Source: Curvularia clavata (lineage: Eukaryota). From it: a stretch of DNA of 64,000 nt. Below the pieces are notes generated by a model, which ran no database searches, was not told where the DNA came from, and was given only the letters and a program-made list of their open reading frames with translations. The stretch spans positions 558,001-622,000 of the forward strand of contig CP089276.1 of NCBI GenBank assembly GCA_023920165.1, written 5' to 3'. Position numbers and translations under genes: made by a program. The first letter of the stretch is position 1. The number at the start of each line of letters is the position of its first letter. Shown here piece after piece: positions 1 to 64,000 of this stretch.

Positions 1-1057
1 ATGGGATCATTCGCTGGGTATGTGATATGCTGTTGTTCAGCCCACGCCCAGACTCGTTTGCCATGTTCCATCTGCGGCGTGACTTCTATCTGCAGTCCTC
101 CGTGCTTTTCTTCAGAAGTTTTCTGCCCTTCGACGGTGTAGCCAGAACCAACTGTATTCAAAAGTCAGTATGAGCTGCACAGGGATGGCAAGGTATGAAG
201 ACCCACGTGGCATAGCGACGAACTGACGAACAACACCAGGAGCTATGCAAATGCCATCCAGCCAGCTTTGGCCAGGTATCACAACGTAGTCTTGCAGCTT
301 AGTAATATTCGTCGTGTCCTGTTCATCTTGCATTTCTTTTCCGGTTATGGCGTTCACGCGACCCACAAAAACACGTACGGCATACTTGCGAGAGGTTGGC
401 TGAAAATTAATCCACATGGCTTCTCTTTGCCACATGGAGAAGAAGACACCTCCAGTTTCAGTGACAGTTTTCGGAAGATGTTGCGAGTATTTCTCCACAC
501 TGAACAATTGATATCGCCCTAATGAAGGAGGTAGATGGTGTAGCTTGTTGTCGTCGGGTATTCTTGTAGTCCGCTCAAACGACACGCAAAAGCTATACTG
601 GTCGCGCACGGCCCGCTCAAGGTGTGAATGAAACTCAAGGGGCGGTACGTGATGGGTGTTCGTGTGTGAGATCAGCGTCTCGTCCATCTTTATCGTGGTA
701 GGAGTGGAGGCTTGATCGTCTGATACCACTAGGACCTCATCGTGTTCTCGCACTACGGTCAATGGAACAAACGGCTCGTATTCGACTTCACCATGTACCA
801 GCTTATGGGGCATTCCGAATCCACAGGCTACTTGTCGTCAAGATAACCCACATGAGTATGGCAGCGGTTGACATACCTTGAATGTTTTGCCACAGCCCAG
901 GCCACATCAGCTCGTCTTCACGCAGGTTCAAGGAAAGATCGTAGAGCCCAAAGTCATCACCTATGGTCGCGGACCAACCGTCATCTCGTTCAACATCCTC
1001 AACCTTTTGCAACCCCTGAATGACGACTTTGCAAAGGTTAGTGGCAGTTTGCGACAT
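1..1057 (-). CDS. Conserved hypothetical protein, runs off the window start; introns near 876-831 and 208-154
   Basis: Spliced ORFs 803..1057 and 112..813, plus a downstream exon LGSGYTVEGQKTSEEKHGGLQIEVTP. Motifs SFERTTRIPDD..LPPSLG, QREAMWINF and QDYVVIPGQSWLDG..VRQFVAMP match an uncharacterised fungal/bacterial family. Confidence 0.75.
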
Positions 1058-1295
1058 TATTGCAGTTGTTCAAAGCGAGGATTTTCTGAGACCAAGCAGA
1101 GAGAACAAGGGAGTATGGGGTTTCAGCCTGAGTAATGGTGCCTATCAGGGTGAGAAGCCTTTATGAGTTCTCATGGCCGCCAGCCTCGTTGAGCGGGGTC
1201 GTATCAGCCCCCACGACTGCGCCCCCTTCTGTAATACTCAGCCTGGTCAACAGTTTATTAGTATCTAAGCCCAAGGTCCTGAAGGGCAAACCAAG

Positions 1296-2835
1296 ATGTC
1301 TTTTGGATTTTCAATTGGCGATATCAGTAGGTGCAACCCCTCATGGGATATGAGAAGGATACTAATGACGAACAGTCCTCCTTAGTCAACTAGCGTACGG
1401 TCTCTACTCTAGCATCAGCTCTGGAAGAAAGGCAGCCTCACGGGATCTGAAAGAACTCGAAGACGTGCTTTTTAGTCTAAAATGTTCCCTGGATCATTTG
1501 GGAGAAGTTTCTAAAGATGTGCTCGCGCAGCCGGATCGGCACGGGGGTCCTATGTTCAAAGAGAAACTGGACGCGATGATACGAAATTGCGCATCCACCC
1601 TGCATGAGCTAGAGTCTGTGACGGAGAAGTATCGCATGATTGAGGGCCGCGCTGTGGAGCAGGCAACAGGGAACAAGGAAAAGACAAAGTCGCGCACACT
1701 AGACGATGTAAGGAAAAGTATACAAGTCAACTGGTATAGGGTACGGTGGGACAATGAGAAACAATCTCTACAACAATATCGCGAGAAGTTGAAGTCGCAC
1801 ACTGACGCGATTAATCTGATACTAACTTCCGCAATCTGGTAAGTGGGGAGATCTTGCCATCAACTCAGTCTAAGCTGACAGGTTCTCAGGGCAAACTCTG
1901 CATCTGCAGATGAAAGAAGCAGACAAGGCCATGAGAAGACGCATACACTGCTGGAAGAAGTATTAAGAAAACCAGAAGCAGATGCTTCACTCCGGAGCAT
2001 AGTGGAGGATATTCGTAATATTCTCACGGAGCCGAATCGTAGCGCTAGGGGGTTACTCGACAGTGCACCCGTACCGGTGCCAATGAGTAGTTCGCCTGTC
2101 ATCGCTGCGTATCAACTAAGCCCATCACCAATTGGCGGATCATTTGGTGTCGTCGGAAACCAGGCTGGCCGCTTTGCCTCTGTGAATATGGCAACGACAG
2201 TTTTGCCAATCAGACCATCTATCGACCCCGTGAGGGTCAGGTCTGTAGCCAGAGCCACAGAAACGCCATACTTGAAGCGTCAACGGGTAGAGAAGATCCG
2301 GATCAGACAGCCAAATGTTGTAGGTCAAGGGGACATTCCTTCAGCTACAGATGATCTCAACGCCATGCGCCGTGCGGTCGGTGTACGAGAGTATGAGGCT
2401 TTCAAACAGCGTCACACCCCACCGAAGCAAGTACAAAAGCCATCTTTCCTGAAACCCATAGCGCCAACCATTCAAGAGCTCCGAGACTGCATACCATACA
2501 TCTTCGCGTCTTTACCAGATGGCAAGCAGCAGACCCAAGAGCTGAGGAGCGAGATTGAACGCTGGGCACAGGGTTTCTCTCTTTTCGTTAGGAACAACAA
2601 GCCTGATACAGAGTCTGATGCAGGACTTCTGGCGCTTTTAACAAGGCTCAATGAGGCAGTAGAGAAGAGCGCCAAATCAGTGCGACGGCTTTTTTACGAG
2701 GTGTCCGATTCAATAGGGCTGTTGGAGACTTTGGATAAGGTAATGATGGTATCGAAGAGCGTGAGGGTGATGAAGGAAATTGAAGAATTTCAGGATGCAA
2801 AAGAAGAATGGGAAGACGATAGAAGTGGTAATTGA
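1296..2835 (+). CDS. Protein with fungal N-terminal helical (SesA/HeLo-like) domain; introns ~1327-1375 and 1839-1889
   Basis: Begins MSFGFSIGDI, a typical start for this domain. GT-AG introns join ORFs 1465..1842 and 2002..2835 in frame. Confidence 0.7.
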
Positions 2836-2899
2836 AAACAGATGGTCTACGTGGTAATTGAATACAGACGATCTAACGGGTAGTTTTACAATCCAGGGG

Positions 2900-4010
2900 C
2901 TATCCCGGCGCTTTTCCGTGAGCTAGAAGGCGAAGTAATTTTGCGTTTCCATGACCCTGCTTGTTGCCTTCATATGTGCTCTTGGATAGGATGCCTATTC
3001 TTCCACAGGCAAGTCGGATCATGGGCTGCTTAGCGTTGGGCTCTATGAACAAACCTGGCTTCCGATCACAAGAATCGGCCATATGTGCATCAATGACGTT
3101 GTGGAGTATCAGGCGATCGCCGTTGGGCAGCACGCACCATGAATCGCCGAGTGCCTGCTGTTTGGCAAGGATGTCTGCCAAAGTATTTGTTTCAAAATTG
3201 ACAAAGCGGTCCTGTTTGGTAATCTTTGGCGCGTGGTCGGTGGGAAGGCCAGACTGAGCATACCATCCTGCATCCTTGAGCGGAGGTATATATGTGCGCG
3301 ACTTGAGGACATTTACGAGCATTTCGGCTCCGACGTCGGCCATTTGCTGCTCAAGCTGCTGCGACGTGGTGCCTGGAGGAATAACCATGCCGGGTGCTGG
3401 GGTTTGAGCGAGGATTGTACCTTGATCAAAGTGCTTTGGATGTAGGGTCTGAACGGAGACACCCGTATGCTTTCGCCTTTTCAAGATGGCATGCTCAATC
3501 GGCGCCGGTCCACGCAGGTCTGGGAGTAATGATGGATGCACATTCAAGCCGCCATACTGGGCATGGGACAGGATGCGCGGAGGCACAAGGAGGCCAAAGG
3601 ACACTGCGATGACGAGGTCTACCGGAGCCGGCGGAGACCAACCCGTGAAGGTGTCGATTGCATGGGTAGGTAGGCTGAGCTCTTCAACGGCCACCTGCTT
3701 AATAGGCACTGCGTCTGGGTCAATTGCCTTGCATCAGCCACGATTAGGCGCATGTACCTTCTCTCAACGTCTTCAGCCCTCTTCCTGTAGGCTTTGCGGG
3801 GCGGTGGAGCACGTGAATGCTGTCGATGAGCTTGGGCTCGTCACGCTTCGCATCCACCAGGGCACGCAAGGATACGATGCTGAAGTCGTCTGAGCCGCAG
3901 AACAAGATGCGCAGCGGTGAAGACGTCGGGGCAGAGCTGGTCGAAGGAGAATAATGGCGCCGTGAGCCGAGCAACAGAGATCGGACTGCTGCTGTCCGTC
4001 GCCACAGCAT
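2900..4010 (-). CDS. FMT1: Mitochondrial methionyl-tRNA formyltransferase; one intron ~3710-3758
   Basis: LRILFCGSDDFS, AVSFG and LNVHPSLLPDLRGPAPIEH formyltransferase motifs; Arg-rich presequence. Confidence 0.93.
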
Positions 4011-4352
4011 GGTTCCAAGGTGAAGAAGTCGGTCGGCGGGTCGGAAAGTGCCGTGCCCTGCGAGAAGGCCATGTCACGATCGTGATCTCGTGGGGCATCT
4101 TCACCCTCCGATGAAATCGGCGTCATATCGCGATGGATGCCCTATGCAGGCCATGGATCGTCTACAAATAGCCTGCCCAGACGGATGCCGGGTGGAGAGG
4201 TGGTTGGCAAGACACGGTGGATGATCCTGACTGCCTGACTGTGGTTTCCGGACATGCCATCGACGTGTGTGTGACGCAACGCCTTCCTGTCCACCACGAC
4301 CACGCAGCCAACGCGCCTCTCGACCAGGCACGCACCAATATTGTCGACCGCC

Positions 4353-7113
4353 ATGCCCAAGGTTGTTCCCGCGCAGCTCTCCTTTCTGGCCATTTACAAT
4401 CCTGCTCTGGGCACCTCAGACGAGACATTCGACCAGCAGATTGTTTTTTACTATTCAAAGGCCGCAAAGACACGCGCCAGGCTAAAACATGGAGACGCAC
4501 AACAAGAGCAACAATTGCGCGATGAAGAGAACGAAAAGCTGCGCCAGGTCGGGCTGGCCCAAGGCATGGTCGGCTTTGCAAAGTAGGGCATATGCTAGTC
4601 ACCGCTTCCGATACTTGTGGTGCTAACCTCTGGGCAGGAGTTTCTCAAACGGCGAGCCGGTCGATACAGTCGAGACAGAAAAATCGCGAATTGTACTCCA
4701 TGAGCTAGAGGCCGGGTGGTGGATACTGGCTGTATGCGTGTCTTCATATGTGCGCCCGTTGTCGACTAACACGAGTGCAGTCCATTGACCTCACCCAACT
4801 GCCAGCTGCCAATGGCCTGGCGCGAAAAGACTCAAGCACCGATACCACTGAGCCCGTTATCGAATACTCATCGCGCGAAGTCAGCCCACCTGCTCTCCTG
4901 ATCCAGCAAATCGTCCGCGCTCAATCCATCTTCCTGCTGCACCATGGCCTGCCACTCGAGGCCATGTTTGCCAAGCACGGCCGTGCCAAGTTCTGCAGTA
5001 TACTCGACAAGTATTGGTCTCGGTTTGCATCTAACTGGGATGTGCTCCTCCATGGAAGCCCTGCGGTGGACATATTTGGCGGCATGAAGTTGGCAGCAGG
5101 CGGAGAACTAGGCATGGGCGTGGGTGAAGAGGAATGGGGCAGCAGTGAGCGCGACGTCCTGGAAGACTTCGCTCGCAGGACACCGGGTCTGGTTGATGTT
5201 ATGGTGTCCCGCTTTGGCGAGGTGTCGCCATTGCAGCAGGCCAAAACATCGACTGATCCGAGCACACTTGAGAGTTCTGAACTGGATGCATGGATTGGAG
5301 CCGGGAGGACCGTCCAAGCTGCAGACGGTGTTGTCTTCTCAGGGTTAGGAGCAGTGAGCCGCAAGTCGCTACGAGACTTGTCACACTGGGTAGAAAGCAT
5401 ATATTGTTACGGCGAGTACGCCTATGGTGTGCGTGACAATCCTGCTTCTGATCGAAAGAAACGACGGAGAAGAAACCCAAGAGCATCTGAACAAGATGAA
5501 CCAACACCAGAATCACTTCGCCCTATACCGACTGAAAGACCAAGTCTTGCTACATCAGGTCAGGTTTCAGCATTGCCGTTGGGTATCCCTCCACCCATAG
5601 TCAAAGCGGCCGAGAGCTCTCTAGACAAAGCAGCTGCAGCTGTCGATAACAAAAAGCCTGGACAAGACTCGCCGGCACCAGAGTCCAGATCCATGTTGGC
5701 ATCTCTGGGTGACACCGAGACGTGGACAAAATACATGACCCTGGGCTATGGCACGGCATGGGGTGGAAAGAAGACAACAGATAAATCTCAAGCTGCTACA
5801 CCAGCACCAGAACCTGCACCGACTCCAGCACCTGCTCGGCAACGGACGCCTTCGCCCGAAGCCATGCGTTACATTGAACCAGCACCAGATGTAGACTACG
5901 TAGAAGAGCGGATAAAGCTACAAACTCGTCTAGAGAACAACGGGTATTTCCTCGTGGGACTCAAAGGGGACATGCAAGAATTAGACTTTGACGAAAACGA
6001 GGATACCGACTGGAACAACCGGATACCTTTGCGAACCGTCCATGTCGAAGTCAGCCGCAGAGAGGAGTCTTCAACGCCGGATGGCGATTCAGATGAGACA
6101 CCACCGTACGAGAAGACGATGGACCTTTCATCCACAGAAACCAGGAAACTATCCCGGCTGAGACCTGTGGTATACATTGTATGTCAACCCCCATTTCTAC
6201 ACCACTACCCATGATACTAACAATCACCCAGCACCGGCCCTTCATCTACACCTTCCTCTTCCAACACCGCACGCACTCTCTCGGCGTCGCCTCCTTCTAC
6301 CATTCGATCCACAACTTCTTCTCCCCTCTCCACCGCTCCCTCGACAGATGCACCTGTCCCACCAACGTCGCTGCACGACTGCAAGCGGTATCAGCTCTCT
6401 ACACCACCGAGGCATCTACCAACAGTTCCGGCCCAAACACGCAACCCATCTACGATCTCGTCTTCGACCCGCGGACTTACACCGTGCATTCCAGTCTGCC
6501 CAACATCCCCGACCCAGGAACCCTACTTGCTGAGGGCCTAAGCCGACAGGCAGCCGACTGGAGCAGAGTCGAAGCACTAAACGTACACAGCCAAATCCTA
6601 GCTACCGTCGCATCGACGCGCAGAAATCTCAGCGAGATAGAACGCACCTGCAAGACGAGTCGCGGGTGGTGGGTCGTCTGGATGCGTCTGCCACCATCAC
6701 AAGTCCTACCCGAAGAGAGTGAGACGGGATATAGAGAGTACCAACAACAACAACTCTCTCAAGATCAACAAGAAGAAAGTGAGGGTGAAAGTGAGAGTCA
6801 GCACTCTCCCTCCTCAACCCCCACCCCCCGCCAACCCTCACCTACCTCCGTCCCCTTCAACACGCGCGACCTCCGCGAAGCCTTCCTCGTGCGTCGCGCG
6901 CGCGACGCTCAGCCGAGCACTGGCGGTGGGCATAAAAGTGCGTCGAGTCGCTTTGGAAGCGGCATGTGGAGTAGTCTCAGCGGCGGACAGAGTAGTAGCC
7001 AAGCGCAGCGCATGGGGGGTGCGGTGGCGGGATGGGGGCCCAAGGGGCTGGCTGAAGGGATAGGGATTGATGCTAGGAGGTATGTGGAGGAGTTGTTGAG
7101 TCTGAATAGGTGA
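4353..7113 (+). CDS. CCZ1: Vacuolar fusion protein Ccz1 (Mon1-Ccz1 GEF subunit); 3 introns
   Basis: N-terminal VVPAQLSFLAIYNP..QIVFYYS..LRQVGLAQGMVGF longin region, ERTCKTSRGWWVVW, and C-terminal GIGIDARRYVEELLSLNR. Confidence 0.88.
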
Positions 7114-7579
7114 GATAGGTGCGTGGAGATAGACGTGGGATAGGTAGGGTAAGAGGAGGGTTGGAAAGAAAAGCGAAGTATAGATTCTTGTAATGTTATC
7201 AAGGAAAAACAGGGAATAATTGATAGATAATAAGTTCATCAGTTTCGATTGAGTAGGTAAAAAAGAGGGTTGAATGGAAAAAATAGTTATTCATCTCGTT
7301 TAGCACGAGACAAAAGACTGTGTAGTTCCTTTCTCCCTCTTGTTCTCTATATCATTACAATCATAAGGATATCAATCAGTATGCCGAGTGACATCGGTTC
7401 ATGTAATCCCATGGTCCAAGACTAAGGACATCTTCCAGACATGTCTATCAAGATGCGGGCGCCCTAAACGCCATTCAGAGGAGAGAGAATACAAAAACGA
7501 CTGTGCGTGTCATGATACAGCGAGCTTTCTATTACGCTCCCTTTAATCTCTCAAATGTATGCAAAATGGTCATATACAA

Positions 7580-10500
7580 CTACGAAGTGTCCATGGCCTC
7601 GCTCCCCGGGGCAGCAGCAGCAGCAGCATTGCGCTCCGCCATCCTCTGAGCCAGGCGGCTTTGCTTCCATGCCTGGATCTCCTCGCGAAGCTCATCGTTG
7701 GGAATGACGTCTTCAATCTTGAGCGGTGTACGGTTGAACGGGTCATGCGGATCGCTGAGAAGATGGGACTGGATGGTGCTTCGGTCGACGACCTGTTTAC
7801 TGATAGGCAGAATGACCGGGTCCTCCATGAGCGATGCCATGAGCGGATCCTCGTAGTTTTCAGGAATGTCACCGAGATCTGCTTCGACCATGTCAGCCTG
7901 ATCCTTGGCAGCCTGAATGTCTGCAGCCATCTTCCGCCACTGCTCCATCTGTTCAGGTGTCTTGAGCTTGAAGCGTTGCAGGATCTTGTAGGCTTCGTCC
8001 CAGTACTCTGGGCGATAGGACCGTCCGTCTGTGGCAACAGCATCAAGGAAAGACTGTTTGCCTTGTAGATTGAGGTAGACGTCGGTAAGCTCTGCAAGCA
8101 TGTTGCGTGGGTTCCAGCCATATTCCTCTGGATTCTCGACCTTGAGCTGCGACTTCTTGGGACCTACAAGAGCCTCCAAGTTGTAGTCCAGCATGTGTGC
8201 CAGTCGCACGACAATCTCCTTTTTGGTGAAGGAGTCGGCCAATGTCTCGGTGAAGAGCTTCAACATGGCAACAGTCTCGTTAGTCAGTTGCATGTAGCTC
8301 TTGGCTTTGCCTTGTGCAGAGGACAGCTTCTCTTCTTGCTCTTGGCGTGCCGTCTGGTCCATATTAGCTGGCGCATTCTTCAGCTCTCTCGACAGGTCAT
8401 GAATCTCCTTGAAGGCGCTGAACGACTCGTCCAGGACAAAGGTAACATCATTGAGAAGCAGATTGACGAACTGGACGAAGAAATCGAGGTTGACGCGAGC
8501 CTCTGTCGCAAGATGCTCGCGGTAAATGGGGTTCGGCCAGATGCACTTGATGACCTGGAAAATCTCGTAACGAATGTTGAACTTGTCAAAGAACTGTGTA
8601 TGTGTTCCGGTGCTTTCGCACTCAATGTAGAACTTCATCAGCGCGTGTAGCAAGTGCTTCATGGCAAAGTCGTGCGCAAACAGAGTATCTCCAAGCACGC
8701 CCTTTGATCTTCCAGGGATTGCCCATACTCCGTGGAAAAGAATGGTGACGAGTCCGGACTTCAAGTAGGGGTTCTTGATGTACTCGGAACTGCGCAAGAA
8801 GGCAATGCAGATCTTGACAATCTCTTCGCACTGGGTAGTAGTAATAATGTGAGGCATGTAGCGGGTGATGAACTTGAAGTTACCGACAATGTCTTCGACA
8901 AAGTACTCTGGGAGGCACTTGAACTGCACTGGCTGCTCCTTGGGAAGGGGCAGCTGCAACTCTGTCTTTGGGAATGACGTGCCAGGGGTGGCAAGCCGTA
9001 GTAACCAGACTATCACATAGCGCATCAGTTGCATAGACCGGGCCTGTGTAGTCTCGTCGAGCAAGACACCTTGGATGGCGAGAATACTACACTTGCCCCT
9101 CTCAATCTGTTCCTTGACCTTCTTGATGTGGTTGTCAAAGATGGCGAGCTGGGCCGGGCTGGTCATGTATTTTGGCCGCTCAGGTTCCAGCTTGGCCAAC
9201 TCCTTCTCTAGCCATTTAACATCCTTTTGGAGGGAGCTCAGCTTGGAGTTGGCAGCCTCAAGGCCGTAGTGGTGTGCTGCGACCGTCAGGAAGAAAACCT
9301 CACTAATGAAGTTGTTAGTACCGGGGGCCTGGGTGCTGTAGAATTCGTCCGAGGTTTTCTGGTCGGCGTTGATCTTAGTCTCGTCCTGGATGTTGACGCG
9401 CGGTGAGCGCCGCAGATAGTCAATGTCGATGCGGTCAATCTTGGAGAATGTGGCATCCATGAACGGCTCGCAGAGGCGATCCAGAATGACTGTAACATTG
9501 ACCATGAAGCCGTCAGAAGAGACCGCCTTTCTGTCAACCTGTATGGCACGTCTCTTGTGGTTCTTGTTAACAGTGAGTGCTAACCAGTCAAGCATCTTTT
9601 CTCGAGACTCCCTGTTCTTGATAAAGGTATTTGTAATGTCAAACAATTCCTCTTGATGGGTCTGGAGTGTCATGCGGACGGCGCGCTGAGCGTTAGCAAC
9701 GAGCCCCTTGTCAATAGCCGCAGACCCAGAGAAGTAGTTCATAGCCACCTCTGGCTGCATGGGGGACAGACGGAAGAAGGGACCCAGGAAGCTGCGGGTT
9801 TCAATGTGCTGGGGCTCAATGTCGGCGGGCAAGAAGGTCTCAGACTGAGCAAGGGCAGCAACAAGTGGTGGGAAACGAACAAATATCCGCAAGATCAGCA
9901 TGTGTTGCCTGTAGTCGCCGTTCATGGAGACGGATGCAAGACGACGGCTCACGTCTTCCATGCCGCCCACCAACGCTTCCCTGACGGAGTCATCCTCGGC
10001 TATGCGCTGGCTGGCTTCAGTGAGGAACTCGTAGCAAATGCCGCGCTCGTCGTCGGGGCCGAGCAGCAAGCGATCTGCCATTGCGTTCTCTGCGGGGGCA
10101 TCTTCGCCAAACATGTCTGGCATGGTGAAAGCGAATATGCAGTAGCTGAAGCACAGCCGCCGGGCTTCCTTGACAACTTCGAATCTGGGACCCGTCTTGT
10201 TGGTCAGGCTCTTCAAGACCCTAGTGACACGCTTCCAGCAGCTCAGCAGATAATCCAGTGCGGTGCCATGGATGTGGCTCGACGCCGACTCGAGGATGAC
10301 CGAGTCGAGGATGTCTGTGGTGAAGCGAAGCGGGCGGCCCTCGTCTTGGAGATCGCTCTTTGCGCCGGCTACGTAGACGAGTTTGTTTCCATGCGAGTCC
10401 TGGGTATGGCTCTCATCCAAGGTTATGCGGAAGATGCTGCTGAGGGTTCTATCCTCCCATGCCTCTATGCTCATTTCTTGGACCTTTGGGGCTGGCTGCG

Positions 10501-10906
10501 GGGTTGCGCCATTGCTCGAGGACTGTGCGGGCTTGATGGTGATTGGCTTCTTGGGAGGCGCATCTGTCTTAACACCCAGCTGCGAGAAGGGGTTCTGGGT
10601 TTGGGACTGAGGTTTCGGCGTCGGTGGCTGTGACTGTGTAGGTTTGGGCGAGGGAGCGGCGGACGAGGCAGCTTCAGAGGGAGTTGACGAGGATTGGGGA
10701 GGGCCGCCGAGTTTGGCCAACCGCTTTGCACGGATCTGAGAGATGTCGTTGTCAGTGGGCCTCTTTGGTAGGCGACTGGCGGGTGAGCTCACTTTGTCGG
10801 CATCTGACATGGCGTCGGGCGCGGGAGCTGGGGCCGGTGCTGCGTCCGGCATGGCAGAGTCGTGCTGATGAGGCTGAGGGCTCTGCTGAGGATCTTGGTC
10901 GGCCAT
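7580..10906 (-). CDS. UFD2: Ubiquitin conjugation factor E4 (U-box); in-frame intron 10736-10792
   Basis: Ufd2 core HTQFFDKFNIRYEIFQVIK and C-terminal U-box DPLMASLMEDPVILP..DRSTIQSHLLSDPHDPFNR. Confidence 0.97.
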   Translation of the reverse strand: MADQDPQQSPQPHQHDSAMPDAAPAPAPAPDAMSDADKVSSPASRLPKRPTDNDISQIRAKRLAKLGGPPQSSSTPSEAASSAAPSPKPTQSQPPTPKPQSQTQNPFSQLGVKTDAPPKKPITIKPAQSSSNGATPQPAPKVQEMSIEAWEDRTLSSIFRITLDESHTQDSHGNKLVYVAGAKSDLQDEGRPLRFTTDILDSVILESASSHIHGTALDYLLSCWKRVTRVLKSLTNKTGPRFEVVKEARRLCFSYCIFAFTMPDMFGEDAPAENAMADRLLLGPDDERGICYEFLTEASQRIAEDDSVREALVGGMEDVSRRLASVSMNGDYRQHMLILRIFVRFPPLVAALAQSETFLPADIEPQHIETRSFLGPFFRLSPMQPEVAMNYFSGSAAIDKGLVANAQRAVRMTLQTHQEELFDITNTFIKNRESREKMLDWLALTVNKNHKRRAIQVDRKAVSSDGFMVNVTVILDRLCEPFMDATFSKIDRIDIDYLRRSPRVNIQDETKINADQKTSDEFYSTQAPGTNNFISEVFFLTVAAHHYGLEAANSKLSSLQKDVKWLEKELAKLEPERPKYMTSPAQLAIFDNHIKKVKEQIERGKCSILAIQGVLLDETTQARSMQLMRYVIVWLLRLATPGTSFPKTELQLPLPKEQPVQFKCLPEYFVEDIVGNFKFITRYMPHIITTTQCEEIVKICIAFLRSSEYIKNPYLKSGLVTILFHGVWAIPGRSKGVLGDTLFAHDFAMKHLLHALMKFYIECESTGTHTQFFDKFNIRYEIFQVIKCIWPNPIYREHLATEARVNLDFFVQFVNLLLNDVTFVLDESFSAFKEIHDLSRELKNAPANMDQTARQEQEEKLSSAQGKAKSYMQLTNETVAMLKLFTETLADSFTKKEIVVRLAHMLDYNLEALVGPKKSQLKVENPEEYGWNPRNMLAELTDVYLNLQGKQSFLDAVATDGRSYRPEYWDEAYKILQRFKLKTPEQMEQWRKMAADIQAAKDQADMVEADLGDIPENYEDPLMASLMEDPVILPISKQVVDRSTIQSHLLSDPHDPFNRTPLKIEDVIPNDELREEIQAWKQSRLAQRMAERNAAAAAAPGSEAMDTS

Positions 10907-11654
10907 GGCTGTGGCGAAGCCGTGAGGCTGCGAGTGCGAGAGTCAGCAGTAGCGAGTGTCGGCCTAGCTGGCGTTGGCTGGTGGGCGGGTTGGCAAGTAG
11001 CCAGCCAATGCGGGTGGAGGAATAAAGCGGCGAGAACAAAGGCAGAGGCGGACGACTGGTACTATGGAAGACGAGACGTGGTGGGAAGGGAAGCGACCTG
11101 GGGTGCCGGTGCTGGCGGAGGTGGTGGTGGTGGAAGTGGTGGTGATGTCGTAGAAGTGCTTACCACGCAAGAGGGTATAGTGAGTGGACCGTGTCGGGAG
11201 CTCTCTAGGCTTGCCCCGCCACCTGCCCTGCAGCTGCTGCCTCGCCAACTCACGTGCCCCAGGATTGCTGGAAGGCCGACGAAGCGCGACGAAACCACGG
11301 TGAATGTCTCTCTGCACATGGACGGCAGGCAGAGACAGGGCCACGGCTGAGGCAGCCATTCAGCGACTGGGGGCAGCGTCATGGCCAGAGCGGTACTACG
11401 TCACTGGGCCATGGATGGCAGTCGAGACAAAAGGCATTTGCACTCTGGGTAACCTGGAGCAACGTGCATGGGCGCGGCCAAACGCCCCCGTTTGAGCAAG
11501 GCGGTTCGTTGGCCGCGAGACGGGCGGGCTGGCCTGTCATGTCAAGCGTATCCAACCTGAAACCCGTTGCAGTGCGCGGCTGTCCAAGGGCGGGTGGGCG
11601 TTGTAGACGTGTGGGTGGGTGGGTGGATGCATGTACAAAGGTATACGCATCTAT

Positions 11655-11684
11655 GTGTGTGCATATGTGTATGTGTATGTGTAT
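11655..11684. repeat. GT/GTAT low-complexity microsatellite in the UFD2-RHO1 divergent intergenic region
   Basis: gtgtgtgcatatgtgtatgtgtatgtgtatg. Confidence 0.6.
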
Positions 11685-11962
11685 GAACACACGTGTATGG
11701 ACGTGCACTGTACCGGATACATAGATACATGTCTTGTGTATAGCAGTGTATGCACTCGGGAATGTACCGTGGGAGGTCATGTGACGGCGGGCGCGGTTTA
11801 CGCTGTGGGTTAGGTTAGCAGCAAGGCGGTCGCAGTCGTGCATCTAAGTAGATAGCTAATCGCGCCTTCTCCTCTCCTCTTCTCCTCCTCTCCCGGCCCG
11901 TTGCTGCTGTTGCCTCTTCTTCTTGCTGCCCGTTGCCTGTTTACTCCACTGCCGCCTCCTCT

Positions 11963-12040
11963 TCTACCACCTCTACCACCTCTACCTCTACCACCACCAC
12001 CTCTCCCTCTACTACCACCTCCTCTCCATCTCCACCTCCA
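11963..12040. repeat. Degenerate CCA/CCT/CTA trinucleotide repeat upstream of RHO1
   Basis: ctaccacctctaccacctctacctctaccaccaccacct... Confidence 0.6.
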
Positions 12041-12330
12041 CGCCTGCAACCCCATCAGCCGCCCGGCTGTCTCGCTCAGGTACGGCCCACGTCCCTCTCT
12101 CTTGTCTGCGCGCCCCTAGTCCGCAATCACAAAGGCGCTGCGTGGCGCAGGTCGCAGCTCAGCCGCAGTCGTTGCAGCACGACCCCCGTTGCGGTCATGG
12201 TGCCTCGCGGCCATAACACCCTGAAGCCGCCTGTTGTCCAACTTCAATCACCGCCAGTCCTCCATCCAAATACTCACCTCTTTGCCAACAGTTGCCCACC
12301 ACCCCCCGAATCACCATCCCACGCGACACC

Positions 12331-13295
12331 ATGGCCGAGATTCGACGAAAGCTTGTTATTGTCGGTGACGGCGCCTGTGGAAAGACGTGTCTGCTCATGT
12401 ACGTCCTTGCTGCCCCGGCCACGACCACGCCCCAACCCTCCCCCCAAGCGCCCTGCGACGCCTCTACTCTGCCTCTCCTGCTGTCTCTGCTCCGCTGCAC
12501 GCTTGCTAACCTTGCCTAAAACAGCGTCTTCTCCAAGGGCACTTTCCCCGAGGTCAGTACTCTCGTCTGCATCCCTGAAGCCGCGTCAGCCTAGCTGCCA
12601 CTCTGCCTTGTCTTCGTCCTCCGCGTCCCTATCTACACCACCACCATCATCATCCATTGTCGACGCTCCATCCGCATCCACTGACCCTTATTCCTGCAGG
12701 TCTACGTCCCCACCGTCTTTGAGAACTATGTCGCCGATGTCGAGGTGGACGGCAAGCACGTAGAGCTTGCCCTTTGGGATACCGCTGGCCAGGAAGATTA
12801 CGACCGTCTCCGCCCTCTCTCCTACCCCGACTCGCACGTTATCCTCATCTGCTTCGCTGTTGACTCGCCCGACTCTCTCGACAATGTCCAGGAAAAGGTA
12901 CCCGCCTCCCCATGCCGCACCCATCCCAGCTCGTGACTGACAACAACAAACAGTGGATCTCCGAGGTTCTTCACTTCTGCCAGGGCCTTCCCATCATCCT
13001 CGTTGGATGCAAGAAGGACTTGCGCTTTGACCAGAAGACGATTGAGGAGCTGCACAAGACGTCGCAGAAGCCCGTCACACCCGAGCAGGTCAGCAGCTGA
13101 CAAGCCCATCTCTTCATCTCTACCACTAACTCCCCCTTCCAGGCCGAGGATGTCCGCAAGAAGATTGGCGCCCAGAAGTACCTCGAGTGCTCAGCCAAGA
13201 CAAACGAGGGTGTCCGAGAAGTATTCGAGCACGCCACCCGCGCTGCTCTGCTGACCAGGAAAGAGAAGAAGACCAAGAAGTGCTTGATCTTGTAA
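12331..13295 (+). CDS. RHO1: Rho1 GTPase; 4 coding introns plus a probable 5'UTR intron 12080-12291
   Basis: [22 protein letters not shown], 28-nt exon 12525-12552 (VFSKGTFPE), [27 protein letters not shown], and CAAX end KKCLIL. Confidence 0.98.
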
Positions 13296-13482
13296 GCGCG
13301 GCCAGAATTCAATATAGGCGGGTCTCCGCCAAAACTGCGCCTTGTTGAGCTTCGACAAGAAACAAACACTGGCGACTGTTGGGTGTGTAATGGTCGTTTA
13401 TCCGAGAAAGAGGGCAAGAAGTGAAAATGGCCATCGAGGGTAGCAGATGACTCGCATCTCTTTCCGGGCTGCTCCCGGCCCA

Positions 13483-13518
13483 TCTCTCTCTTTCTCACAA
13501 TCTCTCTCTCTCTCTCTC
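13483..13518. repeat. (CT)n microsatellite in the RHO1 3'UTR
   Basis: tctctctctttctcacaatctctctctctctctctc. Confidence 0.6.
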
Positions 13519-14113
13519 ATGGCACCTACACGAGGCGTTTTACTGTGCTGGATCTTTTGTGTGTTTGGACCGTACATCATCTTGGGGTAGTTCATGATGG
13601 GGGTTTATCTTCTCCGAGCGTGTGGAATCGAGATTGAGCAAATGGTAGGATTTTTTTCTAATAATCGGTGCTTGTTTTGCTCTTTACAACGTGTCACAGG
13701 CAGCTTTCCCATGTACCGCTCCATACCAATCGCTGAGCATGTCGCATTTATCTTGTCTAATGACTGCGTGAGCCATCCATGACTGGGTACCATTCTCAAC
13801 ACGTGATGATTCGTCCACAGAGAGCGAAGACACACGGCAAGTTGAACAAAACGGATGTTCACGTGCTTTGCTTCATTTTCTTGTTCGAAAAGAACAAAGC
13901 ATGCCCAGTATGCACTCCTGTGTGATGAGATGCAAGGCACTGCATTAGTACGGTAAGAGCTAGGCTTGGTACTGATATCAACATCACAACAGTAACAACA
14001 GCCACAATGACGAGGAAATCAATCAGCAAACGACTTTTCCTTACATCCTGGGTCTTAGGTCCCATGTATTCAACTACATATTTACATATTCAATCCTGTA
14101 CTCCTCCCATTCC

Positions 14114-14131
14114 TATATATATATATATATA
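14114..14131. repeat. (TA)9 microsatellite next to the aspartic protease stop codon
   Basis: tatatatatatatatata. Confidence 0.75.
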
Positions 14132-14138
14132 AAATCAT

Positions 14139-15665
14139 TTACACGAACATAAAAATCGCGGCAAACGCCACTACGAGCGCCAGTCCCGACGACGACAAGT
14201 CCGCCGTAGCCACACCACTACTCGCCTGACCCTGCGGCGCCTTTTCCGCTGCCGCAGAGATACTCGGTCTGGCTACACCACTAGCACTAGCACTCGGCGT
14301 CGGCAACCCAGACGACGCAGACGCAGATGCCTTGCTCGCCTCGTCGTCGCTGCTCTTAACCCCGAATCCGACTCTCTTGCCCTCAAAGTCAAACACCGCA
14401 TACACATTTTTCAAAAAGACGTCTCCGACGAGCCACTGGTGCTCGCCAAACGTCTGTCTACCAATGATGTTGCTTCTGCAGAGATTTCTGCTGTCGTTTT
14501 CGACTTTATCGCCAATCCAGTCTTTGCTTGAGATGTTGTACGATTGCTTGTTGAACGAGAAGGCTAGAGAAGCAGTCGTGTCGCAGGGTACGAAGAAGCT
14601 TTCTCCATTCTGAGCCATGTCCTTGATAGGCGTGTGGATGGCTTTAGCGTCAGCCGAAGGCATGAGGATGAACGAAGTGCCCGTGTCGATGATTGCAGTG
14701 CGCGAAACCGTGCCCATCGCGGCGTCTTTGCCGTCGACGCTGGCGCCCTCAAGAGGAATCTCCCAGAACCCAGTATCATTGTCTACGCACTCGAGATAGT
14801 TCAAGTCGCCCGAGAAACGCGACTCGTCAATGTGTCCAATGTCGAGAGATCCGTCGGAGAGGGAGTCGCTGGCGCGGCTAAGATGGATCCCGTAAAGCTT
14901 CGAGGGAATGAGTTGCGAAGATGATAGCACGTCCATGATTTGCGGGGCGTCGATTTCTCCGTCTTGCTTGTTGACGCTGCCTCGACCGATGCCTAAGATG
15001 CCGTCCATGGGGTACGCGCGGAATTCGTCGGAGACATTGTTGGCCAGCCCGAAGGTGAGCGGCGAGGAGAGCGTGCTGCCCAGGTGGACAGTGTCCGAGG
15101 CGAGGGTGCCGCTGGCGGAGCCTGTGCCGTAGGTCATACTGAAAGCTTTGGTGTCGGTCTGGATTGGCATGTGTTAGCCTTTTCTCTGTTTCTGAGTGTT
15201 CGGATACAAACATACCTTGAGTGTACTCGAATCCCCCTTGCCAAACAGAGTGTGCGTCTTGCATGCTTCGCTCTTACAATCCTGGCCCATGACCCATGTG
15301 TTGCTCGCCGCAGAATCAAGCAGCAAGTGATATTCTTCCTTGCTGTCACCAAACGTTACGGCTACCATGTAGCTGAGGTCCTTGCCGTCTTGGTCGATTG
15401 CCACGCTCTTGTCTTGGCTGGGTTTCTTTGAACTGACAATGTTGTATACATTGCTTTGTCGAGAGTGTAGATTCGTAGCTATGCGGCGGAGGGGAAGCGT
15501 TGCAGACCGTGCTCTGTTATCGTTCGAGGCTCGGGATAGCCGCTGTGGATGTGAAGGCGAGGGTGATACGTTGACGGCATCGTACTGGTACGGATAGAAG
15601 GCTGAGACGCTGGGGATTATGGTTGCTGCTGAGAGAGCGAGCCATGTTGGTAGTGTGGTATGCAT
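14139..15665 (-). CDS. Secreted, probably GPI-anchored pepsin-like aspartic protease (CtsD-like); one intron near 15160-15215
   Basis: Signal peptide; catalytic motifs LLDSAAS and IIDTGTS; YGTGS flap; LVGDVFLKNVYAVFD; Ser/Ala-rich linker and hydrophobic tail. Confidence 0.9.
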
Positions 15666-16834
15666 TACGTCGCGTGTATGCTGGAAATGTTTCCCCTGCG
15701 GTCACTTTTTCTTTCCTTTCTTTTCCCAACGTGTCTGCTCTGATTTAGGTTCCAAGCGTGAAAGCCCTTGAAATCAGTCGTTCGCCGCCCAGTTCAATCT
15801 TCGACCTGCGCCCGACGCGTCTGCAGCAAACTGTCGAATCCGAGGAAACCAAAACAAGTTGGAAGGCGAAAACCGTAATATCAGCGAGACACGGCTCTGG
15901 TAAGACCGAAGTCGAAACAACAATATAAAAGAATTATGCAAGAAATCCTGAATCCATCAGGCTAAAACTCCTCAAAACCTGCGTGTAAGACTTGGGGTTC
16001 GTTGCGAGCTGAACAAACAAACAATCGAGCTTATTAAATTGTAAGAAAGCAGAGCACAGCAGACAACTGTATTTTAACAGCCTTGCGCCACTTGAACCAC
16101 AAAGAAAAAAAAAGAATTGCCTCTCAACGAGTCTTTTAACAAAAAGTAAGGGACCGATTGAAAGACCAAGAAGGCACGTCGAACAAGACGAACGAGGGAC
16201 AAGGGACGAGGGAGGGGGGCCACGGATAAGGGCACCTACTAGTCGGAAGAAGAAGAATGGACGGACACCTTCCCCATCGGGGGCGCCGCTCAACCAAAGA
16301 GACGTGGGACCCGCCTGTCAGCACAGCCATATGCACGTCTGGCCCTTGGCCGCCGCCCCATCAAATGACGTTTGGCTGGCCTGAGTTCGCGGTATCCGAA
16401 CCATGGTAAGCAGCGGAGACAAACTCATGTGGGTGTGTGGGGTCTGCCCTGCAACCCCTGGAATTGGGGGCCGTACCAAGACACCGGAACGGCGTGCTTG
16501 AAACACCCATTTCATGCTAGGCACGCCAGTAACGTCTTCGAATGCGTAAGCTGTCCACTTGCTGGAATGCCCTTGGTTCGCCATCTTGAGCTGCAATGCT
16601 GATCTTGCATCGGAGCTGGATTTCGGGCGTAGGGTAACACAGTGGGCTTTGTCGTATCTGTTCTTGGCGTATGCAAATCGCGGCACTACCTTTTATCGAT
16701 TAATCTGGCCGGACATACTTTCAAGTCCGCGGTATGGAACAATTATTCCAATACTTTTCGTTGGTCAACGTGGGTATATCAAAAATCTACGTATCCGTTC
16801 TCTGCACAGAACGATATTGTAAAACGAGCCATTA

Positions 16835-18848
16835 TTATCTTCCTCCGGCTTGGATCATCTCAGGTGCCTTCTTGGCACTCGCTGCCTTCTTCGCTTCCAT
16901 AACCTCCAGCTTGCTGAGTCCCATGCCACTCAGATACTCGTTAAAACTGCCGAGGATCTTCTCCAGTCCTTCGCGAAGGCATTCCCTTACTTCCTCCACC
17001 TCACGCACCTTTCTCCTCTCTGCTTCTGGTTTGGCAAGGGTTTCGGTATCGCTTGGGTGTATTGGGACAGTCTCCATATACTCATCGATCTTGTTGAGTG
17101 CCGTGGTGAGTACGCGTACCATGGCTGGTACACCTTCATGAAACCGGCCGAGCGAATCCTCGCTCAGAGAGAACACTGCCAGATTCGCAAGAGAAGTGAC
17201 GGCGTTGCAAATCATTGAAATCCTCGAGTATGGCGCTCCAAGAACAACAATATTTACTGTGCGCTGGAGAGGCTGCCTGAACAGTGTACCAATCGGGGAG
17301 GAGACAAATTTGTTGTAATACGTTGTAAAAAGTGACTCCGCCTCCTTGGCGCCTTCTTGTGCCTTGATAAAGCCTTTGTTGATAGCCTCGCGGCTGTATG
17401 CTTTCTGGGCATTACCAGGAGCGCTGTGTGCCTTTGCAATATCGGCTGTTGCTGCTTCAAAATGCTCCAACCTGGTATTCGGCTTTGGTGGAGCTGCTGC
17501 AATCGCTTTATCATCCTTAAGCGGCTGCGAGATCCGTGGTACCAAGTTGACGGGGGCAGTCGACTGCTCTTTGCCGCCTTCGATGACAGGGTTATAGGCA
17601 GGATCAAGACCAATGCTGACACGCTCGAGAAGGAACTTCAACTCTCCAAGACACAAGTCTGTGGTTTGCTGATGAGTCGGTGCTTTTTTGCGGTCCATCT
17701 CGCTGTATATCGTCTTGCGGCGGTCGGGGAAAGCGTCGGTAATGAGGGCTAGTTCCCAGAAGGCAATTGCCTATATCCAGTCAGCATTTACTCTTAGAAA
17801 ATAATTGTATCATCCCACCTTGACAGTATCCTTCTTGGACTTGAGCCCGTTCAGCAGGGAGCCATTAGGATCTTTCGAGTCGTTTGTGATGGGACGATCG
17901 TTCTTTAGCGGCTCCTGCGCAATGTACACATCAAAGGTCTTGTTGACAAACTCCCAGAGAATAACAAGAAGCGTTCCTTCGGTAACAAACATCAAGCATA
18001 GAGGCAGGAAAGGCGCAAGGCCGGTGGGAGTTGAAGTCTTGGACAGGCTCCAGAGATATCGGCCAAGGCTATAGTAGTAGCTCCAGATCAGGTTGCGCGT
18101 GACTACGAAGTAGAGCGCAAATCCAACAACAGAAATGACTGCTGCCAGCGAGCTTGAGTGAGTTGCTATGGCCTTGAGCTGCCTGATGAGGACGTGTCGG
18201 GGCTTGGGTGCCCGTCGCGCGGGGGCTGCGTCTCCACGATCCTTCTTTGGCTTCATCGCGGGTACTTCGATCTTGTCGTAGTCCTTGGATAAATGCACGC
18301 CAGATTGTGCCGCTGCGAGCAGGTAAAAGAGGTAGCGCAGGTACAGTGGCCTCTCGTTGAGCCTGAATCGCTCGTGCATGCGTCCAGCCTCGATAAATGC
18401 GAGCCTGTCCTTGGCGCCCCTCGACCAGATGTACGTCTCGACAAAAATCATGGCAGAAAAGGCGTAGGCGATCAGGGTGACGATAGTAGAGAGGCGGAAG
18501 AAGTACTTTGTAAAGGTCTGGGCCTGAGTAGGCGTCTGGCGGCGGCCAACGTGCCATTGGGCAACGCGAAGAACATAGACGGCGAGTGCAGAGAGGAAAA
18601 GCAGGAGAGTCCGAATGCCTGTGAGGCCTATCGGGAAAAATACCCATAGGGCTATCTGCGAGTTAGCATCTGCGTTGAAGCTTTGTGATGGTCAACGTAC
18701 GACTATCCCATTCGCCCATCCAGCACGCGATCGCGTAACAGAGCAACAAGGTGTATCTGCTCGCTCTGTTGAATCTTCGGTGGAGAGCCGGGGTCAGGTA
18801 GTCTCTGTATGGGCGCACTTGTGTGCCCAGCGGTACAAGCGGCGCCAT
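16835..18848 (-). CDS. NDC1: Nucleoporin Ndc1; 2 introns
   Basis: VRPYRDYLTPALHRRF, RLNERPLYL, EPLKNDRPIT.DSKDPNGSLLNGL and SLSEDSLGRFHEGVP match fungal Ndc1. Confidence 0.88.
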
Positions 18849-19283
18849 GGTTGCGGTCTGTCGAGGCCGAAGAGAATGTATGAGTGAGAAACAGCTATTT
18901 CATAACAAGAAATAAAGAAACGGCGTGGAGCCAGCGGAAAAGTGGACAGGCGCAGCAGGTCGTGGCGTGCAGGGCGTCGCAGCGATCAAAGGCGCCCAAG
19001 TTTCGTCAAACAAACATCGGTCGGCGGAGCTACAAGTTGGTGGCCGACAGCTGCGCGCTTGCTTACATAAAAACGGACCCGCTCGTGCCATGTGCCCTTG
19101 GCCGCGGCTCGTCGTCATCGCCGCAGGAACCATCCGAGCAACCAGATCAACCAACCTCCAGGCACCGGCCGCTCCATCTACATACCACAGTTTCGCGGGC
19201 ATTTCGATAGTCGCTCGTCCCAAGACTCATCTTGCATAATTGTGCAACCGGGCTATTCCGTGCCCTTCCCCTTATCCAGCACC

Positions 19284-20154
19284 ATGTCGTTCCAACGCTC
19301 CAGTGCCCTCGAATCGCAGCCAACAACATGGCGCAGAGAAGACGATACGTCCTACGCTGATGACCCAGAGTTCCGCGACTTTGCCGACAAGCTCTCCGAC
19401 GATCTCTTTGCCCTCACTCGGAACGTCGCTCGCCTATCGCAAGAGACCGCCAAGCTGGGAACGAAACATGAGACCGCTCGTGTGCGCGAGCGCGTCAAGA
19501 CGACCATCGAAGAGACGTCGGACAAATTCAAAGAGCTTGGCGAGAGTCTGAAGAAGATCACGACATGGCCGGATGTCGGGGTATGGGACCCAGCCTCCTA
19601 TCACACGAGCACTAATAGCTAACCTATACCAGCCTTCACAAAAGTTTACGCAGTCGAAGCTGCAGCGCGAGTTCAAAGCTTCACTTGCTGAATTCCAGCA
19701 ACTCCATAAGCAGGCTCTCGAGAAGGAAAAGCAGTCGGCACAGGCGGCACGCACAGCTCTGGAGGAGGCAACTTCGCCAAGCGAAGAGCGGGGAGGCTTC
19801 GGACAGCACCAACAGCAAGAGCAGGAACAGCTGCGCTTGGCAAACCAAGACGAAGTGGATTTCCAAGAGTCGCTCATCATCGAGCGCGAGTCTGAGATCC
19901 GCAACATTGAGCAATCCGTCGGCGAGTTGAACGAGCTGTTCCGTGACGTAGCGCACATGGTGCATGAGCAGGGAGCCCAACTCGACATCATTGAGGAAAA
20001 CGTCGAGACGACACACGATGCGTCCCGAGGTGCACACATAAATCTCAAGCAGGCTAGCAACTACCAGAAGAGTGCCAGGAGCAAGGCGTGCATTCTGTTG
20101 CTCATCCTTGCCATTGTTCTGGTAATCATCATCCTTGCTGTCGTCCTGGATTAG
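19284..20154 (+). CDS. PEP12: Endosomal/vacuolar Qa-SNARE syntaxin (Pep12/Vam3); intron 19580-19632
   Basis: Habc region, SNARE motif IIERESEIRNIEQSVGELNELFRDVA..EQG, and C-terminal TM helix. Confidence 0.9.
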
Positions 20155-20441
20155 ATGGGGACGACAATGTCCAAATGATTGTTTTTCTTTCCGAGGCGTT
20201 GGATGATATACTTGGGAGGATTCTGATACCATGGCGCATCACATCGTTTGCAGATATCCGTGCTTTGAGAGTTGCGTAATAATGAGCTGCACAATTTACC
20301 ACCTAAGTCACCTGAGGCTTGAAGTTCCGTTCTGTTTGTTTAGCAATGACCGCCAATTCCGCAGTGACTGGGTGGATGACATTGTGCTCTACATCAGGGT
20401 ATATACTAAGTGTCTAGGGCTCTTCACTAAGAGTCCTACTT

Positions 20442-21638
20442 CTAGGCGCTCTTGACAGGCTCGCCCTTCTCGTCGATCAAACTCTCTTCAGTCTTGACCG
20501 GACCCTCACCAACACCTGTCAGGATGACCCTGCTGACGCCCTCTTCCAAAAGCGCGATAGCGGGTCCTGCCTCGTACTTGACCTTCTCAAGCGCCTCTGC
20601 GTTGGCTTGGACAGCCTGTCCTCTCTCACCCTGCCATCCATCCTTCTCATTCAGAACGGTCTTGAAGAGGCCAGCCACCTCCTTCTCGTTCTCCTCGAGG
20701 TAATACACAACAGCGTTTGGACCAGCATCAAAAGTGTATGCCGCAATAATTTTTCCTGCTGCAGCATTGATGCTCTCTACAACCTTGATGGCAGCACGAG
20801 AAACGTCATTGAGGTAGAAGATTGGCGGGAAAGTATCCAGGCAAGTGGCGTGGAAGGAGTTGCTGTCCATCATGGTGACCTTGCCGAATGCCTCAAAGTC
20901 CTTGTTCTTGATGGCGTCTTGCATTTCCTTCATGCGCCTTGGTACCGTCTCCGTAGCTCTTGACTGGAAGAGGCTCGAAGTTGCGACCGTGGTCTGCATA
21001 CCAGTGGTACTCGATACACCCTTCTTTGCTGCACTGACGACCAGGATAACGGCTCGCATGTTTGGCCAGTGGCTCGCGGGCGCAACCTGGAAAGCCACGC
21101 TATCACTGCCATCTTGGGCAGAACCTTGCTCCCAGCCTACGTATCCGCCAAAGAGCGATCGGCACGCTGAGCCAGAACCTTGGCGAGCAATGCGGGAGAG
21201 ATCTGTAGGCGAGGCGGGGAGTTCGTAAAGGTTTGCAATTGCACGGACGAGAGCGGCAAAGCCAGCAGCTGAACTGGCCAATCCAGCAGCGGTGGGAAAG
21301 TTGTTCTCCGAGACGATGCGGAGAGGGAGGTCTGCCAGCTTGGGCAGGCTCGAGTCCTTGTCCTCAAGCTGTTTCCTCAGAGCCCTGAGCTCCCTGAAGC
21401 ATGCTTGCGTCCTAGCACCAGAGACATCTTGCGATTGGCCATTGAGGAGGAGTGTATCTTCTTTCGGGTAGCTGGGCGAGCACGAAGCGGTGGTGTGGGT
21501 GCGGAGGTCGGACTGTGCGAGGGTCACACTGAGGGACGAGTTGGTGGGAAGGTTGAGCTTTGGGTCACGCTTTCCCCAGTACTTGATCACGGCAATGTTG
21601 ACCGGGGCGGTGGTGCTGGCACGGTGGATGTCGGACAT
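20442..21638 (-). CDS. MVD1: Diphosphomevalonate decarboxylase (intronless)
   Basis: APVNIAVIKYWGKRD, NNFPTAAGLASSAAG, ARQGSGSACRS, AYTFDAGPNA. First ATG is at 21638. Confidence 0.97.
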   Translation of the reverse strand: MSDIHRASTTAPVNIAVIKYWGKRDPKLNLPTNSSLSVTLAQSDLRTHTTASCSPSYPKEDTLLLNGQSQDVSGARTQACFRELRALRKQLEDKDSSLPKLADLPLRIVSENNFPTAAGLASSAAGFAALVRAIANLYELPASPTDLSRIARQGSGSACRSLFGGYVGWEQGSAQDGSDSVAFQVAPASHWPNMRAVILVVSAAKKGVSSTTGMQTTVATSSLFQSRATETVPRRMKEMQDAIKNKDFEAFGKVTMMDSNSFHATCLDTFPPIFYLNDVSRAAIKVVESINAAAGKIIAAYTFDAGPNAVVYYLEENEKEVAGLFKTVLNEKDGWQGERGQAVQANAEALEKVKYEAGPAIALLEEGVSRVILTGVGEGPVKTEESLIDEKGEPVKSA

Positions 21639-22229
21639 TTTGACAATGTATCTCAAAGGGTTGTTGGGGAAAAGGGGGGCAGAAGCGGTGAAAGTAGAAG
21701 GTTTGGGTGGGGTACTGTTGTTTATATGCAGGGACTAAGTGGGATACGGTCACCCGGTGGAAAGAGTGATCGCGACTCAGAAACGCCTTGGACTCCACAT
21801 CAACAATGTCCCTTCAAATTTATAATATTGTAGTGGATTTCGGGGCATGCAAGGTAAGCAAGTTTGGAGTACTTTGGTAACTTTGGTGAGGCTTGGGCCC
21901 GTGCTGAGTCGCGATTATTCTTTCAACTGGATGATGGTCTAGAAAGCAAAGAGCAGAGTCGCCAAGGGGAAAGCGAAATATCAGGGCATCAGATTTGGAG
22001 CCGACTACCTTGTGCACATGAATACTTGCACAATGTTTGTATGCAATGGTCTGGCGACTCATGGCTGTGGTGCTATCTGGCCGTACTCAACTACGGTAGA
22101 TTTCAGACTAGCCAATCATAATCCACCGACTTCCGCGGGGCCCGTGCTTGACATTTCTCCAACTGCTGCCGTCACTATGCAGAACTTCTCGGAATCCCAT
22201 TCCACATAGTCAGCACAACCACGTCCATA

Positions 22230-23042
22230 ATGTCCTCCAAAGACGACCCAGCAGCGGCATGCCCAGTCGATCACAAGACGCGAGAGGCATGGCTCGCTCA
22301 AGCCCGCGCTCAAAACGCCAATGCACCACCAAATCCACACCAATCGCCCATACCTACACCCGCGGCCCCGCCAGCAGCACCGTTACGATCCCAACCGCAA
22401 TCAGCCGTACAGCAATCATGCGACTCTTCGTCTCTTGACCAAAGCACAACCTCCCCACCTCCTACAAGCACCGGCATTCTCTCGCAAATACGCCTCGGCA
22501 CCGAACGTGAAGTCAGCACAATACCGCGCGCCCTCCCCGACATTCCATCGCAAAGACCAGCAAACAACGAGCGCGACACAGGCGCCGACAAGGCGACAGG
22601 AAACTGGATCTACCCTTCGGAGCAGATGTTCTTCGATGCCATGCGACGCAAATCCTACGACCCTTCCGCGCCCGACATGCGCACCATTGTTCCCATCCAC
22701 AACGCCGTCAACGAGCGCGCCTGGCATGAAATCAAAATCTGGGAAAAAGGCCGAGGCTCAGAAGCCTGTGGTGGACCTAAACTGGCTTCTTTCTCTGGTC
22801 TTAGCACGAGCTTGACGCCCAGGGCGCGCTGGAAGAGCCTCATGGGGTACCAGCCGCCATTTGATCGCCATGATTGGATTGTGGATCGCTGCGGTACGAA
22901 GATTGAGTATGTGATTGATTTTTATGCAGGTAGAGATGAGGGAAAGCAGGGGAAGGCGTTAAATTTTTATCTGGATGTCAGGCCAAAGTTGAATAGTTGG
23001 GAGGGTATTAAGACGAGGGTGTTGAAGTTTTGGGGATTCTAG
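22230..23042 (+). CDS. CYT2: Holocytochrome-c synthase, probably cytochrome c1 heme lyase
   Basis: CPV heme-regulatory motif, WIYPSEQMFFDAM, IHNAVNERAW, PFDRHDW, YVIDFY, LDVRP. Confidence 0.88.
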   Translation: MSSKDDPAAACPVDHKTREAWLAQARAQNANAPPNPHQSPIPTPAAPPAAPLRSQPQSAVQQSCDSSSLDQSTTSPPPTSTGILSQIRLGTEREVSTIPRALPDIPSQRPANNERDTGADKATGNWIYPSEQMFFDAMRRKSYDPSAPDMRTIVPIHNAVNERAWHEIKIWEKGRGSEACGGPKLASFSGLSTSLTPRARWKSLMGYQPPFDRHDWIVDRCGTKIEYVIDFYAGRDEGKQGKALNFYLDVRPKLNSWEGIKTRVLKFWGF

Positions 23043-23563
23043 CATCCTGGTAGGAAAGCTATGGGTGTTGTATATGCTTGCATATGTGTCATGACTGTCA
23101 TTTACTTGGGGGGAAGGGGAAAGGAAAAAGCCCCAATATATGTGATGAAATAACTGTACTATTAGCTGTAAAAGACCACTTACTAGACGACACGACATTG
23201 TCCTTCATCTTTCTCTTCCCAACAGCAAGCACCGTGAAAGACCAAAAATATGTAAGAGAAACTAACAAGTCAAGAGTACAGCACAAATTAAATTTTGGCT
23301 TCGAAGAATATAGTTTTGCCTCACCACGAGAAAAAGCCGCAAACACCCGCATGCTTTGTCGTTCAAAACGCCTTGTTACGCCATGCGTGATGCATCTGAG
23401 AATTTTTCCCATGCCCCCAAGACCCCATTGATATAAGAACAAAAAAAAATGTCTCGCTCATATGAAACATCGATCCAGCCACAAGAAACAAGATATTCAA
23501 CATGCCACATCTGTATGTCTAAGGCTCGAGAAAAGAATGAAGAACAAATGCAGAGGCGTTTTT

Positions 23564-24710
23564 CTAGGCGCCATAGACATCGAGCCCCAACTTCTTGAGC
23601 TTGTTACAGTTTGGCAACTCCATCTTCCTCGCCTTGTTCATGGCCTCTGTATCGACCGAAAACCAGCCCTGGGCATCCTCCATGGCCTGTCTCTGCTTGT
23701 TCTTTTCTAACTGACACCTTGTATTGGTGATGTGCACATACTGCTGCTCGGCCACCTCATCCAGTTTCCGCCACTTCTTGGGTGTGTAGTCGTGCACATC
23801 CTTGGGGTTGACATAGTAATCTATCCTTATTCGCGAGGAAACGCGCTTCATTGTGTTTGGGGAGCGGGGGACCTCGAAGACCAGATTGGGGCCTGCAGAT
23901 GTTGAGGATGAAGAGAAGAGGGAGGAGAGGAGAGGTAGGACGAAGAGGAAGAGGAGAGGTAGGAGGTTGGCGAAGGCTGAGGAGAGGTTTTGCTGGCCTT
24001 CGGAGCCAGGGGGTGTCGCTGTACCGGGGCGTCTGCGTGGTCGGGCACCGCCGAATTGATGGACGCGGATTCCTGGGCCACCGCCTAGGTTGAAGACAAA
24101 GCCTGGACCGGTGTCCATGCCACCTAGGTACGTGTTAGCTTATATTATTCTCTAGACTGCAACGCCGCCGTCCCGCAGCAGTGTCTCTGGCAACAATAAA
24201 CATACCAAAAGGTCCTCCGAACGCGCCGCCAAAGAACTGCCTGAATAATTCCTCCGGTGTCATCTCTTCCTCGCCAAACCCAGGCGGCCCTCTCCTTGCA
24301 AACCCATTTCCAAACGGACTCGGGCCTCCGCCGCCGCTCGCCCCCGCCGCAGCCCGGGGATCAAACCTCGCATCTGGATCCAGTCCAAATTGGTCGTACT
24401 TCTTCTTCTTGTCCGGATCGCTGAGCACCTGGAATGCCTTGCTGACCAACTTGAACGCCTCGTCTGCACCAGAATAGCCGTTCTTGTCCGGGTGTGTAAG
24501 TAGTGAAAGCTTGCGATATGCTTTCTTGATGTCCGAATCTGTACAGGTGGCTCTTACTTCCTCTAGCCCGAGTATCTTGTAGTAGGCGGTTGGCGCGCAT
24601 TGCTTGATACGTATTACGGCGGCTTTTTGCTCAACAGTAAAGGCTCGGCCCGCGCTGCCGTCATGGTGTTCCCGAGATTTGGCATCGGAGCCAGAGGTTG
24701 TGCCTGACAT
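23564..24710 (-). CDS. HLJ1: ER membrane DnaJ co-chaperone (Hlj1/DNAJB12-like); intron ~24126-24202
   Basis: J-domain with HPDKN, G/F-rich region, TM helix, and luminal C-terminal domain. Confidence 0.85.
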
Positions 24711-25135
24711 ATTGGTCGAAGGGGTTGTTGTTGTGTGGGGTATGCTTTGTGGAGGAGAGATTATGCCGCCGGGCGGGCAGCCTGGTTAGCGAAGGACCGA
24801 TGCGCAGCGAATGAAAGGCTGGTCGATGTAATGGCAATAGCCTCTGTGTGCGTGTGGGGGAGAAAGTGGGTGGTGCGGAAGCGCCGGTGCGGTGTTTTGG
24901 TCCGAGTTGTGGGTTGAAGTCGTTATCTGTTATTCAAGTTCGCGAGTCGCCGGCGAGGCCAGTTGACCCAGCCTAGGTTGGCACGGGCTGACGGCCCACT
25001 TCCTGACCTAACGTCATTGAACTTCACCACTCTCTACCCTTGTCCTGCACAACCTATTTCGTACAATTGTCAGACAATCGCTCGCGCTTAAAGAAGGTTC
25101 ATTGTTTGTTTCCTGCCGAGCTCGTTGTGCCCATA

Positions 25136-25632
25136 ATGTCTCAACCACCCAAGCAATCTATGCTCCAATCCCTCAGAAATTGGGGAGGTAAGTTCATCAT
25201 ATCACTGGCATCAAAAGTGTATACAACAGAATATAACTGATTCTTTTAGAAAACTCTGTGCCGCCTACACTGCTGGCAACACTCATCACGGCCCAGCATG
25301 CTCGCCCTTTTCAGCTTTTCCCCATGATGTTCCCACCAGTCCTGCTATTTTCATCCTATCTGAATCTGAGCAACTACAAGACGGATGCGGCTGGTATTAC
25401 TGCTGCATGGAGTGGGCTGTACGCCTTGCTTGCTATGCGAAGGAGCCAGGTATAGCCAAGTTTGTCATATTTGATCAATTTTGCAAAGCTAACGACCGAG
25501 CAGGGAATCAGGAACAAATTCACTGTGCGGGGCGCGGTAAGAGGCGCTTCGCTGGCTCTTTGCGCAGTCAATGTCGTAGGCTGTGGTTTGGCGTACACGT
25601 TTGGCAAGTGCGAGAAAGAAGAAAAGGAGTAG
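25136..25632 (+). CDS. Small multi-TM conserved fungal protein (possibly Aim19-like); introns 25188-25249 and 25450-25503
   Basis: Spliced product MSQPPKQ..PPTLLATL..DAAGITAAWSGLYALLA..RGAVRGASLAL..; clean GT-AG sites keep the frame. Confidence 0.75.
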
Positions 25633-25794
25633 GCCCTGACGAGTGTAATGACTGTAATATACTGTATCCCTACGACTGTCGTAACCCAAACCGACACCTC
25701 GGTCTGGAACCAAGATATGTATTATAAGCAATCCAACCTAGAGGACGCCTTCGCTATGCTGAAGAATCGACGTCATCTGCTACACACAACATTA

Positions 25795-28342
25795 CTACCA
25801 TGCGTCACCCCACCCTTCCTCTTCTTCCTCATTCTTTTTCGGCTCCTCCTTCTTAACTTCCTTCTTTGGTGCAACCACAACTTTCCTCGTTGCCGAGCCT
25901 GTCGTACTTGACCTTGCTCCTGCCACAGGTCTGGATACCTTAGCTGCTGGTGTAGTCGACTTAGCGAGGCCTTTGGGCAGTGTGTTCTTCAGAGGTTTCT
26001 TGGCATTTGATTGCGCTGCTAACCATCCCGCAAAGTCCGGCTCGCCCTTATCATCAAACGTTGTTTTCGATGTAGGCTTTGATACGGCTGGCGTACCCCA
26101 CGGGTCCTCTTCCTTCTGTGGTTTGTCCTCTTCGTCAGCGAAGCCGCCCCAGTCGTTGTTGAAGTCTTCTGCTTCATCATCGAAGCCAGGAGCTGGATCT
26201 GGCGATGTAATGGTGGGTATTGATGCAGTGCTCTTCGCACTATGAAGTGTCATTCCTGGCTTACTTGCCAGTGGAACTGGTGGTTGGGATGTTGGGGTTA
26301 GTGGAACAGAAGAGGGCCTTTGATCTGCTGCTCCGTTGGCTGCTGAGCCAGCTTGCATCGGTCCGCTCGTCGTAGCCAACTTGTTTGTAAAACTGGAGAT
26401 AGCCCAGCCAGCCCAAGAAGTGTCGTTGGCGGGAGTACCCATGCGTGGCGAAGCTCCACCAGTGGCAAGCCCAGGGGATGGCTGCACAGTTTCAGGCATA
26501 GTAGCGGCAAACTTGCGGATGCGTGCAACATATACATCGACAGTCTTTTGTGCTTGGTCACGAACAAGTTTCTCCTTATCGACGAGTGACGGACACATGA
26601 TTGGGAGAAGCTGCTTCGCACAGTCTTCCTCGCTGAAAAGATCTGCAGTCGCAGCCAGCGCTAGAAGCGCTGCATTTCGAGCATGCAAGAACGGGTCTCG
26701 CAGTGCACGCGAGAAGGCAGCAGAGAGGACTTTGGCCCGGCTCTATTCATAAATCAGTATGCTGTCCCTTTGCTCGTATGTAAGATATACTCACACTTGC
26801 TCCCAGGTTGCGTGCAATTTTGCCTAAACAGATTGTAGTGTTTGTTCGGATCCCAGGTTGCTCGTCGTTTGCAGTCTTTGCTAGATAGCGAAGAAGTTCG
26901 CCATTGATGATTCGATCGGAGAGTTTGGGTACTACCGTGAGAACCGCCTTTACTGTCTGTTCTCTAACCACGGGGGCAACATCTGAGAAACCAGTGACCT
27001 TTCGGAGGTCAGAATCAACAAAAGAGTATTGTCATAAGTACTTACCATTTGGGGGAAAATCTTGTCGCTGACAAGCTTCTGTGGGAGATGATCGATCATG
27101 AGCGGTAGGTTGTCTAGAAGGCATACGCGAATGGCTCTGTCAGGATTGGCGAAGAGCCGGACCACGACCGGCGTGATCTGGGTCTCGTATTCTTCGTCGG
27201 ACAGCTTCTGACCTATTTGCATGACTGTGCCGAATACTTTAGCACCTCCGCCTCCAAACTCTACTGACTTGAGTAGTTCGGGTAGCACTTTCATCTTAAA
27301 GAAATCAGCAGGGAAGTCGTCTGCGACAGCGTCGAGTTTCCTAACACATATCAGCATGTTTGGCAATAGTAATGCCGCAGAGGAACCAACCCAAGTAATT
27401 CGTTCCGCTCTTCCTCAGCTTTGAGACCTAAATTCTCAATATCATCCGTGACCTGAATCAATGGTGTCTGGAAGAATCCTCCCACACGCTTTCCCTGGTC
27501 CAAGAACTGGCTTATGCTCATACGCGCCTTCGGGTTGGGGTTAAGGAGGCGCTTGTACGACTGGTGCATGCTTGGAGGGATGCTCTTCATTTGCCCTAGC
27601 TGGTCGCTGCTGTTGTAGCTACCATTGAAGACCTCAAAGATTAGAATGCCAAAATTGTATGCGTCTACAGCATGCGTTGGATTCTGCTTGACCACCTCCC
27701 ACCCCCCTGTGGACACTTCGGGTGGCATGTATCGTGCCGCATCCGGTATCAGACTACCATAGGTCGGTATGATAGAGTCATCCTCCTTGACAGAGCTGAG
27801 CGCATCGAAACCACCCAGTTTCCACTCACCACTTTCGCTAAAGAATATGGAGGCCGGACGGATGCAGCCATGTATGGATGCTGCATCGGCATTTACAAAC
27901 TTAAGCGTCTTTGCGATGTTGTGCAACCCCCATTTGGTAGTCTCTTCAGTCAGACTCCTTCTCTTGACATGCCAACTGAGTGGACTGAGCCGTTCTGTAG
28001 CAATGTATATGTATGTGTCTGTCTCCACAGTATCTAAGACCTTGACGACTCCGGGATGGCGCAGTGTTCGTAGCTTTCGGAGCGCATTGCGGGCGAGGGG
28101 CAGTCGGGACTTGTTCGCCGTTATATCGAAGGAGAAAATGCTACACTTGGAGCCGTCGTCCTAGCGCCTGGTTGTCAACAGCCGCTCGCGCGTGTATGTA
28201 TAAGATAGTTAGGCCATACTCGCTTTGTGCCGTTGTGTAGCGTCCAGATAGAGTCGTTCAAATCAACTCGATCCCCAAATGTATAGCCAAACGCTGGACC
28301 TTTGGAAATGGCGGAGGCGACCGCAGACTTGAGAAAGTCCAT
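25795..28342 (-). CDS. CEX1: SCYL1/Cex1-type pseudokinase with HEAT repeats; ~4 introns
   Basis: MDFLKSAVASAI start, LRHPG, IATERL, GEWKLGGF, DEQPGIRTNTTICLGKIA, and C-terminal GWGDAW. Confidence 0.9.
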
Positions 28343-28746
28343 GGCTACAGCAGGCGGTCAGTTGCAAACCCGCCTGTGCTGTAAAAAATAAAACGTAGAC
28401 GTATCTTACGCAGCGCCGGCGACCACATGCGCCAGAGGCCAGATGGATGCGCGCATGCCCCCACACGTGTGCCATTGGGTGGGGGTCCCCGGTCCGCACG
28501 TGATGACGCGCTTCAATCATCATTCTACCCTATTTCTTCGCGACACCACCACGCTAGCGCTGCCCGCGTTCACCTCCGCGCATCAAATCCTACGCCTATC
28601 GCATCCGTATGGCTACGTCCAGACTGCTTTTCCTTTCGTCTCTCTCCATGTTACGTCTATCTTGCGCCGCACCCTAGGCGCATCACAACACCCTCAGCCA
28701 AGAGCAGGTATGTAACGCACCAATCATAAGTGACGCGTATTCTATT

Positions 28747-28929
28747 TGCATGATGACCACTGGTAAAAGGTTAGATCGCAAATCCTTGTGACGGTTTACC
28801 TTTGCCACTACTGTCTGGCACCCTGCATCCCGGCTTCGTGCCCGTCTGTACCTGCCTGCAGTAGGGGCAAAGGAGGGAACCTCCAATGGAGCGAAATGCT
28901 GCTTTAATAAACTGAAAAGACCTGATGCA
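28747..28929 (+). ncRNA. Candidate intronic box C/D guide RNA (scaRNA-like) predicted to methylate U2 snRNA
   Basis: Box C ATGATGA 28750-28756 and box D CTGA 28922-28925, closed by a TGCA/TGCA terminal stem. 15-bp internal hairpin; 13-nt antisense to U2 just upstream of box D; lies in putative intron 28708-29002. Confidence 0.72.
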
Positions 28930-29034
28930 TCCTATTTTGTCCACTTGCCGCCCACAGAATTCCATTGCTGAATGGAGAGCTGATCCACATATACTGTGCT
29001 AGGTGTATACTTTGCTGCTGTCGAGAGCTTCCAG

Positions 29035-31529
29035 ATGGGAAACACAAAACAATGGCCATCGTATCCTAAAACCAACACCAACTTCACAAAGCGAATTCAA
29101 GCTAGCCAGAATGGGAATCCAACACGGCAGTGGCGTGAGATATCACCACCCCCACTCAAGCGTAGGCGGACAGCATACGAGGAGCCGCACAGAGGACAAG
29201 ATTCCACGAGCCTGGCAACTCTTCATACAAGCAACAGGTATTGTTTATCGAGATGTTGTATAAAGCTTTGACTAATTTACTTCCGTAGCTTGCTAACGCC
29301 AGAATCTCGCAAACCTGCTTGCCGAGTATGCGACAAAACCACGAGCACCAGTTACAATCCAGTCATTACCTGTCCAGGATGTGCTAGGCCATACCATGAC
29401 AGTTGCCGGAAGCCACCGTTACCCCAAGGAGCAGACCCACAATGTTGGAGATGCTCAGCATGTGCAAATTGCAGTAGAAAGCCTCTCGAACCCATGCTGT
29501 TGTCAAAGTCAGTTCTGGTCAGAAGTTCTGTGGTGGTGAAGAACATTTCTACGCCACCATATGCACGAAGCCCGATCGCCCACTCAGCTAAATTGTCCGA
29601 TGGCACTGCTCTTGGTAGGAAGGTCCATGTCCAGACCTTTCGAGCTAGCACTATAAGTGCCAGGCGTTTAGGAAGTTTAGATAGTCCTAGGGAAGACTTT
29701 GAGTCGTCTCTCCAATCTGACCATTCAGAAAACCTCGGCACGCCTGCGCGCTGCCCAACCCGATTTCTTCATCTTGAATCCTCATCTCAGCAGCATCATA
29801 TTCAAGCTCGGACTGGCCTGTCCGCCACCAGTTCTTCGGTTCGAGCACAAAGTCGTACTCCAGATGCTCCTTGTTCGGATTGTCGTCAAGCTTCCTTCGT
29901 AGTGAGACCTGGCGATGAGAATCCTCGGTGGTACGCAGAAAAGTTCATGGATGCTGGAAAATGCTGACCTGTTTGCAGTCAGAGTTGTCGATGTCGAAAT
30001 GAATCCCATGTGGAAGAGATGAGACGCTTAGAGATACCCGAGACTCCCAATGCTGCTGTGCCTTGCGACATCCTCCATTTGATGAGCAGCGCAGAATCCG
30101 TAGCCTCTCAGATTTCACACAGTCCAACCGCTGGAGCCGAAAGGCCTTCCTGGATTGCTCCGAACCGAACCGGCACAGAGCCACTAGGCAAAGAACAGCA
30201 GCGCGAGAAAGACCATTGGAAACCCGGCATATCAAAAGCAACATATAAGGAAGATACCCAAATACGTCTTCCGGCACGACGTCCCTATGTGCTCTCTACC
30301 GACGATGCAACCGCGCGGACATCACATTCAAAGCAACAAGAGCCGTGCACTACGAGTTTGGAGAACTCTCCTAAGACTGGGAACTTACTTGTGCCTCGCA
30401 ATGTTTCTACTTCTCCAGAGGTAGATGATGCAAGTTTACACGTGCCTCATACCAATCGTGAGCTGGCGAGGATAGCCCTGGTCTGTGCGAATGGGTCGAG
30501 TATGTCAGCTCCTCAGATCATTGATTGGCTAGTGCGACGGTTTCCCTACCTTCAACAGGAGCAGGGCCTTTGGGAGAAGAGTCTAAAGGCGACTCTCCCA
30601 CTCAAAGAGTTTCGCAGCAACAAAGTTACGGGATTGGGTGACATCCGTGTGGTGTACAGCTTTGCTAATGAAGTATACAAGACTCGGTATGAAGAAGAAT
30701 ACCGTGACTATATCACTCACTATTCGCATGAAGATTCGCAACAGCAAATTTCCCGGCTAGATGCTGTAGAGTCCACTGGCGATGTTCTTGAGACTACCGA
30801 GAACATACCAGAGCAGCACAGCAGAGTTCGTGCAGGGGAGACAGTCGAGAACGCACCTGCAAGGTATGCCGAAGATACTTGGGGGAACATACCGAAAAAT
30901 ATAGCGTATAGCCAGCAATCCGCAGCCTTGTTCATCCCATCACCAGCAAGCACCAGCTCCGACGACGACACAGCACCCTGCCCCTTCAAACCAACTAGAC
31001 TTTCTCTTACTAGAAGCAAGACTGAGTATGCTGCTGAAATCAAGCGCGAGACCAGCTTTCACAAAGCATACCCTCGTAGCATTCGGACGTCACTCGAGAT
31101 GATGACCGCAGAAGAGAAGGCCAGGAAAGTGACAGAGATCAGGGCGCGGCCTTCTCGGAAGCAGTTGATTGATTCTGGCCAACGACTAGCCCATGTCCGA
31201 AGGTACAGACGACAGGATGCCCATGATGAAAGCGAGGGGGCGTGGAAACCCCAATCAGTGGAGGCAAAGGAGAAGCCAATGAAGGGTGCTAGCGACTGTG
31301 ATGAACCCCGGTCTCTACACGAAGTCTTCCGGCTGCCGACCAATGCTGTACCCATGTTGCACGAAGGAAATGAGCTTGCTTTTAGAGACGGAACGATGGT
31401 CAGTGAGGCGATTGCGACGCTTGTCGATCGATATGTTAACAATGTGAACAGGTCAATGGCCGATTACCACGACCGCGACGAATCTACAGGGTGGGCAAAC
31501 GGTTGGGAGCTGGGCTTACAGTCAATTAA
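29035..31529 (+). CDS. PHD-finger protein with an extra Cys4 motif and a degenerate forkhead-like domain; introns 29238-29288, 29931-29978, 31399-31451 (start uncertain)
   Basis: CRVC..CPGC..HDSC..WRCSAC (C4HC3). The splice sites join the ORFs in frame. Confidence 0.72.
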
Positions 31530-32648
31530 TTGATTTATCGCATACATCAATATCGGCATCATGGCGGAGTATTGGGGGTTTCTTTTTTGTGTCACAGCAT
31601 TATACCCGGCTCTTTTCCAATCAAGTGATTTCTCTCAGAGTGCCCATGACCTATACACGATATTGGCGACGATGCTCGCTTGATGTCGACCATTGAAACT
31701 AGCACTATTGCCGAGCCAACAAGCCCATAGGGCGCTGGCCAGACATGGAACGGTTCGTGCTTAAGGTTGTGTGGTGATGACAGTTCCTCGCGTGGCGCCA
31801 TGCTTTGGACGCCCATGAAGCGGAAGCTTCCAGATCGTCCGCGGCAGCGCGTGGTATTGGTGCCACGGTAGTCCTAGCAAGAGCAAGGCGTGCCCATTAT
31901 CTTGCCGCCCGCAGATCGTGCGGCCCACAACATGCCGATGTTTCTAAATCTGAAACGCCCTCCCTGCGGCTACGCGATGCGGTTTCAAGGCCCCACGGCC
32001 AATCATTTGGTGGCTGCCTCACCTCGACCAGACCACCCTTGATCGTCTGGATACCACAACCCCACCGCGACCCTGTCCTTTGCGCGGGCGACAATTTCAT
32101 TGTCAGCCTCGCAAAGTGGATGACTGGGTCGTTGTCGCTCTGCTGTTCCCGCCGGGTCTAGCGGGGGACCGTTTCACATGAGCCTAGTAGCACGAGCGCT
32201 GCCCAGTGTCCCTGGGCTCATTTGAGCCACTCAAGCAGGAGGCACTTGAGGGCGGAAGCTGTGCGAGCGCCCAGCGCCATGCACTGCATCTGGGCCTATT
32301 GTAAGGTTTGCGAGAACTTGTCACGTCAGGCCTAGCAGGGCTAATTTTGTCCTGAGGTTTCCTTCTTCACTTGGGGTTGCTCCGCCTTTCGTTCTTCACC
32401 TTCGCGTTCTCTATTGTTTGCCATTGTTGCTATTGTCAGAGGCCTGTTGCCTTGACGGCGTGGGATATTCCCCTCTATTTACCTTCTCCAACCTACTCTT
32501 TTCCCAAACTATACGCTCTCTCATATCTTCCGCTTGACGCGATCTTCGTACTCTCTCAACTGCTGGACAGACCAATTGCTACACTGAACCAACTTGAATC
32601 TTCCAGCATACACGATATCCTACGCTCTCTTCTAAAACCAAATACGAA

Positions 32649-33723
32649 ATGGCGCTTCTCTCAGCAGAACACCTGGCCGGCCCGGGCTACATCATTCTGA
32701 ACGTACTTCGTGGACTCAACATTGTGGCTCTGGCTTCGGTGGTTGCTAGCAGTATTGTTATGCTTATCAAGACCTTCATCATCTCCAAAGTATGCAAAGA
32801 CAATCATATTCAGACATCGAGCCGTAACTGACAATTTCCAGTTCTTCTTCTTCGATGCTACGAGCCATGTCATTACTGCTATAGCCGGGCTTTTCCTCAT
32901 CGTATCAGAATGCTCACTCTTTCGCAACTTTTACGCCCGCAACTGGCCTCTTCTCAGCCCGGCCCATGGCTTTGTCACACTTGGATGTGCCATGATGGTC
33001 GTCGGACTGAACCTGCTCGGCAACATGAACAAAGAGGCTACCAGCCAGAAGTCGCTCGATATGCCATTCTGGCGTCTACTTGTTGCTTCTGGCATCCTCT
33101 CCTTCGTCATTGGCCTCTTCAACATCATCGCCAGCTTTGTCTTCCGCGACAAGAGCCGCAACATTACTGCTCGCATGGTGCGCTCACGGGGTGCCATGAC
33201 ACTGCACGAGGATCTCGAGACGCAGTCTCAATACACCGGATCCCACTATGACCCCAAGCACAAGGCCTTCACCATCACTTCGCACCTAACCGGCAGCAAC
33301 ACCTCCCACAGCAATATTCACGGCAACACGCCTCCCATGCGCATGCCCACGCCTCCAGTCGACTGTGGCTCTCCCGTCAACAAGGAGGCGTCCTCTCCCA
33401 ACCACCTGTCCCAGTTTGACTTCAACCCCATGCGCGCCTTCCGCACAGCCCGCCAGTCCTTTCTCCCCTCTTACCACAGCCAATCTCCTGCGAAACCTGC
33501 ACGACCTGCTTCTTCCATCTACTCGCGCACCACGTCCGGTGAGCCGGCTAAGCGCCGCTTCTGGCAGCGCCAGCGCGTCGAGCAAGAGGAGGAGACGGCG
33601 CGCATGCCTGAAATTAGCTATCCGCTGAATGTGAACCCACAGTTTGCACACCTTGTCAAGCCCGATATGGCCCATCACCCTAGTGTGAGGAGGCCCGAGA
33701 TGGAGTTTGACAATAAGATTTAG
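32649..33723 (+). CDS. Conserved fungal 4-TM membrane protein with disordered tail; intron 32790-32841
   Basis: LAGPGYIILNVLRGLNIV, FFFFDA and NWPLLSPAHGFVTLG hydrophobic segments; tail ISYPLNVNPQFAHL. Confidence 0.8.
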
Positions 33724-34388
33724 GTGTGTGATATTGCAGGAGGTTCAAGCGGCGGAGGCAGATAATAGGGCGTCATGATACCACTTTCCTTTCTTTTCCT
33801 TTCGCTTTCTTCTTTTCACTTCTTATTCTACAGACACATTAGCATAACTGCTCCAGACCGGCACAGCAGCAGGCGTTTTTGTCCCTCGCTTTCTATCCAC
33901 GGTAGAGAAAATTAGTACGATTGTTGAGAGGCTCCAGGGACCATACCCCGTTGAGCTGTAGTCCTGAGTCGGAGATAAAAAGGACATCACTACCACGACT
34001 ATTTCACACTCTCTTCTCTGTCCTTTCTTTTCGGATCAATGGTTACATACACGTGTAAATGTTTGCTAGATAACCAATGTCTAGTTTTATCTCTGAATTG
34101 CCTTTACTCGCGAAACCCAGTGTTTGCTGTTGTTACATGACGTGAATGGATGCATAGGATCTATATGTACATGTGATATACAGTGAATCAGGTGATTCAT
34201 GTCGTGTTGACCTTTTCTCTCTCTCTTCCTTATGTCAGCAAGGTACGTGCTCGGAGATTGCCCAGCGTATGGATCCAACAAAGGGCATAGCTAGAGCCTC
34301 TGAGCCGCATGTTTCCATTCGTAAACGCCTCTCTCCTCCTAAGATTTCCGGTGTAGCTTTCCAGAATCCTTCCTCACTCCTCGCTTCC

Positions 34389-35127
34389 TCACTCCTCGAC
34401 CGCAATCTCCTGAAACGGATCAATAGCATTACCCTGTGGATCATACAACTCCATCCTCGTGCCATCCTCCAATGTCAAACTATACTCCTGCGTATAATAC
34501 AGGCCGCCTCGGCCCTTCCTCCTACACCTCAGCTTAACCTCGCCTGCCTGCTTCGTCCCCTTGACCCAGAAGCTGACCTCGATGCGGCCGTGTACCTGGT
34601 TGATTTCGCCCTTGATCCACGGGTACTTTGACGCAAAGTATATTTCGTCGCCGAGCTGCTCGCGCACGAGCGGGTTGGTGCGCAGGGCGTAGAGGGTCGC
34701 AGTTACGACGGAGGATTCTTGCTTTTGGTAGTTGAAGAAGGCAAAGAGGGAGACAGTCATGGCGATGACGAAGAGGGGAAGGGTGCGGAGGACTTGTGGG
34801 GGAATGAGAGGCGGAACGCTGTTTGCACATTCTATTAGCATACACTCTTTTTTTTCCTTGTAGCAAAGCAGAAGGGGTATAGACGTACGGTGGTAAGGCG
34901 CGGTTGGGGCGGCGCTCCAAGAGTATTTCACCATCTTTGGGTGGGGGAATGAGGTTCTCGGGCGACCAGACGCTCGTTGGGGTTTTCCAGGGTACAACGG
35001 GTTTTATGTCGTTTTGCGGTGGTGGAGTGGTCGAGGCGTGACGGAGGGGCGCAATGCGCCGGATGCATTGATATCGGAGCTGAGGCCGTGCTCGCAGCAA
35101 GGCGGGGGACAACCGTGGTGGTGGCAT
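34389..35127 (-). CDS. COA1: Cytochrome c oxidase assembly factor Coa1-like; one intron near 34820-34887
   Basis: Presequence, ERRPNRALP, TM, NYQKQESSVVTATLYALR, LGDEIYF..PWIKGEINQVHGRI. Confidence 0.85.
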
Positions 35128-35780
35128 TCTGAGGGTTGTGGCTGTTGTGGAGGCGCAATTGGGCGATAGAGCAATGCGTCTATGAGATCAGTTGATGTTG
35201 GTTGGTGGTGTTTGCATGGTTTGCATGCCGCGCTAGTTGATGAGGGGTGGAGTTAAGCCGGGCAAACTTCGCCTTGATCTACTTTCATTGCGGTTCAAGA
35301 TGTATCCTTCACAAAAGTTTCATCATTAGTATTCTGGCCTTTTTTTTTTGGCCAGGCATTTCACAGCAGCAGCTCTTACCCTTGGATAGCAAAGTAGCTT
35401 TCACAGTTCAGCAGATGGACGGATATAATCCCTTCTGGGTATTTAGCTCTGTTTGCCTACTTTTGACAAAGGCACAAATTAAAGAAAAAAAAAAACAGAA
35501 AAATCGACGACGCTGAGATGTCGGTAATATTTCTACACAGGCCCTTGAATTATCATTGCACTATTCACTCTATAGATTTTTGGGATCTGCACATCATGAC
35601 AACTCCTGGGCCACATAGACCAACCACTCAATCACAGACTTTTCAAGACATATATTTAACTTTAACGTTTCATTCAAACTAAACGCTCAGAACATCGGGT
35701 ATCTGATCTCATATCGTACAGTCGTTACAAAGCTATTCATACAAACAAAAGAAACAGCCCCACCATGCCGACTTAGAAGT

Positions 35781-36173
35781 CTAGTAATGACGAGCATTGC
35801 GGCCATCGGTTCCATGCATGCGACGGGTACCCGCAGCCTGTAGCGTGGTTAGAGATTCATTTCTATTGGTGAGTGGATGGTTGCTTACCTTGAGACCAGG
35901 CCTGCGAGTCAAAGAACCCCTGAGCTTCATCATCATACCGCTGACCTTGTCGCCCATGGTGGCATGGCGCTTGTGGTGGTGAACTGGTGCAGCACGGCCA
36001 TGGGTACCAGTGGTACGGGTGGTTCTGGTCGTGGTGGTCGTAGTAGTGGTGGTTGCAGGTGCACGCTTAGCGTGTGTCCTGCGGCCACCCATCAGACGGG
36101 TCTTAAGAGATGGGCGGGCAGTAGTGCGTGTGGTGCGGGTAGTGCGGGGAGCGTGGCGGCGTGCGAGAGGCAT
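35781..36173 (-). CDS. Small basic Arg/Thr/His-rich conserved fungal protein; 51-nt intron 35838-35888
   Basis: HHHKRHATMGDKVSGMMMKLRGSLTRRPGLK/AAGTRRMHGTDGR; GTAAGC..CTAAC..CAG intron. Confidence 0.75.
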   Translation of the reverse strand: MPLARRHAPRTTRTTRTTARPSLKTRLMGGRRTHAKRAPATTTTTTTTTRTTRTTGTHGRAAPVHHHKRHATMGDKVSGMMMKLRGSLTRRPGLKVSNHPLTNRNESLTTLQAAGTRRMHGTDGRNARHY

Positions 36174-37311
36174 GATTGCTGATTTGGATTGTATAGATGA
36201 ATAGGGTAAAGAGGATTGATGTGGTCGTTGTAGACTTAGTTATTGAGTTGTGATGTGAAGATGATTCTTCGAAACGTGCAATAACCTTGCATCTTATATG
36301 CTTTCCCACCTCATCTACCAGCCGCTGATCTATCTCTGTCTCACAGCCCTTTTGGGAGTTCGACACCAGTCTTGATGATCCTGAAAACAGGTCTCGAATG
36401 CTCAGCAGCCCTAATCGAGTTACGATCATCTCAACTCACGTCATGCAGGGTCCCGTCAAGCCCGTCGACCCTGACGATGCTTTCGTGGCTTGTGGCGCAT
36501 GACGTTTCTTCTGCAATCGTTCGTCTTGGACTGGGGGCTGCGCGCGCTGCTTATTGGGCAGGAGAGCGACGATAATGGCTGCTGGTGTCTGGGGTTCAGT
36601 TATCGCGATGCTGGATGCGGTCATGGTGGCTTGCCGTCTCTGGACCCTGATTTTGGGTGGGGCCGCTACGTCATATCTTGGAATAGCTTCACCAGCGTCA
36701 TCGTGGACTTGTACGAAGAGGGGCTTTGTTGTTGATCCCGATAGAATGGGAAGTGAGGTGCTGAAGGATTGTGGACTGTAAAGTCTAGCCTGGCGTGAGA
36801 TGGAGGATAGGTGTTAGATGTGGGAACAATGACGTCGTCAAGGATTATAGCAGCGTTACTTGGCAGCACCACCCTCCGTAAGCGTATCTTGCGTCAACGT
36901 CGAGGCTCTACTTATCCATGCTTGAAGCTAGCAGCCGTTGATTTCCAGAACAATGTGTTGATCACGTGGCTACGTGGGAAAGATGTTCAATCACGGGTAG
37001 GGCTGAAGCGGCGGCCGATGTTCCCACCAGTTCGCACTGTTGCACAGTTCACGATACACCATCGATCAATGGTACTCTGTTGTCGATGTAGAGGTCCTAG
37101 CGGACTGCTCCTGGAGCTTCCGGACGACTTGCTCCACCTTTACTCATGAGCGCGCAGTGACTGCCTTGTGATGTCACTGTAAATTCCCAACCCCATTAAA
37201 ACTCCAAGCTCAACGTGAACCACCATTGTATCAACAACCGTCTCGAAAAACTACTGAGACTGTGCCATATTTCCTCATCCAGTGTTCCTAACCCTCACAT
37301 CGCCAAACATC

Positions 37312-38305
37312 ATGTCTGACAAGGGACAGTTTGAGTCGGGTAAGTATGAATGACTGTCTGCTGCTGATCAACACTAACTATATGTCACAGGCTTCCAGCC
37401 CGATGTCCAACATCAGCAAGTGCCCGGCCTGCAATCCAAGCTCGACCCTACACCCAAGGTCGATGAGCTGCCTACTCCTGAAGGTGGTGCCGAGAAGTAC
37501 AAGGCTGCCGGCAAGCTTAAGGGCAAGAAGGCCATCATCACAGGCGGAGACTCTGGAATTGGTCGTTCGATCGCTGTCTTGTTTGCCATGGAAGGCGCTG
37601 ACAGTTTCATCGCCTACCTTCCCGAGGAAGAGAAGGACGCCCAAGAGACTAAGAAGATGGTCGAGGAGAAGGGCCAAAAATGCCACACTCTCGCCATTGA
37701 CCTGAAGCCCAAGGAGAACTGCAAGAAGGTTATTGATGAGGCGATCAAGGCCATGGGTGGTATTGACATCCTTGTTAACAACCATGCTTACCAGATGATG
37801 GTCAATGATATCAAGGACCTTTCTGAGTACGTATTAGCACTACCTGGGACTGGATGCGAGGCTAACTTCCTACAGGGACCAATGGCTCCATACTTTCAAC
37901 ACCAATATTCACCCCTTCTTCTTCCTCTCTAAGTACGCCCTTCCACACATGAAGCGTGGCGCTACCATCATCAACAATGCCTCGATCAATGCCTACGTCG
38001 GCCGTCCGGATCTGCTCGACTATACGTCCACCAAGGGCGCCATCATCGCCTTTACTCGCGGTTTGTCGAACCAGTATGTCGGAAGGGGTATCCGCGTCAA
38101 CGCTGTTGCCCCGGGACCTGTCTGGACTCCACTCATTCCTGCGACCATGAACGACGAGGCGATCAAGCAGTTCACCGCCCCAATTGGCAGGCCATCGCAG
38201 CCTAGCGAGATTGCTACTTGCTTCGTCTTCTTGGCAAGCAACGACAGCAGCTCCATCAGTGGCCAGACTATCCATGCCAACGGCGGTACCATTGTCAACG
38301 GCTAA
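37312..38305 (+). CDS. Short-chain dehydrogenase/reductase, YghA/YhxD general-stress type; 2 introns
   Basis: TGGDSGIGR, ILVNN, DYTSTKGAI (YxxxK), RVNAVAPGPVWTPLIP, SGQTIHANGG. Confidence 0.92.
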
Positions 38306-38668
38306 GCGTGTGCTGATATAAAGAAGTAATTGTGCTGACTTCAGGGCATTTTGTGTTACGACTTTACGAGATATTAGTATATAGTCATTGAATGAATTTT
38401 AATACGATTCAACCGATCTTTATGCCTGTTGTGAGATTGATCATTACCTCCAAGAATGTAATTCATATAAGGTAATTCCTAGGTTGATTAGAAATTGTTT
38501 CCCAAGCAAGCCAACCTAATTTAACTGGAATCCCAGCCCCTCTCACATATATCTACATGACTAAACATCAATCGCTGAAGAACCTAACCAATCATTTCCA
38601 TTATAAGCCATGAATGCAGCTCAGCTCTCAACTCGCTAATGTCTCACGAAAAGAAGGAAAGCCTTACT

Positions 38669-40338
38669 CTACGAATGTCCCACAGTTCCCTCCTTCGACG
38701 CCATAGGCCCATCCCTCATCTTCTTCATAATCCCACTCAGCTTGCCTCCTCTGCCATGACTACTCCCGCCCTCAACCTGTGCACCTGATACTGGTGGCCC
38801 CGCATACGGCGTCTTTCCCGGGCCCATCGCTTCAGCTACATGCGGCACCCCCGTCGCACCTCCACTCATACTCTGCTCTGGATACGGCTGTGAGATAGGT
38901 ACTTGGTTTGCGTACTGTCTCGCGCGTGCGGCTTCGATTTCTCCGCGCCCTTTTTCGATAATGGCTTGGTTTCTAGCGTGCGCGGTGGGGTTGCGCCGGT
39001 CGAAGGTGTCGTTGATGGTTCCGCGGAGGGTTTCGCCTGCGCCCTGGGAGTGTGTTAGTTTGGAGTTTGGGGATATGGTGGGAAGAGGGGACTGACGTGG
39101 ATGCCAGCGGCGGCGGCTTTGAGGTTTGCGAGGGTACTTTGTTTGGGAAGGGCGTGACCGGCGCGGTAGGGTATGGGCCGATTTGGATCGTTTGGGTCTT
39201 GGATAGGTGGTTGCTGGGTGGGGACTTGGGAGATGCTGGAGCCACGGTGTTGGTGCTCCGGAACTGGCGGTACAGGTGGTATGTCTGTTGGTTGTTGCTG
39301 TTGCTCGATGGGATATGGTCTAGGTGACATTCCATTGGCAGGAACTGGTCGTGAAACACCTTGAGGCGGTGTTCGAGCTGGGTAGGAGAAGTTTGCCCGC
39401 GAGGGACTGCTGGGAGAGATTGGACGGCCAGCTTCATCCATGGGGTCTGGTCGCTGGACCCCTGGTGAAACAGAGTCTAACTCCACCCTGTGTCGTATGT
39501 TGTTTTTCGCTGGGATAGGTGGAGATGAATCTCTGTCGATATTGGAAACTTGAGGCGAGAGCCTGTTATCTTGCGGACGAACATTCTCAGGTGGCGGAGG
39601 AGTCACGTCGTGGGGCACAGCAGACTGAGGCAACAAACCTGGACCTTGGTGGTGGTGATTGTCAGGTTGAGGAGGGGCCGGCTGTGGCGGACTGGGGCCA
39701 GAAGTGCGGATGCTCTGTGGTTGCCCGCCGCCATTGTTGTGAGGCTGCATCACCGTGGTGGAACCGCCTGGGCCAGTAGTTGTGGTGGTAGTTGTAGTTG
39801 TAGTGGTTGTCACTGTGACTATATTTCCGGTACCAGCATCGCGGTATGTTTCCTGTCCCACATCCTCACGGCTTGAGCTATTCTGAACCGTTCTCGTAGG
39901 CGGCGCAAGTGTGTCTTGTGTTTGTCCATTAAGCGGCGTGGTATGCGGAAGAGGTGCTTGGTTGTTCGATGATTGACGGGGAAATTGTTCTCCAGAGACT
40001 GGACGTGTTTGGTTTACGAGGCTTGGGTCCGCACTGCTGCGTTCGCTGCTGTAGTAAGCCGAGTCGATGTCTTTACGGTTCTTTTCTTTTTCCTCGTCCT
40101 TTGGATTGTGGCTAAGGCTTTCTTTGGATACCTTGTCCTTGGATGAGAACGGGTTGGACATGCGCCATTTCGACCGCTTCTCTTTTTCAGCAGACGTCAT
40201 GTTTGCGGAGCCAGATATGGGTTGCGATGAGTTGGCTGTTGGTTGACCACTCGCACCACCAGTCATCTGCTCAAACTCTTGACGCTCTCGACTCTTTCGC
40301 TTCTGAAGTTTCGCGGGCTGTCGGAAGCCGTCATCCAT
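38669..40338 (-). CDS. Pro/Gln-rich disordered protein with a conserved C-terminal motif; intron ~39045-39097
   Basis: 427-aa ORF spliced to give AAAAGIH/GAGETLRGTINDTFDRR..NQAIIEKGRGEIE. Confidence 0.72.
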
Positions 40339-41073
40339 AGCGACCGACAGTTCGAAGTTTTATTGACAAATCAAACGTACAGGCAGACAGGAGACTGAAT
40401 TATCCAAAGCTTTGCAATGTTTCAGTGGATTGAATGGATTGAATGATCAGGGTCTGAGAGAAATTCCTGGAGCCAGATTAATTCACTCAAAGCCGCGTCA
40501 ACTGCCACAGCGGGGAAACTCGTCTAACAAGGACGACCAGGCAAGACGTCCGCACACTGAACCCCATGATATCATGTCGCGGTGGTGTGGCGCTGCACGG
40601 CTGTGGCGTCCAATGAACATGGGTTCTTAATGACGATCAAGGGAAAGACGGCTGACGAGCAGGGATAGTATTGCTCAACGATGACGGAGGAAGACAATAC
40701 AAGTTTCCGGATTGCGCCAAACGTCCTTCGCGGAAAAGCGTGGCGAGCCGTTCCATTATAGTAAGACACGAGTGATTTAAGTGGCTCAATAGTGCATTGC
40801 ATTCGATGATTAGAATCTTACATACATGTATCCCACCCAAGACGTGTAGGGTAAAGGATTTTGGGATGGGGCTCAGGATAGGTATAGTGTGCGAGTCACG
40901 AGACCAGACAGGTTCAGCTGATCCCAGCTGAACTTCATACAACCGAACAACCCAAGGTGCAATGAATCGGCCATGCTGGTTGTTATACGAGTATTACAAG
41001 CTTATCTCCAAACTTAGTTTATGAACACAATTTTATTCACGAAGACTGTCCAATCGTGGTCGAAGTGCTAATC

Positions 41074-42609
41074 ATGGCAGAAGCGATCGGCCTCGTCGCA
41101 AGCGTCGTGCAGTTGGCTGGGGCGGGTCTGAAGCTTTCGCAAGCCTTGTACCAGTATGCTGATGGCGTAGCTAATGCTGATCGTAGGATAAAAGATGTTG
41201 CAAAAGAGATCAAGCTGACGAGCTATGTCATCGAGGAACTGGGAAACGTCTTCAAACAGGACGACACCTTGAGTTTGATTTCAAAAAGTGCAGTCGCAAC
41301 TGCAAACGAAACTCTGAAGGAGTGTTCTGTATTATTTGGAGAGATTGAAACAACTTTAAACAAGAGCAAGAAGGGAAAGATGGGCCGACTCATGCTGCCG
41401 TTCCGGGAAAACAAGATGGAGCTGCTCCGGAATCACATCGACAAGCTCAAGAGTACGCTGCAGCTTTTGATGCAGGTACTCGTGCATGCACACCAGGTTG
41501 CTTCAAACAAAATCGATCGCGAAGCCGAGGCAAGACAACGAGATGAGATCAGACAGTTGCTCGAAGAGAAAAAGAACAACACTAAGAAATACGAGGAGTC
41601 GCTGCGAAGCTTTGCAGCAAGCGACAGCAGCACTGAAGTGGAGGACGACGCATTTTCTCTCGACGATAAGGGATCTGCTTCTATGGTAGAGGTCAAGTCT
41701 ATCGGCTCTACCGTGGATCCGGACTCTCTTGTAGTATGCATGGGGCATATCCGGACTCTCATGGAAAGCATGGAGCGATTGCAACGAGCACTAGCGAACA
41801 AATCTGAAGGAGAAGACCATTCAGATCACCATCAGATGGTCGTTGAATCTTATTTTATGACTCGCTGCCATCTCGACAGGATCCTGCTGGGTAGCTCAAA
41901 CACGACAAATCTCAAAGACACGGGGGTCGCTATGCGACAGTCCACCAGCAGCAAGACTGTGATCCCAAATTCTGATGCCAAATCCTGTACTGGGGGGAAG
42001 GAAAAGGACACGCTCGTTATCAGGACTAATACGACAAGGAATGCCGAAACGGAAGCAAGCCAGTGCTCCGTATCGTCAAGGAAAGAAAGCATACCTCAAC
42101 AAGTGCCAATCATTGTAGAAATTTCACCACGCCCAGCTCCACGCACCCGAGATACTGTGTATGATACTGCCTATGGCAGCCGTCACAGGTATAGAGAATT
42201 CGTACCCTCTGACATGAGCAGACACTATCCACCGTCCTTATCCCCTCAAGTCACAGAAAAGCGATCTGGTCCTGATATAGCTCCTCCCTACTCCAGTATC
42301 GATCACACCTTGCTGAGGTCTTCTTTATCATCTGTGTCTCCACGACCATCCACATACGATGGTGGACTGCCGATTTCACACGAAAGGGGAAATGTTGCCT
42401 TCCCGGCAACAATCAATACCTCTCAACGCAGGCATTCGTATCGATCCTCGAGAGACGAAATACATGATTTGGATTCTGAAACAAGAGAACACAAAAGAAG
42501 AGGAGAGTCCCGTGGCGGAAAAGCGAATGACAGGCGGCGGAAGGCAGCACCTGAAGGAAACGACGAGGTAGACAAATTGCTGCGAGAGTGGACTACGTGC
42601 TTTTCTTAG
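41074..42609 (+). CDS. Protein with fungal N-terminal HeLo-like/SesA domain (intronless)
   Basis: MAEAIGLVASVVQLAGAGLKLSQALYQY..IDKLKSTLQLLMQVL; ends DEVDKLLREWTT. Confidence 0.8.
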   Translation: MAEAIGLVASVVQLAGAGLKLSQALYQYADGVANADRRIKDVAKEIKLTSYVIEELGNVFKQDDTLSLISKSAVATANETLKECSVLFGEIETTLNKSKKGKMGRLMLPFRENKMELLRNHIDKLKSTLQLLMQVLVHAHQVASNKIDREAEARQRDEIRQLLEEKKNNTKKYEESLRSFAASDSSTEVEDDAFSLDDKGSASMVEVKSIGSTVDPDSLVVCMGHIRTLMESMERLQRALANKSEGEDHSDHHQMVVESYFMTRCHLDRILLGSSNTTNLKDTGVAMRQSTSSKTVIPNSDAKSCTGGKEKDTLVIRTNTTRNAETEASQCSVSSRKESIPQQVPIIVEISPRPAPRTRDTVYDTAYGSRHRYREFVPSDMSRHYPPSLSPQVTEKRSGPDIAPPYSSIDHTLLRSSLSSVSPRPSTYDGGLPISHERGNVAFPATINTSQRRHSYRSSRDEIHDLDSETREHKRRGESRGGKANDRRRKAAPEGNDEVDKLLREWTTCFS

Positions 42610-43810
42610 AAAAAGGAGAATCAGTAACCTTTGGAATGAACTGTCAAAACACATCCCTTGACCCGCCCATCATGTTCTATCACATCATTCCATGCCTAGC
42701 ACTCAGTTTTTTACGGTCACCCGGACAATAAAACCTCGGAACCCCCAAAACATCTCATAACAACAAAGCCCCACAAAAGTGCTAACAATTCCTATTCCTC
42801 CCGACATTCGTCCCTTGTCCACGTCCCGAAATTACTATTGCCATATTTTGCCCCTCCGATATCGATATCGGAAAACCTCGCCCATTCCCCTCTACTTGTA
42901 CGCTAACAGCACCCCCACCAGACCAGGCCAAACCACTCACGGTAAGCTACCCGCACTCTGACTCTTACTTTTCCGATACCGAAATAGGCGCGTCTTTTCT
43001 TACTTCCGCCTGCGCACTTGTGTATGTAAATGTAGAGTATACCGCAAGTACGATACCGGGCATGTCCGCCTAAAAAAAAGCAAAGGAATCGGTTCTAGAC
43101 TATCTACATAAGCTGTGTATAGTAGGTATTCTCCAGCTACGCAGCTCATCGTATGATTTTATCTTCTCTCTCCCCTTTTCTCGTACAGCCACAGCCGCTT
43201 GAAGAAGCGAGAGTACAAATCTAGACTACCATTACCTACTTGTAGCTACATAAGCTGTGTATTTGTGCGCCTGTTCTTCAGCCAGCCCTTGCCCTCCTTC
43301 GATTCAGAAACGCCAGCAAGTCAGCCACACTAGGCGATATTTGCTTGTTGGAATACCTAGCTAGCCTGGGATTTTTATTTTTTCCCCTTGATCGGTGTAC
43401 GGGATGACGGGGGGCGCCCACGTGTAAGATTAGTGTTTCTTTTTGACTGGGCTGGTTAGGGAGGTTTTGGTAATGTATACATACATACATACCATACGTA
43501 CGAGGGTGGTTTTGCTTTTGACGGTGAATACGGGTGACGTGCTTGTGGTGTGTTGGAAAGAAAAAAGAAAAACAAGTAGATGACATATTTCCATATTCTA
43601 CAACAAACGACTCTTGATAAGTTTCGAGAGAGAGATATCACAGCAAAAATAAAAAAGATAGGCACAAGACACCTTTTCAAATCGTGATCAAGTTATTGTC
43701 TATATACAAGCTGTCAATCCTCCAACGCCATGCCCAATGTAAAGGTATCGTGAGGTATAAAGAGAAATACATGAAAGAGGGAGTACGCGGGTCAAATCAG
43801 GTTGACGCGC

Positions 43811-45433
<1,623 letters not shown>

Positions 45434-45561
45434 GGTGAAGTGGGAGTTGGAAATCTTGGTAAATAGAGAGGTAAGAGCAGGGAGGTCGACCAAGTTTGAC
45501 TCTGGAGGTACAAGAAGAGTCGCAAGTTGATTGTGAAGGAGCAGGAGCAGAAGTTGTGTGG

Positions 45562-45778
45562 TATATATAATAGGAGTTGCAGCGGGCCAGGACCGCTGGC
45601 GCCTAAGGCGATGGCATCGCGGTGACGGTGCGGAGCAAAAGTGCACTCGATTTGAGTACGTCAGAGGCCGGGCGATTGGGCGATTACCTGGATGTCAGTG
45701 GTCAATGGCAGCGTTGCGGGCGCCATTGTGATGCAAACCATGGTGTACACTTTTCGCGCTGATAAGGAGCGGGCCAAT
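45562..45778 (-). promoter_or_regulatory. gdhA promoter: TATA box, two CCAAT boxes and a GATA site
   Basis: TATATATA ~45562; CCAAT at 45675-45679 (minus) and 45774-45778 (plus); TGATAA 45760-45765. Confidence 0.5.
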
Positions 45779-46313
45779 GAGGGTGCGAGGGAGTGTATCG
45801 CGGGGTGTTTGCACGTGCGGTTAGCGGGATGCCGCCGCTCGAGGCTCGTGGCGGCGAGCCCTTCCGACGTCGGCGGGGCGAGGCGGGTTACGTTGAGCTT
45901 TTGCTATTCTTCGCCTAAGGGATTGCAGAGAGTGGGAGAGCGAGTGGGAATCAAAGCAGCCCGTCGGGAATATGCGGGCGCGCCCATCGGATGCCATCCA
46001 CGGCAGCGAGCACGCGACATGCCTGTGTACCTGTTACTGTGACTCTTGCGAACACTCACGGCGCCGCCCGCGCGGACACGCTTTTGGGCAGTTGGCTTGG
46101 CGTGGGCGGGAAGAGGAGCACTCGCCTGGAATGTGCTTTTGCTGCCACGGCTAGTTGTATGCATACTCAAGTCACGGGGTTTAATTGTCATGGTGGTGCA
46201 AACTGCAATTGGCTGTGCTTGGCTATGGTCACGTGGTTTGGCGTTAGTGCCGTGCTGTAATATCCCCATCCCATCCTCCACGAAACCCCCACGCGACATG
46301 TCCGCCTCCACGC

Positions 46314-47645
46314 TCAAGGGCAGTCGGTAGGGTCCCAGTCTGCACAAGAAAAAAAGCGCCTGTCAGCACACGCATCCAAGTCAGCGCGATCAACTCACCT
46401 GTCACCAAGTACTCGTCCAATGCATCCATCGCTTCCATGTCGGCAGCCTCGATTTCAAAGCCCCCAACCTCACCATTTTCGATAATGCGCTCCTTCTTCA
46501 CGCTCTTGGGCAGCGGAACATAGCCATGCTGCAGACTCCAGCGGACTAGCAGCTGGCCAGGGGTGCACGAATACTTCTTCGCCAGTGAGACAATCTTGGG
46601 ATGCTTCATGCGCAGGGCTCGGACGAGCGGAGCATATGCCTCGACGACTATGTTGTGCTGCTGGCAGAACGACGTAATATCCTTTCGCGTATTGAAAGGG
46701 TGTACCTCGATCTGGTTCACCGCGGGGGGTATCCTGGGATTCGAGTCGAGCAGTTCTTGCAACTGTCCATCTGTCAGCACCTAACCACCCTCGAGCAGCA
46801 GTATGCGCCTAATGCTCGACTTCGGCGAATTCAAATGCTGCATGTCTGCAATGACTCGCTCTACATAGTATTTCAATAAAAGCCATCACAGCAACTATCC
46901 TGTTCTGGTACCGTGCTCGCACCAACTCACAGCACGGGACCTGCCGAGCAGAAGGAAGCACACCGATGATGCATCAGGGTCTACTCACATGCTTCACGCC
47001 ATAGTTGGAGACGCCGCCAATCTTGACCTCACCATCCTCAATCGCGTCCTCAACCGCTCGCCAGCTGTCCAAACGCGCCTGCTTGCCACCGTATGGGGAA
47101 TGCAGTAGGAACAGATCAATGTAGCCCAGCCCTGCTTCCTTGACCGATCTCTTGATGGCTTTGCGGGCCGTCTCGTATGCAGAGTTGGACGCGAGCTTGG
47201 ACGTGAAGTGAATATCTTCCCGCTTGAGCGAGTGCACGTTGGCATCACTCTGAAGAAAGTCGACAATGGCCTTGCCAGTCTCACGTTCGTTGTGATACAT
47301 TTGCGCCGAGTCGACCCTGTTGCACGCGTCATCTTGTTAAGCCGTTTGATTTCAAAACGTCAGGGTGCAGCGCAATGCGTACCCTCGGTATCCGGCCTGG
47401 GGTTGTACATGGTATAAGCATCGTGTGCACAAATCGCAAGCGAAACCGAGCTAGCTTACCTCGAGGGCCCATCGCACAGCTTGGTACGTCTCCCTCCCGG
47501 ACGTTAGGTATACGCCGAGCTGGATGGTGGGCATTGACAGGCCATTGGGCAGCTGCATGGTTTGTCAGAGATGCGAGCCCATCTGGTGCGACCGTCTGCC
47601 ACCCACCTTTGTCCGCGAGGCCAATGAGAAGGATTGCTGGGCCAT
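46314..47645 (-). CDS. Aldo-keto reductase; 5 introns, 14-nt microexon 47383-47396
   Basis: [54 protein letters not shown]; ends DWDPTDCP. Confidence 0.93.
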
Positions 47646-49159
47646 GGTCAGTGCTAGAGGCGGTATCGTGAGTGCCAATACAATATATTGTTGAAAGCGT
47701 CAGCCGCGAGGGTCGAAGGCGGACGTCTGGTCGGCGATTCTGTGGTTACATCATGGCCCGCTCACTGGCCGGGGTGCAGGGGGCGGATGTGTGTGCACAC
47801 TGACACCAACCGAACTACTCCTGCCGCGATCACGATCGCGATCAAGCCGCGACCAGGGCCTGCGTCTAATGGCCAAATGGGGTTGGAACAGCGGCGCCTT
47901 GACGTTTTCAGTACTATCGTGGGTGCCAACTGCTCCTCATGATTGTGATCAGCGACACTGTCGAGCTGAGCGAAACGCCTCTTGCTACATGTCTACACTC
48001 CCGGCTTGGTTGCCCGGCGGTTGGGCCGGGTCCCTTATGCATGGCCATGACTGGGCCGCACAGAGGATCGGTCGCCTTTTTCTTCTCGAGTATCTCTCTT
48101 GTACGCTTACCACGGCCCTGGAAGACGGCGAGCCAGTGGCTGTCCAGGTACAACCTGTATCCGCCTCACCACCCACCCCAATGGTTCCTCGATGGCGATT
48201 GACGATTCCCGCAAACAGGGCATTGGATAGTGGCTGTCGCCCCAGCTCCTCCTCGCTGACAGAAACCGAACTGCCATGCGTATGCGTATGCGGCTCGGCG
48301 TCTGCGTCATGATTGGCCCTGCTTTGTTGCCATGATCGCGGTAAATGTTGTGATCCAGCGTAGTTCTCGAGCACGAAGGAGGCAAAAAAGGGGAGTGTTG
48401 CAGTGATCAGCAGAAGCGTATTAACAGAGCAGCCAACGACATGGCGTGCAAGCGCAGGGCTACTACACAGTTTTAGCGTAGACAGCTTTCGAGGGCGTCC
48501 ACCATGCGCGAACCCGTGTCCGCGAACGCATAGCCACCAAGCCGGGGCTCCACCCAGGACATCGATCCATCTGCCTTAGTGCCGAGGTGGCTCGACTGGA
48601 TCACCGCCGGGATGGTTCCAAAATTGCTTCCATCTCAATGAGGCTGGGATGGTCGAGACGAGGCAAGCAGGCAAAGCGGCCGCGCCCGAAGCCACGGCCA
48701 TATACATAAGCAAGCACTGGAAGGAGCCTCCATAGCCCCCAAACCGCACGCCTTTTTGCCAACATAAAGCCATCCTGTAACTCCCACCCACTGCCTGCCA
48801 CCACCCATCCTTCGCCGTGACACCCTCGTAGAGGTAGCACTGGCCTTGTCGCCGCCCGCCAGATCGTTTCGTCATTGATCTCATTTGCTCACCCACATCT
48901 GGCTTTGGACCCTGAGACCCTGCTTTCCCCCTCCGCCCCTCGTCTTTTCTCTGTCTGTTCCATTGCTAGTACAAAACCGATCGTCTTGCGCCGGGTCCTA
49001 GAAAAATCCCCTCTACCGCAGTTAGCTTGGTAAGTCGCAATTGCGCGCACTTCAAAAAAACATACGCCCTCAGCCTCTGTGAATCGAGCGACCAACCAAC
49101 CAACCAACAGAAGAGATATCCTTTTCCCCATTCCTGCAGTAGCCTCGCCGCTGTCCGCC

Positions 49160-49966
49160 ATGGCAAGCTTACCCGGTTTTACCACAAACTTCCCCGCGGG
49201 ATACCCAACATTCCAGGCGCGCGGCGGCGGCACCTTTGCGCGCGCCAGCTCGTCATCCGGCGAGTCGTCTACAGCACCAGCAGGAGCATCCGCCTCAGAG
49301 CTACCCACGGCAGAACCGCACTTTGACATCTTCGACTGGCATCCCGCCTACCAAAGTTGCCAGCGCTACTTCCTCGACCACGCGCAGCACGACAATGGCG
49401 TCCAGGCCGTATGCGCTCTTATCAACATCTGCCTCCCCTTCCAATGGACCCAGCACCCCATCCTAAGCGCCTCGGGCCCACTGCCTCACTCCTCGGGCCC
49501 CGCCGCATACAACATGCCTTGGCCGCGACAAGGTCCCGTCACCAATTCCCGCGGTCAACCCGCCCCCGCCTGGGTCTCCCTCGTCCCCTTTATCCGGCGT
49601 CTCGTCGTCACCGGCATGGACAGCTCGGGCATCATGCACGGCTTCTTCGGCGAGGACTGGCGCAAAGGCGTGGGTCCCATGCACGAGTGTGAGCGCAGAA
49701 ACTACCTCTTCACAGCTAAAAGCGTCGGCTGGGCAAAAGTTAAATGCCAGTACGATATGTCGCCGCATGAGTCAGTCCCGTTTCTTAAGCCGCTTCAAGA
49801 AGTCCAGCTTGCGGAGATTGAGGGCGCGGAGAAGACGTGGAGTCAGTGGCTTGCGATGGAGGATTGGATGGTGGGACCCAGGGCGCCAGATGCGGAGGAG
49901 CAGGAGCATGACCATGAGCAGCGGCAGCAGATGGACGTCGAGGAAGTGAGACGGAGACCGTCTTAA
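49160..49966 (+). CDS. Conserved fungal protein of unknown function (intronless CDS; probable 5'UTR intron from 49030)
   Basis: FDIFDWHPAYQSCQRYFLDHAQH, SLVPFIRRLVVTGMD, ERRNYLF, WSQWLAMEDW; strong GCCATGG start context. Confidence 0.82.
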   Translation: MASLPGFTTNFPAGYPTFQARGGGTFARASSSSGESSTAPAGASASELPTAEPHFDIFDWHPAYQSCQRYFLDHAQHDNGVQAVCALINICLPFQWTQHPILSASGPLPHSSGPAAYNMPWPRQGPVTNSRGQPAPAWVSLVPFIRRLVVTGMDSSGIMHGFFGEDWRKGVGPMHECERRNYLFTAKSVGWAKVKCQYDMSPHESVPFLKPLQEVQLAEIEGAEKTWSQWLAMEDWMVGPRAPDAEEQEHDHEQRQQMDVEEVRRRPS

Positions 49967-50650
49967 ACTCCTTCTTCTGCTCTTCCTTTATGTCTGTGTG
50001 AGTAAACGGGGAAAACAAGGGGGCGTTTTTTTCCTTGTGCTATTTTATCATTTTTACTTTGGGGACTTTGTACATCAAGAGCTTTTGTAGCGTTTTTAGC
50101 CTGCGGTTGGACAGACCTTTGTGCTGTTCTGTTTGTTTTGGGGCGAGAGAGAAAAGCTAGCGGGTGAGGGCTTTGAGTGCTTTTATGTACGAGTTACTTT
50201 GCTGGGGACATCGAATCACGTCTGTCTGCTCCTACTAGAATGGTGGATCAGTATAGCAAGGCGGTGCGGGTGACCCTTTGGTGGGCTGGGCGGTAGGGTG
50301 CATCGTTATGAATGAAATGTCAATGGCATGTTTTCGAGTTTAAGGCTAGTAGTTGTATTATAGAGGAAGCTAGAAAGAAAGGTTGGTTCTGGTGTTGAGT
50401 CTGCTCACTGGCGCCTTCATCGAAAAGTGTGGTTCCGCATGAAACTATCTGAAGTTATGTGGCATGGTCGCCAGCCGTGTGCTGTACCCGTGTTCTTAGC
50501 AATGTTAGGAATAATCTTTGACCAGAGTACAACTAGCACCCCGTAGCTGAGATCCGGCCGAACTCGTACCACGCGTTGTTCTACTCGCCCCCCTCTCTAT
50601 ACCCCCACTCATGTCAACAGTGCGCACGCCTAAGGCAGATACCGTTTCCC

Positions 50651-53600
50651 CTACATGTTATCAAAGTCGAGACCCCAGTCGTCATCGCCGCCTACACCGC
50701 CGCCCATATCCATATTCATGTCCATGCCCATGCCCATGTCGCCCATATCGCCCAGGTCCAAATCTGGCAGATTGCCCAGGCCATTGCTCATGTCGCCGGT
50801 TCCTGCATCACCGTTGCCGATGCCCATGCTAGATAAGTCGAGGCCTTCCGTATTCGCGAGCTCGTCCATGCTGCGCTGAAGTGCCTTGTTGTCCATGTTA
50901 GAAATGTCCTCAACCATGCTTGCAGCTGCTGCGTCATCCATGGCTCGGTTCAGATGGTCGGATATCGATTGCGACTGCATGTCTGCAATGTTGACGCTGG
51001 GTATGTTGATTGGAGGCGCTTGAAGTCCGTTTTCCGCTAGCGACGCAAAATGAGCTTCGACTCGCCTGTGCAGCCGCACAATTGTCTCCGCTGTCAAAGG
51101 GTCTGTCTCGACCAGGCTAGCTGCGTTGTCGAAATCTTGCTTTAGCATCTCCCGAAGGTTCATATGCGTCCGCTGCGGTGCAGGCACTGGTATGGTGCTG
51201 CCTACCCAGTCCACAGAGATAGGACTATCTTCGACAGTTGGTGCGCAGATGATAGATACGCCAACGTCGAGCGCCGCTGCGCCATTACCAGCATCGGTCT
51301 GCGCTTTTACTTCGTCTACAATGGCCCGTAGAGTCCGCGTCGCACCCACTATCTTCAGCGAAGCATACACTTGGCGATGTGTATAGCTCGGTGGGTTCGG
51401 CTGCATCGAAGAAGTCGTGGCCCACTGCGAGAGCTGTTGCACAGTGTGCCGCAACGATGTGTTCAATGTGCTGTTTGGCGCGTTCGTCCATTGGTCGAGT
51501 TCCTTCATGGTGGCGTATATAGTGCGGTCATAATTTGCATGCACTTTGATGGCCTGCATGAACGAATCCAGGTTACTGCGATTAGGTTCTCGCCGCTGCA
51601 GCGTACGGAAGCATTTATCGAGACGGCTTGAGACCATGGCTATGATAGTTGAGTGCATAGCTTGTGCATCCCCGGATGATGGAGTAGAGAGTATTATCTC
51701 GTTGAAGATACGTACGATCGCATCTAAGTCATTGTGGGTCTGAAGCAGGGCATAGGAAGCCATCCAAGTCAAGCCTCCGATCAAGGACGGCATGAGAAAT
51801 GTTTCACCTAGATCTACAAGTACGTTCAGTCTTATTACACAAATACAACAGATTCAAACATGCTTACATTCCAGACCTCCTTTGACAGTCTCGAAAGACA
51901 AGACGCCAAGGGAGCACGCCACTACCGTCTGATGGAACAGCGTTGGTACGATCAAGTAAAAGTCTTGTGGGCGACACGAGGCAAAGACTTCGTTACTTAA
52001 CCCTTCTTTGTCCGAGTCATAGAGACCTTTGAGCCAGCTGCCAAGGTGTTTCCCCTGTTCTTCAGTCAATACATCAGGCGGTATGCTTTGTTGTCCGTGC
52101 CGCAAGAGCTTGGCAATGAATGTATCGTGGCCGATTCCGATATCGTGATAGACTAAATCATAACGGTATATGAATGCCATGATGAGAACAAGTATGGCAC
52201 CGAACTCGTCATATATTGGTTGGGATTCGCCTGTTATCTTTAGAACGCGCACAGATATTCTCAATTGGAAACCCACCTTGATCGCTGTCATAGTGCCAGT
52301 CTTCTAGAAACTGGCACAACGGTCGCAGTATGCTCGCTGGCGAGGTGAACTGAAGCATTACGTCCATCGCTTGTGGCTTTTTGAAGATGAGAGAGGACAG
52401 CTGCTTCAGGTACATGGTTGTTTGCGTCTCGCAAAGATGCGCGATGAACTGTGGCTGGGTTAATGTACTATCCTGCGAAAATGAGGTGATTGGATCATAC
52501 GTCTGTCACTGCAGCAACAATAGCGCCAGCATTTCCATCGAGGTTCTCAAGCTCGTCAATGTAGACGCTGACTTTGTCGAAATTGGACTTGCACTGGCTG
52601 AGCAACTCCTTCCTCTCATACCTTTTTGCAGGCGGTCCCTGCATGGGCGCTTCCCCTAGGAGGCGTTCTACGGTACCCGCTTGAAGAAGACCATGGAGCA
52701 CACAGGCATTGAGAAAGTCTTGTCTGACGTCTGAGAGGGAATTATTGCTTCCCATGATGTCATCAAAGCCTTGTGAGAAAGACGGGAAAGCATGCGGATC
52801 CACGTGACTGAGTGCCTGGGTAATGCACATTTCCACTGTCATTGGGAATATCGAACCGGAAATCTGTGTCAGAAGGGTCGGAATCTTGTTGATCAGGAAT
52901 GATTTCAGGTAAAAGAGAGTCTGAGTCGGTTCACTGCGGTACATGGCATTGGCGAGGATGTCAAAAGCAGCAGTAATCAGATCGGTTGCCATGTTTTGGG
53001 GTTCTAGCTGTGGACTGTCAGAACAGCATGAAGAGATGTCGATTACCACCTACTTTGTAACGCGTGTGCAAGTGGCTGATGATAACAAAATCATCAGTAA
53101 GTGGTCGCGCAACAAGCTTGTGACTGTCAGCAGTGGTCAATTGCAGCAGCGTAACAACATACCAGCGCGCTCAAGAAAACATAGAGACCGGCTCGAGTGT
53201 TTGCTTGTGGCAGCTCCATGACTGCATCGAGCTGCAGTGCAGCAACTTCAAGGCCAGCGCTATCGTTCCCCTCGCCGTTGACGTTGGGGAGCTTCTCGTA
53301 CAAGTCGTGTTGTTTTTGGGAGATTTCTAGTCTATTCGCTAAGGATAGCGATGTCTGCGACCCTGCCGAGTTGTTTGAAAGAAATGGAATAAATGATGAG
53401 AGTGCCTTGGAAACCTCCTTTCGTAATTCTGATCAACTGTAAGTAATGCTATTGTGCACATGGGGGATGGTATGGAAGCACGTCCTACCTTTGACGGTTG
53501 GATGGTTCAAGATGCGAAGGATTTTTGAGTTTTCAATGACACCAACTACTAGCATGGCGAGACCCTCCCGTACGTTGATGGACTGCTGCTGTGGTTGCTG

Positions 53601-54098
53601 TATGCCAGCCATGGCTTGAATCATGGTATCGCTAGTGTGCGATGTCACCATTGCCTGAATCCATAGTGCTACAATAGCGAGGGTTTGCACGCCCTCAACA
53701 TTATTGACAGGTCGTTCCTCTGAAGCAAAAGCCTTGTGCAAGCGATGGAAGATAAGTTCTTCCAATTCTGGTGGATTGCTCCACAGCGCATCTTTGCCGG
53801 GTTTCCCTTCGGTCTTGACCGGTAGTCGAACCTTTGAGTATAGAAGGGCGACAGTCAAAACATCATATGCATTAAGCTTCTGCAAGCCCAGCAGTTGCTC
53901 GAGGTAGACTACAGTCCGTGGGTCGATGATGCTGGTTTCTGGAACGCGCGGGCGAAGCAGCAGGGCGGCGAGTTTCCGGCCTGGCAGTGGAGACTTGGCG
54001 TGTAGCTGCGCGACCGCGGTAACGAAGACGTTAGAATTGACGCGGCGCTCCAGACAGCGATCCAAAAAGACAGACCATTCTTTGACCATGGAATCCAT
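50651..54098 (-). CDS. MED5: Mediator subunit Med5 (Nut1); ~6 introns
   Basis: EWSVFLDRCLERRV, NTRAGLYVFL, LITAAFDILANA, KSFLINKIP, QPIYDEFGAIL, CRPQDFYLIVPTLF, PPSYTHR. Confidence 0.9.
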
Positions 54099-54846
54099 GG
54101 CTCCAACGGGTGTCTTGGAAATAATGTTGAACGGAGAGGGGAGAAGAGAAGGGAGCTGCGCTGGTAGGGAACAAAGATGGCCGGGAACGAGCACTGGCCG
54201 AAACTTCTTGGCAGGCACCAGCGCGCGCAATGCAAGTGCCTCTCGCAGCCAGTCATTTACGTGCAAAGTAACCAAGTGTATCCTTTGCAATCGCCCATTC
54301 TGGATTCCTTTGGAGAGACTTTGCTAGACCTGGCGCTGGTACAGCATGGAAACTGCAGACAAAACCCGTCTGCTTCTACTGCCGGTGCTTCCATTGCCTT
54401 TGTGACAACCGGAATCTGTCCAGACCTGGTTCAGTTTATCAAAAATCGGGGGTAAATTGCTGTAGGCCTGCGACTATATCACTGCCTATCTTACTGCAAG
54501 CTCTTGCATCGAGCAGCTTGGGCGTTTCAGTCATTGTAATGGCGGCTATGAGAGGAGCATACATTCGAAGTATGAGAATTGATGGTTCACCCAAGTCAGA
54601 TGGTGTGTGGTCAAGTGTACCGAGGTAGGGGAACGAGTACCTACAGCCAAGGCGGGGTGTACTTGCCGTATGCACGTAGCTCGGAAAGCTACCTAATACC
54701 GCCCCACCTATTACACACCCGATGTCAGCATGTCTGTCTCTTTTGGCCTCTTCACACCCCTCTCATACTCCAAAGATACCTCAGTTACGGTCATTTACCT
54801 ACCCTAGTTGCAAGGCAGAACTGGAACACCCAACCAGTACTACAAC

Positions 54847-55922
54847 ATGCCTTACGACCTCAAGAATCGTAATGTCCTTATTACCGGTGGATCAGCGTGA
54901 GTAACGAACACACCCCCGATGGTGCCTCGCAATGATGAGACTGGGCTTCGCGAATGAACACTGCTAACATTCACACAGCGGTCTAGGGGCAGCACTCTGC
55001 CAGGCTTTTGCAAAGGAAGGCGCTAACATTGCTATCAACTACTTCAATCGTCTTGAGCCTGCCCAGAATTTGCAAAAGAAATGTGAAGAGTTGGGAGTCA
55101 AAGTTGTGGTCATCAAGGCGGTAGGGTTTCTCAGTCCTAAAGGGCAAGGACGGGACTAAAGGCAATAGGATATGACGTCGACCTCAGACGCAAGACGAGC
55201 AGTTCAAGAAACCATCAAGGAGTTGGGCGGTCTTGATCTGATCATTGCCAACGCTGTATGCATATCCTGAATTCTTCACGTTTCTAGCGAAAGAAGCAAG
55301 TTGGCTAACTGGCATGCAGGGCTGGACACGCTTTGCAGACTGGAAAGACCTCGACTCCATGTCCGAGGAAGAATGGGACAAATGCTGGAGTGCAAACGTC
55401 AAAGTACCAAAGGCTTTGCTCTCAGAGGCAAAGGCCACATTTGAGGCCAACTCTGAAGGCGGACACATGATCACGACAGGAAGTATTGCTGTATGCCGTT
55501 CATGCACTTGACCGGGTGGTAGACAGTTACTAACAGTCACCACAGGGTGTTAGCCAGGGAGGTAGCAGCATGCCCTATTCCGTTACAAAAGCAGCACAGT
55601 GGCAACTCGTCAAGTGTCTTGCTACCACAGTTGGACCAACGATACGCGTGAACACCGTCCTCCCCGGCCTTCTACTAACTGAATGGGTACGAAACACCAT
55701 TCGCTGCCAAGGCAGTAGTCGCTCACTTCTCCATGCTAACTATATCCTTAGGGGCTCAAGTACTCGGAGGAGCGCATCACATCGCTCAAGTCAGCTGCAG
55801 CTCTGAAGCATGAGGTATTCATGGACGACTGTGTGGCTGCCTTCGTGATGTTGGCAAAGAATACTAGCATGACTGGCATGCGGATTCAAGTGGATGCCGG
55901 GCTCAACATACAAGGTGCTTGA
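54847..55922 (+). CDS. Short-chain dehydrogenase/reductase; 5 introns
   Basis: VLITGGSAGLG, IIANAGW, PYSVTKAA (YxxxK), RVNTVLPG, MTGMRIQVDAG. Confidence 0.88.
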
Positions 55923-56260
55923 TCGCTTTTGTTGCATATTGTATTTGTCACAGTGAATCTGTCTGGCCCTTCAGCAGAATCTCCAGGGATTACATTTTGC
56001 TCCGACAGTATTGTATGTATGTAGATAAGATGCATTCCGAACACGTGCTCATATCCAGTCATGGCAGCAGTGATTCGGAACGGCGTCGGAAAGCAAGACC
56101 TCGGTCGTAGAAGAGGCCCGTCAGCCCCCACCACGCTAGGTAACCGCGCTGCTGGGTCCACATCAACTCCCCGCGTCAGACCTCCGCATCTCCGCCAATC
56201 CCGCTGAAACTACCGACTAGAGCCATGATTCTAGAAACACTGTAGCCCGATTGTCTCGCC

Positions 56261-57544
56261 ATGTCCAACCCCTTCTCGCCCGTCGTGAAAGCGTCTCCGC
56301 GTCTGTCGCGGCCATGTGTGCAATGCGGTTACCACATCAACACCTGGTCCTCCACCTCACGGCGTTGGATAAGCAGCGTACGAGATGCGTCAACAAAGCG
56401 ACCAAAGACTGCCATTTTCTTTCCTGGTAAGCTTGCCGCCTTTGTGAAATAGCCAGGCAGCTCAGTATGCTGACTGAAGCCAGGTCAGGGTGTCCAGCGG
56501 GTAGGCATGTGCACGCCATGGCTGGAAGCTTTCCCCAGCACCGCCAAACCCATTCTCGAGGAAATCGACGAAACCCTCAAGCTTCCTCTCACAAGAATCA
56601 TAGATTCAGGCACCAATGCTGAGCTTACCAAGACCGAGAACGCGCAGCCCGCCATCATGGCTACTTCGATTCTTATACTGCGTATACTCGAGAAGGAGTT
56701 CGGTTTCAGCACCGGCAAGCGCGTCGACATCACACTTGGTCATTCGCTCGGAGAGTTCGCGGCGCTGGTGGCTGGCGGCTACCTCACCTTTGGAGATGCG
56801 CTGAAAATGGTGCGCAAACGAGCCGAGGTCATGGCAAGATGCAGCCAAGAGGCCGTGGCAGAAGAAGGCGGCGAGTTTGGCATGGTTGCTTTAGTATGCG
56901 AGTCGGAAGAGCATATGCAAGCGCTTATCAACGGCATACACGAGTTTCTAGCCCTCGGCTCCAAAGCAGACTCCCACGATCACCTTCCAGCCGTCCAACA
57001 AGTCGCCATTGCCAATCTCAACTCAAAGAATCAGATTGTGTTGAGCGGAAACATTACACGCATAAACACGCTATTGACCAATCTCCGTCAATTCGGCGGC
57101 CATGATCCACGACATGTACGACTGAAATCTGACGCTCCGTTCCACAGTGCTCTTATGAAGCCTGCCCAAGAGACCATGAAGCAGATCCTACACAAGGAGA
57201 CAGACGACGGGCGCGATATAGTGACTTGGCCGGGCCTACTACCATGTATATCCAACGTCTCCGGTAAGCCATTCACCGACAAGGAACAGCTGAAGGACTT
57301 GCTTGCCCGTAGCTGTGTGGAAACTGTGCAGTGGTGGAAGAGCGTAAAGTACCTCCACGAGCAAGAAAAGATCAAGCGCTACGTCGGTATTGGGCCTGGC
57401 AAAGTCGGTAGAAATCTAGTTGGCAAGGAGGTGGGCATGAAGGGGTCAGTCAAGGGTGGGGGCGTGTGGGGCATTACCAGTCCAAAGGAGATGGAAGAGG
57501 TTGTACGGGCTTTGGACGATACAGAGAACGTGGAAGTGGACTGA
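56261..57544 (+). CDS. MCT1: Mitochondrial malonyl-CoA:ACP transacylase; intron ~56427-56483
   Basis: Presequence, FFPGQGVQ, NAQPAI, GHSLGE, APFHS, GIGPGKV. Confidence 0.92.
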
Positions 57545-57759
57545 TGCGCTCTCCTCTTTTCTTTCCAGGTCATGGACGGAGGATATTATACCCTAATATA
57601 GCGAGTGGTTTCTTTACCCCCTGGGTCGCAAAAGAGAAACTTCTCAAATAATGCAGCTTAATGTAAATATGTTTGTGTGGTCAGTCTTTACCATTGTAAT
57701 TGCCCAATCACATGGTTTCAGGGTGGCTTTTCGCTGCTTGCCATCGCAACATAACGCCA

Positions 57760-59040
57760 TCATTCTACTCTATCAAACTCCCTTTCACACCACTCGCGCT
57801 TCCAGATCCAGAAATGCCCCCCAAAATGGTCATACCTGCCCCCCCAAACACCCACAATTCCAAAGGGCGTCAAGCGACCCACCCACGACCACGACCACCT
57901 ATGCACAATATACTCTTTTGTTAGATGCACAAGGCCGTGCTCTCCAACGTATCCCTGAAGCGAGAACTCTCCATGCAGATCAACGCCTCGCGTTTCCCGC
58001 TCAACAATCAGCGCGACTCTTTCCGTACGCATTGTTTTTTTCAATGGCGCGTGCGCGATGAAGTTAATATCGTGCATTGGTGCATCGAAAAAACGCTCAT
58101 GCAGTCCAGCACGCTGGTCAGAATAAAAGCCCATCCATTCACCCCTCAGAAACTCCGCGTTAACCATCTTCTTGAGGTGCGACTCGTTGAACGGCATATT
58201 TGCACCGTCCTGGAATACAGTGGGCATGTCGAGCATGGATGAAAAGGGGATTTTGCTTGGCACTGGGAGCCTATCTAGCACTCGGGAGCTGGGCTCGACA
58301 GTGGCGAGCTCGAGGATCAAGGCCGGAAGCAGCGGAGCGGCCTGGGTGGCGTAGAAATATTCCATAAACTGTCCGTAGTTGGGGACAAGTTGGCGTAAGC
58401 TATCAATACTGTCCCCATCCGGCCGGCGCCTGTCTACAGTCGTGTTTAGGGGGTCTTTAGAGCGGTTTTCGGCGAAGAAGTGGTCAAAGGATTCTTTGAT
58501 TGAATTGGGGCTCACTTGGCACTGTATTTGGTGCAGAAGCAGATAGCTTATGATGAAATTGACGGTGAAGAAGTCTCCTTTAGGCACGGTGCTTTTGCTG
58601 CGTGGGTGCGATCCGCTTTGCACCTCAAGAAACATCTCGGGCTTTATTTGTAGCACGGCAGAATGCTGCAGTACTAGTATTTGAGGCAGCCAATTGCTCA
58701 GATCTAAGGACACTGATCGTTTTGACATCTTCAGGGTCCAAGAATTGTCTTTGGCGAGTGCAGCTTCAACGCCTTTTTCTGCGGCATATGCTATACGGAC
58801 TAGCTCGTCGAGGGAACCAGATGCTAGGATGGATTCCCTTTCTGACCATGGCAAACGATCGGAGATGCCCACGGGGGAGTGGCCCAAATCACGTCGGGCT
58901 ATATTCTGAAAAACTAGACGATCATTGCAAGCTTTGCGTAGCTGGTGGTTGACACGCAGCAAATTCAGGACCGAGGAGCAGGTTGAAACAGTCGCAATTT
59001 GCCGCAGGAGTTCAACTGAGAGCGATAGTAGGTCTGCCAT
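57760..59040 (-). CDS. F-box-like hypothetical protein (intronless)
   Basis: MADLLSLSVELLRQIA..LLRVNHQLRKAC F-box-like start; C-terminal GEWMGFYS..GVDLHGEFSLQG..LTPFGIVGVWG..GHFWIWK domain. Confidence 0.72.
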   Translation of the reverse strand: MADLLSLSVELLRQIATVSTCSSVLNLLRVNHQLRKACNDRLVFQNIARRDLGHSPVGISDRLPWSERESILASGSLDELVRIAYAAEKGVEAALAKDNSWTLKMSKRSVSLDLSNWLPQILVLQHSAVLQIKPEMFLEVQSGSHPRSKSTVPKGDFFTVNFIISYLLLHQIQCQVSPNSIKESFDHFFAENRSKDPLNTTVDRRRPDGDSIDSLRQLVPNYGQFMEYFYATQAAPLLPALILELATVEPSSRVLDRLPVPSKIPFSSMLDMPTVFQDGANMPFNESHLKKMVNAEFLRGEWMGFYSDQRAGLHERFFDAPMHDINFIAHAPLKKTMRTERVALIVERETRGVDLHGEFSLQGYVGEHGLVHLTKEYIVHRWSWSWVGRLTPFGIVGVWGGRYDHFGGHFWIWKREWCEREFDRVE

Positions 59041-59647
59041 ACTGTGGGCTGGATTGGTGGACTGTTGAGCTGTAACTGAGTTACTAGGTTTTATTTCTGC
59101 GGGGGACAGCCTAGTCTTATACTGGGATCCGGCCCGCGTGACGATATCAGGCAACCATTAATAGTACTCCTTAAGCCAAAAAAAAGCCAAGAAGAAATAC
59201 AGAGCTGTATTCAGAAAAGGCTTGGAGATAATATAGCTCTTAAGAATTAGTCTAGTTTGAAATTGAATACGATATACTACATTATAGTTGAGTTGTGCTT
59301 GAGTTGTGGTTGCGTTGTACGGTTGTGAGCTTCTGGTCAGCGTTTGGTGTTAATTGCCCAGTGGATGATACTCAGTAAGGAGCGTTTGCACACCAACCAC
59401 GGCGCGTGTCTCATGCAAAATCGTACGTAGGTTTCTTATGCGAAAACACTTCAGGATCACTGCACTAATAGCAACTAAAAGTGTTGGTAACTTCACGTGT
59501 CAAAACAGTTGTTCGATGTGTGACTCTGAGCCCCCTATATCTGGAATCACACTGCTGCTCCTTGATGATTCTTTATCAGACTTCCATCCTATAGCGCTTC
59601 ATTTCTAATCGTGTACATGTTCTCTACACCGACATCTAGATGCAGTT

Positions 59648-61262
59648 TTACCGGCATACGAACGACGTTGCCTCATTTGGGTTTCCGCCAACATATACCA
59701 ATTGCTTCGGCCACATGCAAATATTCGCCTTTCCTCCTTCCAGTTTCTCCGCCGAGAGTGTCTCCGGAGCTACACCGTTCTCTACCCAGTTAACAAGAGC
59801 TTTCAACCCCTCTCCAGGATACCACCCCTGTCCGCCCCCGCAGTGATTCACGCCTGGCGCCTCAAAGAACCGATAATAATCGCTCGCGTTTGAGTCCCGT
59901 CCATATACTTCCTTCACATAATGGATTGTCGCGTCAGGCGCAACGAACTGATCAGCAAGTCCCTGCCAATTAATCAATTTCCCACCTGCCTTCCGGAAGC
60001 CGTCGAGATTCGGGTCTGAGGTCCCAATGATGGAGTCATAGTAGTTGACAGACTTGTGGAAAAGCTCTTCGAAGTATGTCGTGTTAATCTGTGAAGTGTC
60101 GAACTCAGGGTCGAGGGTAAGGAAATCTTTGATCCAGATCTCGGGTAAGAAGAAAGGAACACCGACGCATGTGCCGTTGTTACATGTCGTGTTGGCAAGC
60201 CCATTGAAAGGAGCGCCGATGTTGTCAGGGTACCATAGAAAGTCGCCTTCGGAGGTCGTAGCACCCTGCCAGATCAGCTTGGCTACCGTAGCTACAGTCT
60301 CTGTAATCGTTGTGCTCTGGTTCGAGGTGGGACAGATGTATTGCTTTCCAATAGCAGTTGCAGGATCAAAAGAGCATTTCCTGGAAAGAGAAATGATTCC
60401 ATCCTCCAGGCCGTCGAGTTTGTCGCAAGCCTGGATGGCAGCCGCGTTAATGGCTTCGAGCTCACATGGAGTGGGAAAACCTGAAAAGCATTAATGTATT
60501 TTCCAACCTTTGTGTAAGACGACTCGTACCATTTTCATTCATGACCACTTGTGGCCAAAAGAGCTGCAGCATCAATTGGCTCCAATAGATTGCTGGTGCA
60601 GCGGCCAGAATGCCATCGTATTGATCGGGATATCTCTGCGCTAGCATGTGTCCTTGCCTTCCACCAGTCGAGCAGCCATTCCAATAGCTATAACTCGGCG
60701 CTTTGCCATAATATGCTGTCGTAACCGCTTTGCCTAGCGTGGCAGCATCATTCAACGCAATTGAAGAGAAATCTTGCAGCAAGATCCAGTTGATGTTTCC
60801 TGGGCTCACTTGGGACCACTCGATGTCTCCGCCAGTATGTCCGCCATCGGTTGCAACAACTGAGAAGCCCTCGCTGGCTGCCCAGGGAAGCGTAGTATTA
60901 GTGTCTGGTCCTGTAGACCACCCACTGCCTCCAGCACCGAGGAACCGTCCAGTCCACTTCTCAGGGGTGGGCAGCCAAACTGAGGTATTTATGGTGTCAT
61001 TGTAGCCAGGATGGGTATAAGTTATCTTTACTTCGCAGGCCTCGAGATCTGTCACATTTACCGAGTAGTGGTTGGCTTCCGCGGGGGCTTCGAACGAGAG
61101 GCCTGTATGAAGCTGTGTGACGATGTTCAGGATTTTCCCATTCGAAAGCTTAACACCTTGGAAAGCGGAAGATTCGCAGTTCGCTGCACTGGCAACCAAG
61201 TCGATCAAGAGAGCCAGTGCAGCTAGCAGCGAAGCAAGATGTCCTCCACGTGCAAAAGCCAT
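59648..61262 (-). CDS. Secreted tannase/feruloyl esterase; intron ~60482-60529
   Basis: Signal peptide, GCSTGGRQG nucleophile motif, WQGLADQ (Asp), PGVNHCGGG (His). Exon 2 is open throughout. Confidence 0.93.
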
Positions 61263-62267
61263 GGTCGAGGAAAGTGTCTTCCCAGTGGATTAAATATTGA
61301 CCTGAAGTAGACAATGGTATTTTGAAGGTAAATCATTCATCCTTCTTATACCAAATTCTATCTTTCTGATTGAACAGGTTCACGTAGCGTGATTGGGTCA
61401 ACATGCTGACCAAGCCTGGATTGGCGCTCTGTAAATCTAGCAGTACCTATGTTTTAATGAGCTGGATGCCTTATAATTTAGCTTTTTCCTAATAGAGCTA
61501 TGGGAATTCGATATCTAGACAACATTCACGCTATGTTGGAGTAATGTCGAGCTACTAGGATCCTTGCCGTGTCTAAGGCGACATCATGCTTACTCAACCT
61601 GCACGTGGGTTTCGCATCCTATTAGTGGCGCTTTGAGCGCATCAAAGCCTTCTCAACAACACATGAGTAATCACCTTATCCGTTACGCGAGTACTTCTGG
61701 TAGCAATCCGCGGTTTTCTTTGTTTGAATGATATTCCTCGCCTGGCTTGGCCCGCTCCTATTGGACTACCGTATTTGTTCTCTCAACTTTGGATCCTTTA
61801 GTAGTCATCTTCGCATGAACTCCTGTAGCTCACTTTTCTTTGCTTTAGTACTTGTTTTACCCAGTTTTGCGTATACGTATTGCTGTTAGAACAACTGGCC
61901 GTAATAGAGAACTACGACTAAGTATTGATTTAGAGTAGATACGCTATACTCTTTCTGTCCGGTCTGCTCCTGTTAGGGCTCATTCGTCCAACATATTCTA
62001 TCGGAACAAGTCTATATACTCGTAGTAACCAGTTGTTTGACAATTTAGAACAGAGTAAAAAGTCGATAGATCTTGCAATGGAAGGTATCTTGTTGTTACC
62101 CCTCACCACTATGTGGGGCTTCAGTTACCCCAAGACCACCCCCGCATCAGACATCTACAACAGTCCCCACTTGGAAGCTTGATTAAAGCAGTCAAATAAC
62201 TAGTTTGCTTCCTAGTACAACCAGGTCAATCTCTATACAGTATCTTGAATATATAACAAAAACCACT

Positions 62268-63370
62268 ATGGATCCAGCACAATTTGGCATAAGCACACTT
62301 GAGATGCGCCATGCGCCTTACGGACCTATTCTTCCTGAAGCACTCGAAGGTTCCAATAAAGATAAAGTCGCCCTCATAACGGGTGCAGGCCAGGGCATCG
62401 GCGCAGCCATTTCCGAAGCTTTGGCGAAATCAGGAGCTAGTATAGCTATTTTGGACATCAATGTCGACCGTTTAGAGCAAACGAAGAAAACATGTCTAGC
62501 CTTCGGCGGCAAGGTAGAGGCATTCGGATGCGATGTGCGGGATCAAGAGAAAATCACTGAAGTTTTGGCGAAGGTGCTGAATCAATTAGGGCCAATCGAT
62601 GTGTTGGTGAATAATGCGGGGATATTCGATCAACGGCCGTTTATGATGAGTAGTTTTGAGGGATTCTGGAAACAAATTGAAGTCAACTTTAAAGCCGTAA
62701 GCTACCTTTAACTTGATTGAGAAGAAGACACGCAGACTAATTTTACTGCTAGCCCTTGATGCTCATCCACGCGATTCTACCTCAGATGCGCGACCGTGGG
62801 CATGGCTGCATCATCAATATCGCCTCTCGTTCCGGAACAGTCGATGTACCCATGACGCTTGGCTATGTGAGTTCTAAAGCAGCGCTGATTCGTGCAACGC
62901 ATACGCTGCAGAAGGAAATGGGGCTCGATGGGCTGGATCCTGCGATTCACATGTACGCGCTCCACCCGGGTGGTGTGCGTGGCAATATGGGTGGAGGTAA
63001 GTTGATGTGACATACCTGCGATACAAAGCAAAAGGATGCTAATACAGCGAAGCCGGCGCAGCAGAAGACGTAAAGAAGAAGTATGGGGATCTCACAGACG
63101 AAGAATTCTACAAGCATCTTTTCAAGGATTCGCCATCGCTTTGCGGCCAGACATGCGCATGGTTAGCCACTGGGCAAGGGAAAGAACTAAGGGGTCTGTT
63201 CCTGGGTAAGCCGCTTCGAGTTTCTCGAGTCAAAATTCAAGGACTGACTGTATTCAGATTGTAGACAAGATGTCTCGAAACTGCTAAGCATTGGGCGTCA
63301 GACTTTGCTCAAGGAAAATCGGAATACGTTGACAGTCAACTTCATTGAAGGCTACTGCAACGAACCATAG
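62268..63370 (+). CDS. Short-chain dehydrogenase/reductase; 3 introns
   Basis: LITGAGQGIG, LVNNAG, GYVSSKAA (YxxxK), LHPGGV, LRGLFLDCRQD; ends GYCNEP. Confidence 0.88.
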
Positions 63371-64000
63371 AAATTAGGGGTAGTAATTCGTTTCAACAAC
63401 CAGTTGAGTAACGTACGATATCTGGATCAAGGTAGGTTTTGGAAATACTCATTCAAAATGAATACGAGCTGTTCCTTGTTCCTGCAAAAATCGTCCCGTG
63501 GGCTGCTTTCGCAGCTGCTACGCCTAATCCTCGCTATCGCCAGAGCATGTGGTCCCACTATGACCCATGTTGTTCTAGAACAAGCTCATGCTCCCCATGT
63601 CAGACTTTGTGGATGAGTACCGAGGTGCAGATTGCCAGGACCACAACGCCCGGCAGTTGAAATAAGCCGGACCGGGATTGGTCGGTCATAGCTTGTCAAG
63701 CTTTTGTTTCAGTCATGCTAGGGCACATCATTGAACGCACAGACTGTTGGAGAAAGGCTTGTTGCTGGAGCGAATCATCTTCGCCCTAGAATATTTGAAA
63801 TAGGTAGAGTAGGATGAGCTGATACAACGCTGGCGAAATTGCTCTGCAAACTAAGTAGGCCCGCTCTTAAGCTCGTCAAAACTGCCGTAATCATCCTAGA
63901 ATAAAGGGCTCTCTTCCATACAGCTTTTGTTGTCCCTTTTGAGCTCGTACCCTAATTCAGCTTCCTTTTTGAGTCATTACTTTCACCTCGCCGCGCTAGA

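Follow-up and report, generated by a model that had tools for sequence, protein, structure and literature searches.

The window, meaning the whole 64,000-nt stretch of Curvularia clavata DNA analysed, holds a short non-coding element between two genes. A kinase-like gene lies upstream on the minus strand (Pfam Pkinase, E = 3.7e-14), and a gene with a PHD finger lies downstream on the plus strand (E = 8.8e-06). The element (28747-28929) is predicted to form a mature RNA of the box C/D type, about 183 nt long, and lies on the plus strand like all the parts described below. Its limits are drawn from its boxes, flanks and homologues, and are approximate, the RNA contigs that match it covering only 28760-28921.

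The host intron and its RNA contigs

The earlier note had described the RNA as intron-encoded, and the intron is directly observed. A 268-nt RNA contig of run X19 covers 28582-28705 and 29001-29144 and splices out the 295 nt in between, which hold the element and end in GT..AG. Reading the joint 28705->29001 as GT..AG shifts the cut by +2 and sets the intron at 28708-29002. A CUGAU at 28980-28984, 17 nt before the 3′ splice site, is the predicted branch point by its match to the consensus. Judging from the reading frame, the PHD-finger protein appears to start at the ATG at 29035, 32 nt past the 3′ splice site, and the open reading frame indicates that the host intron is probably a 5′-UTR intron of the PHD-finger gene. 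Exon 1 of the leader of this gene also carries a short upstream open reading frame (28609-28677, +, ATG...TAG, 22 codons), which falls inside the part covered by the spliced contig (28582-28705). A second intron of the PHD-finger gene is predicted at 29238-29288 (+, 51 nt, GTATTG ... CTAAT ... TAG), since it is needed to join the frame of ATG 29035 to the PHD-finger open reading frame.

Run X20, an oligo-dT RNA library, provides only two contigs that match a 901-nt stretch of the locus. Both cover 28760-28921 and lie inside the predicted RNA, while the flanking intron and exons of this stretch are without cover. The two contigs stop at the same two coordinates. The first (depth 3.6) matches the window letter for letter, and the second (depth 12.3) is a variant that departs from it by 17 substitutions and 4 gaps, a difference of about 13%. 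Because X20 holds two versions of the RNA, two related fungi seem to be present in the sample. The 14 listed substitutions and the 4 indels of the variant all fall within 28798-28905, which corresponds to the internal hairpin and the spacer, and the paired changes 28813 G>A and 28859 C>U convert a G-C pair to A-U. No difference in the D guide occurs among these 14 of the 17 substitutions; the other three may lie near the contig ends and may overlap the D′ guide (28762-71) or the D guide, and guide identity in the variant is therefore not claimed. The ends, strand and level of an RNA are not visible in contigs, and run X20 is the only source of the two element contigs; their confinement to 28760-28921 is directly observed and provides a hint of RNA accumulation. 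Runs X21 and X22, from other organisms, yielded no contig aligned at 80% identity and are uninformative either way.

Conservation of boxes, guides and internal hairpin

Homologues were sought by a metagenome scan with a pattern composed of TGATGA, a gap of 137-167 nt and then AAACTGAAAAGANCTGA, which left the 5′ half free. The scan matched 21 loci, eight of which are syntenic homologues representing four distinct sequences (L003=L005=L009=L019; L006=L017; L016; L018). The other 13 (L001, L002, L004, L007, L008, L010-L015, L020 and L021) have neither the D′ tract nor synteny and were dropped as chance matches, so that the box and guide pattern alone is unspecific. The conservation counts below refer to five distinct sequences, namely the window and the four distinct homologue sequences.

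Synteny is directly observed. The kinase-like gene lies upstream on the opposite strand with 86-94% amino acid identity over ~260 residues in six loci, and with 98% identity over 127 residues in the truncated L006; the L003 contig stops short of the gene. The PHD gene lies downstream in seven of the eight homologues, the L009 contig ending before it. Within the non-coding DNA between the kinase-like and PHD genes, blastn aligns the RNA region and nothing else, and in the more diverged types (L016; L003=L005=L009=L019), it aligns only the two RNA ends. All five distinct sequences are intronic: in each, a GTAWGT donor precedes box C by 43-51 nt, a CTRAY branch motif follows box D at 48-55 nt, and a YAG lies at +73 to +77. 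Processing of intronic box C/D RNAs is reportedly favoured when box D and the branch point lie some 50 nt apart (Hirose and Steitz). The assignment to the box C/D class is upheld by the invariance of the boxes and by the constant geometry of the intron in all five distinct sequences.

Direct reading of the sequence places box C (AUGAUGA) at 28750-28756 and box D (CUGA) at 28922-28925, exactly as claimed before. All seven positions of box C are invariant in the five sequences, its TGATGA being forced by the search pattern and its leading A free, and both box D and the D guide are likewise forced in the homologues. The terminal stem proposed to close the RNA is less secure: TGC (28747-49) does face GCA (28927-29), yet the stem amounts to only 3-4 bp and is unconserved. 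Across the five sequences, the flanks read TGC/TGC/TTC/TGC/CAC on the 5′ side and TGCA/TGCG/TTCA/TTCA/AAAG on the 3′ side, with a stem of 3-4 bp in the window and L016 that is weak or absent in L017, L018 and L005.

Two antisense tracts lie next to the boxes. The D′ antisense element ACUGGUAAAAGGU (28759-28771) is invariant at 13 of 13 positions in all five sequences, a count unconstrained by the search pattern. It abuts a D′-like box at 28772-28775, which the alignment of the five sequences gives as UAGA, or CAGA in one homologue. In front of box D, a 13-nt tract had been reported; TAAACTGAAAAGA is indeed present at 28908-28920, one base (C28921) ahead of the box, but only 12 nt are common to the homologues (AAACTGAAAAGA, 28909-28920), and this shared part is retained here as the D antisense element (AAACUGAAAAGA in the RNA). 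Position T28908 varies (T/A/C/C/T) and therefore belongs to the guide of the window only. The antisense geometry is thus that of a D guide of 12-13 nt ending 1 nt before box D and a D′ guide of 10-13 nt abutting D′. The D guide itself holds a CUGA (28911-28914), which is dictated by the UCAG of U2, and an automatic box C/D finder could consequently accept it as box D and assign the wrong target.

At the place expected for a C′ box, ahead of the D-guide spacer, AAAUGCUGC is invariant at eight of nine positions. It contains AUGCUGC (28896-28902), a conserved motif two positions off UGAUGA, which is a candidate degenerate box C′ by its position. With AUGCUGC as C′ and YAGA rather than CUGA as D′, the internal pair is non-canonical, and the internal RNP half-site may be weak. 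The surroundings vary far more among the five sequences: 0 of 11 positions of the spacer before the D guide are invariant, the base separating the D guide from box D reads C/T/G/G/G, and the mean identity of the internal hairpin is 0.56. As identity of the D guide in homologues is imposed by the search pattern, its conservation is a biased count; it is nevertheless kept exactly in L005, whose adjoining spacer has no invariant column, which argues for constraint. Conservation in syntenic loci, suggested earlier as a check, is thus borne out for the boxes, for the D′ guide and for hairpin covariation (see below), but not independently for the D guide, whose identity was forced. That conservation exceeds chance is confirmed by the 13 of 13 freely varying guide bases, the 8 of 9 of AAAUGCUGC and the covarying hairpin, all set in otherwise unalignable DNA. 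The conserved 5′ block had zero matches in the genome contig and viral contig collections.

Between the two guides, the RNA is predicted to form a long irregular hairpin (28776-28894) closed by UCGC/GCGA, as given by the consensus and by five separate folds. The stem first described, 15 positions at 28799-28813/28859-28873 with one A.G mismatch, is present and also appears in the minimum free energy fold (-60.7 kcal/mol, z = -2.45, 5 of 200 shuffles as good). It is, however, only part of the longer hairpin of 119-125 nt, which has the same topology in all five separate folds (-44 to -53 kcal/mol). The RNAalifold consensus comprises 39 pairs, in which 89.5% of cells are paired vs 35-45% when the partners are slid, and double-sided changes occur in 16 pairs vs 1-6 when slid. 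For four of the five measures, none of 500 shuffles reached the observed value, and for the count of further pair types, 8 of 500 did; these figures are inflated, as the same five sequences had served to derive the structure. Nine invariant RNAalifold pairs, which joined the box C flank to AUGC and the D′ guide to itself, were removed before counting because they would occlude the guide. The internal hairpin covaries, as directly observed in these counts. Inside this otherwise fast-evolving hairpin, one helix, G-GAYGGUU with ARCCUCC (28787-28797/28879-28886), is invariant in the five sequences, and may be a protein-binding element, a localisation element or an extra pairing site. A vertebrate-type GU repeat is not evident in the five folds by a crude test, the longest RU/UR-type run being 4-8 nt with none at a conserved apical site.

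These observations bear on the view that the conserved feature is a cis-acting intronic structure, regulating splicing or expression of the PHD host and releasing no stable trans-acting RNA. Such a function would suit an element that always occupies the same 5′-UTR intron of the same gene and whose strongest structural signal is a long hairpin. Yet the invariant parts are the unpaired tracts and not the hairpin, canonical C and D boxes bracket the element, the RNA contigs cover it without the rest of the intron, and no complementary site was found elsewhere in the 64-kb window beyond chance. Altogether, this makes a purely cis-acting role very improbable.

As to whether the family was already known, Rfam gave no match at the gathering score anywhere in the window, and no family of the SCARNA28/mgU2-47 kind, if Rfam 15 includes it, was matched at E <= 10. 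A mir-3121 match to the hairpin (14.3 vs 108 bits, among matches at E <= 10) was rejected, and the homologues gave sub-threshold matches only (IRES_Bip, ceN27, L19 leader and UPD-PK), regarded as chance.

Predicted targets in U2 and U5 snRNA

The D guide is complementary to UCUUUUCAGUUUA. In S. cerevisiae U2, the printed nt 31-78 contain ...GUAGUAUCUGU-UCUUUUCAGUGUA... (PMC4712673), and UCUUUUCAGUUUA is identical at 12 of 13 positions, with one mismatch, to nt 45-57 (UCUUUUCAGUGUA) of this yeast, not host, U2. Vertebrate and S. pombe U2 numbers lie one below those of S. cerevisiae (PMC5733568), so that yeast U48, the nucleotide opposite the fifth paired base A28917, corresponds to U47 in human. 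Sequence complementarity thus favours the target named in the earlier note, i.e., U2 at the human/S. pombe U47 equivalent by the D+5 rule. The predicted U2 target tract would read UCUUUUCAGUUU(A), 3′ of GUAGUA. Fungal U2 was sought with 23 nt of the printed yeast sequence, with zero matches in the genome and viral contig collections. The human mgU2-47 guide, as taken from the printed probe, is AAACUGAUAAGA (PMC4041459). The window D guide corresponds to the 12-nt register UCUUNUCAGUUU of this printed guide with one change (guide U vs fungal A), and this single difference is compensatory, human U2 reading UCUUAUCAG vs UCUUUUCAG in yeast/fungal U2.

The U2 element of the earlier, single-guide reading is supported, but that reading was incomplete: it overlooked the second antisense tract, 28759-28771, upstream of the D′-like UAGA. 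The first lead to its target came from a weak Rfam alignment to SCARNA5/6 (RF00478), in which 28748-28785 align to the 5′ end of the SCARNA6 model with 9.3 bits against a gathering score of 68 (E = 2.7), skipping 229 of 265 model positions; this alignment was not recovered in the homologues. In it, GUAAAAGGU-CUGA represents the U5 guide and D′ box, and the UAGA of the window aligns to CUGA. Within the D′ element, GGUAAAAGGU complements the U5 loop I consensus GCCUUUUACY, which covers only 10 of the 13 conserved guide bases and is a consensus, not the U5 of the host. The outer guide bases ACU would require U5 to continue ...AGU, where yeast U5 presumably has CCAG; the predicted U5 loop I target tract would accordingly be GCCUUUUACC(AGU). 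The conserved U5 loop I reads UGCCUUUUACY (PMC6679479), and human U5 is marked from position 37 to 45 as Gm C C U Um U psi A Cm (PMC4824092). The fifth base upstream of D′ (28772-75), A28767, faces the U equivalent to human Um41, a mark assigned to scaRNA5/6 in a review table (PMC7960923).

The register of the two guides is relevant to two other readings of a real box C/D RNA. It is unlikely, though deserving of weight, that only one guide is functional, either the U2 (box D) or the U5 (D′) element. The degenerate C′/D′ pair (YAGA, AUGCUGC) and the forced conservation of the D guide in homologues would fit such a single guide, as would the statement of the fungal snoRNAome paper that single guides make up most box C/D families of fungi (40 of 68 being "true" ones). 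Conversely, the D′ tract is invariant throughout, and the register of the D′-like box puts its fifth base exactly at human Um41; moreover, several N. crassa snoRNAs are depicted with UAGA or CAGA as their D′ box (PMC2780460, supplement 4). The D guide, for its part, shares the 12-nt register of mgU2-47 as printed and is kept exactly in L005, the most diverged homologue.

Less likely still is a box C/D snoRNA that in truth acts on rRNA or other RNAs and matches U2 and U5 by coincidence. This reading draws on N. crassa CD49, whose guide for 26S-Um2682 has a similar core, ACUGAAAA (PMC2780460), so that the rRNA of a related fungus matches the D guide over 8 bp. By hand alignment, however, this match has 8 contiguous pairs vs 12-13 for U2, and it selects a different nucleotide. 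In addition, two independent tracts, by the +5 rule, both hit nucleotides that are methylated in human snRNAs, and neither the length nor the long hairpin is typical of the listed fungal guides for rRNA, which measure 70-130 nt (PMC2780460, PMC2377427).

It thus appears probable that the element is an intron-encoded box C/D double guide of about 183 nt for U5 and U2. Under this double-guide reading, the RNA would be released from the 5′-UTR intron of the PHD-finger gene after splicing and would join the usual box C/D proteins, among them the methyltransferase fibrillarin/Nop1. Its box D element would pair with U2 just 3′ of the branch-point recognition sequence, where the human U47-equivalent uridine, at the fifth paired position, would be 2′-O-methylated. 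The D′ element would pair with the invariant U5 loop I, and the human U41-equivalent uridine, again fifth, would be modified in the same way. The long covarying hairpin would lie between the two halves, an arrangement also found in the intronic box C/D scaRNAs of vertebrates.

Significance and comparison with known guides

Fungal spliceosomal RNA modification is known mostly from budding yeast, which has very few marks, and from fission yeast. For a filamentous fungus, the double-guide model predicts 2′-O-methyl-U at two specific snRNA sites, both of which are also methylated in humans and both of which would hang on one intron. One deletion would then strip two spliceosome RNAs of marks, which would offer a handle on the role of conserved marks in a genetically tractable system. 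The element also shows that fungi possess the kind of build known from vertebrate box C/D scaRNAs, with a long hairpin and an intron as host. More broadly, the evidence allows, as a tentative and rather doubtful proposition, that this RNA is an old bifunctional scaRNA-type guide of filamentous ascomycetes for U5 loop I and for the part of U2 beside the branch-point recognition sequence. If so, the Um47 and Um41 marks, together with a dedicated snRNA-modification route, would predate the fungus-animal split and would have been lost in budding yeast. The invariant helix G-GAYGGUU/ARCCUCC could likewise be a fungal-specific localisation or assembly signal, standing in for the vertebrate GU repeat or CAB box in organisms without classical Cajal bodies.

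The element is most likely of a known kind, a box C/D snRNA guide; "scaRNA-like" refers to its architecture and targets only. Guides for U2 had been called poorly described in filamentous fungi. This needs qualifying, as N. crassa CD29, which guides U2-Am31 as seen by primer extension (PMC2780460), and A. fumigatus Afu-191, a ~90-nt intergenic RNA predicted for U2 Am32 (PMC2377427), are in print, but neither targets position 47. Their authors liken both to human SCARNA9 (PMC2780460, PMC2377427). CD29 and Afu-191 resemble the present element in being fungal box C/D RNAs predicted to methylate U2, and differ in their target (A31/A32 instead of U47), in their ordinary size and in that their second guide, if present, is for 5.8S rRNA. 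Four snRNA sites are listed for N. crassa, namely U6-Am47, U5-Am62, U2-Gm183 and U2-Am31, the first three from predicted guides (PMC2780460), and the A. fumigatus paper states that no C/D RNA targeting U1, U5 or U6 was found (PMC2377427). Neither of these published lists includes a U2-47 or U5 loop I guide (PMC2780460, PMC2377427). The main text of the fungal snoRNAome paper mentions U6 as the only snRNA target, the targets of all families being listed in its supplements, and literature searches on fungal scaRNA or U2/U5 guides returned nothing closer.

Arabidopsis provides a plant comparison for the U5 site. RiboMeth-seq detects U5 Um44 within the marks G40/U44/C48 (PMC8053127), which, when set here against human G37/U41/C45, is taken to correspond to human Um41; Table 3 of that paper gives no guide for Um44 and no site equivalent to U2 U47. 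Methylation of the Um41 equivalent in a plant suggests that the mark is old.

The closest counterpart for the U2 half is mgU2-47/SCARNA28, as judged from its printed probe and description (Marnef et al. 2014, PMC4041459). This intronic box C/D RNA is 189 nt long and has a single major internal hairpin, and the antisense element at its box D pairs with the same 12 nucleotides of U2 to select U47. Its host is TRRAP intron 2, and not the 5′-UTR intron of a PHD-finger gene; it is presented with a single antisense element, whereas the fungal RNA has a second, U5-directed one; and its Cajal-body signal is a GU/UG-repeat terminal stem-loop, which is not evident in the fungal RNA.

SCARNA5 and SCARNA6 are composite C/D-H/ACA RNAs. 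For the U5 half, they (U87/U88) show the same arrangement as the fungal RNA, in which box C is followed by the GUAAAAGGU tract and by a D′ box that sets U41 of U5 at the fifth position. They are longer (~265 nt vs ~183 nt) and have CUGA as D′ instead of YAGA. A review table also assigns U4 Am65 to scaRNA5 (PMC7960923), which makes it a double snRNA guide too, for U5 and U4, while the second target here is U2. In humans, the U2-47 and U5-41 functions reside on separate RNAs, SCARNA28 and SCARNA5/6, respectively; in the fungal element, both would be carried by one.
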